A DNA stretch of 64,000 nucleotides from Candidatus Eiseniibacteriota bacterium (GTDB lineage: Bacteria; Eisenbacteria; RBG-16-71-46; CAZAMP01). The stretch spans positions 288,001 through 352,000 of the forward strand of contig OZ245046.1 of the NCBI GenBank assembly GCA_965224245.1. Direction: 5' to 3'. The notes beneath the pieces are model-generated. The model saw only the letters and a list, made by a program, of their open reading frames with translations. It was not told the DNA's origin and searched no databases. The translations under genes were made by a program, and so were the position numbers. Positions 1 through 64,000 of this stretch are shown piece after piece (position 1 is the stretch's first letter; the number at the start of each line of letters is the position of its first letter).

Positions 1-578
1 CTGTCCAAGTCCCCGCCGTCGGGGTTGTCGCTGGCCTCGTGAGCGGAGACGTCGGCGACGCTCCGCCACTCGCCGCCCGCCGAGACCTTCACGAGCGTTC
101 CCAGTGCTGGCGCCAGGCCGGCGAGCTGGCTCGCGTCGTCGCGTGCCGCCGGATCCTGCCCGAGTCCGACCGCGACCAGGAGGTTGCCGCGCCCCTGGAC
201 CGAGATGCCGTGAGGGCCGCCGGCACCACCGCCGTCCGGCCCGGCGAGGGACGGAAGCCCCGCGGCCACACGAGTCTGATGGCCGCGCCAGACGCGGGTG
301 ACGGCTCCGGTGAAGCCGAGGCAAACGTCACCTTCCGCGCCCGGGATGCACGGTCCTTCGCCGCCTCGACCCGCCTCGGCGACGTACAGCGCGCCCTCGG
401 GACCGAACGCGATGCCGCGAGGGTTGTCGAGTCCAGCCGCGACCGTGGTCATCGCGGCCGGCGAGCCGAGTCGATCCGATGGCGCCGGGTCGTCCTGAGG
501 ATTCGTCGTCGTCTGCTCGCACCCCACCACCACCAGGATGGACAGAGCGAGAATCGGCACTGCGAGATGTCTTCTCAT
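1..578 (-). CDS. ScyD/ScyE-family beta-propeller lipoprotein (partial, runs off left edge; absent from ORF track)
   Basis: Manual translation from ATG at 578 with upstream GGAG RBS: MRRHLAVPILALSILVVVGC (lipobox) ... GLDNPRGIAFGPEGALYVAEAG ... HEASDNPDGGDLD; frame consistent to the window edge. Confidence 0.8.
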   Translation of the reverse strand, partial: MRRHLAVPILALSILVVVGCEQTTTNPQDDPAPSDRLGSPAAMTTVAAGLDNPRGIAFGPEGALYVAEAGRGGEGPCIPGAEGDVCLGFTGAVTRVWRGHQTRVAAGLPSLAGPDGGGAGGPHGISVQGRGNLLVAVGLGQDPAARDDASQLAGLAPALGTLVKVSAGGEWRSVADVSAHEASDNPDGGDLD

Positions 579-784
579 CGGTTGCTCCTGCGTGAAGTGC
601 TCTGGGAATGGCCCTCGGGTTGGGTGAGGTTCGGAACCGGCTGCTCCTGCCGACCGAGGCGGCGGCCGCCGAGAGTAGCGCCGCGCGGCGGGAATCATAG
701 ACTAGGTTTCGTACCGAGGATAGTCCATGAGTGAGCGGGGCGCGGGAGCGCACTGGGCGCTCACCACGTCGCTTCACGACCCGG

Positions 785-1857
785 GTGGTGATCCTCTGTC
801 CGGCCACGGAGTCTCCGTTCGCCGGCATCATCCCGCACTCCGAGACCGGCGATCTGGCGCCGGTCGGACCCTCGTTCAGCACCGGGTGGAACGTCACCTG
901 TCCGGCGCCGGGGTTTCATGCGTACGAGCCGCACATCTTGCCCGCGATCTTCCCGCTGGCGTTTCAGGACACCTTCCGGAACGACCTCGGCTTCTTGAAC
1001 TTCACCGTCCCGGTCCTGTTCAACCTGCCGCCGCTCGACTTCCTGAGCCGGATCGCCGCGTACCCGTTCCGGCTCGCGGTGAGCCGGCGCGATCCGATCT
1101 ACTATCCGAAGGACGCTGTGCCCTTCCGGTTCGTCGGTCTCTCGACGGGGATCTCGTGGCAGACGCTCGACGAGAACTTCAGCTCGCTGGCCTACACGCC
1201 GGGGCAGTACGATCAGTTCTTCGACAGCGTGCTCTTTCACCTCATCGACGCCGGCTTCGACAGCACCACGACCGCCGTCTCCGGCGAGTACGTGTTAGAG
1301 AACTTCTCGCGACCGTTTTATCAGGTCTCCTTCTACATCGGGGAACACCTGAGCAGCGAGAGCATGGTCCGCAATGCCGGGCGCAGTTCGGTGTCGACGT
1401 CGAGTTCAGCAACATCGCGCCCCACAGGTACCGGGCCGACGTGAACCTGTGGGAGCTTGCGGGGAGCCTCCGCTACAGCGTGAGAGCCGATGCGATCCAG
1501 CCGTTCGTGAAGGCGGGATACGGCTGGAGCTGGTGTCGGCTCGAGGACGTCCAGGCCAACGGCGTTCCGTTCGACCCGTCGACGACCGACTGGATCACGC
1601 CGGGGATCTGGCCCAATACCTGGCACATCGGTGCCGGATTCGAGATCGTTCCGTTCCGGCGGATCGGCAAGCTCCCGCGGGGTGCCGAGCTGGCGATCCG
1701 GTTCGAGTATTCCCGCTACTACCAGGGGCTCGGACTGGATCTGTCGGACGTGTCGCCGGAGACGCTCTCCACGATCTTCCAGACCCTCGACGACGTGCCG
1801 ATCGACGAGCGGGTGACCCGGGACGATCTCACCATCGGTCTCACGGTCTCGTTCTGA
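785..1857 (+). pseudogene. 5'-truncated, frameshifted outer-membrane-protein-like gene
   Basis: Protein-like sequence in the 731..1444 frame up to MVRNA (~1378) continues in the 727..1857 frame (QFGVDVEF...QPFVKAGYGWSW...LTIGLTVSF, terminal Phe). No signal peptide or RBS at the 5' end. Confidence 0.6.
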
Positions 1858-2225
1858 TCGGTCGCGATCGGATCAATGGCTGGACCCGATCCCCTCGTGC
1901 GGTTCCCGGTGGCGTGACGGCGCCCTCTCCGGCGTGACGACCGGCCTCGGCGCCACCTTGGCGCTCGGGCGATCGACAGCCTGACGAGGTCCGCCAGCGA
2001 TGCCCGGATGTCCGGATCGGCCGCTCCGTCGGGTTCACGCCGTGCCGATCGACGACCTCGGCTGATGGGTTTCGCCGCCGGACTGCGGTTTCTCCATCGA
2101 CCGGGGCCTGGGGCCCGGGTCTCGTCATGTTGCCCCGCGAGATTCCCGTCGCTCCGCCCGCGCGCCCGCCGGCGGGGTCGAGTGTGGGCGGCCATGCTCA
2201 TGATCGCCAAAAGCGAGGACAGGAC

Positions 2226-2708
2226 ATGCCGAGACGCGTGATGTATGGATGGGTGATGGTGCTGGCGGCTCTCGCCGCCATTCGCACGATCGCCGCGAGC
2301 GGTGCCCAGTCGACGCCACACCTCGAGGAGATCACCGCCGCGCAGATCGCCGACCCCGAGGCGCCCGACCTGTCGCCGGCTCACTCGCAGCGACGAACTC
2401 CTGGTCGACTGGAAGCCGTCATGGCCGGCGCGGGTCCGGAGACCGGGGTCGTGTTCACCGACGCCCGACATGGTCTGGAGCCGCTGCCACTGAACGATCT
2501 CGAGGTCGCGAAGCTGGCCATGGCCCGGGCCGCGGTCGAGGCGGCGGACAGAGCCGGCACACGGTCGGTGCGGCCGCCCCGGCGACCGCGCTCGAGGATC
2601 GATGGCCACGTGGAGGCGGACAAGCTGGAGCGCCGTCGCACGATGACCCCGCGAGAGACGAGAAACAGACCGGGCGTTCCCGATGAAGCCTGGGAGGTGG
2701 CCCGATGA
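2226..2708 (+). CDS. Small secreted hypothetical protein, translationally coupled to downstream protease
   Basis: GAGGA-like RBS, signal-peptide-like MPRRVMYGWVMVLAALAA; stop overlaps next start (ATGA at 2705-2708). Confidence 0.65.
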   Translation: MPRRVMYGWVMVLAALAAIRTIAASGAQSTPHLEEITAAQIADPEAPDLSPAHSQRRTPGRLEAVMAGAGPETGVVFTDARHGLEPLPLNDLEVAKLAMARAAVEAADRAGTRSVRPPRRPRSRIDGHVEADKLERRRTMTPRETRNRPGVPDEAWEVAR

Positions 2709-5700
2709 GACCGCTGACTCTGGTGTCGTTGGTGATGCTGTGCGCGGCGGATCTGGGCGTTTCGCTCGCGCAGGAGTATCCGGAGCCGCAGCTCGGTTGC
2801 TTCAGCTGCACCCTCCGGGAGGCGGGACAGGCACGACCCGAGCCGGGCGACGTCGACCGAACGGACTGCGTCGTGTCGAGCGACGCGACGAGCCTGGACG
2901 CGCGCAGGGCGGGATACGTCGACCTCGATACGGCCCATTATGCCCGCGGATCGGTGCTGAACGTCATCGTCTTCGTCAACCACGGAGATGCGGAGGCTCA
3001 GTACGTCTGGGATGCGGCCGAGCGAGAGGAGGCCGGCTGCAAGGCGGCGGAGGCAAAGCGATTCTATCTCGAGCACATGCCGCCGATCGGCTTCATCACG
3101 TTCGACAACGAGAATGAGGACTGCTTCTTCTACTACGAGGTCACGCTGCCGTACGACATCAACGATCTGGCCGGCGCCGAGGGGTTCGAGAAGTGGATGG
3201 TCACCGATGCGGCCGAGGCATTGGGTTTCATCAACCAGGGCACCGACGGGTCGGTGATCGACGACATGACCATCTGGCTCCAGGACTGGGGTGGTGGATG
3301 GGACAACGTGATCGTCAGCTTCATGCCCGCCGACTACAACTTCCGCGCGCGGGCATCCACGTCGGCGGCCTACATCCGGATCGATCAGTACGAGGAGTGG
3401 GGCGTGTGGGCCCACGAGTGGGGCCACGTCTTCGGTGCCTGCGACGAGTACAGCGACTGGAACGACGACGTGGGAGCCCTCACGTGTGACGACGACATCA
3501 ACTGCAACGACGTCTGCCAGGGTGGGTACCTGATCGTCGACGACGCCGACATCTTCAACGGCAACTGCGACCTCTGCGAGGGGAGCACGGAATGCATCAT
3601 GCGCTCCGGTCGCACCGAGTACGACCATCCCCCGTGCATGTACACGTATCAGAACTGGGCGTGGGTGGACGAGAACGGTAACGATCTGCTCGACAAGACG
3701 AGAGGCTGGGATCCCTTTGCGGGAGCGGTGTACGAGATATTCGAGCTCGCCCACAACGAGGCGAAGATCAACACGGACACCGACCGGGGATACGTGGCCA
3801 ACCAGCGCTGGACGAGCTGGAGCACGATCGCGGTGCGATCGGGGGCCGGCGCCGACCATTCGATCGCGATCTACGGTGAGAACAACCGCAACCACAATCT
3901 CGCCTGGTCCGTCGGTCACGCCGGGATCGAGTTCGTGGTCGGCGACTTCAACCACAACAACCGCGGGCAGGATCACGTGATGCTGGTCGGGCACGGCGAA
4001 TACGAGCTCCTGTACGAGGCCGGCAACCAGATGCTGTTTCCCGACGGCGTCGAACGGAACAGGACATGGAACGCCGACGACGTGGTTCGGACCTACGACG
4101 TGCCGCTGTTCAAGGACGAGTACATCGTGTTCATCCTCGAGAACAACACACCCGGACTCGATCTCGGGATGGCTCTGTTCGGCTCCAACGGTGATACCTA
4201 CTACGCGGGACGCGCCAGTGCGCTGTGGGAGGCCGACGCGAACGGAGCCGGTCTCAGCGAGTTCGAGGGGCTCTCGGTTCCCCGGGACGACGTGTACGGA
4301 CTGGTCGTCTGGTCGAACACTCCCGCAGGCGGCGACTTCTCGATCACGGTCGGACCGTCGATCCGGACGCTGGACGAGAAGGACCCGACCGCGTCCGAGG
4401 ATCTGGCGCTCTACGAGTTCACGCCGTCAGCGGGCTACTGGGCCGTGATGGCGGCCCGTCCCGGTGAGAGCTCCAACCTCAAGCTGAGCCTCTTCGAGGA
4501 ATCGACGTTCGAGACCAGGCTCGCCACGTCGGGTGCTTATCCGAACGTCGAGTTCATCGCGGCCGACTACGGCGGTGGGGCCTCCACCGACTACCTTCGC
4601 GTTTTGCGACAGAGCGGGACCTCGTTCGCGTGGACCGAGTGGGAGCAAGGCGACGAGATTCTGGGCGGTTGGTACAACGACACGTGGTCGGCGGGAGACA
4701 TCTGCCGGGTGTGGGACGCCCACCTTCGGGGCGGCGAGACGTACCGCTTCCAGCAGTACGGCGACGTGTTCTCGCCGGTGAACGTCGGAATCTACGTGCT
4801 CAGCTCCGCCGATGGCGACCCGTACAAGCAACGGAGCGCGGCCGAAGCGGGGAGCAATGGAACGTCGGCTCTCGGAGAGTGGTTCACGTTCACCGCTCCC
4901 ACCGACGACTGGTACGGCGCCGTCATGATCGGCAACGACGAGTCCTCTGGCTGGTACGACATGGGGGTCGGCCCCCAGGTCTCGCTGGTCGAGCAGGCGC
5001 CCTACGAGGCACCCGACGAGATCATCTGGATCGACGCTACCACGGTGGCCGCGTCGTGGGCGTCCCTCGGAGTCCGGGCCGGCGCGGGCGCGGAGTCGAG
5101 CCTGACCTTGTGGACGTGCGAGAACTGCGATCTGTTGTGCTTCGAGGAACTCGAGACCGAGGACGTCGGCCCGCGCTACATCGTGATCGACGCCAACCAC
5201 GAGCCGGCAGCCACGTACTTTGCGCGTGCCGATCGTCGGGTGGGGACGGCAGCCCAGGCCGTGTCGTTCGATGTCGCCTCGCCCAGTGACATCGTCCTGA
5301 GCGATCCGACCGAGATCGAGACGACCGATGGCAGCTTCTCGGTGGGCGAGGTGGTTCAGATCTGGGACCTCGACCTCATGGTGGCGCCGCTGAGCGTGGC
5401 GATCGAGGTGGAGCCGCTCGATCCGTCGCTCGACGTCGGAGTGGCGCTGTTCGGGTCGGCCGGCGGGTCGACCGTTCAGAGCTCGGACGGAGCCATCGAA
5501 TCGGCCGACCGACTCGGCCCGGGCGGCACGGAGGTGATCTCGTTCTCACAGGCGAACGACGTGTACGGCGTGGTCATCACCAATCAGAACGGGGCGCCGG
5601 GTGCCTATCGCATCCGCGTCGGCGATGCGGATATCATAGACGTCGCGAGCGTCGAGCTTCCGTGGACCCTCGGCTTTCGCCTGGTCGACGCGTCGGCGCG

Positions 5701-5929
5701 CCGGTTCGTGGTGGATCTTCCGGAAGCGATGAAGGTATCGCTGGACGTGTTCGACGTTCGTGGACGCCGGGTCCGCACTCTGGTCGACGAGGATCTCGGT
5801 GCGGGGCGCCATGCCGTCGCATGGGATGGAGCGGCCCGCGATGGCTCACGCATCGGTGCCGGCGTCTACTTCGCGCGGCTGACCGCCGCCGAAGACGTGC
5901 TCACGCTAAAGGTCTGCTTGCCGAGATGA
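2705..5929 (+). CDS. Secreted metzincin-like zinc metalloprotease with repeated beta-sandwich modules and C-terminal FlgD-Ig tail
   Basis: Signal peptide; HEWGHVFGACDEY (HExxHxxGxxD); CIM Met-turn; tail VFDVRGRRVRTL...WDG...GVYFARL. Confidence 0.85.
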   Translation: MRPLTLVSLVMLCAADLGVSLAQEYPEPQLGCFSCTLREAGQARPEPGDVDRTDCVVSSDATSLDARRAGYVDLDTAHYARGSVLNVIVFVNHGDAEAQYVWDAAEREEAGCKAAEAKRFYLEHMPPIGFITFDNENEDCFFYYEVTLPYDINDLAGAEGFEKWMVTDAAEALGFINQGTDGSVIDDMTIWLQDWGGGWDNVIVSFMPADYNFRARASTSAAYIRIDQYEEWGVWAHEWGHVFGACDEYSDWNDDVGALTCDDDINCNDVCQGGYLIVDDADIFNGNCDLCEGSTECIMRSGRTEYDHPPCMYTYQNWAWVDENGNDLLDKTRGWDPFAGAVYEIFELAHNEAKINTDTDRGYVANQRWTSWSTIAVRSGAGADHSIAIYGENNRNHNLAWSVGHAGIEFVVGDFNHNNRGQDHVMLVGHGEYELLYEAGNQMLFPDGVERNRTWNADDVVRTYDVPLFKDEYIVFILENNTPGLDLGMALFGSNGDTYYAGRASALWEADANGAGLSEFEGLSVPRDDVYGLVVWSNTPAGGDFSITVGPSIRTLDEKDPTASEDLALYEFTPSAGYWAVMAARPGESSNLKLSLFEESTFETRLATSGAYPNVEFIAADYGGGASTDYLRVLRQSGTSFAWTEWEQGDEILGGWYNDTWSAGDICRVWDAHLRGGETYRFQQYGDVFSPVNVGIYVLSSADGDPYKQRSAAEAGSNGTSALGEWFTFTAPTDDWYGAVMIGNDESSGWYDMGVGPQVSLVEQAPYEAPDEIIWIDATTVAASWASLGVRAGAGAESSLTLWTCENCDLLCFEELETEDVGPRYIVIDANHEPAATYFARADRRVGTAAQAVSFDVASPSDIVLSDPTEIETTDGSFSVGEVVQIWDLDLMVAPLSVAIEVEPLDPSLDVGVALFGSAGGSTVQSSDGAIESADRLGPGGTEVISFSQANDVYGVVITNQNGAPGAYRIRVGDADIIDVASVELPWTLGFRLVDASARRFVVDLPEAMKVSLDVFDVRGRRVRTLVDEDLGAGRHAVAWDGAARDGSRIGAGVYFARLTAAEDVLTLKVCLPR

Positions 5930-6041
5930 GGTCACGTGCCCGGGTCGCGTCGTTCGACCCGGGCACTCGTCTCGTCGAGGGGAAGGGCTCGCCGACGGGG
6001 AAGGAAACGAGCCGTCGTCGCCGGCCACCTACCGCACGACG

Positions 6042-9000
6042 TCAGTCGTCGCGTTCGCTCTCGTGATCGCGACGTACCTCGTCGATTTGGTGGGCGAGCG
6101 CGGAGTCGGGCGAGACGTCGAGTCGCTCCGCGATCGCCTCGGCCTCCGTGAGTGCGTCGCGTGCGCGGGTGGGATCCCCGTACTTCCGCTCGAGCCGACT
6201 GAGCGTGCAGAGCACCAGCGCGACCTCGAGATCGATCCCGACGTCCCGGAGGATGCGAAGGCCCTCGTCGACGCAGCGACCGGCCTCTCTCGCGCGTCCG
6301 AGTGCCAGGTGAATGGCACCGAGGCTTCCCAGGGTGATACCGACCTCGGGATCGTTACCAACCTCGCGATGGCGGGCGAGTGCTTCCTCGTAGCACGCGA
6401 CCGCATCGTCGAAGCACTGCCGGTCCCGATGGATGTCGCCGAGCCCGGCCAGAGCCGTGGCCTCGGCGCCGCGGTCGCCCAGTTCCCGGTGGATGGCCAG
6501 CGCCCGCTCGTAGCAGACGCGGGACTCGTCCCCTCGACCCAGCTGGCGTAGCAGGCCACCCAGGTTGATCAGCGCGATCGCCTCGTTGCGCCGATCGCGA
6601 GTCTCACGGTAGATGGCCAGGGCCGACTCGTAGCATTCACGTGCCGCGTGGAGATTGCCTTGCTCGCTTTCCAGGTTTCCGAGATTCACCAGAACGACGC
6701 CTTCGTCGTGCGGGTTGCCGACCTCGCGATGCACGGCGAGGGCACGTTCGTAGTGGTCGCGCGCTTCGTCCGGGAGTCCTTGCAGTCGGAGCGCGGTTCC
6801 CAGATTGCCCAGGTCCATCCCCTCCCGTGGCCGGTTGCCGACCTCGCGATCGATGCTGAGCGCGCGCTCGAAGTAGCGTCGCGATTCCCCCAATGCGCCC
6901 CTCTGCGCCAGGAAGACGCCGAGGTTCCCCAGCACCGTTCCCTCGCCGCGCCGGTCACCGATCTGGCGGTGCACGTCGAGCGCGGCCTCGTAGCTGCGGC
7001 GTGCCTCGTCGGTCTCCCCATGCTTGGCGTGAAAGCCGCCCAGGTGGTCGAGCACCAGTCCCTCACCGAGCCGGTTGCCGACGCTCCGGTGGCTCGCGAG
7101 CGCCGCCTCGAACGCCTCGCGCGCTTCCTCGCTGCGGCCCTGACGGTGATGGAGGTTTCCGAGGTTCACGAGCGCGACCCCCTCGCTCCGGCCGTTGCCG
7201 ACCTCACGGTGAATCGCCAGCGCTGCCTCGAGGTGCTTCCGTGCGGACTCCATCCGACCGAGCTCCAGGTGAACGAGGCCCAGATTGCCCAGCACGATGC
7301 CCTCCTCGCGCCGGTTGGAGACCTCGCGATGAATCTGGATCGAGAGCTCGAGCAGCTCCTCGGTCTCCTCGAAGCGCCCCTCGCGCCCGAGGACACCGGC
7401 CAGGTTGCCGACCGCCGTACCTTCGGCGCGCCGGTCGCCGAGCTCACGATGAAGGGCGATTGCCGCCTCGTAGTGTCCGCGCGCCTCATCGAGCTCACCC
7501 GACGACCGCTCCGCGGACGCGAGTGCGCCGTAGACACGCGCACGCCGGTGTGGATCATCGAGCGGCTCCAGAACCTCTCTGCCGAGCTCCACCGAGAGCG
7601 CGAACGGGCCACGCAGATCGAGCACGGCGTTGGCGGCGAGGTACGTGTCCGCCGCGACTTCTGCGTCGCCGCGGTCCAGCGCGCGCCGGCAGCCGGCGAC
7701 GAAGTTGTCCAGCTCGATCAGAAAGGCGGCCCACGTCGATTCGCCCTCGCGGCGATCGAGGCCCTCGATCGAGGAGGAAGAGCCCATCGCCGCGAAGTAC
7801 GCTCCGTGGCGGGCCTCGACGGCGGCACGGTCCTCGCCCGGCGCGCCGCGTCCGGTGATCCCGGCCACGTCGCCGGTGGGCGAGCGCTCCGCGAGCCGCT
7901 CCGAGGCGTACTCGTGTATCGTGGCGTACATGTCGAAACGGGGCACGCCGCCCGCGACGCTGGTGCGGAGCCAGCTTCCGTCCACGAGCGACTGGATCAC
8001 GTCCAGCACCGGCGGTGCGGACTCGTGGGCGCCGAGGTCGAGCACCGCTTCCGCCGCGGGCAGCGTGAATCCGCCGTCGAACACCGAGAGCTGTGCGACC
8101 GCCGATCGTTCCCACGACCGAAGAAACTCCCAGGACCAGTCCAGCGACGTCTCGAACGTGGCGTGGCGTCCGTGAGGCCCACCGGTCAAGATGCCAAGTC
8201 GATCCTCGAGTCGGTCATGCAGCTCGTCCAGGCTCAGCACCCGCAGTCGAGAGGCCGCCAGCTCGATGGCCAGGGGCAGACCATCGAGCTTCCGAACGAT
8301 CGTCTCCACACGCGTGCGGGCTGCACCCAGTGCGAAGCCCGGGCGCTGCTCACGTGCGCGCACCGCGAACAGCTCGGCGCCCGCGCCCTCCGGCTCCAGT
8401 GGATCGAGCGGGAGGTCGATCTCCTCCTCGAGCTGGAGGCGCCGGCGACTCGTCGCGAGAAAGCGCGTCTCGCCGCCCATCTCGAGCCAGCGACCGAGCG
8501 TCGCATCCGCCTCGCCGACGACGTGCTCGAAGTTGTCGAGGATGACGAGGCTCCGGCGGCGCTCCCGGAGCACGTGTCCCAGCTGGACGATCGGATCACC
8601 CCTCGCGATCGGGACGTCCAGGGTGACCGCGAGCGCGTGGGCGATCGCGCCGGCGGACCGCGCATCGCTGAGGTCGCAGAACCATGCTCCGCCGGGCCAG
8701 CGCGCGAGGCTCTCCCACGCGTAGCGCAGCGCCAGGCGCGTCTTCCCTGCTCCTCCCGGTCCCCGCAACGTCACGAGGCGACGGTGGTCCGTGTGGGTGG
8801 CCTCCGGCTCGAGCCGCCCGTGTAGGGTCTCGAGCTCGGTCGTGCGCCCGACGAACGGATCTCTCTCGGGTGGCAGCTCGAACGGAACTCGCTCTCCGAG
8901 CTCCGTCCGCCCGTCGAGCGCCTGGATGACCTCGCGCGCCGTCGAGAATCGCTCGCCCGGATCCTTCGAGATGAGCTTCAGAATCGTGTGCTCCCACGTC

Positions 9001-10004
9001 GGCTCCAGCGGAACGAACTCCGCGGGCGACGGTGGCGTGTGGTCGCTGCCGGCGAGGATCAGCGCGCGCGGTGGAAGATGGCCGTACGGCAAGCGTCCCG
9101 TGGTCAGCTCGTACAGCACGACCCCGAGCGCGTAGAGATCGCTCGAGGGGCCGCTCTCGCCCTCGATGAACTGCTCGGGAGCCATGTACGCGGGCGTCCC
9201 GACCAGACGCCGGCGCTCGGGCCGAGCGCCTGCCGCCTCGCTCGCGTCTCCTGCATCGGCGTCGGCCGGTACGAGCTGCACGGCGAGCCCGAAATCGGTG
9301 ATGACCGCCCGCTCCCGATCCCGCTCAGGCTCCGGTACCAGCATGATGTTGCCCGGCTTCAGGTCCCGATGGACGACGCCGGCGCGATGTGCGGCGTCGA
9401 GGCCCGCCACCACCTGCCGAACGATCGGCAGCGCCGCTCGGGCCGACATGGGTCCCCGAGAGCGAACGCGCCGCGCCAACGTCTCCCCGGACAGAAGCTC
9501 CATCGTGAGGTAGATGAGTCCGCGGCGCCGATCCCGACCCATCTCGTAGATCCGGCAGACGTTCGCGTGCGTCACCGACCGCGCCAGCAGAACCTCTTGC
9601 TTGAACGCGCGCAGCGCGGAGCGGCTCGTCGCGATCTCCGCACGGATCAGCTTCAACGCAACCGCCACGTCCAGCAGCTCGTCGATCGCCTCGTAGACCT
9701 CTCCCATGCCGCCTCGGTCCAGGAACGCGACGACGCGGTAGCGGTCGTCGACCCGCTCGCCGACCGCGAGTCGCTGAGCCGGTGGCTCGGCCGCGTGCTC
9801 GGCGTCGTTCGCCGGGTGATCAAGAAGCGGAGGGACCGGGAGCTCGCAGGTTCTCATCACGCGGACGATAAGGTCCTCGACCTCGCGTCGCAGCTCGTCG
9901 TCGTCCGAGCACTCTCGGTCGAGAAAGCGGGTGCGGACGGCCGCTTCGAGGGAGACCGCCTCATCGAACAGCTCGAACACGCGACGTTCGCGGTCCTCGA
10001 TCAT
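6042..10004 (-). CDS. Ser/Thr kinase fused to STAND/NB-ARC-like ATPase and TPR array
   Basis: GGMGEVY, HRDLKPGN, DFG, GTPAYMAPE; Walker A GPGGAGKT, Walker B LVILDNFE; about 10 TPR-like 40-aa units; start MIEDRE overlaps ECF stop (ATGA). Confidence 0.9.
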   Translation of the reverse strand: MIEDRERRVFELFDEAVSLEAAVRTRFLDRECSDDDELRREVEDLIVRVMRTCELPVPPLLDHPANDAEHAAEPPAQRLAVGERVDDRYRVVAFLDRGGMGEVYEAIDELLDVAVALKLIRAEIATSRSALRAFKQEVLLARSVTHANVCRIYEMGRDRRRGLIYLTMELLSGETLARRVRSRGPMSARAALPIVRQVVAGLDAAHRAGVVHRDLKPGNIMLVPEPERDRERAVITDFGLAVQLVPADADAGDASEAAGARPERRRLVGTPAYMAPEQFIEGESGPSSDLYALGVVLYELTTGRLPYGHLPPRALILAGSDHTPPSPAEFVPLEPTWEHTILKLISKDPGERFSTAREVIQALDGRTELGERVPFELPPERDPFVGRTTELETLHGRLEPEATHTDHRRLVTLRGPGGAGKTRLALRYAWESLARWPGGAWFCDLSDARSAGAIAHALAVTLDVPIARGDPIVQLGHVLRERRRSLVILDNFEHVVGEADATLGRWLEMGGETRFLATSRRRLQLEEEIDLPLDPLEPEGAGAELFAVRAREQRPGFALGAARTRVETIVRKLDGLPLAIELAASRLRVLSLDELHDRLEDRLGILTGGPHGRHATFETSLDWSWEFLRSWERSAVAQLSVFDGGFTLPAAEAVLDLGAHESAPPVLDVIQSLVDGSWLRTSVAGGVPRFDMYATIHEYASERLAERSPTGDVAGITGRGAPGEDRAAVEARHGAYFAAMGSSSSIEGLDRREGESTWAAFLIELDNFVAGCRRALDRGDAEVAADTYLAANAVLDLRGPFALSVELGREVLEPLDDPHRRARVYGALASAERSSGELDEARGHYEAAIALHRELGDRRAEGTAVGNLAGVLGREGRFEETEELLELSIQIHREVSNRREEGIVLGNLGLVHLELGRMESARKHLEAALAIHREVGNGRSEGVALVNLGNLHHRQGRSEEAREAFEAALASHRSVGNRLGEGLVLDHLGGFHAKHGETDEARRSYEAALDVHRQIGDRRGEGTVLGNLGVFLAQRGALGESRRYFERALSIDREVGNRPREGMDLGNLGTALRLQGLPDEARDHYERALAVHREVGNPHDEGVVLVNLGNLESEQGNLHAARECYESALAIYRETRDRRNEAIALINLGGLLRQLGRGDESRVCYERALAIHRELGDRGAEATALAGLGDIHRDRQCFDDAVACYEEALARHREVGNDPEVGITLGSLGAIHLALGRAREAGRCVDEGLRILRDVGIDLEVALVLCTLSRLERKYGDPTRARDALTEAEAIAERLDVSPDSALAHQIDEVRRDHESERDD
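6240..7500 (-). repeat. 120-nt periodic TPR-coding repeats
   Basis: acctcgcgat recurs at 6361, 6721, 6841 and 7321, with variants at the intervening 120-nt steps. Confidence 0.8.
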
Positions 10005-10579
10005 GGGGACGCATCCGGTGCATCCAGCTCCCTGGCGAGCCAGGAGCGACAGAACCGCCATCGGCGCTCGACCGTGCTGTGAGAGAGCCGGAGCACGTCG
10101 GCGATCTCCGGAATCGTCAGGCCCGTGAAGTAGCGGAGCAAGACGATCTGGATCTTGTCCGCGTGCGCCTTCTCGAGCCGGCGAAGCGCCTGGTCGAGCG
10201 CGATGACGTCGTCACTGGACGCGTCGACGAACGCCAGGACGGAGGTGAGCGTCTGTCGTTGACGGTCTCCGCCGCGCTTCAGCGATCCCTTTCGGCGCGC
10301 TTCCTCGACCAGGAGATCGCGCATCGTGCGCGCGGCGGTGCAGTAGAAGTGGTTCCGTCCGCTCCAGCTGATTGCGCGCCGGTCGACGAGCCGAAGGTAT
10401 GCCTCGTGCACGAGCGCCGTGGTGTCCAGCGTCTCTCCCGGTCGCAGTCGCGCCCGCTGGGCAGTGGCCAGTCCGCGGAGTCTGTCGTACACCCTGGCGA
10501 ACACCTGCTCGGCGGCGGCGCCGTCGCCTCGTCCAGCGCGGTTCAGGAGCTCCGTGATGGGAGCGGTGTCGTCCGACAT
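10001..10579 (-). CDS. ECF sigma factor (STK-associated, TIGR02999-like)
   Basis: ITELL...YDRLRGLA...LDTTALVHEAYLRL...HFYCTAARTMRDLLVE...LRYFTGLT...TVERRWRFCRSWL; GGAGG RBS. Confidence 0.9.
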   Translation of the reverse strand: MSDDTAPITELLNRAGRGDGAAAEQVFARVYDRLRGLATAQRARLRPGETLDTTALVHEAYLRLVDRRAISWSGRNHFYCTAARTMRDLLVEEARRKGSLKRGGDRQRQTLTSVLAFVDASSDDVIALDQALRRLEKAHADKIQIVLLRYFTGLTIPEIADVLRLSHSTVERRWRFCRSWLARELDAPDASP

Positions 10580-10857
10580 CACCGCCTCCGGGAATGAGCG
10601 GAGGATCAAGGCCCGCGTCGACGTTCCGATCGGCGCAGACACCCACAACGTCTCAATTCTACCGCACGTGGGATTTTAGGAGCCCGATGTCGTCGTGTCC
10701 ACAAGTGGCAATCCCGTGCGGCCGATGTGAAGGCCGAGCCCCGACATGACGAGTGCGACCGATCGGCAGCGTCAGGCGCGTTTGAGAACGAACTCGTCCG
10801 CCCCGGCAGGCCCGGAACGCGGCGCTGTCGCCGGTCCGGGAGAAGGCTGTTTGCCGA

Positions 10858-11658
10858 TCAGAGGCGCTCCAGCTCGTGCCAGACGAGGCGCCGGCCCACG
10901 AGCCCAGGCCCGACCGCCAGCGGCTCGTAGGTTCCGGCTCTGTGCGCGTCGAATGCGGCCGTCTGACGAAACGGAGACCCGTCGATCAGTCGATGCCACG
11001 CCGCCCAGTCCCACAGAAGCACGTCGTCGGTGCCCTCGTGGACCTCGCCGGCACGCGAGCCGCTCAGGATCTCGAACCGGCAAGCCTGGGTCTCGACGCG
11101 CCGACCCGGATCCCAGGCCGTTCCGAACGCCGAGCACCGGAGCCGACCGAAGGGGGCATCGACCTCCCATCGAGAGTGGCGGTCGGGCTCGGTGAGCCGG
11201 TGAGTCGACAGATCCATCAGGTCGAGCTGGATCAGATACCGAGCGCCGCCGACCAGATGCCGGGCGACACACGTCAGGTGACTCGCCGCGCGAGTCTCGC
11301 TCGTGAGGTATCCAAGGCCTCCGATCGGACAGTACGCGCCGTCGACGGGGCGGCCGAGATCGAAGTCAGCCATGTCGCCCTCGATCAGCGTCGGCTCGGG
11401 GAGATCGCTCGCGTGCATGCGATCTCTTGCGCGCTGCAGCATCGTCGGTGATCGATCGATCCCGACGAGGCGAGCACCCCGCCTGGCGAGCGCGGGGAAC
11501 ATCCGCCCCGAGCCGCATCCCGGCTCGAGGAGCGTGGGGGACACCGGAGCGGAATGGCCGGACACGAGTCGTTCCAGCAGCCAGTCGGCATCCGCGTTGG
11601 TGTCCCACGAGAAGGCCGCGTCGTAGAGGTCCGCATGTGCGTCGAAGATCCCGGACAC
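10858..11658 (-). CDS. Class I SAM-dependent methyltransferase
   Basis: LEPGCGSG motif I, GIDRS, EGDMADF. Confidence 0.85.
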   Translation of the reverse strand: MSGIFDAHADLYDAAFSWDTNADADWLLERLVSGHSAPVSPTLLEPGCGSGRMFPALARRGARLVGIDRSPTMLQRARDRMHASDLPEPTLIEGDMADFDLGRPVDGAYCPIGGLGYLTSETRAASHLTCVARHLVGGARYLIQLDLMDLSTHRLTEPDRHSRWEVDAPFGRLRCSAFGTAWDPGRRVETQACRFEILSGSRAGEVHEGTDDVLLWDWAAWHRLIDGSPFRQTAAFDAHRAGTYEPLAVGPGLVGRRLVWHELERL

Positions 11659-11681
11659 AGCGACCGTCCCCTGTGAGGGCG

Positions 11682-12950
11682 TTACCGCAGGACCGTCACC
11701 GTCCGCGTGACATCCCGACCGGACGCGCCGAGCGCACCCGCCGAGGTCAGCCGCACGAAGTAGACACCCGGCGCGACTCGCTCACCGCGGTCGGTCCGGC
11801 CGTCCCATGCGAGCGAGTGTCGTCCCGCCTCCAGGCCGTCGACGGCGATCGAGCGCACGGCGCGTCCGGCGGCGTCGAACACGTTCATCACGACGTTCCC
11901 GCTGGACGCGAGGTCGAACCGGACGACGGTCGACGCGCGGAACGGATTCGGATGAGGGGCATGAAGCAAGGTGGTCGTCGACGGCGTCAGCGGATCATCG
12001 GCGCCGACCACGGGACCCATCTCGTACGTCCACAGATCCCACTCGAGGCGGCTCGTGCTCAGCCCCGCCAGGAAGTAGAGCGAGTCGCCGATCAGGAACG
12101 AGCCCGGAGCCCATCGCCCCGAGCCCGGATGCGGCGGCAGCTGGATCCAGGTGTCGGTGTCGCCGTCGTACTGCCAGAACTCGCCCTGGTCGAGCTGGAC
12201 GTGGTCGGTTCCCTCACCGCTCAGGACGTAGCCCTTTCCGTCCCAGCTGAACTGGGTGCCCGCCACGCGTCCCTCGCCGGGGAAGTCGGTCATCCGGGTC
12301 CAGGTGTCGGTGATCGGATCGAACCGATAGAAGTCGCGGTATATCCCGCCGCCGTGTCCGAAGCCCACGTAGGGGACGTCCCCGATGTTGAAGTAGTAGG
12401 GGTGATGCCGCCGCGGCCCGGGCAGGTCGTCGTGCTGTAGCCACGAGTCGGTGGCGATGTCGTACTCCCACCAGTCGCCCAGGTTGCCGATCGCGGAGCC
12501 GCCACATCCGACGTAGATCTTCCCGTCGTCGGTGATGACGAACGCCGGGTGCGTGCGGGGCTGTCCGGGAAGGCTCGTCAGCTCGGCCCATGTCCCGGTC
12601 GTCGGATCGTACTCCCACAGGTCGGCGAGGTACGTGGAGCCCACTGCCAGCCCGAAGCCGAGGTATCCTTTGCCGCCGTAGGCCCCCCCGTACGCATAGC
12701 CACGATCGGGTCCGGGGAAGTCCGGCAGGACCGCCCAGGAATCGCCGACCGGGTCGTAGCGAAAGAAATCATCCGTGGCCCCCGCGCCCGATGTCGAGCC
12801 CGTGACGACGTAGCCGTACCCGTCGAGGGTGAACGTGACGGGATGATGACGTCCGGGAGACGGCATGCTGGTCCGTTCGTTCCAGAGACCGGCATGGGCG
12901 GTAGACGTCGCGACGACGACGAGCAACGAACAGATCAGGCTCGAAGACAT
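11682..12950 (-). CDS. Secreted Kelch-repeat protein with FlgD-Ig tail
   Basis: Signal peptide; six Kelch-like repeats (G...YD..TD.W); PNPF...WDGRTDRG...GVYFVRL tail. Confidence 0.88.
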   Translation of the reverse strand: MSSSLICSLLVVVATSTAHAGLWNERTSMPSPGRHHPVTFTLDGYGYVVTGSTSGAGATDDFFRYDPVGDSWAVLPDFPGPDRGYAYGGAYGGKGYLGFGLAVGSTYLADLWEYDPTTGTWAELTSLPGQPRTHPAFVITDDGKIYVGCGGSAIGNLGDWWEYDIATDSWLQHDDLPGPRRHHPYYFNIGDVPYVGFGHGGGIYRDFYRFDPITDTWTRMTDFPGEGRVAGTQFSWDGKGYVLSGEGTDHVQLDQGEFWQYDGDTDTWIQLPPHPGSGRWAPGSFLIGDSLYFLAGLSTSRLEWDLWTYEMGPVVGADDPLTPSTTTLLHAPHPNPFRASTVVRFDLASSGNVVMNVFDAAGRAVRSIAVDGLEAGRHSLAWDGRTDRGERVAPGVYFVRLTSAGALGASGRDVTRTVTVLR

Positions 12951-13238
12951 GGATCCTCCAGCGTCGGGGTCTTGCGGATGGAATGGACGGGCCAGTCGAC
13001 GAGGGAGTCTAGCATCCGGGCGTGCGCTTCCTAAAAGGCCCGATCGCCGCCGTCATCCAGACGGCTGCGGGCCGAGGATCGGGTCTCGCCGCCCGGGCGG
13101 ACGTCGTCGGTCTCCGCTCACGTTATGATCACGCGGCGGCCAGACCCGGAATCGACCGGCGCGGGCTGCGAAGCTCCCGGGGAGGACACATGCACGGATC
13201 GTCCGCTCGATGAGCACTGCCGGCCGGGAGTCGCGTCG

Positions 13239-13796
13239 ATGAGCGACATCACGCGCCTCTTGAGAGCCGTCGAGCGCGGGGAGGCCGGGTCCGCCGACGA
13301 GCTCATGCGGGTCGTCTACGCCGAGCTCCGGCGGATCGCCGCGCACAAGATGGCCCGCGAGCAGCCCGGGCAGACCCTCCAGACCACCGCTCTCGTTCAC
13401 GAGGCCTGGCTCCGACTGGGTGGCGACCACTCGTCTCGCTGGGAGAACCGGGCCCACTTCTTCGCCGCCGCGGCCGAGGCGATGCGTCGCATCCTCGTCG
13501 ACAACGCACGTCGCAAGAGACGACTCAAGCACGGTGGCGACCTCGAGCGCGTGGAGCTCGACCACGCGCAGCTCGCGGTCCCGCTCCGGGACGACGACGT
13601 GCTGGCCGTGGACGAGGCACTCGACCTCCTCGAACAAAACGATCCCCGCGCGGCCCGGATGATCCATCTCTGCTTCTTCCTCGGGATGACCCAGCAGGAA
13701 GCGGCGGACACGATGGGAATCTCGGTGAGCACGGCCGAACGAACATGGGCCTATGCCCGTGCGTGGCTGTACCGGCGGATCCGGGACGACCGCTAG
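13239..13796 (+). CDS. ECF sigma factor (STK-associated, TIGR02999-like)
   Basis: MSDITRLL...YAELRRIA...LQTTALVHEAWLRL...HFFAAAAEAMRRILVD; GGGAG RBS. Confidence 0.92.
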   Translation: MSDITRLLRAVERGEAGSADELMRVVYAELRRIAAHKMAREQPGQTLQTTALVHEAWLRLGGDHSSRWENRAHFFAAAAEAMRRILVDNARRKRRLKHGGDLERVELDHAQLAVPLRDDDVLAVDEALDLLEQNDPRAARMIHLCFFLGMTQQEAADTMGISVSTAERTWAYARAWLYRRIRDDR

Positions 13797-13823
13797 CCGG
13801 ATCTCGACGCGCCGCGACTTTTG

Positions 13824-13853
13824 GTGAGGGAAGATGTGCCGTCACGGCGCATG
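13824..13853 (+). promoter_or_regulatory. Candidate ECF promoter GTGAG-N19-CGCATG
   Basis: Lies between the ECF and kinase genes; identical elements and spacing recur at 62640-62669. Confidence 0.45.
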
Positions 13854-13894
13854 CAGAGGTGCGAACAGGTTTCTCTGGTGGAAGGAGCACCTCG

Positions 13895-16800
13895 ATGGAC
13901 GAGGACCCGCGCATCAAGGACATCTTCCTGCGCGCACGCGAGCTGGCGTCGACGCGGGAGCGCGAGGCGTACCTCAACGAGATCTGTGCCGGCGACGGTG
14001 AGCTGCGGGAGCAGGTCGAGTCGTTGCTTCGCTCCGAGGATGAAGCCGGGACGTTTCTTCAGCTCACCGAGCGAGAGCACGCCGGGTCGGTCCTCGGTGA
14101 GGGCCCCGGCACCGTCGTCGGGCGCTACAAGCTCCTCGAGGAGATCGGCCGCGGCGGGTTCGGCGTCGTGTACATGGCCGAGCAGCTCGAACCGGTACGG
14201 CGGAAGGTGGCGCTCAAGGTCATCAAGGCCGGGATGGACACGCGCGAGGTGATCGCACGCTTCGAGGCGGAGCGCCAGGCACTCGCCCTGATGGATCACC
14301 CCAACATCGCCCGTGTGCTGGACGCCGGAGCCACCGAGGCGGGGCGTCCCTACTTCGTCATGGAGCTGGTCCGCGGGCTGCCCGTGACCGAGTTCTGCGA
14401 CCGGGAATCGCTCTCCTACCGCGAGCGTCTGGAGATCTTCGTCGCGATCTGCCACGCGGTGCAACACGCCCACCAGAAGGGTGTCATCCACCGCGACCTG
14501 AAGCCGAGCAACGTGCTCGTCAGCGTGCACGACGGCCGGCCGGTTCCCAAGGTGATCGACTTCGGCGTGGCCAAGGCGCTCGGACAGAGCCTCACCGAGC
14601 GGACGCTGTTCACCGGGTTCCACGACATGATCGGCACGCCCGCCTACATGAGTCCGGAGCAGGCCCAGCTCAGCGGCCAGGACGTCGACACGCGCAGCGA
14701 CGTGTACTCGCTCGGGATCCTGCTCTACGAGCTTCTGGTCGGGACGACGCCGTTCGATCGGGACACGCTGGGCAAGGCCGCGCTCGACGAGATCCGGCGG
14801 ATGATCCGGGAGACGGATCCGCCAACGCCCTCCCAGCGACTCCGGACGCTCGGAGGAAAGCTGCCGGAGATCGCACGATTTCGCGCCACCGACGCCGCGA
14901 CTCTGGCCCGGACGGTCCGCGGCGAGCTGGACTGGATCGTGATGAAGGCGCTGGAGAAGGACCGACGCCGCCGGTACGAGACGTCCGATGCGCTCGCCCA
15001 GGATGTCGGCCGCTACCTGAACGACCAGCCGGTCGTCGCGGCGGCGCCCGGTGCCGGCTACGTCATGCGGAAGTTCGTGCGGCGACACCGCGTCGGGATC
15101 GTCACCGCCGGTGCGTTTCTGACGTTGCTCGTCGCGGGCACGGTCGTGAGCACCTGGCAGGCTATTCGTGCGTCCCGGGCGGAGCAGGCCCAGCGCGTCC
15201 TGCGCGAGCGGGCCGACGAGGCCCGGGACGTCGAGACACGACTTCGCAGGCTGGCTGACGCCCGCCAGCGAATCGCGCGCGCGAGCCTTCTCGTGCGCGA
15301 GGGTGACCTCGAGGCAGCCGACACGCTCGTCGGATCGATCGACTCGCTGATGGTCGACCTGGATCCCGTCGAGGCCGGGGAGATCCACACCGCGATCGGG
15401 GCCTGGCGCGCGCGCAACGCGGAGTGGTCGCGCGCGGCGACGAGCTTCGGACGGGTCATCGAGGCCGATCCGGGGAGCTTCGATGCGCGTCACCGGCTGG
15501 CACCGGTGTACGTCCAGGTCGGGGACTCGCTCCGCTACGACGCCCTGCGCACGGAGATGCTGGACCGGTTCGGCGACACGCACGATCCGTTCGTGGCGGC
15601 GAGCCTGGTGAAGGACTGTCTCATCAGACCGTGGACGCCCGCGGCGATGGACACCCTCGCGCACCTGGCCGACACGGTGCTGGATCGGGAACCGGACGTG
15701 CGGCAGCGCCGACGTCTCCTCCTCGCCCGGGGACTCCTCGACTACCGGCGCGGCCGGTTCACGGCCGCCGAAGCAGCCCTGCGCGAGGTGGCCGAGGGGG
15801 GCGAGTGGGAGCGCAACCTGGACGAGGACGTTCAGGCGTACATGCTTCTGGCCATGTCCCGTCTGAAGCTCGGTCGCGCCTCCGAGGCACGCGCCACGCT
15901 CGTCAATGGTCTGGGGATCGCACGCGACGCTCTCCCGGCGGATGAGACGGCGCTCGTGGGCTGGCGGGACTGGAACGAGTGGATCCTGTCGACGGCCTTG
16001 ATGGACGAGGCCACGCGACTCGTCGAGGGATCCACCTCGTCGAGCGCGGTGACCGATTCGCCGCCGGCTTCCGGTCGATCGCCGGAGCCCGCCGCTGGCC
16101 ATGCCGATCGCGCGGCCCTCATGCTGTCCCGGGGCGTCGAGGCGTCGCTCACCATCTTTCCCGCGCGGCTCGGCGGTCAGGCGTTCGGACGGGTGTCGGG
16201 TGTGATCGGCACGCTGCTGGAGCAGATGGGACTCCGACACATCGCGCTCGAGGAGACCGTGTTCGACCCCGGTCCCGAGACGGGGATGCCTCACGTGATC
16301 GAGGCGTTCGGTCGGTTCGTCGTCGAGCACCCGATCGCGAGCGAGTACGCGCTGTACGCCGAGTACAACGGCACGCGTGAGACAGGTGTCGTCGAGCTGC
16401 GTGCCGTCGTGGTCGATCGCGACGGAAACCTGGTATGGCAGGACCGTCTGGGCCGTGAGGACGCGGCGTTCAGCGAGATCCCCGGGCCCGACCCCATGAG
16501 CGTGACCGTGCTCCTCGTGGAGCGACTGTGTCCATCGTTCGGCCTGAGCGAGGAGACCCAGCGGGCCGCGGCTCCCGGCGAGATGGCGAGGCGATCGCGC
16601 GAGAGCAGCGGACTGCCTCCGGACGACGAGCTCGCGCTACTGGACGCGAGACGTGAGGCACTTCGGCGCGCCGGCGGAGACGCCACGCTGGCCGTCTACT
16701 CACCCCGGGTTCAGGGAGCCGCCGATGCGGGGGAGGCGGCGCGACTCGCGCGGCAAATCGCGGACCGAGGGCTGTGTCGCGCGTCGGCGGTGGCGACCCC

Positions 16801-17110
16801 GCTCTCGATCGAGGCCTCGCAGAAGGGACCGAACGAGCTCCGGATCCTGTGGGATCTGGCCCGCGCCTTCCGCGAGCACGTCCGCGCGCATCCACCCGAT
16901 GCGGACTATGCCCTCTACGCCGACTTCGTCTTCGACCCCGGACGCTGGGAGCAGGGGTACGTTCACTTCGTGGTCTGCGATCGGTCGGGGGAGTGGGTCG
17001 TCGTGGACCTGCAGAACTCCGAGCACGCGGACTACCAGAAGGTGAAGCCGACGTCGGAGGACGCGTGCTCGAGGCTCCTCGTCGAGCGACTCCGGCAGGT
17101 GCTTCTGTGA
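13895..17110 (+). CDS. Membrane Ser/Thr kinase with TPRs and an internally duplicated C-terminal domain
   Basis: GRGGFGVVY, HRDLKPSN, DFG, GTPAYMSPE; TM segment GIVTAGAFLTLLVAGTVVSTW; AAGGAG RBS. Confidence 0.92.
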   Translation: MDEDPRIKDIFLRARELASTREREAYLNEICAGDGELREQVESLLRSEDEAGTFLQLTEREHAGSVLGEGPGTVVGRYKLLEEIGRGGFGVVYMAEQLEPVRRKVALKVIKAGMDTREVIARFEAERQALALMDHPNIARVLDAGATEAGRPYFVMELVRGLPVTEFCDRESLSYRERLEIFVAICHAVQHAHQKGVIHRDLKPSNVLVSVHDGRPVPKVIDFGVAKALGQSLTERTLFTGFHDMIGTPAYMSPEQAQLSGQDVDTRSDVYSLGILLYELLVGTTPFDRDTLGKAALDEIRRMIRETDPPTPSQRLRTLGGKLPEIARFRATDAATLARTVRGELDWIVMKALEKDRRRRYETSDALAQDVGRYLNDQPVVAAAPGAGYVMRKFVRRHRVGIVTAGAFLTLLVAGTVVSTWQAIRASRAEQAQRVLRERADEARDVETRLRRLADARQRIARASLLVREGDLEAADTLVGSIDSLMVDLDPVEAGEIHTAIGAWRARNAEWSRAATSFGRVIEADPGSFDARHRLAPVYVQVGDSLRYDALRTEMLDRFGDTHDPFVAASLVKDCLIRPWTPAAMDTLAHLADTVLDREPDVRQRRRLLLARGLLDYRRGRFTAAEAALREVAEGGEWERNLDEDVQAYMLLAMSRLKLGRASEARATLVNGLGIARDALPADETALVGWRDWNEWILSTALMDEATRLVEGSTSSSAVTDSPPASGRSPEPAAGHADRAALMLSRGVEASLTIFPARLGGQAFGRVSGVIGTLLEQMGLRHIALEETVFDPGPETGMPHVIEAFGRFVVEHPIASEYALYAEYNGTRETGVVELRAVVVDRDGNLVWQDRLGREDAAFSEIPGPDPMSVTVLLVERLCPSFGLSEETQRAAAPGEMARRSRESSGLPPDDELALLDARREALRRAGGDATLAVYSPRVQGAADAGEAARLARQIADRGLCRASAVATPLSIEASQKGPNELRILWDLARAFREHVRAHPPDADYALYADFVFDPGRWEQGYVHFVVCDRSGEWVVVDLQNSEHADYQKVKPTSEDACSRLLVERLRQVLL

Positions 17111-17823
17111 GGCAACAGCGTGGCCGGCAGCGTCGCGGTGATCTCGCGCGCGGTGAGGGCACGGCGTCGCGACGCTTCCACGATCGACTGCGACGCATCG
17201 TCTCCGGCGTCGGTAGCCTCATGATGCTACTCGCGACGTGGCCGACGTTGGGGGGATCGGTGGTCGTGGAGCCGGCAGGCGGCATCGCCGTTCCCCTGGG
17301 CCGTGACGCGGAGTCCGCCGGCGCGGGCGTGTCCCTCGGCGTGGCCCTCGCGTCCGAGGGGGATCGGACGAGCTACGGCTTCGTGCTGGCACGACACGAG
17401 CTACGACCATGTCCCGAGTCGTACGCACTCCCGCCGGGCTGGGGCACGGTGAAGAGCATCGCCGCTCACACGACGATCTGGACGCTCAGCATCGGACTGC
17501 GCCATGCATTGCTCCACTCGGGCTCCCTCCGTTGCGATGGCGGCGTGGAGGTCGGTCGCTACCACCGGACGTCCACGCTCGATCTGACGGTCGCGACCAC
17601 CGGGGCTCCCGCCTCGATCGCGAGGCGCTTCGGCGATCGGGCCTTCGGTACGGGTATCGAGCTGCGCACGACGCTCGGGGTGGGATCGTCCGAGGTCGGC
17701 GTCCGAGCCGCCTATCGTCGGTCGCTGGCGGAACTCTCGGTCGACGCGCCACTCGAGCTGGCCAGCGTTCATCTGGTGTGGGCGTTTCGGGTCCGCGGCA
17801 CGCGGGACGGCGGGTCGCCATGA
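17107..17823 (+). CDS. Hypothetical outer-membrane beta-barrel-like protein (start 17107 or 17221)
   Basis: GTGA overlap with kinase stop; alternating beta-strand pattern (SLGVAL, TLSIGLRH, VGVRAAY, VHLVWAF). Confidence 0.5.
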   Translation: MRQQRGRQRRGDLARGEGTASRRFHDRLRRIVSGVGSLMMLLATWPTLGGSVVVEPAGGIAVPLGRDAESAGAGVSLGVALASEGDRTSYGFVLARHELRPCPESYALPPGWGTVKSIAAHTTIWTLSIGLRHALLHSGSLRCDGGVEVGRYHRTSTLDLTVATTGAPASIARRFGDRAFGTGIELRTTLGVGSSEVGVRAAYRRSLAELSVDAPLELASVHLVWAFRVRGTRDGGSP

Positions 17824-18695
17824 GACGACGACACCGTCTTCGCCTCGGGATCGTCCTGGTCGCATCCGCGAGTGTGCACGCGGGGTGTGGCCTCGAGGAT
17901 CTCCATCTGGACCTGCGGTTCGACGGGCAGACCGAGGAGATCGGCCCCGTCTTCGTCGACCGGGAGCTCGTCGTCGTGAACGTGCCGGAGGGCGTCGCGT
18001 GGCCGCGAGGCGATCACTACTACCGATCGCTATGGCTCGATCCCGCGACGGAGAGCACGACTGTGGTGCCGATCCTGGATGGTCAGGTTCTGCTGCGTCG
18101 AAGGGGTCGCTTCGTCACGCCCCGCGATCCTCACGAGCCCCCGCTACGACCTGGCACGTCCCACACGCCGGGCCGGGGGAGGCTCGACGCGTCGTGGGAC
18201 GCGGCCACGGCCCAGTGGGTCTTCACGGCGACGCCGCTGACCACGGGCACGCTCGAGATCCCGACGGCTCCCGTGCTGCTCCGTCCATCGCCGGGAACCG
18301 ACCACGTCGGTCGCGACTCCCTGCGAGCCACCTGGAGGGCGCCCGGGTTCGAGAGTCCCGGGCGTGTCTGGCTGGTCGTAGCCGCGCCGGACACGGCGTG
18401 GAGCGTGGGTCGGTTCTACCCCGGCCCGGACAGCATGTCGATCGGCTTGCCCGCAATCGCACCGACCGATGCCGTTCTCGCCGCGGTGCTGCAGTCCGGG
18501 AACAGCTTCGAAGACCCGGCTCGCCCGCTTCACGATCAGGTCTTCGGCATGGCGGTGGTGGTCTGGTCCGAGCCGGTCCCGATTCGCGTGGGCGCTTCGG
18601 GCGTGGGCTCGGTGCCCGCACCGCGTCGGTCCGGAACGACGAGCGGCTGCGCCGAAGACGGTGGACCCCGCGGACCGAAGAGTGGGCATCGCTAG
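17820..18695 (+). CDS. Hypothetical lipoprotein
   Basis: ATGA overlap; MRRRHRLRLGIVLVASASVHAGC lipobox-like signal. Confidence 0.6.
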   Translation: MRRRHRLRLGIVLVASASVHAGCGLEDLHLDLRFDGQTEEIGPVFVDRELVVVNVPEGVAWPRGDHYYRSLWLDPATESTTVVPILDGQVLLRRRGRFVTPRDPHEPPLRPGTSHTPGRGRLDASWDAATAQWVFTATPLTTGTLEIPTAPVLLRPSPGTDHVGRDSLRATWRAPGFESPGRVWLVVAAPDTAWSVGRFYPGPDSMSIGLPAIAPTDAVLAAVLQSGNSFEDPARPLHDQVFGMAVVVWSEPVPIRVGASGVGSVPAPRRSGTTSGCAEDGGPRGPKSGHR

Positions 18696-18741
18696 CGGAG
18701 CACGTGAGCACGCAACCGACCGCCGCGACGAAGGAGAGTCG

Positions 18742-19413
18742 ATGCACAAACGGTCATCGGGATGGCGTAGGTGGAGTCGATCGGCGACGGTCGCGTCGCT
18801 GGTCACCCTCGCGCTCGATCGCGTGTCCGCCGGAGCCGAGGTGGGCGCGGCTACTCCGCCGGCGCCCGGGAGCCCGCGTCCGGACGCCGCGGCCCACGGC
18901 GCCTCGCCGGCGACGAGCGGCGCGCATGGCTCTTCACTCTACTCGCTCGTTGGAACCGTGCTGCCGATGCTGGGCGGTATCGCCCTCGCGGTGAAGACCG
19001 ACGGCGGCGTGGCCAACACGGTCGCGTTCGCCGGCCTGTTCTGGGGCGGCGCCATCGTTGGTCCCTCGCTCGGCTACGTACACGGCGGAGCCACGCGCCG
19101 GGGGCTCGAGGGGCTCGCTTTGCGCGCCGGAGCCTTTGCGGTGGCATGGGCGCTGGCGCCCACGCACGACTTCGACGATGGGATCGTGCCCAACCCGTCC
19201 TTCAATCTCGCGACCGGCGAGGGCGGCGGCGATGTGGGCATCTGGATCCTCGCGACGGCGGGAATCCTCGTATCCGGCATCCACGACATCATTCGCGTCG
19301 ACGGGACCGTGGGCGCCCGGTCCGACCGAGTGAGCTCCTTGCACGCGACGGTGCTGCCGGACGCCGGCGGTAGTGGATGCCGCCTGGGCGTCGAGTGGCG
19401 GATCTCCTTCTAG
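18742..19413 (+). CDS. Hypothetical membrane/envelope protein
   Basis: AAGGAG RBS; several hydrophobic Gly-rich helices; terminal strand LGVEWRISF. Confidence 0.65.
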   Translation: MHKRSSGWRRWSRSATVASLVTLALDRVSAGAEVGAATPPAPGSPRPDAAAHGASPATSGAHGSSLYSLVGTVLPMLGGIALAVKTDGGVANTVAFAGLFWGGAIVGPSLGYVHGGATRRGLEGLALRAGAFAVAWALAPTHDFDDGIVPNPSFNLATGEGGGDVGIWILATAGILVSGIHDIIRVDGTVGARSDRVSSLHATVLPDAGGSGCRLGVEWRISF

Positions 19414-19528
19414 CAGGTGGGAGCGGTCCGGCGTGCCCGTTGCAGGATCTCGGCGGGTATTACGAACTGATACTCGAACCGATACCCTCGATGCGACCGA
19501 CGTCGTTCCCATCCGAAGGAGCAGTCCG

Positions 19529-20320
19529 ATGACGCAAGACTCGCGTTCTCCCCGGTCCCCCAACGTCGATACCGAGGAGCTTCGCCGGGCCATTCGACAG
19601 GAGTACCAGGAGGTGGCCGACGATCCCGGAAAGGGGTTCCACTTCCACACCGGTCGCGCACTGATCGCGATCGTCGGCTACGAGGATGAGTGGCTCTCCG
19701 GAATCCCCGAATCGGCCATCGAGTCGTTCGCGGGCACCGGCAACCCCTTTGCCTTGGGCGAGCCCGCTGCGGGGGAGAGGGTCGTCGACGTCGGATCGGG
19801 AGGTGGGATCGACTCGCTCATCGCGGCTCGCATGGTGGGCCCGACGGGAGCCGTGGTCGGGATCGACATGACCCCGGAGATGCTCCGGAAGGCGCGCGCC
19901 GCCGCCGAGGAATCGGGGCTGGGCAACGTCGAGTTCCGTGACGCGTACATGGAGGCGCTGCCGGTGCCCGATGGGTGGGCCGACGTCGTGATCTCCAACG
20001 GTGTGCTGAACCTGACGCCCGACAAGGACACCGCCCTCGGTGAGATGTTCCGGGTGCTGCGCCCGGGAGGCCGGCTCCAGATCGCCGACATCCTGGTGGA
20101 TCGTCCGGTTCCGGAGGGCGCGAAGCGGGACATCGACCTCTGGACCGGGTGAATCGCCGGTGCTCTGCTGGAAGCAGAGCTGGAAGCCACCGTCCTCGCC
20201 GCGGGGTTCCGCGACTTCGAGATCACGTGGAAAGCCGAGGTGTTCGCCGGCGCGCCCCAGGCGTCGAGCGCCAGCGCGTTCGGCACCATGGGGATCAACT
20301 TCCGGGCGCGCAAGCCCTGA
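19529..20320 (+). CDS. Arsenite-methyltransferase (ArsM)-like SAM methyltransferase, probable selenoprotein (Sec at TGA 20150-20152)
   Basis: AAGGAG RBS; VDVGSGGG, GIDMTPEML, ISNGVLNL; TGA falls in LWTG-U-IAGAL, the LWxGCIAGAL position of ArsM; frame stays open 55 more codons to GINFRARKP*. Confidence 0.85.
20162..20180 (+). promoter_or_regulatory. Bacterial SECIS-like hairpin
   Basis: GCTCTGCT-GGA-AGCAGAGC, a perfect 8-bp stem with G-containing loop, starting 9 nt after the TGA. Confidence 0.75.
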
Positions 20321-20639
20321 GCCCGGCGATACCCGGTCGCCTCGTCGGCGGCGCGCGGTTGTGATTCCACGTCACCCGGCCCGGCTCTCCGCGTTCGGGA
20401 CGGTGGCGTGCGTTGCGTCGGCGAAACCTCGCGGCGGTCCACGACTTTGATGCCGATGCATCATGGCGTCCCCACGGCCCCGCCCCGAGAATGCTCGGCT
20501 GGACTCCATCATCGTCGAAGACCGATCGCGACCGTTGTGGCCCGGATCCGCGGTCCCCGTGCGCCGGAGTCCCCTGCGCAGGAGCCCGCGCAGACAGCTC
20601 GTCGGCTGGCCACGCTCCAACCCGTTCGGAGGCTTCGTC

Positions 20640-21455
20640 ATGTTGCCAGACATCACCCGCATCCTAGCCAGTGCCGTCGTCGTGGCGGCCATCATCCCGA
20701 CGACGGCCGCAGGGGTCGAACGAACGATCTGGACCAGCCCGCTCGGCGCCATCGTGGGGGACTCCCGCATGGCCGTCGCGCCGGGCATTCCGCTCTCGAG
20801 CATCCGGGTGACGTCGACGACCGCGGGCGATCTGCAGTGGGTGTGCTTCGGGCTGACCGTTCCCGAGGAGGCCCAGATCGTCGGCGTGCGGCTGTGCTAC
20901 GAGCTGGCCGATTCGAGGAGCTTCATCTCCCAGACGCGGATCACGCTGCTCACGACGCCGGACTTCGACCTCGCCGTCTACGACGACCCAACCGACCACA
21001 CCGATCCGGGACCCACGTGCTACTACTCGACTGCCGCGCCGGTGTTCGTCGAGGGGACCTGCACGCTGGAGCTGCGCCTGAACTTCGCGTCTCCGGACCA
21101 CTGGATCGACATCGGCGCGATCGGCATCGTGATCGACGACCCCACGATCGCCGCGCCCGACGTCGCGCTCTCCGAGAGCGGGATGCGGCTCGAGCAGAAC
21201 GTTCCGAACCCGTTCAATCCGCAGACGTCGATCCGCTACGCCGTCACCGCGGAGGACTGGATTCGCGTGGACATCCACGACGTTCAGGGGCGCCTCGTCC
21301 GCACGCTGGTCGATGACCTGCAGCAGCCCGCGCAGTACCACGTATCGTGGGACGGCACGGATGATGGTGGGAGTCCCCTGGCATCCGGTACGTACTACTA
21401 CACGGTACGGATCGGGAACGAGCAGGCCTCGCGCAAGATGGTGATGCTGAAGTAG
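20640..21455 (+). CDS. Secreted protein with unknown N-terminal domain and FlgD-Ig tail
   Basis: GGAGG RBS, signal peptide; QNVPNPFNPQT...WDGTDDGG...SGTYYY tail. Confidence 0.85.
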   Translation: MLPDITRILASAVVVAAIIPTTAAGVERTIWTSPLGAIVGDSRMAVAPGIPLSSIRVTSTTAGDLQWVCFGLTVPEEAQIVGVRLCYELADSRSFISQTRITLLTTPDFDLAVYDDPTDHTDPGPTCYYSTAAPVFVEGTCTLELRLNFASPDHWIDIGAIGIVIDDPTIAAPDVALSESGMRLEQNVPNPFNPQTSIRYAVTAEDWIRVDIHDVQGRLVRTLVDDLQQPAQYHVSWDGTDDGGSPLASGTYYYTVRIGNEQASRKMVMLK

Positions 21456-21493
21456 TCACGCGCCTTCCGGCACGCATCCGGCCGGACGAGAAC

Positions 21494-21521
21494 GGGGCCG
21501 AGCGGCGAACCGCTCGGCCCC
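21494..21521. terminator. Hairpin between convergent genes (probable terminator)
   Basis: GGGGCCGAGCGG-CGAA-CCGCTCGGCCCC, perfect 12-bp stem; weak U-tract. Confidence 0.7.
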
Positions 21522-21570
21522 TTCCGATTCACGCCTCCGCGACGGGAGCGTCGGTCCTCCGTGGTTCGCG

Positions 21571-23511
21571 TCAGCGAATGATCACGAGGCGTCCCGTGTG
21601 AACCTCGGACGGCGTCCGAAGCCTGTAGAAGTAAATGCCGCCCGGCACGGCGTTGCCGCTCTCGTCACGGCCGTCCCACTCGGCGTGATGCAGGCCCGCG
21701 GCCGTGAAGCCGCTGGCCAGCGAGCGGATCTCCCGTCCGTTCACGTCGAAGACGCCCAGCTCGACCGAGGCGCCGGTCTCCAGCCAGAATCCGATGTGCG
21801 TGTCGGTGTGGAACGGGTTCGGGTCCACGTTCACGGCGGTGGACCGTGCGAGGCGTGATCCGTCGCAGCCCGCCGTGCAGCTGTTGCCATCCTCGTCACA
21901 GGTCTGCTCGTTCGCCCCGGCATCGTACGTGAGGCCGGCACCCGAGACGCCGGTCACCGTGAACGCCCAGCAGTAGCTGCTCGCATTGCGGACGCGATCC
22001 GAGTCCAGCGTCACCTGGCCGCTTCCGTCGGTCACGCCGCTCTCGGTGCTGGACGTGGTTCCGGCGTAGGTACCCGTGACCGTTGCGTTCGCCTGCGGTC
22101 CATGGGTCGACGTGTGGACGGAGACCGTCGTGCGCGCTCGCGTCCACGGGCCCTGCTGCACGATCGAGAGCGACACCGCGCCCACGTGAACCGCGTCCGC
22201 CGGCGGGCAGGCATCGGTCGACGTCGTCGCCGTGTTCGAGTAGGCGGACGTTCCGGCGCAGTTGGACGCCGACACCCGGTACGAGTAGCTCGTGTCGCAG
22301 GTGAGACCGGAGTCGTGGTAGCTCGTCGTGTTCGCGCCGACCGTCGCGATCTGGGTGAAGCCGCCGCCGGAGTCGCGTTCGATGGCGAACTGGTCCTCGT
22401 CGGAGCTGGCGTCGGTCCAGCTCAGGTCGATCTCGGTGTCACTGGCGGCCGTCGCGGAGAGACCGGTCGGTGCGGTGGGCGGACCCGTCGCCTCACAGCC
22501 GCTCAGCCAGCCCGGCGTGGCGGCGGCGGACCAGCAGTGCATGCGACTGACCTGCTGACTGGTGAACGTGTCGTAGCACGAGTCAGGGGCGTAGCCCATG
22601 TAGTTCTCGGGCTGCGTGGCTCCCCACGCCGTTCCCTGACAGTCGCTGCCCCCAGGCGGCGAGCAGTTGTAGTTCGTCGGGGTCGGCGGCGTGTCCGAGC
22701 AGAAGTCCCCGCGCACGTCACCCTCGACACCGGACGCAAACTCGTAGCAGCTGCCGCACGACGTGACCTCGCTGACCCCGTGGTGCGTGTGCCAGAGACC
22801 GAGGCAGTGTCCCATCTCGTGCGCGGCCGTCTTCTGGCCCGCTCCCCAGTACGCCGAGTTCATCCACAGGCCACCCCGGTTCGTCAGCGCGTCCGGATCC
22901 CAGGGGAACGTGCCGATACCCAGGAGAACGCCGAACGGGCTCGAGTCCTGGCAGGAAATGAAGATGTTGCAGCTGTTCGCGGGATCTTCCGCGTACTGAT
23001 CCTTCATGGCCAGGATGTCCGCGTACCACGTCGAGTTGTACGGGTGATACTTGGTGATGCAGTGGAAGTCGTTGTCGTTGTGAAAGCGGGTGGCCACGAG
23101 ATTGAAGGAGATGCCGGTGCCCGCGTAGTCCGCGGCGAGCTGAGCCATCCCGGCGTCGACCTCCGCCTGACCGACGCCGCTCGGGCCCTGGCCCGACGAG
23201 CTGTTCATGACGTGCACGATGACGTTGACGGTCTTGGCGGAGGTCGACGTTCCGTCGCGTGTCGCCGGAACGTCGCAGGCGCCTTCGGTGGGGCAGCCAC
23301 TCCCCCGAAACGTGTCGTCGGAGATGCCGACGCGCTCGTAATATAGGTCCGTGGTCGGGCACAGGAAGGGGACGGTCTGTCCCGTCTCCGGATCCACGGC
23401 GGGTTGCTCGGGAATTGCGGTTGCCGATCCCGCCCCCACGAGACAGGCGACAACCCCGACGATCCAGCGACCGAGTCGAAGAGACGAACGCTGACCGGAT
23501 CTGCTACTCAT
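21571..23511 (-). CDS. Secreted M43 (pappalysin/ulilysin-like) metalloprotease with FN3 domain and FlgD-Ig tail
   Basis: HEMGHCLGLWHTH; CSDTPP; ENYMGY...FTSQQVSRM; FN3 (PTAPTGLSATA...WTD); PNPF...GGIYFYRL. Confidence 0.92.
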   Translation of the reverse strand: MSSRSGQRSSLRLGRWIVGVVACLVGAGSATAIPEQPAVDPETGQTVPFLCPTTDLYYERVGISDDTFRGSGCPTEGACDVPATRDGTSTSAKTVNVIVHVMNSSSGQGPSGVGQAEVDAGMAQLAADYAGTGISFNLVATRFHNDNDFHCITKYHPYNSTWYADILAMKDQYAEDPANSCNIFISCQDSSPFGVLLGIGTFPWDPDALTNRGGLWMNSAYWGAGQKTAAHEMGHCLGLWHTHHGVSEVTSCGSCYEFASGVEGDVRGDFCSDTPPTPTNYNCSPPGGSDCQGTAWGATQPENYMGYAPDSCYDTFTSQQVSRMHCWSAAATPGWLSGCEATGPPTAPTGLSATAASDTEIDLSWTDASSDEDQFAIERDSGGGFTQIATVGANTTSYHDSGLTCDTSYSYRVSASNCAGTSAYSNTATTSTDACPPADAVHVGAVSLSIVQQGPWTRARTTVSVHTSTHGPQANATVTGTYAGTTSSTESGVTDGSGQVTLDSDRVRNASSYCWAFTVTGVSGAGLTYDAGANEQTCDEDGNSCTAGCDGSRLARSTAVNVDPNPFHTDTHIGFWLETGASVELGVFDVNGREIRSLASGFTAAGLHHAEWDGRDESGNAVPGGIYFYRLRTPSEVHTGRLVIIR

Positions 23512-23641
23512 CGCTCCCCCTTGGTGAGAATCGTGCGAGGCGGATCGGGTGTACCCCGGCCGCCTCGTGCACGTGTTGGCTCAGTCTATTGAATACAGAC
23601 GCCGAGGGTACCATCAATCCCGCGACGAGTCGTGGTGCATG

Positions 23642-25078
23642 TCACCGCTCATCCGATCCGGTGCACGTGTGACAGCGGGCGCCGAGCTCGCGGACGACGT
23701 CGACCAGCGCGTCGACGTCCTCGGGCCGGATCCGCCAGCTCGCGATCGCGGGGCGGAGCGCCACCTTCCCGCCCTGCGTCGTAGTCCCCGCGTAGACGCG
23801 TCCGTCGGCCAGCAGCTCCTCGCCGAGTCGGCGATTGAGTGCGTTCAGCCGCTCCTCGGACAGCCCACGCGGGTTGTAGCGGAAGCACACGATGTTGAGC
23901 GGGACCTCGGCCAGACGTTCGAGGTCGGACGCGGCGTCGACGCGGTCGGCCAGCCGCTGTGCGAGGTCGAGATGCGACTCGATGAGGTCGCGATAGCCGC
24001 TCCGGCCGTAGGCGTAAAGCGTGGCCCATACCGCGAGGGAGCGGGCGCGCCGTGAGCTCTCTGGCCCGATCGAACCCATGTTCGGTCCGGCGTCGGCGTC
24101 CGGAAGGTATGCGCCGGAGTAAGTGAACGACCGCTCCATCACGCCTCGGTCTCGTACGAATGCGAAGCCGCAGTCGTATGGCACGTTGAGCCACTTGTGT
24201 CCGTCGACGGTGATCGAGTCGGCGCGTTCCGCGCCCGCCGCGAGATGCGCGGTGCGGGGGCTCACCCGGGCGAAGAGGCCGAACGCGCCGTCGACGTGAA
24301 GCCACGCGCCATGGGTCTCCGCCAGCTCCGCCATCGTGTCGATCGGATCGAAGTCGCCGGCGTTCACCTCGCCCGCGTTGCCGATCAGGATCGCGGGGGC
24401 GCCGCGGAGCCGCTCGAGCTCCGTCCGGAGCGCATCCACGTCGAGCCGTCCCACCGCGTCCCGCGAGAACGTCCGGACGGAGGAGCGTCCCATCCCCAGC
24501 ATCCCGATCGCCTTCCGGGCACTCGCGTGGACGTAGCCGCTGGAGAAGACCGGCGCCTGAGGAAGGCCCTGGAGCCCGTCGGTCCCGATGTCGACCCCGT
24601 GCCGCTCGCCCCACCACTGCCGGGCCGCGGTGAGCCCGACGACGTTCGCCATCGTGGCGCCGGAGACCATGACGCCGGTCATCGACGACGGGAGCCCGAG
24701 GAGGGTCTTCAGCCAGCCGAGACTCAAGAGCTCCAGCGACAGTGCCAGCGGGGAGGAAACCCATGCGTATGCGCATTGATCGAGGGCGGTGGTCAGCCAG
24801 TCGGCGCCGAGCGCCGCCGGCGTGGTCCCGCCGATCACGAAGTGGAAGAACCGAGAGCCCGCCGAGTGGGCCGCGCCGTCGAGCCCGCCCGCCAGGCGCC
24901 GTAGCGCGTTCACGGCGCCGTGTCCGTCCTCCGGGAACGCCTCGTCGAACGCGCGCGCGACCGCCTCGGCATTCGGGGCACGAGCCGCCCTGCCGTCGAC
25001 CCCGGCCAGATACTGCGTGGCCTCGGCGATCGCGTCCGTGATCACGGCCTCGATCTCGGCCCGGCTCGGGCGCACCAT
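23642..25078 (-). CDS. PLP-dependent group II amino-acid decarboxylase
   Basis: WLHVDGAFG, ADSITVDGHKWLNVPYDCG (PLP lysine); GAGGAG RBS before MVRPS. Confidence 0.92.
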   Translation of the reverse strand: MVRPSRAEIEAVITDAIAEATQYLAGVDGRAARAPNAEAVARAFDEAFPEDGHGAVNALRRLAGGLDGAAHSAGSRFFHFVIGGTTPAALGADWLTTALDQCAYAWVSSPLALSLELLSLGWLKTLLGLPSSMTGVMVSGATMANVVGLTAARQWWGERHGVDIGTDGLQGLPQAPVFSSGYVHASARKAIGMLGMGRSSVRTFSRDAVGRLDVDALRTELERLRGAPAILIGNAGEVNAGDFDPIDTMAELAETHGAWLHVDGAFGLFARVSPRTAHLAAGAERADSITVDGHKWLNVPYDCGFAFVRDRGVMERSFTYSGAYLPDADAGPNMGSIGPESSRRARSLAVWATLYAYGRSGYRDLIESHLDLAQRLADRVDAASDLERLAEVPLNIVCFRYNPRGLSEERLNALNRRLGEELLADGRVYAGTTTQGGKVALRPAIASWRIRPEDVDALVDVVRELGARCHTCTGSDER

Positions 25079-25210
25079 GACATCTCCTCGTTCTGGATCG
25101 GACGACGGTGGAGTCGCGGCCCCAGCACGGCTCGCCGACGGCAGCGCGACGCCGGCCGCCGGCCCGCGGGGGCGCTCACGCTTCACGACGTCCGGGGACG
25201 TCCGGTCGAG

Positions 25211-25219
25211 TGATACACT
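25211..25219 (+). promoter_or_regulatory. Extended -10 promoter TG-A-TACACT upstream of cytochrome c gene
   Basis: TGnTAnnnT match in the divergent intergenic region. Confidence 0.4.
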
Positions 25220-25279
25220 GTAGCGAACTTCAGCCAGCAGGGGGATCTCATCGATCGCCGTCTCGTCGTCGCTCTGGTC

Positions 25280-27133
25280 GTGACCGTGGTAGCCGTCGCC
25301 GCCGTGGCCATGATCATGCGGGTTCTGGAGGGTGATGCCGGCGCGGACCTGCCGCCGATCGATCCCGAGGTCATCCCCGCCGACGGGTACGTCGGCTCCG
25401 ACGCCTGCCGCTCCTGCCACGAGCGCGAGCACACGGCCTGGCATGCCTCCTACCACCGGTCGATGACCCAGCTCGCCAGCCCCGCGTCGGTTCTGGCTCC
25501 ATTCGACGGCACCGAGCTCGCACTGGAGGGCGTGACGTGGCGGCTGAGCCGTCGCGGTGACACGTTCTGGGTGAACGGTCGCGAGCGACATCCGGAGACC
25601 GGCGAGATCGTCCAGCTCGAACGGCGCATCGTCATGACGACCGGTTCGCACAACTACCAGATGTACTGGATGGAGTCCGCCGGATCGGGCATGGCGCCGT
25701 TTCCACTGGTGTACCTCCTGTACGACCGCGTGTGGATTCCGCGCAAGTCGCGCTTTCTCGCACCTCCCGCCGAGCGGACGCCGATCGAGACCGGCCGGTG
25801 GAGCGTTCACTGCATCAAGTGCCACGCGACGCACGGTCAGCCCCGCCACGGTCCGCTCGAGGAGACCCGCGTGGCCGAGCTCGGGATCAGCTGCGAGATG
25901 TGCCACGGCCCGGGCCAGGAGCACGTGCGACGGCACGGCTCGCTGTTCCGGCGACTCGGGCTCTCCCGAGACGGGGGGCCGGACTCGACGATCGCGAACC
26001 CCGAACGTCTACCACATGATCGATCCGCCGAGGTCTGCGGCCAGTGTCACAGCATCGAGGTGTTCCTGACCCGCGAGGATGCGTTCGACTGGCAACACGA
26101 GGGGAGCCGATACCGGCCCGGGGATCGGCTCGAGGAGTTCCAGACGATCGTGTCCGGCCGTCTCGAGGAGAACCCGCCGGAGGTCCGCGAGTACCTCGAC
26201 CAGCATCCGATCTTTCGGCTTCAGAACTGCTTCTGGTCCGACGGCGTGCTCCGCGTGACGGGCCGCGAGCTCCACGGTCTGAAGGAGACACCCTGCTACC
26301 AGCGCGGTGAGCTGAGCTGCATCTCGTGTCATCGGCTGCACCGCGCCGACCGGGATGATCGATCACTGGAGGAGTGGGCCGACGATCAGCTGCGCCGGGA
26401 CATGCGCGGGAACGAGGCCTGCACGCAGTGCCACTCGCGGTACCGCGATCCCGGCGTGCTCGCCGCTCACACTCACCATCCACTGGACTCGTCGGGCAGC
26501 GCGTGCCAGAACTGCCACATGCCGTACACGACGTGGGGTCTGCTCCGCGCGATTCGGAGCCACACCGTGGAGTCCCCGAGCGTGCGGACGAGTCTCGAGA
26601 CCGGCCGGCCGAACGCCTGCAACCAGTGTCATCTGGATCGCACGATGCGGTGGGCGGCCGAGACGCTGCACGACTGGTACGGCACCGAGATCCCCGAGAT
26701 GTCCGACGACGAAGGAACCGTGGCCGCCTCGATCCTGTGGGCGCTGTCCGGTGATGCGGTCCAGCGTGCGCTCATGGCATGGAGCATGGGCTGGGAGCCG
26801 GCGCGCGAGGTCTCCGGCGCGCAGTGGATGGTGCCGTTTCTCTGCACGCTCCTCGTGGATCCGTACGATGCGGTTCGCTTCAGCGCCCAGCGCTCGCTCC
26901 GGGGCTACCCCGAGTATCGCGGTCTGACCGCCGACTCGCTGCGCGCGGCGTCGAAGGAGCGACAGTCCGCGATGATGAGCGCCGTTCTCACCGACTGGAG
27001 CAACGGGCTACCGGCGAGCGCGGGCCGGGTCGGCTCACAGCTTCTACTCCTGGCCGACGGTCGGATGAACCTGGAGAAGCTCCGGAGCCTGGCCGCGTTG
27101 CGAAACGACCGCGACCTCGTCCTCTTCGAGTGA
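25280..27133 (+). CDS. Multiheme (8 CxxCH) c-type cytochrome; true start may be upstream
   Basis: CRSCH, CIKCH, CEMCH, CGQCH, CISCH, CTQCH, CQNCH, CNQCH; N-terminal hydrophobic anchor. Confidence 0.9.
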   Translation: MTVVAVAAVAMIMRVLEGDAGADLPPIDPEVIPADGYVGSDACRSCHEREHTAWHASYHRSMTQLASPASVLAPFDGTELALEGVTWRLSRRGDTFWVNGRERHPETGEIVQLERRIVMTTGSHNYQMYWMESAGSGMAPFPLVYLLYDRVWIPRKSRFLAPPAERTPIETGRWSVHCIKCHATHGQPRHGPLEETRVAELGISCEMCHGPGQEHVRRHGSLFRRLGLSRDGGPDSTIANPERLPHDRSAEVCGQCHSIEVFLTREDAFDWQHEGSRYRPGDRLEEFQTIVSGRLEENPPEVREYLDQHPIFRLQNCFWSDGVLRVTGRELHGLKETPCYQRGELSCISCHRLHRADRDDRSLEEWADDQLRRDMRGNEACTQCHSRYRDPGVLAAHTHHPLDSSGSACQNCHMPYTTWGLLRAIRSHTVESPSVRTSLETGRPNACNQCHLDRTMRWAAETLHDWYGTEIPEMSDDEGTVAASILWALSGDAVQRALMAWSMGWEPAREVSGAQWMVPFLCTLLVDPYDAVRFSAQRSLRGYPEYRGLTADSLRAASKERQSAMMSAVLTDWSNGLPASAGRVGSQLLLLADGRMNLEKLRSLAALRNDRDLVLFE

Positions 27134-27341
27134 CGCCCGATCGGTGGGTGACGCGCGGTGGGTGGGCGAGCCGGTCCGACGACCCGAGCGGGTTGCCCGG
27201 ATCCGGCGCTGGCCCTAGAATCGGTCCCAGGGTCGATTCTCCGCCGGATTGCCTCGTCGACAGCCGTTCGCGCCGCGTGTCGCGGCAGTGGACCATCACG
27301 ACGACGCCCGGGCGTCGTCACGTCCTGACGTGGGAGGTCAC

Positions 27342-28946
27342 GTGTTGGATTCACCGTGGATCGGGAGTACTCGGCTGGTCGCGTACGCATGGCTGACCGT
27401 CACGTGGTGTATCGGTCCCGTCGCTCACGCCGTTCCATGTGAGGCCCCCGACAACGGTGCGGGCACGGTCGATCTTCCGGTCGCGGGCTGCGGCTACCTC
27501 TCACCGGACGACGTGCATCTCGTCGTCGATGGCCTGCCGGCGGACACCGAGATCCTGGCGAAGACCGAGTGCGCCAAGTTCTTCAACGTCGAGGTCATGC
27601 CCGGGGGATCGCTCGAGGGGGAGATCGCGAGCTTCGACGCATACCTGTTCCTGGACATGACCGGGACCGGCGAGCTGACGGGCTTCGACAAGTTCCTCGC
27701 CGTACCGATCCACTGCGAGGTGCACACCGGGCCGCGCACGCCCGGCGACCCCGTCCAGCGTTTTCCCGGCGACGTCCACATCCTCGAGGGGGAGATCTTC
27801 GGCGATCCCGACTTCGAGCTTCTCTCCATCCATGCCGGAACCGATTTCGGCATGCCGAGCCCCGGCGAGACGACGCTGACCCGTCTCCCCGACGGCAACT
27901 GGAACGTCGACAGCTTCTTCGACATCGCCTACCGCATCGAGTTCGTGGGCGCGCGCGGCAGCATGCTCGACGGCCTCTCCGGCATCACGACCGCGTCGTC
28001 GGCGATGCAAGGTGGCGAGCCGGCGACCGTCGACGAACCGTGCATGCAGCCGGACGACGGAACGGGGACCGTGGTGCTGCCCCCCCGAGACTGCAACTAC
28101 CTCGCGCCGCACGAGATCGCGCTGTCGATCGACGGGCTTCCCCCGGAGACCTCGATATGGGTCCATCCGACCTGCAACCGCTTCATCGACGTCGTCGCCG
28201 AGCCCGGGGGGTCGCTCGGCGGAGAGATCCAGATGTTCGACGCGTCGCTCGCGCTGATGATGCAGGGCACCGGTGAGCTGGAGGGCTTCTCGAGGAGCCT
28301 GATCGTGCCGGTCGCCTGCGAGACGAACACCGGTCCCCGCGACCCGAGCAAGCCGGTTCAGCTGTTCGCGAGCGAGCTGATGCAGATGCAAGGGATGATC
28401 ACCGGTGATCCGGACTTCGAGCTTCTCCAGATCGTGGCGGGCACGGACGCCGGGCTTCCCAGCCCCGGTGCCACCCAGCTCACGCAGTCGCCGACGGGCG
28501 GCGACTGGACCGTCGACAGCTTCTTCGACATCGCCTATCGCATCGACTTCGTGGGTGCACCCGGAAGCGTGCTCGAGGACCTGTCGGGCTCGACGGTCGG
28601 AGCGGTTCGCATGGGCACCGGTGACGAGACCGCCGTCGCGACCGCGGAGATCGGGCCGCCGATCCCGGGCGCCCGTCTGGAAGCGGCTCGACCGAACCCG
28701 TTCAGTCCGACGACGAGCCTTCCCTTCGTCCTCGATCGGGCCGGTCTCGTCGAGATCCGCATCTACGACGTCGCCGGTCGCCGGGTGCGGAGCCTCGTGA
28801 ACGAGGACCTCGACGCCGGACGACACGAGGTGAGCTGGAACGGGCGGGACGCCGGGGGCAATCTCGTCGGGCTCGGGACGTACTTCTACGAGCTGCGTGT
28901 CGACGGCGGCGTCATCGCCGCACGCCGGGCCGTGATGCTGCAGTGA
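27342..28946 (+). CDS. Secreted protein with two tandem DSFFDI-motif domains and FlgD-Ig tail
   Basis: GGAGG RBS plus GTG; duplicated ~200-aa unit (PC..PD.G.GTV.LP...GDPDFELL...VDSFFDIAYRI); PNPF tail. Confidence 0.85.
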   Translation: MLDSPWIGSTRLVAYAWLTVTWCIGPVAHAVPCEAPDNGAGTVDLPVAGCGYLSPDDVHLVVDGLPADTEILAKTECAKFFNVEVMPGGSLEGEIASFDAYLFLDMTGTGELTGFDKFLAVPIHCEVHTGPRTPGDPVQRFPGDVHILEGEIFGDPDFELLSIHAGTDFGMPSPGETTLTRLPDGNWNVDSFFDIAYRIEFVGARGSMLDGLSGITTASSAMQGGEPATVDEPCMQPDDGTGTVVLPPRDCNYLAPHEIALSIDGLPPETSIWVHPTCNRFIDVVAEPGGSLGGEIQMFDASLALMMQGTGELEGFSRSLIVPVACETNTGPRDPSKPVQLFASELMQMQGMITGDPDFELLQIVAGTDAGLPSPGATQLTQSPTGGDWTVDSFFDIAYRIDFVGAPGSVLEDLSGSTVGAVRMGTGDETAVATAEIGPPIPGARLEAARPNPFSPTTSLPFVLDRAGLVEIRIYDVAGRRVRSLVNEDLDAGRHEVSWNGRDAGGNLVGLGTYFYELRVDGGVIAARRAVMLQ

Positions 28947-29023
28947 CGTGGACGTGACACACACGCTTTGACGCGGGTGAGAACGGGTCGGCGGGGAGGC
29001 GTCGTATCGCCCCCCGGGCAGGT

Positions 29024-29536
29024 TCAGCCGTGGTCTTGACCCAGCGTCTTGCGAAGTCGGGCCAGTGCTCGCCTGAGTCGTGTGAGCGCCCCCTTCCCGA
29101 GCGCCCGTTCGAGCTCGGCCGTCGTCTCCTGAATCGCGTGAAGGCCTGCCTCGAGTCCCTTCAGGCCTTCTGGCGTGTAGCGGACGATCCGGGCCCGTGA
29201 GTCCAGGGGATCGACGTCCACACGGACGATCCCCCTCGTTACGAGCTCGCCGACGATCGATCCGATGTACTGCTTGGAGACCCCGACGCGGCGAGCGAGC
29301 TCGCCCATTCGTGTGCCCGGCAGGTCCAGACTGCGGAGTGTGGCCACGTACACCGCCGGCAACGCGTCGATCCATCCCTGCTCGATGAGGTGCCGGCGGA
29401 TCCGGGCCTCGAACGCCTCGAACGTCGCGAGGAGCTCGCGTCCGAGGTTGTCTTGCCGGAGACGGGTCAGCTCGTCCGGCAGCTCGAGTGTCGATGCGCC
29501 GTGCGGCGCGTTCCCGACGGGTCGTTTCCTGTTCAC
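29024..29536 (-). CDS. MarR-family transcriptional regulator (start uncertain)
   Basis: ELARRVGVSKQ...ELVTRGIV...DPLDSRARIVRYT wHTH pattern. Confidence 0.88.
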   Translation of the reverse strand: MNRKRPVGNAPHGASTLELPDELTRLRQDNLGRELLATFEAFEARIRRHLIEQGWIDALPAVYVATLRSLDLPGTRMGELARRVGVSKQYIGSIVGELVTRGIVRVDVDPLDSRARIVRYTPEGLKGLEAGLHAIQETTAELERALGKGALTRLRRALARLRKTLGQDHG

Positions 29537-29537
29537 G

Positions 29538-29592
29538 TTGACACGATAGTACGCTGATCGTACCATGTCGATAGTACAGTGATCGTACTATC
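29538..29592 (+). promoter_or_regulatory. Sigma70 promoter overlapped by two tandem palindromic operators
   Basis: TTGACA(29538)-17 bp-TACCAT(29561); GATAGTAC-N7-GTACCATG (29545-29567) and perfect GATAGTAC-N7-GTACTATC (29570-29592). Confidence 0.8.
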
Positions 29593-29602
29593 TGGAGGTG
29601 AG

Positions 29603-30946
29603 ATGTTCGGGATCGACCGCGCCCTCCGGCGTGAACCGCGACGCGGGGCGTCCGCCTGGTTTCGGTTCGCCGCGTTCGCCGTGCTGCTCCTTCCGCCGGT
29701 GGCGTGCTCCTCGCCGGTCCCGCGCGGCGCGGAGACCCATCAGCTGGAGGCAGGTGGACGATCGCGTCGTTACCACGTCGTGGGTGCGCGGGTCCGTGCC
29801 GGAGTACCCGACGGTGGGCGGCCCATCATCATCATGCTTCACGGATTCCGGCAAACACCAAGGGACCTGCAGGAGCTGGCCGATCTGGAGCGCGTCCACG
29901 GCGCCGGCGAGGCGATTCTCGTGTACCCCGAGGGTGTCGAGCGGAGCTGGAACGATGGGGACGACAGCAAGCCCGCCACCACGAAGGGAGTGGATGATCT
30001 GGCATTCCTCACGGCGCTGCTCGACGATCTCGGATCGCGCCAGTCGATCGACGAGGATCGGATCTACGCCGTTGGGTTCTCGAACGGTGGGTTCTTCCTG
30101 CTACGAAACGTCTGCATGCTCTCCGAACGACTCGCCGCGATCGCCGTGGTTGCCGCCGGTGCGTACCCTCGCATGGACACGTACTGCGGCGGATACCGCA
30201 CGGTTGCCACGATGGTGGTCCTCGGTACCGAGGACCCCCTCACGCGATGGGACGGGTGGAACGGTGACCCGCGGCGCCCGTCGGCCACCGGCTACGTCCT
30301 CTCGCGTCTGAACGCGTGCGCGCCCGCGCCGGACACCTTGGACGTTCCGGACATGGCCGACGACGGCACGCGTGTTCGGATCCTCCGCTACACCGGCTGC
30401 CGTGACGAATCCCAGATCGTGTTTGCTCAAGTCGACGGTGGCGGACACGCCTGGCCGGGCGGGCGCGCGTACCTGCCTGCGGCCTTGATCGGGGCCACGT
30501 CTCGCGACTGGGATGCGAGTACGGCCATTGCGGACTTCTTCGAGCAGCATCGGCGTCGTGTTCCGAGCGCGTCACTGTCGGACACGTTGCGGGACGCGCT
30601 CGCGGAGGGGGCCGAGCTTCGGGCCCGGCTCACGACCTGGCTGGAGACACCTGGCCGCGATCACGTGCGCGTGGAATGGGAGATCAACCGGCTCGGCTAC
30701 TCGCTCCTTCGCGAGCAGCGAGCGTCGGATGCCGTCGACGTGTTTCGTCTGGGCAGAGAGCTCTTCCCCGGGTCGTTCAACGTGCACGACAGCCTCGGAG
30801 AAGCACTGGCCGTCGCGGGACGAGCCGAAGAAGCGATCGCCAGCTACCGGCGATCGCTCGAGATCGAACCCGGTAACACGAATGCGGCCGAGCAGATCGC
30901 TCGCCTGCAAGAGATCGGGTCCACGCCGTCCTCGGACGGCCCATGA
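29603..30946 (+). CDS. PHB-depolymerase/LpqC-type esterase lipoprotein with C-terminal TPR
   Basis: GGAGGTG RBS; lipobox-like PVAC; LHG, GFSNGG nucleophile elbow, GTEDP, GGGHAWPGG; TPR (DSLGEALA...YRRSLEIEP). Confidence 0.88.
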   Translation: MFGIDRALRREPRRGASAWFRFAAFAVLLLPPVACSSPVPRGAETHQLEAGGRSRRYHVVGARVRAGVPDGGRPIIIMLHGFRQTPRDLQELADLERVHGAGEAILVYPEGVERSWNDGDDSKPATTKGVDDLAFLTALLDDLGSRQSIDEDRIYAVGFSNGGFFLLRNVCMLSERLAAIAVVAAGAYPRMDTYCGGYRTVATMVVLGTEDPLTRWDGWNGDPRRPSATGYVLSRLNACAPAPDTLDVPDMADDGTRVRILRYTGCRDESQIVFAQVDGGGHAWPGGRAYLPAALIGATSRDWDASTAIADFFEQHRRRVPSASLSDTLRDALAEGAELRARLTTWLETPGRDHVRVEWEINRLGYSLLREQRASDAVDVFRLGRELFPGSFNVHDSLGEALAVAGRAEEAIASYRRSLEIEPGNTNAAEQIARLQEIGSTPSSDGP

Positions 30947-30959
30947 ACGGGTGGGATCG

Positions 30960-31325
30960 ATGCGCATGAAGCAGCTCGTGGAGACGTGGTTCGCGTCATG
31001 GGAGGCGGGAGACGTGCAGGAGATCCCGGTCGATCCGGACTTCCGGCACGTGAGCCCCTACGGAACGATCGAGGGGAGGGACGCGTACCTCTCGCTCGTC
31101 GAGGCCAACCTCGACAGCTTCCTGGGGCATCGGTTCGAGATCCGCGATGCGTTGTATGAGTCCGACCGGGCCTGCGTCCGGTACACCACGTCCAAGGGGG
31201 ACTGGTCGATGGAAGTGGCCGAGTGGTTCTACCTCGGCCACGACCGGATCGGCGAGATCGTGTCCTACTACAACGTGGGACGCGCCAGCTACGCGGAATC
31301 GTTCGACCGGCCCCCCGATCGGTGA
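30960..31325 (+). CDS. SnoaL/NTF2-like domain protein
   Basis: LVETWFASWEAGD...DFRHVSPYGTIEGRDAY...EIVSYY. Confidence 0.75.
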   Translation: MRMKQLVETWFASWEAGDVQEIPVDPDFRHVSPYGTIEGRDAYLSLVEANLDSFLGHRFEIRDALYESDRACVRYTTSKGDWSMEVAEWFYLGHDRIGEIVSYYNVGRASYAESFDRPPDR

Positions 31326-31377
31326 GACGGCCGATGCTCGTCGTCGGGGCGGCCGGACGCGATGCCGTCGCGGGACC

Positions 31378-32019
31378 CTATCGACGTCGAAGCGACGACT
31401 CGGCGTCGATCAGCAATGCCTTTAACGTCGCAAAGCTGTCCGCGTCCCCGAGCGAGTGCTCGGTGAGATTGTAGGTGGCCACCGGCCGGTTCTCCCCATC
31501 CAGCACCAGCACGTCGCGGTATTCGATCGGCCAGACCGACCACACGTCCTCCTCGGGAACGTCCTGGAGCCACGGGAGCGTGCGCCCGTTGCACATCTCC
31601 TCGTTCCCCGACTCGAGACCGATTCCATTGATCCCCAGAATGTTGATCTCGTCGTGCCCCTCGGACGCGAGCTCCGCCTGCATCGTGTTCAGGTAGCCGA
31701 ACTGGCTACGACAGTAGCCTCACGTGGCGTGCCCGAAGTACCAGGCCGACACGCGGCCCTCGAACGTGCGCGGAGACACGGACTCGTCGTGAGTGGCCGA
31801 GTTGGGGTTCACGTCGGTCAGCGAGAAGTCGGAGACGACCTCGGCGCCGCCGGTGTCCCCGGTAGGGTCGGCAGGCGCCTTCTGCTCGTCCGAACACCCG
31901 AGCGTCGCGACGAGCGCGAGCGTCGAGATCACGGAGATCGGGGCGAAGGACCGAGGCGCGTCGATCCGGCGATGCCGGAGGCGACGAGCACGACGTCGAA
32001 GCAAAGACAGGACACTCAT
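31378..32019 (-). CDS. Thioredoxin-fold (AhpC/TSA/redoxin-like) lipoprotein, probable selenoprotein (UxxC; TGA at 31720-31722)
   Basis: ORFs 31720..32136 and 31378..31683 are one frame joined as WYFGHAT-U-GYC-RSQFGYLNTMQAEL; lipobox ATLGC; DFSLTDVN; INILGIN. Confidence 0.85.
31693..31709 (-). promoter_or_regulatory. SECIS-like hairpin
   Basis: mRNA GUAGCC-AGUUC-GGCUAC starting 10 nt after the UGA. Confidence 0.6.
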
Positions 32020-32109
32020 GTTGGCAACCGTCCTCGAAGAGGCCTTCCACCCACACACCCCGGGCCAGAGGCGCGTGGTCCATCCAGTGGAGATCGTATC
32101 GCAGGATGA

Positions 32110-32757
32110 CCGTCGATGGCACGTGCAGCCGCTCAAGCCATCTCGCGCCGTCGGACTCGACGGCCACCTCGAGCCGCAGATCGAAGGGCTCGCCGTCCTG
32201 CCGCTGGGTGATGGTGACCGAGAGCCCGTCGGCCGACTCCTGCCACGTGTGGGTGAGCACGGGCGCCCCGGTTCGATCCAGCCAGATCGGCGTCGGGAGC
32301 CGCCTCGCGGAAGGTCGCGCGCACGTCGTCGAGCGTCATGATCCGTCCGGCGAACCGATCGATCAGCTCCCGCAGCGTGGCGAAGAAGCGATCGTCACCG
32401 ATCCGGTGCCGGAGCATGTGGTAGACCCAGTGACCCTTGGCATCGGACAGCGTGTGATCGACGCGGCCCCCGGACTCCAGCGTGGAGAGCGGCTCGTCCG
32501 CTCCTTCGCGGCAGAGCCCGACGTACCCGCGCGCGCACTGGCTGGCCACGTATCCGGGATGGGAGAAGCGCAGGGTCCATCGGTACCCACGGTGTTCCCC
32601 CACCAGGCATGGGCCGCCTCGTGGGCGAACAGCGGGAGGTCGCCGCGGGGAACCGCGAGAAACCCCGGCTCACCATGATGAACCCCTGCTCGGAGAAGGC
32701 GCCGAACGCGCCCTGATCGGCGGGGATCTCGGCGATCGCGTAGCTCGGCGGCGGCAT
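32110..32757 (-). pseudogene. Degraded M1-family aminopeptidase remnant
   Basis: Fragments over successive frames: SYAIAEIP...SEQGFIMV / LFAHEAAHAWWGN / AKGHWVYHMLRHRIGDDRFFATLR / VTITQRQDGEPFDLRLEV. Confidence 0.75.
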
Positions 32758-32857
32758 CGCACCCCCGGGTCGAGCGGCGTCGGTCGACGGGGCGGGCGAC
32801 ACGGACGACCGGAGCGGGTTCGATCGCCGGTCGGGAGTCAGGGGCGACGTCGATGGT

Positions 32858-35689
32858 ATGATTCGGCGTGTCCACGACGTTCCCGCCGACCCCAACCCCG
32901 GAGGCCCTGTCGTGAGACGAGCCACCATCGTGTCGTACGCCTCGTGTGCACTCGCGACGCTCCTCGTCTTCAGTGTCGTCTCGATCCGCTCGACGCCCCC
33001 CGGCGAGTCGAGGCTGCGGATACGATCCGCACGTGACGTCGTGGAGGAGCGGCTGGCCGCGAGGGGCACGACCGATGCGCCTCGGTCGCACCCGGATCTC
33101 GCGGGCGCCTTTCTGCGCGCGCAGCGCGTCACTCCCGACGGCGTGCTCCCGATGCAGGATCTATACGATCGCTTTCGCGAGATCCGTGCTCGCGAGTCGC
33201 GCGCGCGAGGCACGCTACCCGGCGGCATCCTCGGCTGGCAGTCGATCGGACCGGGCAACGTTGGAGGACGCACCCGCGCCATCGCGATCGATCCGACCGA
33301 TCCGGACCGGATGTTCGCCGCGGGCGTCGCCGGCGGCATCTGGCGATCCCACGACGCCGGGGCGAGCTGGATGCCGGTCGACGACCTGATGCTGAACCTC
33401 GCCGTGTGCACGCTCGCGATCGACCCGACGAACCCCGACGTCTTGTACGCCGGGACCGGTGAAGGCTTCGGCAACGGCATCTTTCTCGACGGCCTGGGCA
33501 TCTTCAAGTCGATCGACGGCGGCTTCTCGTTCGAGCAGCTGCCGGCCACCGCGCCCGCGGTCACCTCGGCGTTCTCGTACGTGAACGATCTCGTGATCAG
33601 TCCCAACGACCCGACCCGTCTGTACGCGGCGACGCGCCACGGCGTGTTCCGAAGCGAGGACGCCGGTGGCAGCTGGAACGTCGTCCTGGCCAATCCGTTC
33701 TACGATGGGACACCGCCCACCTCGAACGGCTGCACGCTCGGCTGCACGGACATCGCCGTACGCACCGACTCGGAGCCGGACGTGATCCTGGCGGCGTTCG
33801 GGAGTCAACAGGCCGACGGGCTCTTTCGCAGCGACGACGGTGGCGACTCGTGGGTCGCGTACTCGGTGCCGTCCTACCAGGGCCGGATGACGATCGCCAT
33901 CTCCCCGACCGACAACGATCGCATCTACCTCGGCATGGCCGACAACGGCGGGCTCGCGCAGTACGGTCGGCTCGTGGGAATCTTCCGGGCGGACGACGGC
34001 GTCAACTTCACCTACGTGCAGGATCCCGATCACAGGTTCACGCCCTGGCTGTTCAGCTACTCCTCGATCGCGCTGGGATGTCTGACCGGCTATCCGATCT
34101 ACTCGCAAGGATGGTACGACCAGGTCATCGCGGTGGATCCGGTCGACCCGGACCGGCTCTTCCTCGGCGGGATCGATCAGTTTCGAAGCGACGACGCCGG
34201 GGTCACCTTCGGCATGACCGGCTATCTGTTCTTTCGGGGCCAGGATCCTCCGTATCCGCACTACATCCACGTCGACCAGCACGCGATCGTCTTTCATCCC
34301 GGATACGACGGCATGGGGAACCAGACGATGTACGTCGGCAACGATGGCGGGCTGTGGCGAACCGACAACGCGCGCGCGGCCTCCACGGAGGAGGAGTGTC
34401 CGATCGCGGACGACCCCGGCCCGCCGCCCGCGGTCGAGTGGACGTCGCTGAACAACGGCTACGCCGTCACGCAGTTCTATCACGGGTCCGTCGCGCGGGG
34501 GGCGGACGTCTATATCGGGGGCGCACAGGACAACGGCTCGAGCCGCGTGCGATCCACGGCGACGCCCGACGACTGGGAGGAGATCTTCGGCGGCGACGGT
34601 GGCTACACGGCGATCGATCCCACCGACGCCGACGTCATGTACGTCGAGATCCAGGGGTTTCCGACGATCGAGAAGTCCATCGACGGGGGCGAGACGTTCA
34701 CGCCGGCCGTGAACGGGATCACCGACACGGACGGACTGTTCATCACACCGTTCGCGATGGACCCGAACGATCCCGACGTTCTCTGGACCGGAGGTCAGCG
34801 GCCGTGGCGGACGACCGACGGCGCCGCGCTGTGGCGGGTCGCGGGGCCGAACTTCGGGGCGACCAGCCAGATGTCGGCCATCGGCATCTCGCCACTGGAC
34901 GGCAACATCGTGTACGTCGGGTTCGCCAACGGATACGTCATGCGAACCACCGACGGGCTCTCCGAGTCACCGTCGTGGAGCCTCGTGTCGAGTGGACTTC
35001 CCATCGGAGCGTGGGTCAGCAGCGTGGCGGTGGACCCGCTGGATCCGGACGTCGCATACGCCACGTACAGCTCCTCGGGCGTTCCTCACATCCATCGAAC
35101 CGAGGACGGCGGTGCCTCGTGGACCGGGATCGACGGGATCGCCGAGTCGGGCGTTCCCGACATCCCCGTGCACTGGCTCGCGGTGCGGCCCAACTTCCGA
35201 TCGACGCTCTACGCAGGGACGGAGTTCGGCGTGTTCGCGAGCGAGGACACCGGCACCACGTGGCAGCCGGCCAACCAGGGACTTGCGCACACCGTGGTCG
35301 AGGCCCTCGCGTTTCGGGACGAGAACACGCTGGTCGCGTTCTCGTTCGGTCGCGGCGCGTTCGTGACGTCGCTGGATCCCGTGGTGGCGGTCCCCCCGGC
35401 CGACGTCGCGCGTCTGGAACCGGTTCTCTCGGTCGGAGGGACGCCGGTGCTGGGTGGCGCGACGCTACGCGTGGACGTCGCTCGGGACGCCGACGCCACG
35501 GTCTCGTTGCACGACGTGAGGGGCCGGCGGGTGGCCGTCGTCCACGACGGAGCCCTGGAACGCGGCCGGACCGAGCTTCGCTGGGATGGACGCACGAGCT
35601 CGGGCGAGGCCGCCGCCGCCGGCACGTATCTGGTGCGCCTCGAGATCGAAGGGCGGGTGCTCACCGAGAAGCTCGTGCTGCTGCGGTAG
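32858..35689 (+). CDS. Secreted BNR/VPS10-type beta-propeller (glycosyl-hydrolase-like) protein with FlgD-Ig tail
   Basis: WQSIGPGNVGGRTRAIA; multiple Asp-boxes (SxDxGxSW); HVDQH; GGAQDNG; GGDGG; WDGR...GTYLVRL. Confidence 0.9.
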   Translation: MIRRVHDVPADPNPGGPVVRRATIVSYASCALATLLVFSVVSIRSTPPGESRLRIRSARDVVEERLAARGTTDAPRSHPDLAGAFLRAQRVTPDGVLPMQDLYDRFREIRARESRARGTLPGGILGWQSIGPGNVGGRTRAIAIDPTDPDRMFAAGVAGGIWRSHDAGASWMPVDDLMLNLAVCTLAIDPTNPDVLYAGTGEGFGNGIFLDGLGIFKSIDGGFSFEQLPATAPAVTSAFSYVNDLVISPNDPTRLYAATRHGVFRSEDAGGSWNVVLANPFYDGTPPTSNGCTLGCTDIAVRTDSEPDVILAAFGSQQADGLFRSDDGGDSWVAYSVPSYQGRMTIAISPTDNDRIYLGMADNGGLAQYGRLVGIFRADDGVNFTYVQDPDHRFTPWLFSYSSIALGCLTGYPIYSQGWYDQVIAVDPVDPDRLFLGGIDQFRSDDAGVTFGMTGYLFFRGQDPPYPHYIHVDQHAIVFHPGYDGMGNQTMYVGNDGGLWRTDNARAASTEEECPIADDPGPPPAVEWTSLNNGYAVTQFYHGSVARGADVYIGGAQDNGSSRVRSTATPDDWEEIFGGDGGYTAIDPTDADVMYVEIQGFPTIEKSIDGGETFTPAVNGITDTDGLFITPFAMDPNDPDVLWTGGQRPWRTTDGAALWRVAGPNFGATSQMSAIGISPLDGNIVYVGFANGYVMRTTDGLSESPSWSLVSSGLPIGAWVSSVAVDPLDPDVAYATYSSSGVPHIHRTEDGGASWTGIDGIAESGVPDIPVHWLAVRPNFRSTLYAGTEFGVFASEDTGTTWQPANQGLAHTVVEALAFRDENTLVAFSFGRGAFVTSLDPVVAVPPADVARLEPVLSVGGTPVLGGATLRVDVARDADATVSLHDVRGRRVAVVHDGALERGRTELRWDGRTSSGEAAAAGTYLVRLEIEGRVLTEKLVLLR

Positions 35690-35713
35690 CTCGCCGCCGA
35701 CCGAGAGCGCTGA

Positions 35714-36139
35714 TCAGCCGTTGATCAACCGGGCGACGATTCCATCGCCATCGGGCCCGCTGCTCGCGTCGTTGCCGTACGCCTCGATCACGTAGACACC
35801 GGAGAGCCCGTCGAACGTGTATCCGACGTTGCCCCGGGAGAACGTGCCCGTGGGTCCGATCGTGATGTGGGCGCCGGTGAACGGATTCTCCGGGAAGATG
35901 TTGCCGCCGAAGATCTCGGGATAGAACTCGGTGGCATCCGCGGGATACCGGGAGTGGGCGATCTGGAACATCTCGGTCGCCATCTGGACCGTGTGAGCGA
36001 CCGCTTGCACGCGACTCTCGCGGGCTCTCACCACGTTCTTCTGGTAGGTGAACATGGCGATGAGAGCGAGTATGCCCAGGATGCTGACCGCCACGGTCAG
36101 CTCCAGGATCGTGAATCCGCGACGACCTCGCTGGAGCAT
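35714..36139 (-). CDS. Type IV pilin / type II secretion pseudopilin
   Basis: AAGGAG RBS; prepilin cleavage motif RRG|FTILELTVAVSILGILALIA; NPFTG. Confidence 0.9.
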   Translation of the reverse strand: MLQRGRRGFTILELTVAVSILGILALIAMFTYQKNVVRARESRVQAVAHTVQMATEMFQIAHSRYPADATEFYPEIFGGNIFPENPFTGAHITIGPTGTFSRGNVGYTFDGLSGVYVIEAYGNDASSGPDGDGIVARLING

Positions 36140-36265
36140 ATGATGGTTCTCCTTCCCCAACGATTGATCGACCGCGGCCCGTGGTTCTTCACCCGCAGTG
36201 TCGCCCGCGATACGGGCCCGGGCGGTGCACCGGACGGCGGCGCCGGGGTCAAGACGGCTCGATGG

Positions 36266-36296
36266 CCATAATTCGTTTATTGGGAACGAGTTATGG
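36266..36296. promoter_or_regulatory. AT-rich inverted repeat in divergent intergenic region
   Basis: CCATAATTCGTT-N7-AACGAGTTATGG (11/12 match). Confidence 0.55.
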
Positions 36297-36509
36297 AATT
36301 GACCGTGCGCGGTCGAGGGCGGGCGCATCCCTCGCCCGCGGCATCGCCACCGAATTTGATGCAGCCGCATCATGGCGGCGGTTCCGTGTTTCCCCGACGA
36401 TGACTGGACGCTCGCCCCGACGGCGTTGCCCCCGCGCGTTCCAGCCACTGGACTGCCCCGGGACCGCCGGCGTGGGTGACCACGGGTTCGTCGAGGGATT
36501 GGAGTCGGA

Positions 36510-37043
36510 ATGGCCGAGCACACCCGACACTCGATCGACGCGAACCGGCGGCCGGATGCCGACGCCGCCGGGAAACACATCGGAACGCATCCGCCCCCGC
36601 ACCGGCGGGTGTTTGCAATCTCGGCGGCCATCCTCGTCCTGGCCGGCGCGATCCTCGTGATCGGGGTGATCCCGGCCGTCGAGACCGACACGTACCCGAG
36701 GGCCGATCCGGTGAGGGCGGCGCGCGCCTTCCAGGTGAACGTCGGGATCAGCCTGCTGGCCGCGGTGGCCCTCCTCCTCGGGGGAGTGCCGCTGATGCGG
36801 AAGGGACGGGGGGGACGGTCGCTTCTCACCCTGCTCGGGGTCGTCGTTCTCGTGGCCGGACTCGCGCTCGTCGACGCGACCGGTGCCTTCGGATCTCACG
36901 GGCCGCACATGCGCGTCGCCAGGGTGTTCATGGGACTCGGAGCCGCCGCGGAGCTCTCGGCGGGCGTCCTGACCTGCGTGGCCGCACTGCGATCCACCGA
37001 GAAACCTTCGACCGGCACGCTGCAGAGCGATTCGACGGGATAG
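36510..37043 (+). CDS. Hypothetical 4-TM membrane protein
   Basis: GGAG RBS; four hydrophobic segments. Confidence 0.65.
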   Translation: MAEHTRHSIDANRRPDADAAGKHIGTHPPPHRRVFAISAAILVLAGAILVIGVIPAVETDTYPRADPVRAARAFQVNVGISLLAAVALLLGGVPLMRKGRGGRSLLTLLGVVVLVAGLALVDATGAFGSHGPHMRVARVFMGLGAAAELSAGVLTCVAALRSTEKPSTGTLQSDSTG

Positions 37044-37190
37044 CACCCGAGGCCGCAGCACCACGCCGAACGCGCGGCTCCATCGCGATCCGACGTTGGG
37101 CGTCCGCGGGCACGTGAGGTAAGCTCGTGCTTCAACGACCTCGATCTCCTCACTGCGTGTGCCGCTACGGCCCGCTGGATCCACGACGGC

Positions 37191-39464
37191 ATGGACGTTC
37201 CCTCGCGCATCGCGCACTACCGTGTGGAAGAGAAGCTCGGCCAGGGGGCCATGGGTGTCGTGTTTCGAGCATTCGACACCCGCCTCGAGCGTCCCGTCGC
37301 ATTGAAGCTCATCGCCGATGGGGACGACTCACCGGCCGGGCGCGCGCGAACGCTGCGGGAGGCCAGAGCCTCGTCCGCGCTGAACCATCCCAACATCTGC
37401 ACGGTGTACGACGCGGCCGAGGAAGGTGCGGTCGCATTCATCGTGCTCGAGCTCGTGGACGGCGAGTCACTATCGAGCCTCGTGAGGCGGCGGCGCTTCG
37501 ACGCGGCGGAGGTGCTCGCGATCGGGCGGCAGATAGCCGATGCGCTCGCCCATGCCCACGCTCGCGGTGTGGTTCACCGGGACCTCAAGTGCGGAAACGT
37601 GGTTCTGACCTCCGACGGAAAGCCCAAGGTCCTCGACTTCGGCCTCGCGGCCGTCACCCCCGAGGTCGCGACCGCGGACGGCGAGACCGTCTCGCTGCGC
37701 ACCTCCAGCACGGCGGGGATGATCGTCGGTACCCTGCCCTACATGTCCCCGGAGGTGCTGCGGGGCAACCGCGCGGATGCGTTCGCCGATCTGTGGGCGC
37801 TCGGCGTGATGATCTTCGAGATGACGACGGGGCGGCTGCCGTTCACCGGCCGTACGCCCTTCGAGGTGAGCGCGGAGATCCTGAGCGGCCGGATTCCGGA
37901 GGCTCACCCCGACACTCCCTCGGGGCTGCGGGATCTGGTCCACCGGGCGCTCGCGCTCGAGCAGGCTCGGCGGTTTCCGGACGCCGAGTCCTTCCGCGAC
38001 GCCATCGGCGCACTCGTCAACTCCGGCGAGGAGCACGCATCCGACGCACGGCCGACGCGCGTGCGATCGCTGGCCGTTCTGCCGCTGCAGAATCTCTCGA
38101 ACGATCCCGGTGAGGAGTACTTCGCCGACGGCATGACCGAGGCCATCACCACGGCTCTCGCATCGGTGCGCGATCTGCGCGTCGTGTCGCGAACGTCGGC
38201 CATCCGGTTCAAGGACGTGTCGCGGCCGCTCCCGGACATCGCCCGCGCGCTCCGGGTGGACGCGATCGTCGAGGGCGCGGTCCTTCGCTCGGAGAGCCGC
38301 GTGCGCGTGAGCGTCCGGCTGATTCACGCCGACGCCGACGAGCTGGTCTGGGCGGGCTCCTACGACCGGGAGCTGCGCGACGTCCTCACGCTTCAGCTCG
38401 AGGTGTCGCGCGCCGTCGTGAACGAGATCGAGGTGGCCGTGAGCGCCGAGGAGCGCGCGCGACTGGACGCGGCCGAGGCGATCGATCCCGAGGCCTACGA
38501 GGCGTACATGCGGGGTCGACACGCGCTCGGCGTGCGCACATCCGCGAGCCTGGTGCGTGCGATCGGTCACTTCGAGTCCGCGATCGACCGGGCGCCGGGC
38601 TTCGCGCCGGCGCTCGCGTCCCTGGCGGAGTGCCACAACGTCCTGGGCTTTCAGGGGGGGCGCCCTCCACGGGACTCGTATCGGCCGGCCGGGGTGCTGG
38701 CGCGCCGGGCGCTGGAGCTCGCGCCCGATCTGGCCCCGGCGTACGTCTCGCTCGGCTACACGGCCCTCCATCACGATCAGCGGTGGCAGGAGTCCCAGGA
38801 CGCGTTCCGGCAGGGCCTTCGGCTCGATCCCGGAAGCGCGACGGGCCACCACTGGTATGCCCTGTTCCACGCCAGCGTCGGTCACCACGAGCTCGCGGTG
38901 ACCACGATGGCGTCGGCTCGCGATCTCGATCCGCTCTCGTCGATCATCGGAACCGCGATGGGCCTCGTGCTCCAGTTCGCCTGCCGGTTCGACGAGGCGA
39001 TCGAGGAGTTCGAGCGGGTCCTGAGCGAGGACCCGGGCTTCTGGGCGGCGGTGGTCTGGCGGGCGATGACGCTGACCTACGCCGGTGAGCCGAAGGACGC
39101 GATGAAGACGCTCCTGCCCGTGCTCGAGACGTTCGGTCGATCCCCGGTCGTGGTCGCCGCGCTGGGCGAGGCGGCGGCGCGCGCGGGGGACGACGCGACC
39201 GCGCGATCGGCGCTGGCGGAGCTCCGGGGACCGTCCCGCGACCACTACGTGCGGCCGTACGATCGGGCGAAGGTGCTCATCGCGCTCGGCGAGCCCGACG
39301 CGGCGCTGGCCGAGCTCGAGCTGGCGCTGGCCGAGGGCGGAAACTGGCTCAACTACCTTCGCGTGGATCGGGCCATGGACGCGCTGCGGGATGACGACCG
39401 GTTTTGTCGCCTTCTCGCCGACGTGTACCGGACGGCACCGGACGCCGGGCCGGACCCCCGCTAG
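37191..39464 (+). CDS. Cytoplasmic Ser/Thr kinase with TolB-N-like domain and TPRs
   Basis: GQGAMGVV, HRDLKCGN, DFG, GTLPYMSPE; SLAVLPLQNLS...EYFADGMTE...SRTS; TPRs. Confidence 0.92.
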   Translation: MDVPSRIAHYRVEEKLGQGAMGVVFRAFDTRLERPVALKLIADGDDSPAGRARTLREARASSALNHPNICTVYDAAEEGAVAFIVLELVDGESLSSLVRRRRFDAAEVLAIGRQIADALAHAHARGVVHRDLKCGNVVLTSDGKPKVLDFGLAAVTPEVATADGETVSLRTSSTAGMIVGTLPYMSPEVLRGNRADAFADLWALGVMIFEMTTGRLPFTGRTPFEVSAEILSGRIPEAHPDTPSGLRDLVHRALALEQARRFPDAESFRDAIGALVNSGEEHASDARPTRVRSLAVLPLQNLSNDPGEEYFADGMTEAITTALASVRDLRVVSRTSAIRFKDVSRPLPDIARALRVDAIVEGAVLRSESRVRVSVRLIHADADELVWAGSYDRELRDVLTLQLEVSRAVVNEIEVAVSAEERARLDAAEAIDPEAYEAYMRGRHALGVRTSASLVRAIGHFESAIDRAPGFAPALASLAECHNVLGFQGGRPPRDSYRPAGVLARRALELAPDLAPAYVSLGYTALHHDQRWQESQDAFRQGLRLDPGSATGHHWYALFHASVGHHELAVTTMASARDLDPLSSIIGTAMGLVLQFACRFDEAIEEFERVLSEDPGFWAAVVWRAMTLTYAGEPKDAMKTLLPVLETFGRSPVVVAALGEAAARAGDDATARSALAELRGPSRDHYVRPYDRAKVLIALGEPDAALAELELALAEGGNWLNYLRVDRAMDALRDDDRFCRLLADVYRTAPDAGPDPR

Positions 39465-39627
39465 AGCGCCGCGTGCCTTTGGCCCTCGAAGTCCCTGCCC
39501 GGCTGTTGGTTACAGCTTCATTGCGCTTCCGCGCCCCGGAATTCGAACTGTACGGCGGAGGACCGAAAGCCGGAGATCGGACCCACTCCGATCTCTCGAC
39601 GAGAGTCACAACGCCAAGGAGCACTTG

Positions 39628-40149
39628 ATGAAGTCCCAGATCATCCGTCTGGCGATGCTGATCGCCACCATCATCACCGTCTCGACCGCCACCGCGACGG
39701 CCGAGGTTTCCCAGGTCCCGGTGGTTCGACTCGAGGCCTCGCTCGCCATCGATGCGTCCCCCGCCGACGTGTGGTCGCACATGGTCTCCGGGTCGAACAT
39801 CGGCTGGTGTCCGTACTGGAAAGTCGCCGCGAACGACGGGCACGCCGACCTGGCGCGGGTCGGGGACGTGCTCGACTTCGTCGACGACTGGGGCGGTGGT
39901 GGCCAGTCCATCGTGACGTACTTCGAACCCGGCAAGGAGCTCCGGATCGCGCACGAGCCGCGAGACGGGTCCTACGTCTGTCAGTCCAAGCTCATTCTGA
40001 GCGCGACCGGGACCGGAACCACGATCCACTACGTCGAGCAGTACACCGACGAGAGCGACGCGGCGACGCTGGCCGACACCGCCGGTAAGATGCAGACTCA
40101 GATGGAGTCGACGCTGGCGGCGATTCGCAAGGGCGTCGAGGCGCACTGA
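39628..40149 (+). CDS. Secreted SRPBCC/START-like protein
   Basis: AAGGAG RBS; signal peptide; IDASPADVW...VTYFEPGKEL...GTTIHY. Confidence 0.75.
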   Translation: MKSQIIRLAMLIATIITVSTATATAEVSQVPVVRLEASLAIDASPADVWSHMVSGSNIGWCPYWKVAANDGHADLARVGDVLDFVDDWGGGGQSIVTYFEPGKELRIAHEPRDGSYVCQSKLILSATGTGTTIHYVEQYTDESDAATLADTAGKMQTQMESTLAAIRKGVEAH

Positions 40150-40422
40150 GCCCGGCGATCACCCGATGCCGCTGCCCATCGCACGCGTGTGACGGTTCGT
40201 CGCGACGGTCGCGATGGACCGTCACGCGCCCTTCCGTGTTCCTCCGTGTCCCTTCCTGCCCGCCGCCGATGCGCCGAGGCCAGACCGGGGCCGCGACCAG
40301 CCCCCGGCTCCATCCACCCGCCCACGGCCCCGGGCCGCGGGTTGCATCGCCCGGTGCCCCGAGTCCGCGGCCTCGCGGACGCCGTGGTACCATTACGTGA
40401 ACGCAGCTCATCAGGAGTGACC

Positions 40423-41760
40423 ATGCGGACGCTGACCCTCGCCGTCTCGATCGCACTGTCTATCCCCCGACCGGGCCTCGCCGCCACGTACACGATCCGC
40501 CCCGATGGAACCGGAGACTATCCCACGATCCAGGACGCGCTGGACGTCGCGATCGACGGCGACGTCGTCGAGCTCACCGACGGTCTGTTCGAAGGGGACG
40601 GGAACCGGGATCTGGATCCGCGCGGCGTCGCGGTCACGATTCGCTCGGTCTCCGGCCACGCATCGGCCTGTGTGATCTACCCCGCGAACGCCGGACGCGG
40701 ATTCCTCTTCGACGACGGCGAGGGGCCCGGCACGCGCGTGGAGCGCGTCACGATCTTCGACGGGTTCGCCAGCCGAATCGGTGGCGGCGTGCTCTGTGAC
40801 GGCGCCTCGCCGACGTTCGTCGGGGTTCGCATCGAGAGCTGCCTGGCATCGGCGCCGAGCAAGAGCACGGCGGGAGTCGGCGGCGCGATCGCCTGCATCA
40901 ACGGCTCGGGCCTCGACTTCAGCGACGGCGAGATCGTGGACAACATCGCACAGGCAACGTGGTCGGCGGACGGGGGCGGCATCTACGCCGATGCCTCGTC
41001 GTCGGTTCGTCTCGTGGACGTCGTCCTTCGCGACAATCGCACCAACACGAGCGACGTCTTCGGGGGAACGGGTGGAGCGTTCCTCCTCGGCCCGGCGGAG
41101 CTCGAGCGCGTCGTCGTCGAGAACAACTACGCGCGTGGGCTCTATCTCGGCGGACCGGCGTCGGTCGCATCGTGTGTCATCCGGGGAAATCCCGGGGGCG
41201 AGGGATCGGCGAGCGCCGTGGCAACCGGGTCCGACGAGGTCACGTTCGTCGACTGCCTCGTCTCGGACAACTCGGGACTCGGCTCCGCCACGGTCTCCGT
41301 CGGGGGGGTCGCTCACTTCGTGGCATGCACGATCGCGTCAAACGGAGACACGTACGTGTGGCGCGGCGGTGGAGGGCTGTTCGTCCGCGACGGCGGGGAC
41401 GTGACCCTGCATCGGACGATCGTCTGGGGCAACTGTGCGCCCGGATACGCCGACGACGTCCACGTCGAGCCCGAAGGTGCCCTGTCGGCGACGTGCTCGG
41501 TGCTCGACCCGGACAGGATCGTGGCGCTCGGGACGCTGGAGCTCGCGTCCGACGTCTTCGCCGCCGATCCACTCTTCTGCGGGCCGAGCGCGTGCGACGT
41601 GCGCGAGCCCTACGGCGACTTCTCCCTGGCCGGGGACTCTCCGTGCCGAGCCGAGGCGAGCCCCTGCGGCGAGCGTATCGGGGCGCTGCCCGTCGAGTGC
41701 GGGAGCTCGACGGCGACCCGTCGGACGTCCTGGTCGGGGCTGAGAGATGGCTTCCGCTGA
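40423..41760 (+). CDS. Secreted right-handed beta-helix (pectin-lyase/Pmp-like) protein with short TSWSGLR tail
   Basis: AGGAG RBS; PDGTGDYPTIQDA; GGA/GGG repeats; DPLFC...SPC...CGERIGA; ends STATRRTSWSGLRDGFR. Confidence 0.85.
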   Translation: MRTLTLAVSIALSIPRPGLAATYTIRPDGTGDYPTIQDALDVAIDGDVVELTDGLFEGDGNRDLDPRGVAVTIRSVSGHASACVIYPANAGRGFLFDDGEGPGTRVERVTIFDGFASRIGGGVLCDGASPTFVGVRIESCLASAPSKSTAGVGGAIACINGSGLDFSDGEIVDNIAQATWSADGGGIYADASSSVRLVDVVLRDNRTNTSDVFGGTGGAFLLGPAELERVVVENNYARGLYLGGPASVASCVIRGNPGGEGSASAVATGSDEVTFVDCLVSDNSGLGSATVSVGGVAHFVACTIASNGDTYVWRGGGGLFVRDGGDVTLHRTIVWGNCAPGYADDVHVEPEGALSATCSVLDPDRIVALGTLELASDVFAADPLFCGPSACDVREPYGDFSLAGDSPCRAEASPCGERIGALPVECGSSTATRRTSWSGLRDGFR

Positions 41761-41861
41761 CGCGCGGGCCCGCCGCGCACTCCCAGATGCGGATCGTCGA
41801 CGATGTAGGTCTTGAAGCCCGAACACCGTGGTCGGGAGAACCGTCGTTCCCCGATCCCTCG

Positions 41862-44800
41862 ATGCGAGGTGATGTGCTCTCTCGACGCTCAAACACCCGG
41901 TCGATGCTCGGCGTCGCGCTGGGGTTCGTGGCGATCGTGCCGACCATGGACGCGCACGGGCGGACCTGGCACGTGCTCGCGGATGGCACCGGCGACGCGC
42001 CCACCATTCAGGCGGCGGTCGACTCGGCGCAGGCGGGCGACGAGGTGCTCGTGGGGCCCGGCCGGTACGGATGGCGCGGTCAGGGTGCGAGTGGCACCCA
42101 CATGGTCACCGTGGATGTTCCGATCTGGCTCCACTCCGAGAGTGGTGAAGACCTGACGATCATCGATGGCGAGCTCGAGGGCGGTCTGATCCAGGTCGAG
42201 GCGTCCGGTGGAACCACGACGATCGAGGGCTTCGTGCTGACCCGCGGGCGGTACGGCGGTGCCACGGGGTCGGTGGTCCGAGCGGTCGATTCCCGGGTCG
42301 TGATCCAGGGCAATCTCGTGACGTCGTGCTCGGGTGCCACGGTGTACGCGTCCTCGGGCAGCGTCGACGTCATCGACAATCGCTTCACGGGGAACCCGGG
42401 CTACGTTCGCCTCTCCTTCGGCGAACACACGATCTCCGGCAACGAGTTCGTGGGGGGCACTTTCTGGGTGCTGTTCGCGACGTCGACCGACGACCCGATC
42501 GAGATCGCCGACAACGTCTTCGCCGACAACGTGGCCTCACCGATCGTGTGGATGCGCGGTGATGGGGTCGTCGTCCGCGATTGCGTCTTCCGCGACAACA
42601 CGGGCTCCTCGGGCACCGGGATCGTGCACGCGACCTCGGGAAGTCTCATCGGATGCACGTTCGTGGCGAACGACCTGAACGACGGCCCGGTGATCGACGT
42701 CGTCGATCGCGTCCTGATGGATCGATGCATCGTCGCGAACACGCGCGGCGGGCCCGTCGCCCGGGGTGACGCCGGCACCCGCGTCACCGCGCGGTGCTGC
42801 TGCCTGTACGACAACCCCGCGGGTAGCTGGGTCGGTCCTCTCGACGGCAAGGACGGAACGGACGGCAACTTCACGGGGGTGCCGCGGTTCTGCGATCCGG
42901 ACGGAGCGGATTTCCGACTGGCCTCGAACTCGCCGTGTCTTCCCGGCAATCATCCCACGGGCGTGGCCTGCGGTCAGATCGGCGCGCTCGGACCCGGGTG
43001 CGCCGCGATCGAGCCCACGATCTGGCACGTCACCCCCGATGGCACCGGAGACGTGCCCACGATCGGCGACGCCATGGCGCTGGCGCGCACCGGCGATCAG
43101 ATCTGGCTCGATCCCGGCACGTACACGCGAGCCACGGAAGGCACCGCGGCAGCCGATCTCATCACGATGCGACCCGGCGTCCGGCTGCGGGGTCCGGGAG
43201 GGCCGAGCCTGACTCACATCGATGCCGAGGGAAGCGGGCGTGGCATTCGTGTCGCTCTGGGCGACGAGCTGACCGTGGTCGAAGGAGTCACGTTGCGCGG
43301 TGGCAATGCCGACTCCGGTGGTGGCGCGAGTGTGGAGGCGGGGTATGCCCAGTTCGAGAACGTGGTGTTCGAGGACAACGAGGCCGCCGGCTCCGGCGGC
43401 GCGCTGTCGGCGATCGACGCGTCTGTGGTGAGGTTGGAGAACACGCGTTTCGTGTCGAACCACAGTCTCCAGAGCGGTGGGGCGCTCGCGCTCGACGGGG
43501 GTGTGATCGAGCTCGTGGAGTGCGAGTTCTCGAGCAATTCGGCCGACGTCGACGGCGGCGCAGTGACGAACGAGAGAGGCCGGATCGAGGCACGGGAGAC
43601 GTCATTCGTGTCGAACACGGCCGCATCGCGGGGTGGGGCCGTCTTCCTGCGTCGAGGCGCCGTCTTCGAGGCATGCACGTTCCGGCTGAACGACGCGCTC
43701 GAGGGCGGTGCGATCTCCGCACGCGCGTTGACCGATGATGGGGTCACGATCTCCGGGTGCGACGTCGTGTCGAACACCGCCACCAGAGGGGGTGGCCTGC
43801 ACGTGTACGGGCTATGGTCGGGGCGACTCGACGTCGACGGCACGGTGTTCTTCGAGAACTCGGCCGGACAGGGTGGAGGGCTGTACCTCGCGTGGTGTGA
43901 GGATGCGGTTCAGGTGACCGGTACGACGCTCTACGGAAACACGGCGTCGGATGGGGCGCAGCTCTTCGTGCAGTCGGCATCGCCCGGAGTCTCGACCAGC
44001 ATCATCGCCTACGGGACGGGCGGACCGGCGATCGCTTGCGACGACTCGGGGGCCGGCGCCATGCCGTTCTTCACGTGCACCGATGCCTTCGGCAACGACG
44101 GAGGAGACGAGCTGTGCGGGGAGCTCGGCGCCGGCAACTTCTCGGCGGACCCGGCCTTGTGCGGGACGAGCCCGGATCTCCTGGGGCTGGATGCCGACTC
44201 GCCGTGTCTGGCCGGCAGTCACCCGGACGGGCTCGACTGCGGCCTCATCGGCGCGCGCGATCTCGCGTGCGGGGCTGCGCGCAACTTCCTCGTTCTCGCC
44301 GACGGCACCGGAGAGTTCTCCACGATCCAGGCCGCGATGAACGAGGCCGCGAACCGGGACACGATCACACTGGGTGCCGGTGAGTTCCGGGGCGACGGCA
44401 ACCGCGACGTGCACTTCCTCGGCAAGAACGTCATCGTTCGCTCACTGTCGGACGATCCGGCGTCCTCGATCATCGACTGCGAGGGGACCGACACCGATCC
44501 GCACAGAGGCTTCGTGTTCGATGGCCCGGAGGGACGCGTCGCGAGCGTGCGCGTGGTCACGATCCGCAACGGGAACGTCGTGTCACATGCCGATCCCGAC
44601 GGCGGGGCCATCCGGTGCGCGGCCGGGGCATCCCCGACCCTCGACCGCTGCCGGTTCGAGGCCAACGTTGCGATGTCCGGCGGCGCGATCTCGTCGGTGG
44701 CCGGCGATCCGGTCGTCGACGGCGGAATCTTCGTCGACAACGTCGCCATGGACGACGGTGGTGCGCTCCTCCTGGCTGGCTCCGGGACCGTCCGAGGGTC

Positions 44801-45614
44801 ACGCTTCGAAGGCAACCAGGCCCGACGGGGCGGGGCCGTCCACGCGGCATCCGGAGAGGTGACCGTCGACGGTTGCACGCTGGTCGAGAATGCCGCCAGC
44901 GAGAGTGGGGGAGCGCTCAGCGCGATCGACCAGATCCTGTCGATCCGGTCGTCCACCCTCGTCGCGAACGGGGCGCCGGTCGGTGGCGGTGCGTACGCGG
45001 CGGGAGGCACCCTGGACGTCGAGAACACGATCGTCGCCTTCGCCACCGCCGGGTCGGATCTCGCGTGCGACCCATCGACGACAACGATCGCCGTGGTCTG
45101 TTCGGACTTCTTCGGTAACGCCGGTGGCGACTGGACCGACCCCTGCCTCGTCGATCAGCTGGGAGCGGACGGCAACATCTCGGCCGACCCGCTCTTCTGC
45201 GGGGAGTCGCTCGGAGATCGGCGATTCGCACTGCGCGACGACTCCCCATGCGCCGAGTTTGCCACCGCCTGTGGCCGGATGGGGGCCTGGTCGAGTGGCT
45301 GCGAGATCGTGGGGATCGCGCAGGTGCCGGCGATGCCGCGACGTCTCGTACGCGTGGTGCCGAACCCGACCAACCCATCGGCTCGCTTCGTCTTCCACGC
45401 GGAGCCGGCCGGGGCTCCGGTGACGCTCACGATGTACGATGCGCTCGGACGCCGAGTTCGCGAGGTGACCTCGACGACGTCGAGCGCGGGAGAGACGGCG
45501 CTGTTCTGGGATGGACACGACCGGCACGGGAGATCCCTCCCCAGTGGCGTGTACTTCTTCAGGCTCGAGGTAGCGGGGCGGATCGAGACCGGATCGGTTC
45601 GTCTCGTACGGTGA
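41862..45614 (+). CDS. Large secreted protein with three beta-helix modules and FlgD-Ig tail (start approximate)
   Basis: Three DGTG-x-x-x-TI starts; GGA(I/V/L) and FxxN repeats; PNP...WDG...SGVYFFRL. Confidence 0.87.
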   Translation: MRGDVLSRRSNTRSMLGVALGFVAIVPTMDAHGRTWHVLADGTGDAPTIQAAVDSAQAGDEVLVGPGRYGWRGQGASGTHMVTVDVPIWLHSESGEDLTIIDGELEGGLIQVEASGGTTTIEGFVLTRGRYGGATGSVVRAVDSRVVIQGNLVTSCSGATVYASSGSVDVIDNRFTGNPGYVRLSFGEHTISGNEFVGGTFWVLFATSTDDPIEIADNVFADNVASPIVWMRGDGVVVRDCVFRDNTGSSGTGIVHATSGSLIGCTFVANDLNDGPVIDVVDRVLMDRCIVANTRGGPVARGDAGTRVTARCCCLYDNPAGSWVGPLDGKDGTDGNFTGVPRFCDPDGADFRLASNSPCLPGNHPTGVACGQIGALGPGCAAIEPTIWHVTPDGTGDVPTIGDAMALARTGDQIWLDPGTYTRATEGTAAADLITMRPGVRLRGPGGPSLTHIDAEGSGRGIRVALGDELTVVEGVTLRGGNADSGGGASVEAGYAQFENVVFEDNEAAGSGGALSAIDASVVRLENTRFVSNHSLQSGGALALDGGVIELVECEFSSNSADVDGGAVTNERGRIEARETSFVSNTAASRGGAVFLRRGAVFEACTFRLNDALEGGAISARALTDDGVTISGCDVVSNTATRGGGLHVYGLWSGRLDVDGTVFFENSAGQGGGLYLAWCEDAVQVTGTTLYGNTASDGAQLFVQSASPGVSTSIIAYGTGGPAIACDDSGAGAMPFFTCTDAFGNDGGDELCGELGAGNFSADPALCGTSPDLLGLDADSPCLAGSHPDGLDCGLIGARDLACGAARNFLVLADGTGEFSTIQAAMNEAANRDTITLGAGEFRGDGNRDVHFLGKNVIVRSLSDDPASSIIDCEGTDTDPHRGFVFDGPEGRVASVRVVTIRNGNVVSHADPDGGAIRCAAGASPTLDRCRFEANVAMSGGAISSVAGDPVVDGGIFVDNVAMDDGGALLLAGSGTVRGSRFEGNQARRGGAVHAASGEVTVDGCTLVENAASESGGALSAIDQILSIRSSTLVANGAPVGGGAYAAGGTLDVENTIVAFATAGSDLACDPSTTTIAVVCSDFFGNAGGDWTDPCLVDQLGADGNISADPLFCGESLGDRRFALRDDSPCAEFATACGRMGAWSSGCEIVGIAQVPAMPRRLVRVVPNPTNPSARFVFHAEPAGAPVTLTMYDALGRRVREVTSTTSSAGETALFWDGHDRHGRSLPSGVYFFRLEVAGRIETGSVRLVR

Positions 45615-45672
45615 TCTCGAGGAGTGCCGGGGGCGGCGAGCGGCGCACATCAACCGAGCGCGGCCCGTGCGA

Positions 45673-46362
45673 CTAGGGGGATCCTCCGCCGTACAGCGCT
45701 CTCAACTGCCCCCAGGTCGAGGCACGAACCGGCGTGTCGTTCAGCTCGTCGTAGAGCACGATGAACGCGCTCTCGGCCGCGTACCCGAACAGCGACTCGA
45801 CCGGCACCCAACTCGGGAAGCCGAAGGTCGCGGAACGCACCCACGCCTGCTGACCGTTTCCTTGGCCCGCCGACCACGCCCAGATGGGAGGAGAGCACAG
45901 GTTGGCCACGATCGAGACGAAGTACGACGTGCCCGCTAGCCCCTCGAACGTGTCGGAGGCGACGCAGTAAGAGTACGGCTCGCCGGCCGTCTCGTTGAAC
46001 TCGGTGGTCTCGACCGCGTGCACGACGTCTCCCGGAGAGCCGCCGTCGTTCTCGTAGAAGGTCAACGTGAACGAGTTCGGCGTGATGTGGTCTCCGTAGA
46101 CCTCCTCACCCCACCATCCGACGCCGACCAGCCGGGCTCCCGACATGGTGAACACGAAGTCGTCGGCGCATTCGATCCGGGTCGGGTAGCAGACGTCGTC
46201 GTCCGACAGAAGCGGCTCGCCACCGGTGGGCAGCTGAAACCACTCGACGTCGCCCTCACAGTCGAACACGTCCAGCACGTCGGCAGCGGCGGGACCGGGC
46301 ATGCCGACCGCCACGGCCATTCCGCCCAGCCAGACGAGCCGTGCAATCTGTATCGTACGCAT
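45673..46362 (-). CDS. Secreted hypothetical protein with STWGQLRALY tail
   Basis: Signal peptide; W.QLP...ADDF...WWG; C-terminus TPVRASTWGQLRALY. Confidence 0.75.
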   Translation of the reverse strand: MRTIQIARLVWLGGMAVAVGMPGPAAADVLDVFDCEGDVEWFQLPTGGEPLLSDDDVCYPTRIECADDFVFTMSGARLVGVGWWGEEVYGDHITPNSFTLTFYENDGGSPGDVVHAVETTEFNETAGEPYSYCVASDTFEGLAGTSYFVSIVANLCSPPIWAWSAGQGNGQQAWVRSATFGFPSWVPVESLFGYAAESAFIVLYDELNDTPVRASTWGQLRALYGGGSP

Positions 46363-46578
46363 CTTCTGACCCCACTCGAGAGCGACATGTCGTGGCATTA
46401 TCGCACGACTCGGGCGTGTCGTGCGGCTCACCGACCCGTTACAGTGGCCTGCGGACCAGCGGGTCGGGTCCGGGCGAGCGATTCCTCATCATCGCCCTGC
46501 ATGAAGTCGATCCAGGTGTGAGACGCCGTGAGGTCCGGCCTCGAAGGGGGTTCGGAGCCGTCGGAAGGAGCTCGTTCA

Positions 46579-48477
46579 ATGCCGGGTGTCGTTGGCCTGG
46601 TTCGCCGGGATCGAGGTGTCGCATCGCTCGAGCCGGCGCTCCGGAGCCTCTCGCATCTTCCCACATATCACACGCGAGAGATCCCGCTCGCGCCGGGCGT
46701 CGTGCTCGGCGAGGCACTGCCTCGCGAGCCGATCGGAGCCGCCGAGCCCACGTGGGCCCTCGATGGGGCCGGCGAGACCGGTGTGCTCGTCGGGGGACAC
46801 GTGCTCCTCGACGGAGACCACCCCCGCCGGCTCTCGGCCCGGGACATCCTCTCCGACGTCCAGCGACACGGGTTCGACGTACTGTCGTCGTACGACGGGA
46901 GCTTCTGCGTCGTCGTCGTGAACCTGGTGAGCCGGGAGCTGCACGTCGTCAACGATCGGCTGGGGCTGCTCCCGATCTACTATCGCCACGACGACGAGGT
47001 CTTCGCGTTCGGCCCCGAGGCGAAGGCGGTGACCCTCGCGACCGGGAAGCCGGTCCGGCTGGACGAGATCGGGCTGCTCAACTTCATCTCCGCCGGCTAC
47101 TGCTATCACGACCGAACGGTCTTCGACGAGATCCGGGTGCTCACCCCGGGGACCCACCTCACGCTCGACCTGGACGCGCTGACGCTCACGCGGCGCCGGC
47201 ACTGGCGGATGGTCTTCGAGCGGGATCCCGATCTCGACGATCGCACGCGAGCAGAGGACGCGCTGCACGACGCGCTCCTGAGAGCCCACGAGCTCGCACT
47301 CGCGGACGCCGGTGACGACGTCGATCTGCTTCTGTCCGGTGGCCTCGACTCCCGGGGCATCCTGGCGTTTCTTCGCGAGCTCGATCGACTGCCCCGCCGC
47401 GCGCTCTCGTTCGGGCTCTCCGACGCATATCCCAACTCGGACGGCTGGCTCGCCCGGCGCATGGCCGCCCACTGTGGCGTCCCGTTCGAGTTCCTCTCCT
47501 TCGACACCGACGCGTTCGCCGGCCAGGCGGAACGGTGGTGTGCGATCTCCGAGCTCGCCAACGACAACGTCGGCTGGTACGCGGAGGGCGTCGGCGCCCT
47601 CACGAGCTTCTTCTCGGTCGCCGGCGACTTCACGCTGGTCGGCGACGAGACCTGGGGCGGCAACGGCTGGGTCTTCAGTCGAGACGAGGCGATCGCGATC
47701 AACTTCCCCGGCGTGTATCCGCGCCCCCTCGACGAGGCGCTGCGCGCCGATCGTGTTCCGGGGCTCCTGGCGGCCTACCGGGCGCTGATCGATCGGAGTC
47801 TCGCCGAGGACGTGTCCACCGACTGGCTCGACACGAAAGACTATCTCTACACCCACGTGCGATTGGCCCGCTTCATCGGGGCCGTGGGCTACTGGAAGGA
47901 GATCGCGACCCCGATCCGGCGGCCGTTCCTGGCCAATCGCGTCGTCGAGGTGATCCGGCGGATGCCCGGTCGGTATCGGAATCACAAGGGCCTCTACGTC
48001 AGCATGCTCCGGCGCCGCTTCCCCGACCTCGCCGCTTTCCCGGGAATGAAGGTCAGCGGGCTCCCCGACTGGCGATACGACATCCGGCGTCGACCCGGCG
48101 TGACCGAGCACTTCCGTGCCCTTCTCAATCCCGATCGCGTGCTGGCGGGCCCTCTCGGCCGTGCCTTCGATCCCGACGCCTATCGCCGGATCCACGATCG
48201 CTTCCTCGACGGGGACGCTCGGGCCACCGCGCGCAGCCGAGGGCCCGGCGCGTACCTGATGCGATGGGCGCTGCGCTCGTTCGGGGCGACGCGCGGCTAC
48301 GCCGAGGCGGTGCGGCTCTACAAGCGATTCGCGGGGGGAACGGCGAACGCCGTCATCGGCGACTACGAGTTCCTTCGCCGCGTGGCGCTGGTGAGCCTGC
48401 TCGACTCGGTGTTGCCGGCGTTCGAGAGTGACGGCGCCCGACGTGCCGTGCCCGGACAGCGGTCGCGATCGGCGTAG
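46579..48477 (+). CDS. Asparagine-synthetase-related protein
   Basis: AAGGAG RBS; DRLGLLPIYY; LSGGLDSR PP-loop; RPFL; N-terminus MPGVVG. Confidence 0.85.
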   Translation: MPGVVGLVRRDRGVASLEPALRSLSHLPTYHTREIPLAPGVVLGEALPREPIGAAEPTWALDGAGETGVLVGGHVLLDGDHPRRLSARDILSDVQRHGFDVLSSYDGSFCVVVVNLVSRELHVVNDRLGLLPIYYRHDDEVFAFGPEAKAVTLATGKPVRLDEIGLLNFISAGYCYHDRTVFDEIRVLTPGTHLTLDLDALTLTRRRHWRMVFERDPDLDDRTRAEDALHDALLRAHELALADAGDDVDLLLSGGLDSRGILAFLRELDRLPRRALSFGLSDAYPNSDGWLARRMAAHCGVPFEFLSFDTDAFAGQAERWCAISELANDNVGWYAEGVGALTSFFSVAGDFTLVGDETWGGNGWVFSRDEAIAINFPGVYPRPLDEALRADRVPGLLAAYRALIDRSLAEDVSTDWLDTKDYLYTHVRLARFIGAVGYWKEIATPIRRPFLANRVVEVIRRMPGRYRNHKGLYVSMLRRRFPDLAAFPGMKVSGLPDWRYDIRRRPGVTEHFRALLNPDRVLAGPLGRAFDPDAYRRIHDRFLDGDARATARSRGPGAYLMRWALRSFGATRGYAEAVRLYKRFAGGTANAVIGDYEFLRRVALVSLLDSVLPAFESDGARRAVPGQRSRSA

Positions 48478-48555
48478 CCTCGTGCTCCCGAGCGGATCGT
48501 GGCGCAGGAGTCGCCACGAGACCGATCCATCGGCGGCGTCAACCGGGCGCGGTCG

Positions 48556-49926
48556 TCAGGGCAGCCTCACGATCCGGCGTACGAACGTCCGGTCGTCCAC
48601 GAGGACGTGGAGAAAGTAGATCCCCGCTGCGGCGGGGCGCCCGCCGGGCCGGTGTCCATCCCAGGCGAGAACGTGCGTGCCGGTCGCCAGCGGCGAATCC
48701 AGCACCGTGGAGACGACCCGACCGCTCACCGAGAAGACTCGAGCGCGAACGCGAGCGGCGGACGGCAGCGCGAGCCGGAACACACCGCGGTCGCGCGACG
48801 GATTCGGCCCCAGCCGGGTCAGCGCGACCGCCGGGCGGGTCTCCGGCGGCACGCCGACCGTCGCATCGGGGAGCCGGGCCAGCCATGCCTCGGTGTTGCC
48901 GTCGGGGTTCCGGCCGTATCCGACGATCGTCCGTCCATCGGCGGACACGTCGGTCGCGCTCTGAAGGAGCCACGACGAGAGGTCGATCCCCTCGTCGGCC
49001 AGCACGTCGGCGACACGGCGGATCCCGTGCGTCGCGTCCCACACGATGGCCGGCGAGCCCACCGCCACCGAGCCGTCGGCCGACACCGCCTCGAACCAGG
49101 CACCGCCTCCGGCCCCGTGAAGCGGGTCGGGCCGCACGTAGCCGGTCTCCTCGCGCCAGAGCCACGGCTCGCTCGTCCCGCCGATGTGCGCGTCGCCGAC
49201 GACGGTCGTGCCGTCCTCGGAGATCCCCCAGGCCAGCGCGTAGGGGTCCCCATCCGGCACGTCGCCCAGCGAGTCGAGCCCGGTGGCCTCGGTCCAGATC
49301 ATGGGCTCGACGTCGAAGCCGTGGTGGAAGCTGAAGCCCGCGAGGATCGACCCGTCCGCCGACGAGGCGGTCATGAAGCTGTCGTGGAGCGTCGACGGAA
49401 GCCACCCCAGCGGCTCGAACCCTGCCGTCTCCGTCCAGCGAAACGCCTGGTTGGCCGGCTCCGCCGCCGACTCCGCAACGCCGACGATCGTCGTCCCGTC
49501 CGAGGACAGGTCAAGGGGGCGGGCCTGGACGAGGATGCCCGTCGTGTCCGGGACCTCGACGAGCCCACTCGATGCCGTCCAGACGATGGGCCAGGGACCG
49601 CTTCCCGAGAGCACGATCCGTGATCCATCGGCGGACACGCCGAGAGCGCGACTATCCGGAGGAGATGCGAGGCCACCCAGACCGACCAGCCCGTCGCTCG
49701 TCGTCCAGCGGAAGGCCTCGTCGGGATCGCCCTCCGACGAGGACCGGCTGTACCCGACGACGGTGGTGCCGTCCGCCGAGACGGCGGTCGCGATGCTGTG
49801 AAACGCACCGCCCGGCAGATCTCCGAGAGGGACGAAAGCCGCGGACCCGGTGGCGCCGGCGTACCCGCTCGTGCACGCCGTGGCCGCCGTCGTGAGCAGC
49901 GCGACAACCGGTGGGAAGGGACGCAC
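48556..49926 (-). CDS. Secreted HAF-repeat-like protein with FlgD-Ig tail
   Basis: LGDLPGG, repeated A..VSADG..VVG / AFRWT; PNP...WDG...AGIYF. Confidence 0.85.
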   Translation of the reverse strand: MRPFPPVVALLTTAATACTSGYAGATGSAAFVPLGDLPGGAFHSIATAVSADGTTVVGYSRSSSEGDPDEAFRWTTSDGLVGLGGLASPPDSRALGVSADGSRIVLSGSGPWPIVWTASSGLVEVPDTTGILVQARPLDLSSDGTTIVGVAESAAEPANQAFRWTETAGFEPLGWLPSTLHDSFMTASSADGSILAGFSFHHGFDVEPMIWTEATGLDSLGDVPDGDPYALAWGISEDGTTVVGDAHIGGTSEPWLWREETGYVRPDPLHGAGGGAWFEAVSADGSVAVGSPAIVWDATHGIRRVADVLADEGIDLSSWLLQSATDVSADGRTIVGYGRNPDGNTEAWLARLPDATVGVPPETRPAVALTRLGPNPSRDRGVFRLALPSAARVRARVFSVSGRVVSTVLDSPLATGTHVLAWDGHRPGGRPAAAGIYFLHVLVDDRTFVRRIVRLP

Positions 49927-50183
49927 AGGCGATGCTCCGCTGTCGTGGGACCGCTCGGGTCCGAGGGTGGTCGGACGACACGCTGGCGATGGGCGCGGCC
50001 TCGCGGCCGGCCTCCATCGATTCAGACGCGCGGCTGAACCGGATGATACCTCCCCGCCGCCCGCGCGTGGCGAGCTCGGCGCTCGCCGGAGACGTGACGG
50101 CGCTCGACGGGCGATGACGCGAAGAGGGGACGCAGGCGACCGGTCGGTCGCCTGCGTCCCCGGTGCGTTCGCCGGCGGTCCGG

Positions 50184-51773
50184 CTACGGCAGGTGGGAGG
50201 CCAGGTCGCCCTCGCCGTCGAAGATCTCGCGCCAGGACACGCGCTTCCACGAGTTCAACGGGTTCGGGAAGCACGGCGGCGGGAACTCGCGGATGTCGTG
50301 ATCGTAGTTGTACTGCCACGTGATCCGTCCGGCGGCGATGCCCTCCACCGTTCCCGACGACCACGGTACGGCGCTCGCACCGTCGTACGTGATGAGCGGA
50401 CCGTTCAGGTTCAGCACCCAGTGGTCGGTCGTCAGGTTGAGCTCGTCCCAGCCCGTGAACGGATCCGGATCGTGGTTCACCGGGGTCTCACCCACGATCT
50501 GGTCCATGTCGAGGTCCACCGGACCGGTCAGCATCGGCGGGTGCGCCGACATGCCGGGGTTGCGGGCGCGCCAGTTGCGTCGCACAGCCATGATCGCGGC
50601 GTCGATCTGGACGATCTGGGGGACGTCGCCCAGGTAGACGTAGTAGTGACCGATGAGGCCGAGGTTGACGGGGTCGCCGGTGCCGTTGGGCGCGCCGGTG
50701 CCGGCGTCGAAGCCGGTCGTGCCCGTGTAGATGCTGCCCTCGACGTAGACGTCCCGATCGGCATAGATCGACATCGAGTGTCCGCTCCGGCCGTCCATCG
50801 TGCCGAACACGTGGGCGTCGCGGGCGAAGAAGATGATGCCGTTGAAGTCCTCGAGCCGCAGCGGGGCGCCGGTGGTCACGTTCTCGCAGGGCACGCCGTT
50901 GTAGGTGATGATCGTGTTGCCCGGTGACGTCGTCGTGTCGTGGAAGTCGAAGAGGCTCAGGTTCAGCCAGTCTCCGGTGCTCGAGATGCCGATGGGGTCC
51001 GTGGTTGGCAGGTTCACGTAGAGGCCGACCGCGCCGCCGTACTCGCAGGCGCTTCTCGTCCCGCTGCCGCGGGCCTGATCGGCGATCTCGTCGAAGTCCA
51101 CCGAGCCCAGGATGTCGATCTCGGGCGCGTGCTCGGTGAAGCCGCGCATGAACTCGGCGCCGGTGGGGTTGTTGATGTCGCCGGTCACCGTGACGTGCTC
51201 CAGAAAGCGGGGCTGCTCCCCGACGGCACAGGTCGCGATGTTCAGGTTGCCTCCGACGTAGAGCTCGGCTTCCACGTCGTCGCGGCAGCCGTACCCCGTA
51301 CCGGTGGTGGCCACGAAACGCGCGAACTTCAGGAACGACTCCTTCGCGAACTCGACCTGAACGCGACGCTTCGCGCCCCGGACGTTGCCTTCGGACACGA
51401 GGTTGAAGCCCTGGGAGCGGTAGGCGGAGACCGCGTCGATGCCGCGGATCTCGGTGGCCTCGCCGATGACGCGGTAGTGCCCGCCCCAGTCCAGCGTGTC
51501 GGCCAGCTCGAAGTCGAAGTACCCGTCACCATCGGCGTCCTCGAGAGGGGCGGTGAGCGTCTTCAGCGCGTTCTCGGCCACCGCGATTCCGGTCTCCGCG
51601 GCCGCGAGCGCGTCGGCGGCGTCACGGCCGTAGCGACTGACCGAACGGTCCGACATGGCGTTGAAGACGATGGCGGTTCCGAGCAAGGCCATTGCGCCCA
51701 GGATCATCAGGGTCACGATGAGCGCGCCACCTCGTTCGGAGGTCAGGGCGCGTATGTGGCGTGTGTCGGCCAT
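50184..51773 (-). CDS. PilX-like pilus-associated protein
   Basis: GGAGG RBS; SERGGALIVTLMIL...ALAAAETGI; C-terminal YNYD...PPPCFP...SWRE. Confidence 0.8.
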   Translation of the reverse strand: MADTRHIRALTSERGGALIVTLMILGAMALLGTAIVFNAMSDRSVSRYGRDAADALAAAETGIAVAENALKTLTAPLEDADGDGYFDFELADTLDWGGHYRVIGEATEIRGIDAVSAYRSQGFNLVSEGNVRGAKRRVQVEFAKESFLKFARFVATTGTGYGCRDDVEAELYVGGNLNIATCAVGEQPRFLEHVTVTGDINNPTGAEFMRGFTEHAPEIDILGSVDFDEIADQARGSGTRSACEYGGAVGLYVNLPTTDPIGISSTGDWLNLSLFDFHDTTTSPGNTIITYNGVPCENVTTGAPLRLEDFNGIIFFARDAHVFGTMDGRSGHSMSIYADRDVYVEGSIYTGTTGFDAGTGAPNGTGDPVNLGLIGHYYVYLGDVPQIVQIDAAIMAVRRNWRARNPGMSAHPPMLTGPVDLDMDQIVGETPVNHDPDPFTGWDELNLTTDHWVLNLNGPLITYDGASAVPWSSGTVEGIAAGRITWQYNYDHDIREFPPPCFPNPLNSWKRVSWREIFDGEGDLASHLP

Positions 51774-52302
51774 GGCGGCCTCCGATTGGCAGGAGAGGGA
51801 CTCGCACCTTGTCTGATCGTTCTTCGGCGCGTCGGGAGGTAATCTGAGCGCTCAGTTCGCCGGAGCCCCGCAAAGAGGAGGAGATCAACCGCATTCGAGG
51901 TCGCCCGGGCGATGGGCGGCGTCTTCCAGCCGCCGGACGTCGCCCCTCGGGCACCGGACGGCCCCGGTCTCTCCCCACGCAGGCACTCACTCCCGTCGGT
52001 GCGAGACGCAGTGGTATCGCCCGGGCTCATCGCGTGAGCACATCCCCCAGCGGTCCATTCCAGGGAGACGGAACCGACGACACGCGATCAGAGCGTCTCG
52101 GGTACGAGCTCGACGGACAGTCCGTCGGGCTCGTTCAGATCGAGCGGCAACCGACGCATCCAGACGTTCACGCTGGTGTGCCACCCGGGTGTCGAGAGCG
52201 CGGGCGACTTCTGGGCGCGAGTGGGGGGAACCTGGAAGAGAGCCGAGTACGTCGGTCGACGCTACCTCGCGAGCCGCTGACGGCTCCCGAGACGTGACGA
52301 TC

Positions 52303-52342
52303 GACGGCGCCGTCACCGACTCCCGGCGGTGACGGCGCCGTC
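52303..52342. terminator. 16-bp perfect hairpin just downstream of cupin gene
   Basis: GACGGCGCCGTCACCG-N8-CGGTGACGGCGCCGTC. Confidence 0.65.
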
Positions 52343-52350
52343 CGGAGCTT

Positions 52351-52779
52351 CTACTCGGCGGGGAATCGCTCGGGCTGTCCCGCTTCGTGAACGCGGAACA
52401 CCACGATGGTGGCGCCCGAGTCGCCGGTGATCGCCGTGTGCACCTGGCGCAACGGCACCTTCATGGCATCACCGGCGTGACCGACGAGATCCTCCTTGCC
52501 CTCCTGCCACAGCGTGACCTCGCCGTCGAGGACGTAGGCGAACTCCTCGCCCGGATGCCAGTGCTTGGGGAGGGAGGTGTGAGGCGGAATCCAGACACGA
52601 CTGACGATCACCTCGATGCCTTCCGCGTGCTCGAGCTCGGCCCTGAGGAGGTTCTCGAGCTTCGGGCCCGTCGGGTCCGCGGCTGGCGGGGTGGACGCAC
52701 CGTCGGCGGACACCGCGATGCGACTGATCAGAGCACCGAGAACGAAGCCGACGACGACGAGCGGGAAGACCTTTCGCAT
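52351..52779 (-). CDS. Exported cupin-domain protein
   Basis: AGGAG RBS; HWHPGEEFAYVLDG; VHTA. Confidence 0.88.
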   Translation of the reverse strand: MRKVFPLVVVGFVLGALISRIAVSADGASTPPAADPTGPKLENLLRAELEHAEGIEVIVSRVWIPPHTSLPKHWHPGEEFAYVLDGEVTLWQEGKEDLVGHAGDAMKVPLRQVHTAITGDSGATIVVFRVHEAGQPERFPAE

Positions 52780-53071
52780 GGCTGCTCCTGCTGTGGAAGA
52801 TGGTGGCTTCGCCGGCGCTCCGTCGAGGCTCCTCAGGGAACGTCGACGCGTGACCGGCGATCGCGCCTTCCGCCGTGGCCCACGATGTCGGACGTGATGC
52901 GACCGGCGAAGTGACGAGCCGGCATCGTAGCTCAGATCGAGGATCTCGATCACCCGCGATCGCGTCGGGTGTTGCACGCGCGACACGCCGCGATCGGCGG
53001 GTCCGGGACCCGCGGCCGGGTGCGGCGGGTGTTGGGCTCCGGATCGTCTGGAATCGGTCGTTCTCGGCCAG

Positions 53072-53101
53072 TTGAACCCCGCGGGCCACGTCGCCTAGAA
53101 T
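53072..53101 (+). promoter_or_regulatory. Sigma70 promoter giving a probable leaderless ECF transcript
   Basis: TTGAAC-18 bp-TAGAAT, 6 nt before ATG 53108; no RBS. Confidence 0.6.
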
Positions 53102-53107
53102 TCGAAC

Positions 53108-53686
53108 ATGCCGCAACCCACGCCGGCCGAGCTCACGGCGATCCTCGGCCAGCTCCGTTCCGACTCCGCCGAACGCGACGAGCTGGTGGCCCAGCTGTTC
53201 GAGCTGGTCTACGACGACCTGAAGCGGATCGCCAGCGGCCTGATGCGCGGCGAACGCGCCGATCACTCCCTGCAGCCGACCGAGCTCGTCCACGAGTCGT
53301 ACTTTCGTCTGTTTCACCAGACCGACGTGGAGTGGGAGTCGCGTGCACACTTCTACGGCATAGCCGCCCAGGCCATGCGCCGGATCCTGGTCGATCACGC
53401 GCGTTCCCGGAACGCCGCCAAGCGGAGCGGCCGCTGGGAGAAGATCACGCTCCACGACGAGATGCTGGCCGGAGAGGCGCCCGCGGGTGAGCTGGACGTG
53501 CTGAAGCTCGACGACGCATTGCGCAAGCTCTTCGCGCTCGACGAGCGCATGGGCCGTGTGGCCGAGCTGCGCATCTTCGGTGGGCTGACGATGGCACAAG
53601 TCGCTCACGTACTCGGCTTCTCGAAGCGCACGGTGGACTACGACTGGAAGACCGCTCGTCCCTGGCTGATGCGCGAGCTGGCCTAG
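53108..53686 (+). CDS. ECF sigma factor (STK-associated, TIGR02999-like)
   Basis: YDDLKRIA...LQPTELVHESYFRL...HFYGIAAQAMRRILVDHAR...TVDYDWKTARPWL. Confidence 0.92.
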   Translation: MPQPTPAELTAILGQLRSDSAERDELVAQLFELVYDDLKRIASGLMRGERADHSLQPTELVHESYFRLFHQTDVEWESRAHFYGIAAQAMRRILVDHARSRNAAKRSGRWEKITLHDEMLAGEAPAGELDVLKLDDALRKLFALDERMGRVAELRIFGGLTMAQVAHVLGFSKRTVDYDWKTARPWLMRELA

Positions 53687-53747
53687 GCGTGGCCGGCCGG
53701 CGTGTCCGGGGCTCGAGCCCGTTTCGACTCTGGAAGGGTGATCGCGA

Positions 53748-56390
53748 ATGACGTCCGACCGGCTTCGACGCGCGCGAGCGATCCTCGCGCGGGCACACGA
53801 GGTCGACCCGGCGGAGCGAGAGGCGCTGGTCTCTCGCCTGTCCGAGGGTGACGAGGATCTCCGCCGCGAGGTCATGTCTCTCCTCGCGCACGATGCGCCG
53901 ACCGCCGGGCTGAAGGAGCGGATCGACGTGGACGCCGTGGGCGCGCTCGTCGAGCGCTTGCGGGCGGGTTCGGCTCGAACGCCCGAGCGGATCGGGAGCT
54001 ACCGGGTGATCCGGCTGCTCGGGGAGGGGGGGACCGGAGCGGTCTACGAGGCGGAGCAGCAGAGCCCACGGAGGTCCGTGGCGATCAAGGTGCTCCGTCA
54101 CCGGCTCCTCGACGACTACCGCCGCCAGCTCATCCGGCGCGAGGCGGCGGCGCTCGCACGACTCGATCATCCGAACATCGCCGGCATCATCGAGGCCGAC
54201 GAGGTCGACGGCGAGCCGTTCGTCGTGATGGAGTGTGTCCGGGGCACGCCGCTGTCCCAGTTCCTGAAGGAGCCGGCGGGGCAGGCGCTCTCGGTCCGCC
54301 AGAGGATCGAGCTGTTCCTCCAGATCTGCGATGCCATTGCATACGCCCACCGCCGGGGGGTCATTCACCGCGATCTGAAGCCGTCCAACGTCATCGTCAC
54401 CAGCGAGACCGAGAAGCCGTCGGTCAAGGTGCTGGACTTCGGACTGGCGCGCTTCACCGACGCCGACGTGACGCTGGTCACGATGAGCACCGAGACCGGG
54501 CGCGTGCAAGGGACGCTCGCATACATGAGCCCCGAGCAGGCACGTGGAGATCCGAACCAGATCGATCTTCGATCCGACATCTACTCCCTGGGTGCGATCC
54601 TCTACGAGATGCTCACCGGAGAGCGGCCGAGCCAGCTGTCCGATCGCTCGCTCGCGGAGGCGGTCCGGATCATCTGCGAGGACGATCCGCCGTCGTTGAG
54701 GACGCTGGATCGGACCCTCGACACCGACCTCGACACGATCGCGATGAAGGCGCTCGAGAAGCCTCCGGACCGCCGGTATCAGACCGTGACCGCTCTCGCC
54801 GGCGATCTCACGAGATGGCGCCAACATGAGCCCATCACGGCCAGGCCCCCGACGCTCGCGTACCAGCTGGGCAAGCTGATGCGACGACATCGCCCGGTGT
54901 TCGCGCTGGGAGCGGCGTTGCTGGTGGCCGTGATCGCGTCGGCGGTGGTCACCTCCGTGCTCCTGTACCAGCAGACGCAGGAGCGCGAGCGGGCGGAGCG
55001 GGAGGTCGTGCGTGCCACCCGCGAGGCGCGAAAGGCCGACCAGATCAACGCGTTCCTGCGCGACATGCTGGTGGCGGTGGATCCGCGACGCGAGGGGGCG
55101 GACGTAACGGTGAGAGAGGTCCTCGACCAGGCCGCGCGCGATCTCGTGGGGGCGTTTCCGGACGAGCCCGAGGTCCGGGCGGCGCTTCACAACAGTCTGG
55201 GGCAGGCCTACTACGGCGTGGCGGTGCTCGATTCGGCCCGCACCCACCTCACCCGCTCGATCGAGATTCAGCGTGAGATGCGCGGGGCGGCGGACCCGGC
55301 CGTGGTCAGGGGCCTGGCGGCCCTCGCCACCGTGGCCAGCCGCGAGGCCCGGAATGCGGAGGCGGAGTCCCTCCTGGTGGCGGCGCTGGCCATCGATCCC
55401 GAGAACATGCCCCGCGACGAGACGTTCGAGCTCCAGCAGGAGCTGGCGGTGGTGATGCACGGCCAGGGGAAGACCGCCGAGGCCGCCGCTCAGCTCCGGA
55501 GCGCGATCGACACGTATCGCGCCGCCGGCGGCGCATACAGCGAGAGTCTGCTCCAGGCCCTGACGAACCTCGCCGCGCTGGCCCAGATCCGAGGCGACTA
55601 CGGCGAGGCGGAGACCGCCACGCGCGACGTCCTGGCCCTGGCCAGAGAGCATCACGGCGACGACCATCCGCTGGTGTTCGCCAACCTCTCGAACCTCGCG
55701 CAGCTGCTCTCGCGCCAGCGGCGAGAGGAGGCCGGCGAGGTCTTCGCAGAGGCGCTCGCGCTCGGTGAAGAGGTCTACGGCGCCGAACATCCCGAGGTCT
55801 CGACCTGTCGGAACAACTACGCCGGCTACCTGAACCGCAGCGGTCGCCATGCCGAGGCAGAGGTCCTGGTCCGGCGGTCGATGGAGATCGATCGTCGAAC
55901 GCTGGGGCCGGATCACCCGTCCATCTCGTCGGGCCTTCAGCAGCTCGGGTTCGCGTTGCGGTCGCAACATCGATTTGCCGCGGCCGAGTCGGTGTACGTC
56001 GAATCGGTCAGGATCCGTCGGGCCGCCTACGGGCCCGACCATCCCTCGGTCGCGTACGCGCTCTACGGACTCGGGACGAGCGTGCTGGAGCAAGAACGCC
56101 CCGCCGACGCGATCGAGCCGCTCGAGGAGTGCCTTCGCATCCGACGCGCGCACCATCCGGGTACGACGACCAACGTGGCCCTGCCGGCGTTCCTGGTGGG
56201 CGTCTGCATGGGAGCGCGTGGGTGCAGCGCAGTGGCCGAGTCGCTGATCGTGACGAACGCGGCCGTCATCCTGGATGCCGACCAGACCTCGGACCAGAGC
56301 CGCCGGGACACGCTCCAGCGGGCGATCGACTACTTCGATCGGTGCGACCCGAAGCGGGCCGAGTCTTACCGTGCGCAGCTGACGGAGTGA
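53748..56390 (+). CDS. Membrane Ser/Thr kinase with kinesin-light-chain-like TPR ectodomain
   Basis: GEGGTGAVY, HRDLKPSN, DFG, GTLAYMSPE; TM segment; GxDHP-type 42-aa TPRs. Confidence 0.92.
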   Translation: MTSDRLRRARAILARAHEVDPAEREALVSRLSEGDEDLRREVMSLLAHDAPTAGLKERIDVDAVGALVERLRAGSARTPERIGSYRVIRLLGEGGTGAVYEAEQQSPRRSVAIKVLRHRLLDDYRRQLIRREAAALARLDHPNIAGIIEADEVDGEPFVVMECVRGTPLSQFLKEPAGQALSVRQRIELFLQICDAIAYAHRRGVIHRDLKPSNVIVTSETEKPSVKVLDFGLARFTDADVTLVTMSTETGRVQGTLAYMSPEQARGDPNQIDLRSDIYSLGAILYEMLTGERPSQLSDRSLAEAVRIICEDDPPSLRTLDRTLDTDLDTIAMKALEKPPDRRYQTVTALAGDLTRWRQHEPITARPPTLAYQLGKLMRRHRPVFALGAALLVAVIASAVVTSVLLYQQTQERERAEREVVRATREARKADQINAFLRDMLVAVDPRREGADVTVREVLDQAARDLVGAFPDEPEVRAALHNSLGQAYYGVAVLDSARTHLTRSIEIQREMRGAADPAVVRGLAALATVASREARNAEAESLLVAALAIDPENMPRDETFELQQELAVVMHGQGKTAEAAAQLRSAIDTYRAAGGAYSESLLQALTNLAALAQIRGDYGEAETATRDVLALAREHHGDDHPLVFANLSNLAQLLSRQRREEAGEVFAEALALGEEVYGAEHPEVSTCRNNYAGYLNRSGRHAEAEVLVRRSMEIDRRTLGPDHPSISSGLQQLGFALRSQHRFAAAESVYVESVRIRRAAYGPDHPSVAYALYGLGTSVLEQERPADAIEPLEECLRIRRAHHPGTTTNVALPAFLVGVCMGARGCSAVAESLIVTNAAVILDADQTSDQSRRDTLQRAIDYFDRCDPKRAESYRAQLTE

Positions 56391-56480
56391 TCGACGCTCA
56401 AGGGCGTCACGGGGTCGCGATGCGGATGCCCGGGCAGGTCATCTCGCACACGCGCCCCCGTGACGATGTCTCGTCGCAAC

Positions 56481-59060
56481 CTACCGCACCAGCACGAGCT
56501 TTCGGCTGGCCGTGAAGCCCGGGGCCCGCAGCCGCACGAAGTAGGTGCCGGCCGCGGCATGACCGTCCCGCGTGCGGCCGTCCCACACGACTCCGAACCG
56601 CCCCGCGTCGTGGATCGCGTCGACGAGGGTCCGGATGCGCCGGCCCGACGCGTCGAAGATCCCCACGTCGACCCGCCCGCGGACGGGGAGCTCGAAGCGG
56701 ACGGTGGTGGCGACCGTGAACGGGTTCGGTCGGAGCGGCTCGAGCACGAAGGCGGTCGGCCGCGGCGTTCCCGGAACCCCGAGAAGGCCCTCGATGCCGG
56801 TGGGGGAGCCCTCGTTGCCGGCGTGGTCGGTCGCCGTGACGAAGTAGAACGCGTGCAGGGCACCCGACACGTCGATGCTGGTGCCCGACGTCCGCCCGAT
56901 CACGTCGGCGGATCCGTCCAGGACGTCCTCGAACGAGCCGTAGACCGTGAAGTAGTCGAAGTCGTCGGCCTCCGACTCGTCCCAGGCCAGGAGGACGTCG
57001 GACTCCCATCGCGGGTTCGCCGGCGGCAGCGGGTCCAGGTTGTCCACCGAGTACCCGCTGGCCGGGGCCGAGTCGAAGTGCATGCCCAGCGTCGACGTGA
57101 GTGCACGGACGAAGAACGTCGTGTAGTACACGCCCCCGGATCCGGTCGAGTCGGCGAGCGTGGGGACGACGGCGTGGTACACGTCCTCGGTGCTGGCGGC
57201 GACCGAGATCAGGAAGTCCCAGTCACTCGGTGAGGACGAGCCCGCGCTCCGGAGGTCCGCGTCGATCTCCCGGTAGACGCCGTAGGCCGTGATGGGCACC
57301 GACGCGCCGGCATCGTCGAAGTGTGCGGCCGTCCAGGTCAGGCGCACCCATCGACCCTGATCGTTGGGTACGTCCACGACGTTCGTGATCGTCGGGGAGA
57401 GCGTGATCCTCCAGATGTCCCCGTCGGCCACGTCGAGACGCTCCGACGAGAACGTGAGCATGGTTCCGTCCCGTGACCAGTTCGGCGAGACGTCGTCCCC
57501 GTCGTCGGTCGTGACCTGCACCGCGGTTCCGCCGGAGCTGGGAATGAGCCAGATGTCGTCGTTGCCCGATCGGTCCGAGGCGAACGCGATCAACCCGCCG
57601 TTCGGAGAGCACGAGGGATGGAAGTCGTCCGCGGAGTTGGTCGTGATCCGCGTGGCGGTGCCGCCCAGCGTGGGGATCGACCAGATGTCCCAGTTGCCGC
57701 TCCGCGTGGACGCGAAGGCCACGCGGGCCCCGTCCGCGAACCAGCTCGGGTACGCGTCCACGTCGGGATCGGTCGTCAGCTGCCACGGAGTGCCACCATC
57801 GCCGGGGATCAGCCAGATGTCCGACGTCTCCGCGAACGCGAGGGTGCCGCCGTCGGGCGACCAGGTCGGAAACAGGCCCTGGGTGAGCGCGGTCGGGGTC
57901 CCCCCTCCGGCGGGAATCGTCGTGACGTAGTAGTCGCTGCCGTCCCAGGCGTAGTAGGCGAGCGTGGATCCGTCGGGTGACCAGCTCGGGGCGACGTCGT
58001 TCAGGCCATCGGAGATCTGCGTGTCGGTTCCCCCGTCCACCGAGGTGACCCAGATCAGGCTCACGCCCCCGTCGGGACGAAACGACGAGAACGCGATCTG
58101 CGATCCGTCGGGGGAGAAGCACGGCGCCTGATCGTTGGCGTAGTCCGACGTGACCTGCACCGCCCCGTCGTCGGCCACGATGGAGCGATGGATCATCCAC
58201 ACGTCGTTGTTCCCGGAGCGGTTCGACATGAACGCGACCGCCGATCCATCCGGAGCCCAGCTCGGATGCGAGTCGTCGTCGAAGTCGTCGGTGAGCTGCG
58301 CCGCGGTCCCGCCGGAGGACGGGATGATCCACACGTCCACGCTCACACCCCGGTCCGAGTTGAACGCGATCTCGGAGCCATCGGCGGACCAGGCGGCGGA
58401 GCGATCCTCGGCGCCATCGGTCGTGATCTGCACGGCCGTGCCTCCATCGAACGGGACCGTCCAGATGTCGCGGTTCCCGCTCCGCGTCGACTGGAACGCG
58501 ATCAGGCTGCCGTCGGGTGACCAGGTGCCCTGGTCGTCGTCGGCGGCGTCGGTGGTCACCTGGAACTTGGGACCTCCGCCGGCCGGCGTGCGCCAGATGT
58601 CGCGATTGCCCGAGCGCATGGACGAGAAGGCGATCTGGTTGCCGTCGGGCGACCAGCTCGGGTAGGTGTCGGCGCTCGGATGCGTGGTGAGCTGCGTCGC
58701 GGTGCCCCCGTCGGCCGGGATCACCCAGATGTCCAGGTTGCCGCTGCGCAGGGACTGGAACGTGATCATGCTGCCGTCGGGCGACCACGACGGCGCGGCG
58801 TCGTCGGCCGCGTCGGTCGTGATCTGGACGGGCGGGCCGCCGCCGACCGGCTTCACCCAGATGTCTCCGTTTCCGCTCCGGAGCGACCGGAACGCGATCA
58901 TGCTGCCGTCGGGGGACAGCTCGGGCTGTACGTCCTCGGCCGTATCCGTCGTGATCTGCTGCTCGAAGTAGCCCATGACGTCGGATGTCTCGGCATCCGC
59001 CTCGATCGCGAGCAGCAGCAGCAGCAGCGAGATGCCGCTCGTCATTCGTTCGCGCCGCAT
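56481..59060 (-). CDS. Secreted TolB/PD40-repeat beta-propeller protein with DVPNDQG domain and FlgD-Ig tail
   Basis: About 12 P-x-WSPDG...F.S.RSGN.DIW repeats; DVPNDQGRWVRLTW; PNPF tail. Confidence 0.9.
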   Translation of the reverse strand: MRRERMTSGISLLLLLLAIEADAETSDVMGYFEQQITTDTAEDVQPELSPDGSMIAFRSLRSGNGDIWVKPVGGGPPVQITTDAADDAAPSWSPDGSMITFQSLRSGNLDIWVIPADGGTATQLTTHPSADTYPSWSPDGNQIAFSSMRSGNRDIWRTPAGGGPKFQVTTDAADDDQGTWSPDGSLIAFQSTRSGNRDIWTVPFDGGTAVQITTDGAEDRSAAWSADGSEIAFNSDRGVSVDVWIIPSSGGTAAQLTDDFDDDSHPSWAPDGSAVAFMSNRSGNNDVWMIHRSIVADDGAVQVTSDYANDQAPCFSPDGSQIAFSSFRPDGGVSLIWVTSVDGGTDTQISDGLNDVAPSWSPDGSTLAYYAWDGSDYYVTTIPAGGGTPTALTQGLFPTWSPDGGTLAFAETSDIWLIPGDGGTPWQLTTDPDVDAYPSWFADGARVAFASTRSGNWDIWSIPTLGGTATRITTNSADDFHPSCSPNGGLIAFASDRSGNDDIWLIPSSGGTAVQVTTDDGDDVSPNWSRDGTMLTFSSERLDVADGDIWRITLSPTITNVVDVPNDQGRWVRLTWTAAHFDDAGASVPITAYGVYREIDADLRSAGSSSPSDWDFLISVAASTEDVYHAVVPTLADSTGSGGVYYTTFFVRALTSTLGMHFDSAPASGYSVDNLDPLPPANPRWESDVLLAWDESEADDFDYFTVYGSFEDVLDGSADVIGRTSGTSIDVSGALHAFYFVTATDHAGNEGSPTGIEGLLGVPGTPRPTAFVLEPLRPNPFTVATTVRFELPVRGRVDVGIFDASGRRIRTLVDAIHDAGRFGVVWDGRTRDGHAAAGTYFVRLRAPGFTASRKLVLVR

Positions 59061-59428
59061 GTCCATCTCCTCTCCAGTGCCCGGGGGGGCCGAGATCTGA
59101 GCGTTTCCACCGATGCAGGGCCCCGTCGTGCGTCACTCGCACGCTGGCGAGGCGACCGTCTGCCGCTCGCCGCATCGGGGACCAGGGTGGGGTCCCCTAC
59201 CCGGAAGGGCGGATTCCGCGGGTCGATGTGCAATGGAACGGCTCGGGACGTGCCGGCTGTCCCCGCCGGGCACGGCGCGCGACGGCGGTCGCGAAAGGGG
59301 TCAGACGCCGAGGTGAGGCGACGAATCGGGCGAGAACCCCGCTCCCGGGATGAGCCGGCTGGACGTGGAAAGGAGGGCCATCGCCTTGCCGCACGCGACC
59401 CGGTGCGCCTCGCGCGCCCGGGCCGCGC

Positions 59429-62377
59429 TCATCCCGTGCGGAGATCGCGAAGCCGGCGCCGGGCATCCTCGATCTCGGCGATCCGCGGATCTCCGCCGTC
59501 CACGATGGAGAGGAACTGCACGAGCTGCGCGACGGCGTCCTCGGGCCGTCCGACGTTCTGGTAGCAGATGCCCAGGTGATAGTAGGCCCGGGCCGAGTCC
59601 AGGCCACACTGCAGTCTGTCTCCGTCATACCAGGTGACGGTCGTCTCCAGCAGCCCGATCGCCTTCTCCCACTGGCGAGTCTCCACGTAGCAGCGGCCGA
59701 GCGGGAGCCGGGTCCAGATCCAGTTGGCGCTCTGCGCTCTCTCCAGGTAGGAGATGGCCAGGTCCAGCTCGCCCCGGGTCATCTCCAGGTTGCCGCGAGC
59801 GACGTAGTAGTACGCCTGCAGGACGCTCGTCGAGCTGTCCTCGCGAGCGATGTACGGTTCGAGGTATCGATGGCTCTCCTCGACGGCTCCCACCCTGGCC
59901 AGCACGCTGGCGGCGTCGATGAGATCGAAGTCGTTCTCGGGTGGCGCGATCTCGAGCGCCCGATGCACGGCGGCCACGGCGCCGCTCCGATCGCCGATCT
60001 CTTGGAGGAGGAACCCACGCTGCTCGTGCCGAGCCGCCATGGTCTGGGAATGGACGCCTTCCATCTGGTCTACGGTCAGGGCCGCATCGATCTGACGCAA
60101 CGCTTCTTCGACCCGGCCCCGATAGGCCAGCAGCCCGATCAGCCCGGTGCGACCCCTTGCACGGGTCTCCGCGTCGGGACTCGCGAACAGATGGCGGAAC
60201 TGGCTCTCGGCCTTCTCGTAGTCGCCGTGAAACGCGTACATGTCGCCCAGCTTCGCCGCCGACTGGTAGTCGGCGAAGTCCGGCTTCATCTCGACCGCCT
60301 TCGCGTAGGACGCGATCGCCTCCTCGAGCCGGCCGTGCCGCGCGAAGATGTCGCCACGCGAGTCGTACGGGTTCGGCTCGTCCGGTGCCAGCTCGATGTA
60401 CGTGTCGAGCTCGTGGATCGCGCGATCCAGATCGCCCACCGCGCTGTAGGCGTACGCCAGCTCGTTGTGCACGGTCTTGTCGAGCGGATCGAGTGCCAGG
60501 AGCCTCTCCGCGTACTCGATCGCCTTCTCGGGCGGTCCCAGAATGCCGTACGCTTGCCGGAGACCCTCCAGGGCGTGCTTGTCGTCGGGGTACGTCTCCA
60601 GCACACGCTCCAGGGACGCGATGAATCGATCGGGGTCCGACGCCAGCCACGCCTCGGCGCCTTCGAGGTACATCTGCTCCCGGGTCGACGCCCGGTCGGC
60701 ATGTCGGACGGCCTGTGCGAGGTACTTCCGATCTCCTCGAGAACCGCCCAACCCTCCCAGCCGATAGGCGGCCATGGCGAACGTGGAGTCGATGGCGAGC
60801 GCCTGGAGGTACGCGTCCCGGGCCTCCTGGTTGAAGAACTTGCGCTCGTTCTCGATCCCCTCGAGATAGAAGCGGTAGGCATCCTCGGAGTTCGTGGACA
60901 GGCTCGCCACCGAGGGGGTCGTCTCGGCCGCCGACTCTTCCGTACCACCGAGGTCGTCCAGCGTCTCCTCGGTGATCCGGTCGACGAGCACGAAGATCGA
61001 CTCGCCCGGCACGCCGGTCGTCCGCTGAGACGCCACGACGTTGCCCGTCGCCACCTCCACGATCTGAGAGGTGACGACGTAGGCCGGCTCGGCCTGGAGA
61101 ATCGTCCCCTGCATCATCAGCCGGGCGTCGGTCCGCCTGGCCACGTCGGTGGCCGTGTCGCGGTCGATCCGGCGTTCGCCTTCACGCCCCAGCTGCTTCA
61201 AGACGTCGTAGAGGCGCTGGCTGGACACGACCCTCATGTTCGCCGCTTCCGAGAGCCCCGTGATCAGGAGCTCGGACACGATTTCCCCGTGACGCTTCGG
61301 ATCCTCCGGCTCCGCGAGGTTCTCGAAGTACATGATGGCGAGCGTGTTCGTGTCGGCCCCGGCCCCCGGTTCGGGTGTGACCCGGAGCTTCCACGGATCG
61401 AGGATCAGGAACGCCGCGAGCGCCGCGACGGCGACCAGCGCGCCGATCCCGACGCGCGCGTCGACGCGTGGCCTGCCGGGACCGACGGCCCCCACCGACC
61501 CGGTCGACGAGCCCACCTCCACCTGGAGCGACTCCAGCATGTTGGCCACGTCGAGGGCGCTCTGGAGGCGTCTTCGCGGGTCCTTCTCCAGACAGTGCTG
61601 GATGATGCGACCGAGCTGATTGGGGAGCTCGCTCCGGATCGCGGTCACGCTCGTCGGCGTGTCCTTGAGGACGGACGAGAGGCGGGACAGGCTCGTCTCG
61701 CCGTGAAACGGCTGACGACCGGTGGCCATCTCGTAGAGCAGGACGCCCAGCGAGAAGATGTCGGAGCGGGCGTCGACCGGCTTTCCCTCCGCCTGCTCGG
61801 GCGACATGTAGGCGACGGTGCCCAGGACCGTGCCGGCCGCCGTGTCGGGCGAGTCGTCCAGCACCGTCTCCGCCTCCGCCACCTCGTCGTCCGTTCGATC
61901 GAGGAGCTTGGCCAGGCCGAAGTCCAGCACCTTCACGCGGCCCTCGGCATCGACCATCACGTTGGCCGGCTTGAGGTCGCGGTGCGTGATGCCTGCGGCG
62001 TGAGCGCCGTGCACCGCCTCGGCCAGGGGGATGGCCAGATGGAAGAACCGAGAGAGCGGGAAGCCCCCCGACGGGAGCAGCTCGGAGATCGTCTTGCCCT
62101 CGACCAGCTCCATGGTCAGAAAGACGCGCCCGTCGGCCTCCTCGACCGAGTGAAGGGTCACGATGTTCGGGTGCGTGAGGGACGCGACGGCCCGGGCCTC
62201 GCGTTCGAAGCGGCGGCGGCGCTCCTCGTCGTGCGCCACGTCGGCGGGCAGGAGCTTGAGGGCGACGTCACGTCCCAGGCGCGTGTCGCGCGCGCGATAG
62301 ACCTCGCCCATCCCGCCGGCGCCGAGCGACGCGAGGATCGTGTAGCGTCCGAGCTGCGATCCGATCGTCAGTGACAT
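59429..62377 (-). CDS. Membrane Ser/Thr kinase with TolB-N-like domain and TPRs
   Basis: [31 protein letters not shown] segment; LAIMYFENL; TPRs. Confidence 0.92.
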
Positions 62378-62639
62378 CCGCCGCAGTCTACCCGAAGACC
62401 CCGGTGCCTCGATACCGCAGTTTTTTGGTCTCGAGCGCGGCCCCAGATGATGCAGACGCATCATGGAACCGCCGGATTCCCCATGGTCCAATGCTCCTGC
62501 GCCGGTGGCCGCATCATCGCTCCGGGCGGCGCCCGGTAGCGCATCTGATTGATCGCCTCGATATCGAATTGCCGCCATGACCCGATGGATCCCGTTCGGA
62601 GTGGCGGCTCGTGCGACACCCGACAACACCCAGCGCCTT

Positions 62640-62669
62640 GTGAGTCGCGTCGCCGTGGCCGCCCGCATG
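62640..62669 (+). promoter_or_regulatory. Candidate ECF promoter GTGAG-N19-CGCATG
   Basis: Matches 13824-13853; about 95 nt upstream of the gene at 62764. Confidence 0.45.
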
Positions 62670-62763
62670 TCAACCCATCGCAGCTCGCCATGTGCTGCCC
62701 GAGCACCTCCCCCGGTGATCCCTGCGCCCGATCTTCGGTTACCACCACAATCGTGAGGTCGTG

Positions 62764-64000
62764 ATGAAGAAATCCGTACCGAAGCTGACCATCACGGTGG
62801 CACTGGTGTCAGCTCTCTCTCTGATGACTGCGTCGTCCTCGGCCGCGGGCGATCGGCCAGCGGGCCTTCCGGCGACGACGACGGTCGACGTTCCCCAGGT
62901 TTCGGCTCCTGCCGGTGACGAGCTCGGTGTCCGATGTGCGCGCGTCGTGAGGGCCGAGCTCATCGGCGATACCGTCGCACGGTTCGGGGACGACGTCGCG
63001 GTGACCCGTCCGAGACAGTCCTCCAGCACTCCAGCGATGGCCATTCGCGCGAACGGCGACATCTTCGTCGTCACGGACGATCTGAGTGCCAACGCCCTCG
63101 ACATCTTCCGATCCACGAACGGCGGAAGCACGTGGATCTACCACGCGAGCCTCGTGGGCGACGCGCATCTCCTGACGCCATCGGTGGCCGTCGGCGAGGG
63201 CGTGGCGAACCGGCTGCTGGTGGCGTATCACTACGGAAAAGGTACGCCGAGCTCCTCGATCATCGTGTACTGGGAGGACCTCGACACGGGGGCGTACGGC
63301 TCGAGCGTGGTCATGACCGCTCCCGCACCGTACGATCCTCAGGATCCGGCGATCTGCGTCGACAGCCCCGAGTACGCCGACTGGTACGCCTATCTCACGT
63401 ACTCCTGGGACGCACCGATCCCGGCGCCCGACGGTGTCTACATCACCCAGTTCGTACGGTCGGTCGACCTGGGCGCCTCGTGGGTCGACCTCCGCACGTT
63501 GCAGTACAGTCCGGGTGACGTCCGATCCTCCGACATCGACTTCGCCGGGGAGACACTCGTGGCCGTCTATGCCCACGAGCGCCCCTCGGGCTCCGACCCG
63601 GACGTCTCGGCCCGGATCAGTCTCGACTACGGCGATACCTGGGCAGATCCGATCCCGCTCGCGGGCACGACGGCGGCCGAGGCCGGACCCCGCGTGGCGG
63701 TCGGCAACGCGGGAAGCCACGTGGTGGTCGCCTACACGGCGGAGATCACGGCGGAGGACATCGACATTCAGCAGTACTCCAGCACCGACGGTGGAGCGAG
63801 CTGGACGTGGAGCACGTGGCCGCACGTGGAGCTTCCCGAGTTCAACTGCGACGTGGTCGAGGACCCACGCACCGGCGGATTCCACGGGTCCTTCTGGCGC
63901 CAGAACTCAGGTGCGAACGGGTTCACGATGCACCTGCGGAGCGACGAGGTCGACCCGACGACGTGGCTGGATCTGAGCAACGTCTGCGATACCGGGCAGG
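62764..64000 (+). CDS. Secreted BNR/Asp-box (sialidase-like) protein, partial (absent from ORF track)
   Basis: GAGG RBS; MKKSVPKLTITVALVSALS signal; Asp-boxes STNGGSTW, SVDLGASW, SLDYGDTW, STDGGASW; runs off right edge. Confidence 0.82.
   Translation, partial: MKKSVPKLTITVALVSALSLMTASSSAAGDRPAGLPATTTVDVPQVSAPAGDELGVRCARVVRAELIGDTVARFGDDVAVTRPRQSSSTPAMAIRANGDIFVVTDDLSANALDIFRSTNGGSTWIYHASLVGDAHLLTPSVAVGEGVANRLLVAYHYGKGTPSSSIIVYWEDLDTGAYGSSVVMTAPAPYDPQDPAICVDSPEYADWYAYLTYSWDAPIPAPDGVYITQFVRSVDLGASWVDLRTLQYSPGDVRSSDIDFAGETLVAVYAHERPSGSDPDVSARISLDYGDTWADPIPLAGTTAAEAGPRVAVGNAGSHVVVAYTAEITAEDIDIQQYSSTDGGASWTWSTWPHVELPEFNCDVVEDPRTGGFHGSFWRQNSGANGFTMHLRSDEVDPTTWLDLSNVCDTGQ

Follow-up and report, generated by a model that had tools for sequence, protein, structure and literature searches.

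A mis-annotated selenocysteine methyltransferase of the ArsM fold in Candidatus Eiseniibacteriota that probably acts on something other than arsenite

The gene at 19529..20320 (+ strand) of the window, that is, of the whole 64,000-nucleotide stretch of DNA that was analysed, is a real, mis-annotated selenoprotein gene of an already catalogued kind, and its product is a 263-residue class I SAM-dependent methyltransferase of the ArsM fold with selenocysteine at position 208 and no cysteine. The enzyme probably methylates something other than arsenite, given that the cysteines with which ArsM grips arsenic have been lost and that relatives lie beside sulfur-handling genes. A single frame runs from ATG 19529, 7 nt downstream of a Shine-Dalgarno-like AAGGAG read from the sequence (19516..19521, +), to a terminal TGA at 20318-20320, and its sole internal TGA lies at 20150-20152 (+), the point at which the gene-caller record of this gene ends with a 207-residue product (P0002). 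Read through, the frame encodes LWTG-U-IAGALLEAELEAT...FRARKP with a cysteine count of zero, so that the suggestion of an earlier note, that selenocysteine would be the only chalcogen residue of the protein, follows directly from the reading frame. Promoters and terminators were scanned for at the gene and none was found, and the GC content around it has no anomaly. On comparative grounds it is nearly certain that SelB, acting on a hairpin within the ORF, recodes UGA208 and thereby produces a full-length ArsM-fold methyltransferase whose sole active-site chalcogen is selenocysteine.

The recoding, which the earlier note had proposed from the sequence of this one gene, is borne out by its relatives. 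In the 119 best database homologues (the best 120 listed, less the gene's own truncated record), column 208 holds Cys in 113, Trp in three, Tyr in one and Arg in one, and the remaining record ends exactly at LWTG; a protein-database search favours full-length Cys forms, and the three Trp are probably TGA read as Trp. At the best 79 loci in GTDB genomes the same column is TGA in 78 and TGC in one, the 78 coming from nine labelled phyla and five unlabelled records, with two loci in one genome. One row of the 78-locus, alignment, selA and neighbour counts is L074 (genome G073, flagged unpublished), and no conclusion depends on it. The in-frame UGA thus aligns with Cys in homologues and alternates with it, and conservation continues downstream: the 55 residues after the Sec (20153..20317, +) contain the motif FxGAPQxSxAxxFGT, and many of their columns are invariant across the 78 TGA loci. 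It is possible to take the TGA for a true stop, whether as a nonsense mutation or as the natural end of the 207-residue protein that gene callers record, or for a sequencing error. This is extremely improbable: the codon recurs in nine labelled phyla with the frame conserved beyond it, and truncation would remove from the fold the helix (215-224) and two strands (228-236 and 253-261) which the structural model places after the Sec. On these comparative grounds, together with the behaviour of the hairpin described below, the true-stop reading was refuted.

The hairpin 3' of the UGA, GCTCTGCT-GGA-AGCAGAGC (20162..20180, +), begins 9 nt after the TGA and has an 8-bp stem, with its GGA loop 17 nt after the UGA and a folding energy of -11.7 kcal/mol. 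It falls within the bSECIS limits as they appear in PMC13188914, namely a loop of 3-9 nt with G in its first two positions, a stem of 4-16 bp, 16-37 nt from UGA to loop and an MFE of at most -7.5. Its z-score is -3.6 on the 19-mer alone, and wider folds are unremarkable (z 0.01, -0.32 and -0.12 in 51-121 nt of context, and z -1.2). Since these wider folds are no better than shuffles, and since a crude filter for TGA plus hairpin gave 14 matches within the window, the hairpin alone is not above chance, which is the one other point in favour of a true stop; its stability was dropped as proof of Sec, and comparative evidence alone counts. That evidence agrees with the earlier assignment of the hairpin as a SECIS element. 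Its eight pairs are paired in 98.9% of cells over 78 distinct rows, against 31-52% in slid controls, and two of them show compensatory changes on both sides. Codons are frozen within it at Ala212 (GCT in 78/78 TGA loci), Ala216 (GCA in 71/73) and Glu217 (GAG in 77/78), in genes whose Ala codons elsewhere are GCT in 10.9% and GCA in 9.4%, and this synonymous freezing is limited to the hairpin, which further argues against a true stop. Of 93 TGA forms, counting the window gene, 92 keep at least seven of the eight pairs; the hairpin decays in the Cys forms, all six of which keep just 4-6.

Three relatives carry other stop codons nearby. In the metagenome contigs L143 and L145 the Sec column is TAG, the hairpin is as in their TGA sisters L149 and L150 and the frame continues, so that these may be cases of UAG-encoded Sec, a usage reported for some Actinomycetota. 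L154 is a TGA form in which an additional TAA follows in frame soon after the hairpin, and it is probably a broken copy.

The genome also holds the machinery whose presence the earlier note had made a test of its proposal: tRNA-Sec (selC), SelA, SelB and SelD were all found above cut-offs. The SelD gene (G000:C1:4218184-4219107) is itself a selenoprotein gene, with an in-frame TGA and a hairpin with a G-rich loop. Among 50 genomes drawn from the 79 loci (49 TGA and one TGC), selA was found in 48 of the 49 TGA genomes. This co-occurrence is weak evidence, because the background is high (131/151 and 39/41 genomes, or 87-95%), because the three Cys-form genomes tested have both selA and selB, and because G026 (81% complete) has TGA forms and gave no selA match. 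As to a misread TGC, TGT or TGG, contigs from three runs of one sample have no differences from the window across the TGA; they are not independent, since the runs may be the source of the assembly.

The fold of the protein is that of ArsM. Its Pfam match is Methyltransf_31 (E 2.6e-31), and an AlphaFold model of the 263 residues (pLDDT 88.9, pTM 0.89) finds its best structural matches in the ArsM structures 4FR0 and 6CX6 (Z 27.1, rmsd 2.1 Å), with CrArsM also matched; the nearest solved folds are all ArsM/AS3MT, which places the protein among the SAM-binding class I enzymes of ArsM type. Residues D87, G91 and G93 of VVDVGSGGG (19781..19807, +), which we take from general knowledge of class I methyltransferases to be SAM-binding motif I, are invariant in the 119 best homologues. 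In the numbering of CmArsM (as it appears in the excerpted text of PMC6138428), T70, G158 and U208 align to C72, C174 and C224, and the C72A structure has A in the T70 column. Thr and Gly therefore stand at the first two ArsM cysteine positions, as the earlier note had read them: Thr70, in FAGTGNP (19736..19738, +), is T in 118/119 best homologues, and Gly158, in ISNGV (20000..20002, +), is G in 119/119. By this alignment Gly158 removes the partner thiol of the arsenic site. In CmArsM the arsenical is held by Cys174 and Cys224, and none of the four cysteines can be spared for As(III) (PMC6138428, in part); the Cys174 and Cys224 equivalents of human AS3MT are both needed for either methylation step (PMC3877260, as excerpted). 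A multi-cysteine As(III) mechanism would thus be unusable here, as had been argued earlier, the equivalents of Cys72 and Cys174 being absent. For a phylogenomic survey, an ArsM was defined as having at least three of four conserved cysteines (44, 72, 174, 224; PMC5552862, in the portion available), and in the window protein only the Cys224 position is filled, by Sec.

Two of the earlier observations on cysteine need to be seen against the relatives. The losses are present, and they are not special to the Sec form: the homologues in which T70 and G158 are so nearly universal are mostly Cys forms, so the losses are a trait of the whole branch. Likewise the window protein is free of cysteine, and complete absence over the matched span is found in only 25 of the 78 TGA relatives (from seven phyla), most others having Cys at non-catalytic columns or in C-terminal tails. 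A locus census (218 loci after removal of six duplicates) divides into the FAGTGNP branch, with 93 TGA and 6 Cys forms (99 loci), other ISNG proteins, with 48 TGA, 4 Cys, 2 TAG and 2 not covered, and canonical ISNC proteins, in which the column is Cys in 63/63; therefore every Sec form in this sample is without the Cys174 partner. In trees, canonical ArsM falls on one side of a branch with SH-aLRT 97 (149 rows, about half of the GTDB TGA loci being left out) and 99 (79 chosen rows), the curated F/YCGVGNP Sec-ArsM group forms a subtree apart from the window's branch (98), and Cys forms are scattered at three or more places among the TGA forms. Unrelated methyltransferases used as outgroups fell inside on very long branches, and because rooting failed in this way, the ISNG proteins may be either a clade or a grade, and the Sec/Cys exchange may have run in either direction. 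A member above 60% identity was found in 2/40 related genomes; this patchy presence among kin, together with near-80% identity across phyla, suggests horizontal spread of the gene.

The window protein scores 235.8 bits against NF008823, below the cut-off of 263, and the same genome has a canonical, cysteine-rich paralogue at C1:5547464-5548270 that scores 369.2. No ACR3 or ArsC lies beside that paralogue (G000:C1:5547464-5548270; L120:7465-8271), and DsrE-like and TusE/DsrC-like small ORFs, assigned to families by eye, lie ~2.3-2.9 kb upstream of it on the other strand. The main alternative to the reading favoured below is that the window enzyme would complement the canonical ArsM as a single-site methyltransferase of arsenic (or of Sb, Bi or Te). 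Either Sec208 would bind a one-ligand DMAs(III) or thio-organoarsenical and complete the trimethyl form, or it would bind As(III) with the help of His38 and His40, in the manner proposed for TtArsM. The two histidines belong to a branch motif, GFHFHTG (19634..19654, +), that lies at about the CmArsM Cys44 position, as judged from the ends of alignment ranges only (the structural alignments start at model 38 = 6CX6 42 and model 37 = 4RSR 44), and they are near-invariant, with H38 in 119/119 and H40 in 118/119 best homologues and both in 78/78 TGA loci. The retained fold and Cys224 position are consistent with such an enzyme, as are the accounts that DMA(III) binds one cysteine (PMC3877260, in part) and that the CmArsM scheme holds DMA(III) by Cys224 alone (PMC6138428, in part), and curated lists call these selenoproteins arsenite methyltransferase. 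TtArsM, reported to be a single-Cys arsenite methyltransferase that relies on two His (bioRxiv 10.1101/2021.07.12.452139, in the text available) though with its Cys at the Cys72 position, keeps arsenic among the possible substrates. A single-site arsenic enzyme is nevertheless unlikely, and it is the genomic context of the branch that speaks against it.

The gene itself stands alone in the window, between an upstream ORF without family assignment and a downstream FlgD-Ig secreted protein. Its wider surroundings (13125-17110, 20463-21455, 21571-23511 and 23642-25936) code for an ECF sigma factor together with a Ser/Thr kinase, for a pair of secreted FlgD-Ig proteins, one of which also bears peptidase M43 and fn3 domains, and for a PLP-dependent decarboxylase; nothing in this set suggests an operon with the methyltransferase. 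The earlier observation that no ars genes are nearby holds for C1:270-370 kb, which covers the window: ArsR, ACR3 and ArsC profiles, built from related loci, had no match there, and neither had those for OsmC, DsrE, rhodanese and SQR, such arsenic and sulfur genes being present elsewhere in the same genome. Recurrent neighbours among relatives are OsmC-like proteins, rhodanese-metallo-beta-lactamases, an ArsR-rhodanese fusion, DsrE (some with in-frame TGA), MFS proteins, SQR-like flavoproteins and TusA, and 15/119 best homologues carry TusA as a C-terminal fusion domain. Rhodanese, TusA, DsrE, persulfide dioxygenase and SQR families are carriers or handlers of sulfane sulfur. By whole-locus profiles, sulfur-type genes occur at 49/99 branch, 22/56 other ISNG and 1/63 canonical loci, ACR3 or ArsC at 2/99, 0/56 and 9/63, and ArsR without rhodanese at 2/99, 1/56 and 26/63; these profiles were built from the same loci and are partly circular, and flank lengths differ between loci. 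Because of this circularity Pfam was run on the nearest same-strand ORFs, 132 of them from 72 loci picked at random out of 98 in the branch and 115 from 62 canonical loci. Of the branch loci, 21/72 were flanked by rhodanese, OsmC, DsrE or TusA, against 0/62 canonical ones, and SBF(ACR3), LMWPc(ArsC) or stand-alone ArsR flanked 0/72 against 10/62, in counts made by hand on automatic ORF picks, many of which had no Pfam match. Loci in all neighbour counts are related by descent and not independent.

These counts bear on single-site arsenic methylation in three ways: first, of the two branch loci with ACR3 or ArsC in their fetched flanks, one (L106) also holds a canonical-type ArsM; second, the Pfam scan found no ars-type flank in the branch; and third, the regulator beside the branch is usually the ArsR-rhodanese fusion and not a stand-alone ArsR. 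Distant single-Cys ISNG relatives lie directly after OsmC on three haloarchaeal plasmids, and one in Chelatococcus follows a sigma/anti-sigma pair; no ars genes were seen in four annotated plasmid regions viewed (of seven matches). Of the 21 closest relatives, those at 74.5% identity or more, only 3 have a sulfur-type neighbour, so that the argument from context rests mainly on relatives at 56-74% identity.

Several features of the relatives' loci deserve mention in their own right. In L067, L070, L072, L087, L088, L099 and L100 the neighbouring DsrE-like gene contains a TGA, in frame within a U-x-x-C motif, and these genes have a hairpin in common; DsrE-like selenoproteins are already catalogued. 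L066 and L076, 10 kb apart on the same contig, are two Sec paralogues in one genome, one of them TusA-fused, and second or partial methyltransferase copies lie near L064 and L132. Among the canonical ArsM loci (L176-L233), 19/63 have an AbrB-like gene that matches the HgcAB-associated HgcC (NF040962). In five genomes (L108:718-4191 (+), L066:3-2888 (+), L240, L241 and L242) a BTAD-AAA-TPR (SARP-like) transcriptional regulator of ~1,150 residues carries TGA in frame at a single column, DxHL-U-L[WCG]EYHLYGD, where the copies in L086, L239 and L243 have Cys; a conserved hairpin follows the TGA and is kept in the Cys copy L243. A search of 201 genomes of the phylum of G065 gave six matches to it, four with TGA, and in L066, L108, L240 and L241 no more than a few kb separate it from the Sec methyltransferase. 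The family is absent from the table rows seen of PMC13188914 and is a candidate for an uncatalogued Sec-containing regulator.

The reading favoured here, with somewhat less than even confidence, is that the window protein is not an As(III) methyltransferase and that it tethers reactive sulfur or selenium on its Sec and methylates it there. In ArsM the methyl acceptor is the atom held on Cys174/Cys224 next to SAM, and replacement of Cys174 by Gly would leave a one-point tether only, suited to monovalent adducts. This remaining tether and the neighbours that handle sulfane sulfur are the grounds for proposing that Sec208 captures S or Se. The residue, which is Cys in some relatives, would accept sulfane S or Se from polysulfide, from a persulfide or from a carrier protein (rhodanese, TusA or DsrE, for example), to give enzyme-Se-S(-) or enzyme-Se-Se(-); attack of this adduct anion on SAM would then yield enzyme-Se-S-CH3. 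Release of methanethiol or methylselenol, and with it the return of the free selenol, would fall to a thiol or to a partner of the OsmC type, and the enzyme's role would be to detoxify excess reactive sulfur or selenium without oxidation. Both the covalent intermediates and what the partners do in this scheme are inferred. To our knowledge, the known H2S and persulfide methyltransferases have not been described with a covalent Cys or Sec tether. Methylation of such substrates is itself known, TPMT acting on HS-, polysulfides and GSS- (PMC13089183, as excerpted) and MddM and MddH on H2S and MeSH (PMC12904073, as excerpted). Against the proposal stand the nearest solved folds, all ArsM/AS3MT, and the report of TtArsM taken with the conserved H38 and H40; OsmC and MFS neighbours, too, are not sulfur-specific. 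For a complex of SAM, a Cys-form methyltransferase and an OsmC dimer, prediction scored 0.01, which speaks neither for nor against a partnership.

A likewise unlikely alternative to sulfur or selenium capture is methylation of an organic thiol or of some other small molecule, in which Sec/Cys208 would serve as transient methyl carrier, base or redox switch and the sulfur genes would be co-regulated neighbours in a general stress island. Loci of the branch often contain further methyltransferases of unrelated kinds as well as cupins and genes of SnoaL-like and polyketide-cyclase-like types; around the closest relatives the neighbouring genes are unrelated, and transposases occur at some of these loci; and Gly158 would be expected to enlarge the pocket. 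However, no biosynthetic cluster recurs among 85 loci, and both the TusA fusions and the Sec-containing DsrE-like neighbours point to transfer of sulfur or selenium. The proposal of tethered sulfur or selenium methylation may be carried further, to the rather doubtful generalization that the catalogued "arsenite methyltransferase" selenoproteins are largely misnamed and are ISNG persulfide/selenide methyltransferases, apart from true ArsM, that capture their substrate on a single Sec or Cys and span at least nine phyla. If so, they would be a hidden route to methanethiol or methylselenium, with distant single-Cys relatives also in haloarchaea, and in some Chloroflexota they may answer to a regulator that is itself a Sec protein. 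No paper assaying members of the branch or linking it to sulfur genes was found in literature searches that covered few subscription journals.

What gives the gene its value is a claim open to test, namely that these selenoproteins are something other than arsenite methyltransferases. The Sec form dominates among genomic relatives (93/99 branch loci) and is mostly invisible in protein databases because gene callers truncate it at residue 207; a search of automatic annotation (Atlas) returned only methyltransferase or arsenite methyltransferase names, and the latter name can inflate arsM counts in metagenomes. Should the branch methylate reactive S or Se, it would be an additional enzyme class in the methanethiol, dimethylsulfide and methylselenium cycles, and a selenoprotein family on record since 2007 would have its first function; should it methylate organoarsenicals, it would be a one-ligand ArsM, a smaller step. 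Natural Cys forms simplify the assay.

In relation to known systems, the selenoprotein itself is not new, since a Sec "arsenite methyltransferase" with the motif UxxG is already catalogued, and the earlier view of a Sec-only enzyme, upheld as to the Sec readthrough, overstated its novelty. Table 1 of PMC13188914, citing Fomenko et al. 2007, lists this family with one Sec (NF008823, representative WP_011987699.1), and the parts available of this 2026 inventory place it under experimentally verified families; other listings are the top-20 table of PMC5029168 (41 proteins, 39 organisms), the GOS survey (8 sequences; PMC2398784, in part) and the 2022 review PMC9312934 (in part). Like the catalogued family, the window protein is an ArsM-like SAM methyltransferase with one Sec in a UxxG motif (U-I-A-G) and a SECIS within the ORF, a comparison made with the family's description and not with the sequence of WP_011987699.1. 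It differs in lying below the NF008823 cut-off, and the loss of the other cysteines and the sulfur-gene context go unmentioned in the available text of PMC13188914, PMC9312934, PMC5029168 and PMC2398784. Because it fails the canonical ArsM test and lies below every curated Sec-ArsM model, it was filed apart from known forms as a variant. Those further models are NF041537 ArsM_AhpD_UU, NF047649 MTase_UXPK_star and NF041536 ArsM_DUF2284_UU (Haft and Tolstoy 2025, as cited in PMC13188914, in part), against which the window protein scores, in that listing order, 245, 219 and 216 bits with cut-offs of 510, 460 and 575. Members above the cut-offs of NF041537 (L208 and L209) and NF047649 (L215), the two models from which members were compared, share the Sec column and have ISNG for ISNC as the window protein does, but they keep Cys in F/YCGVGNP, have a C-terminal extension with a second Sec and form a separate subtree. 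The window protein is not one of these double selenoproteins: its homologues end at ~RARK(P), several of them with TAG or TAA.

With canonical ArsM/AS3MT (CmArsM 4FR0 and 6CX6, CrArsM 5EVJ, human AS3MT 8XT7) the window protein shares the fold, over 214-219 residues at about 33% identity, the SAM motif and the Cys224 position, and it differs in having Thr and Gly for Cys72 and Cys174, no Cys at Cys44, Sec for Cys224 and only rare ars-type neighbours. TtArsM of Thermus thermophilus, compared by description, is reported as a single-Cys enzyme with two proposed His ligands, but its Cys77 is N-terminal, at the Cys72 position by a reading of the alignment in that paper (bioRxiv 10.1101/2021.07.12.452139, in the text available), whereas here the residue is at Cys224. 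No Mdd-type or TPMT-type model was among the top 25 NCBIfam matches of the window protein. The MddM proteins, again by description, are shorter, at 204-210 residues, belong to UbiE/UbiG-type families and are not reported as selenoproteins in the accounts available; MddH, MddM1/2 and TPMT are nevertheless class I SAM methyltransferases that detoxify reactive sulfur, and it is as functional analogues of these that the window enzyme and its branch are tentatively proposed.
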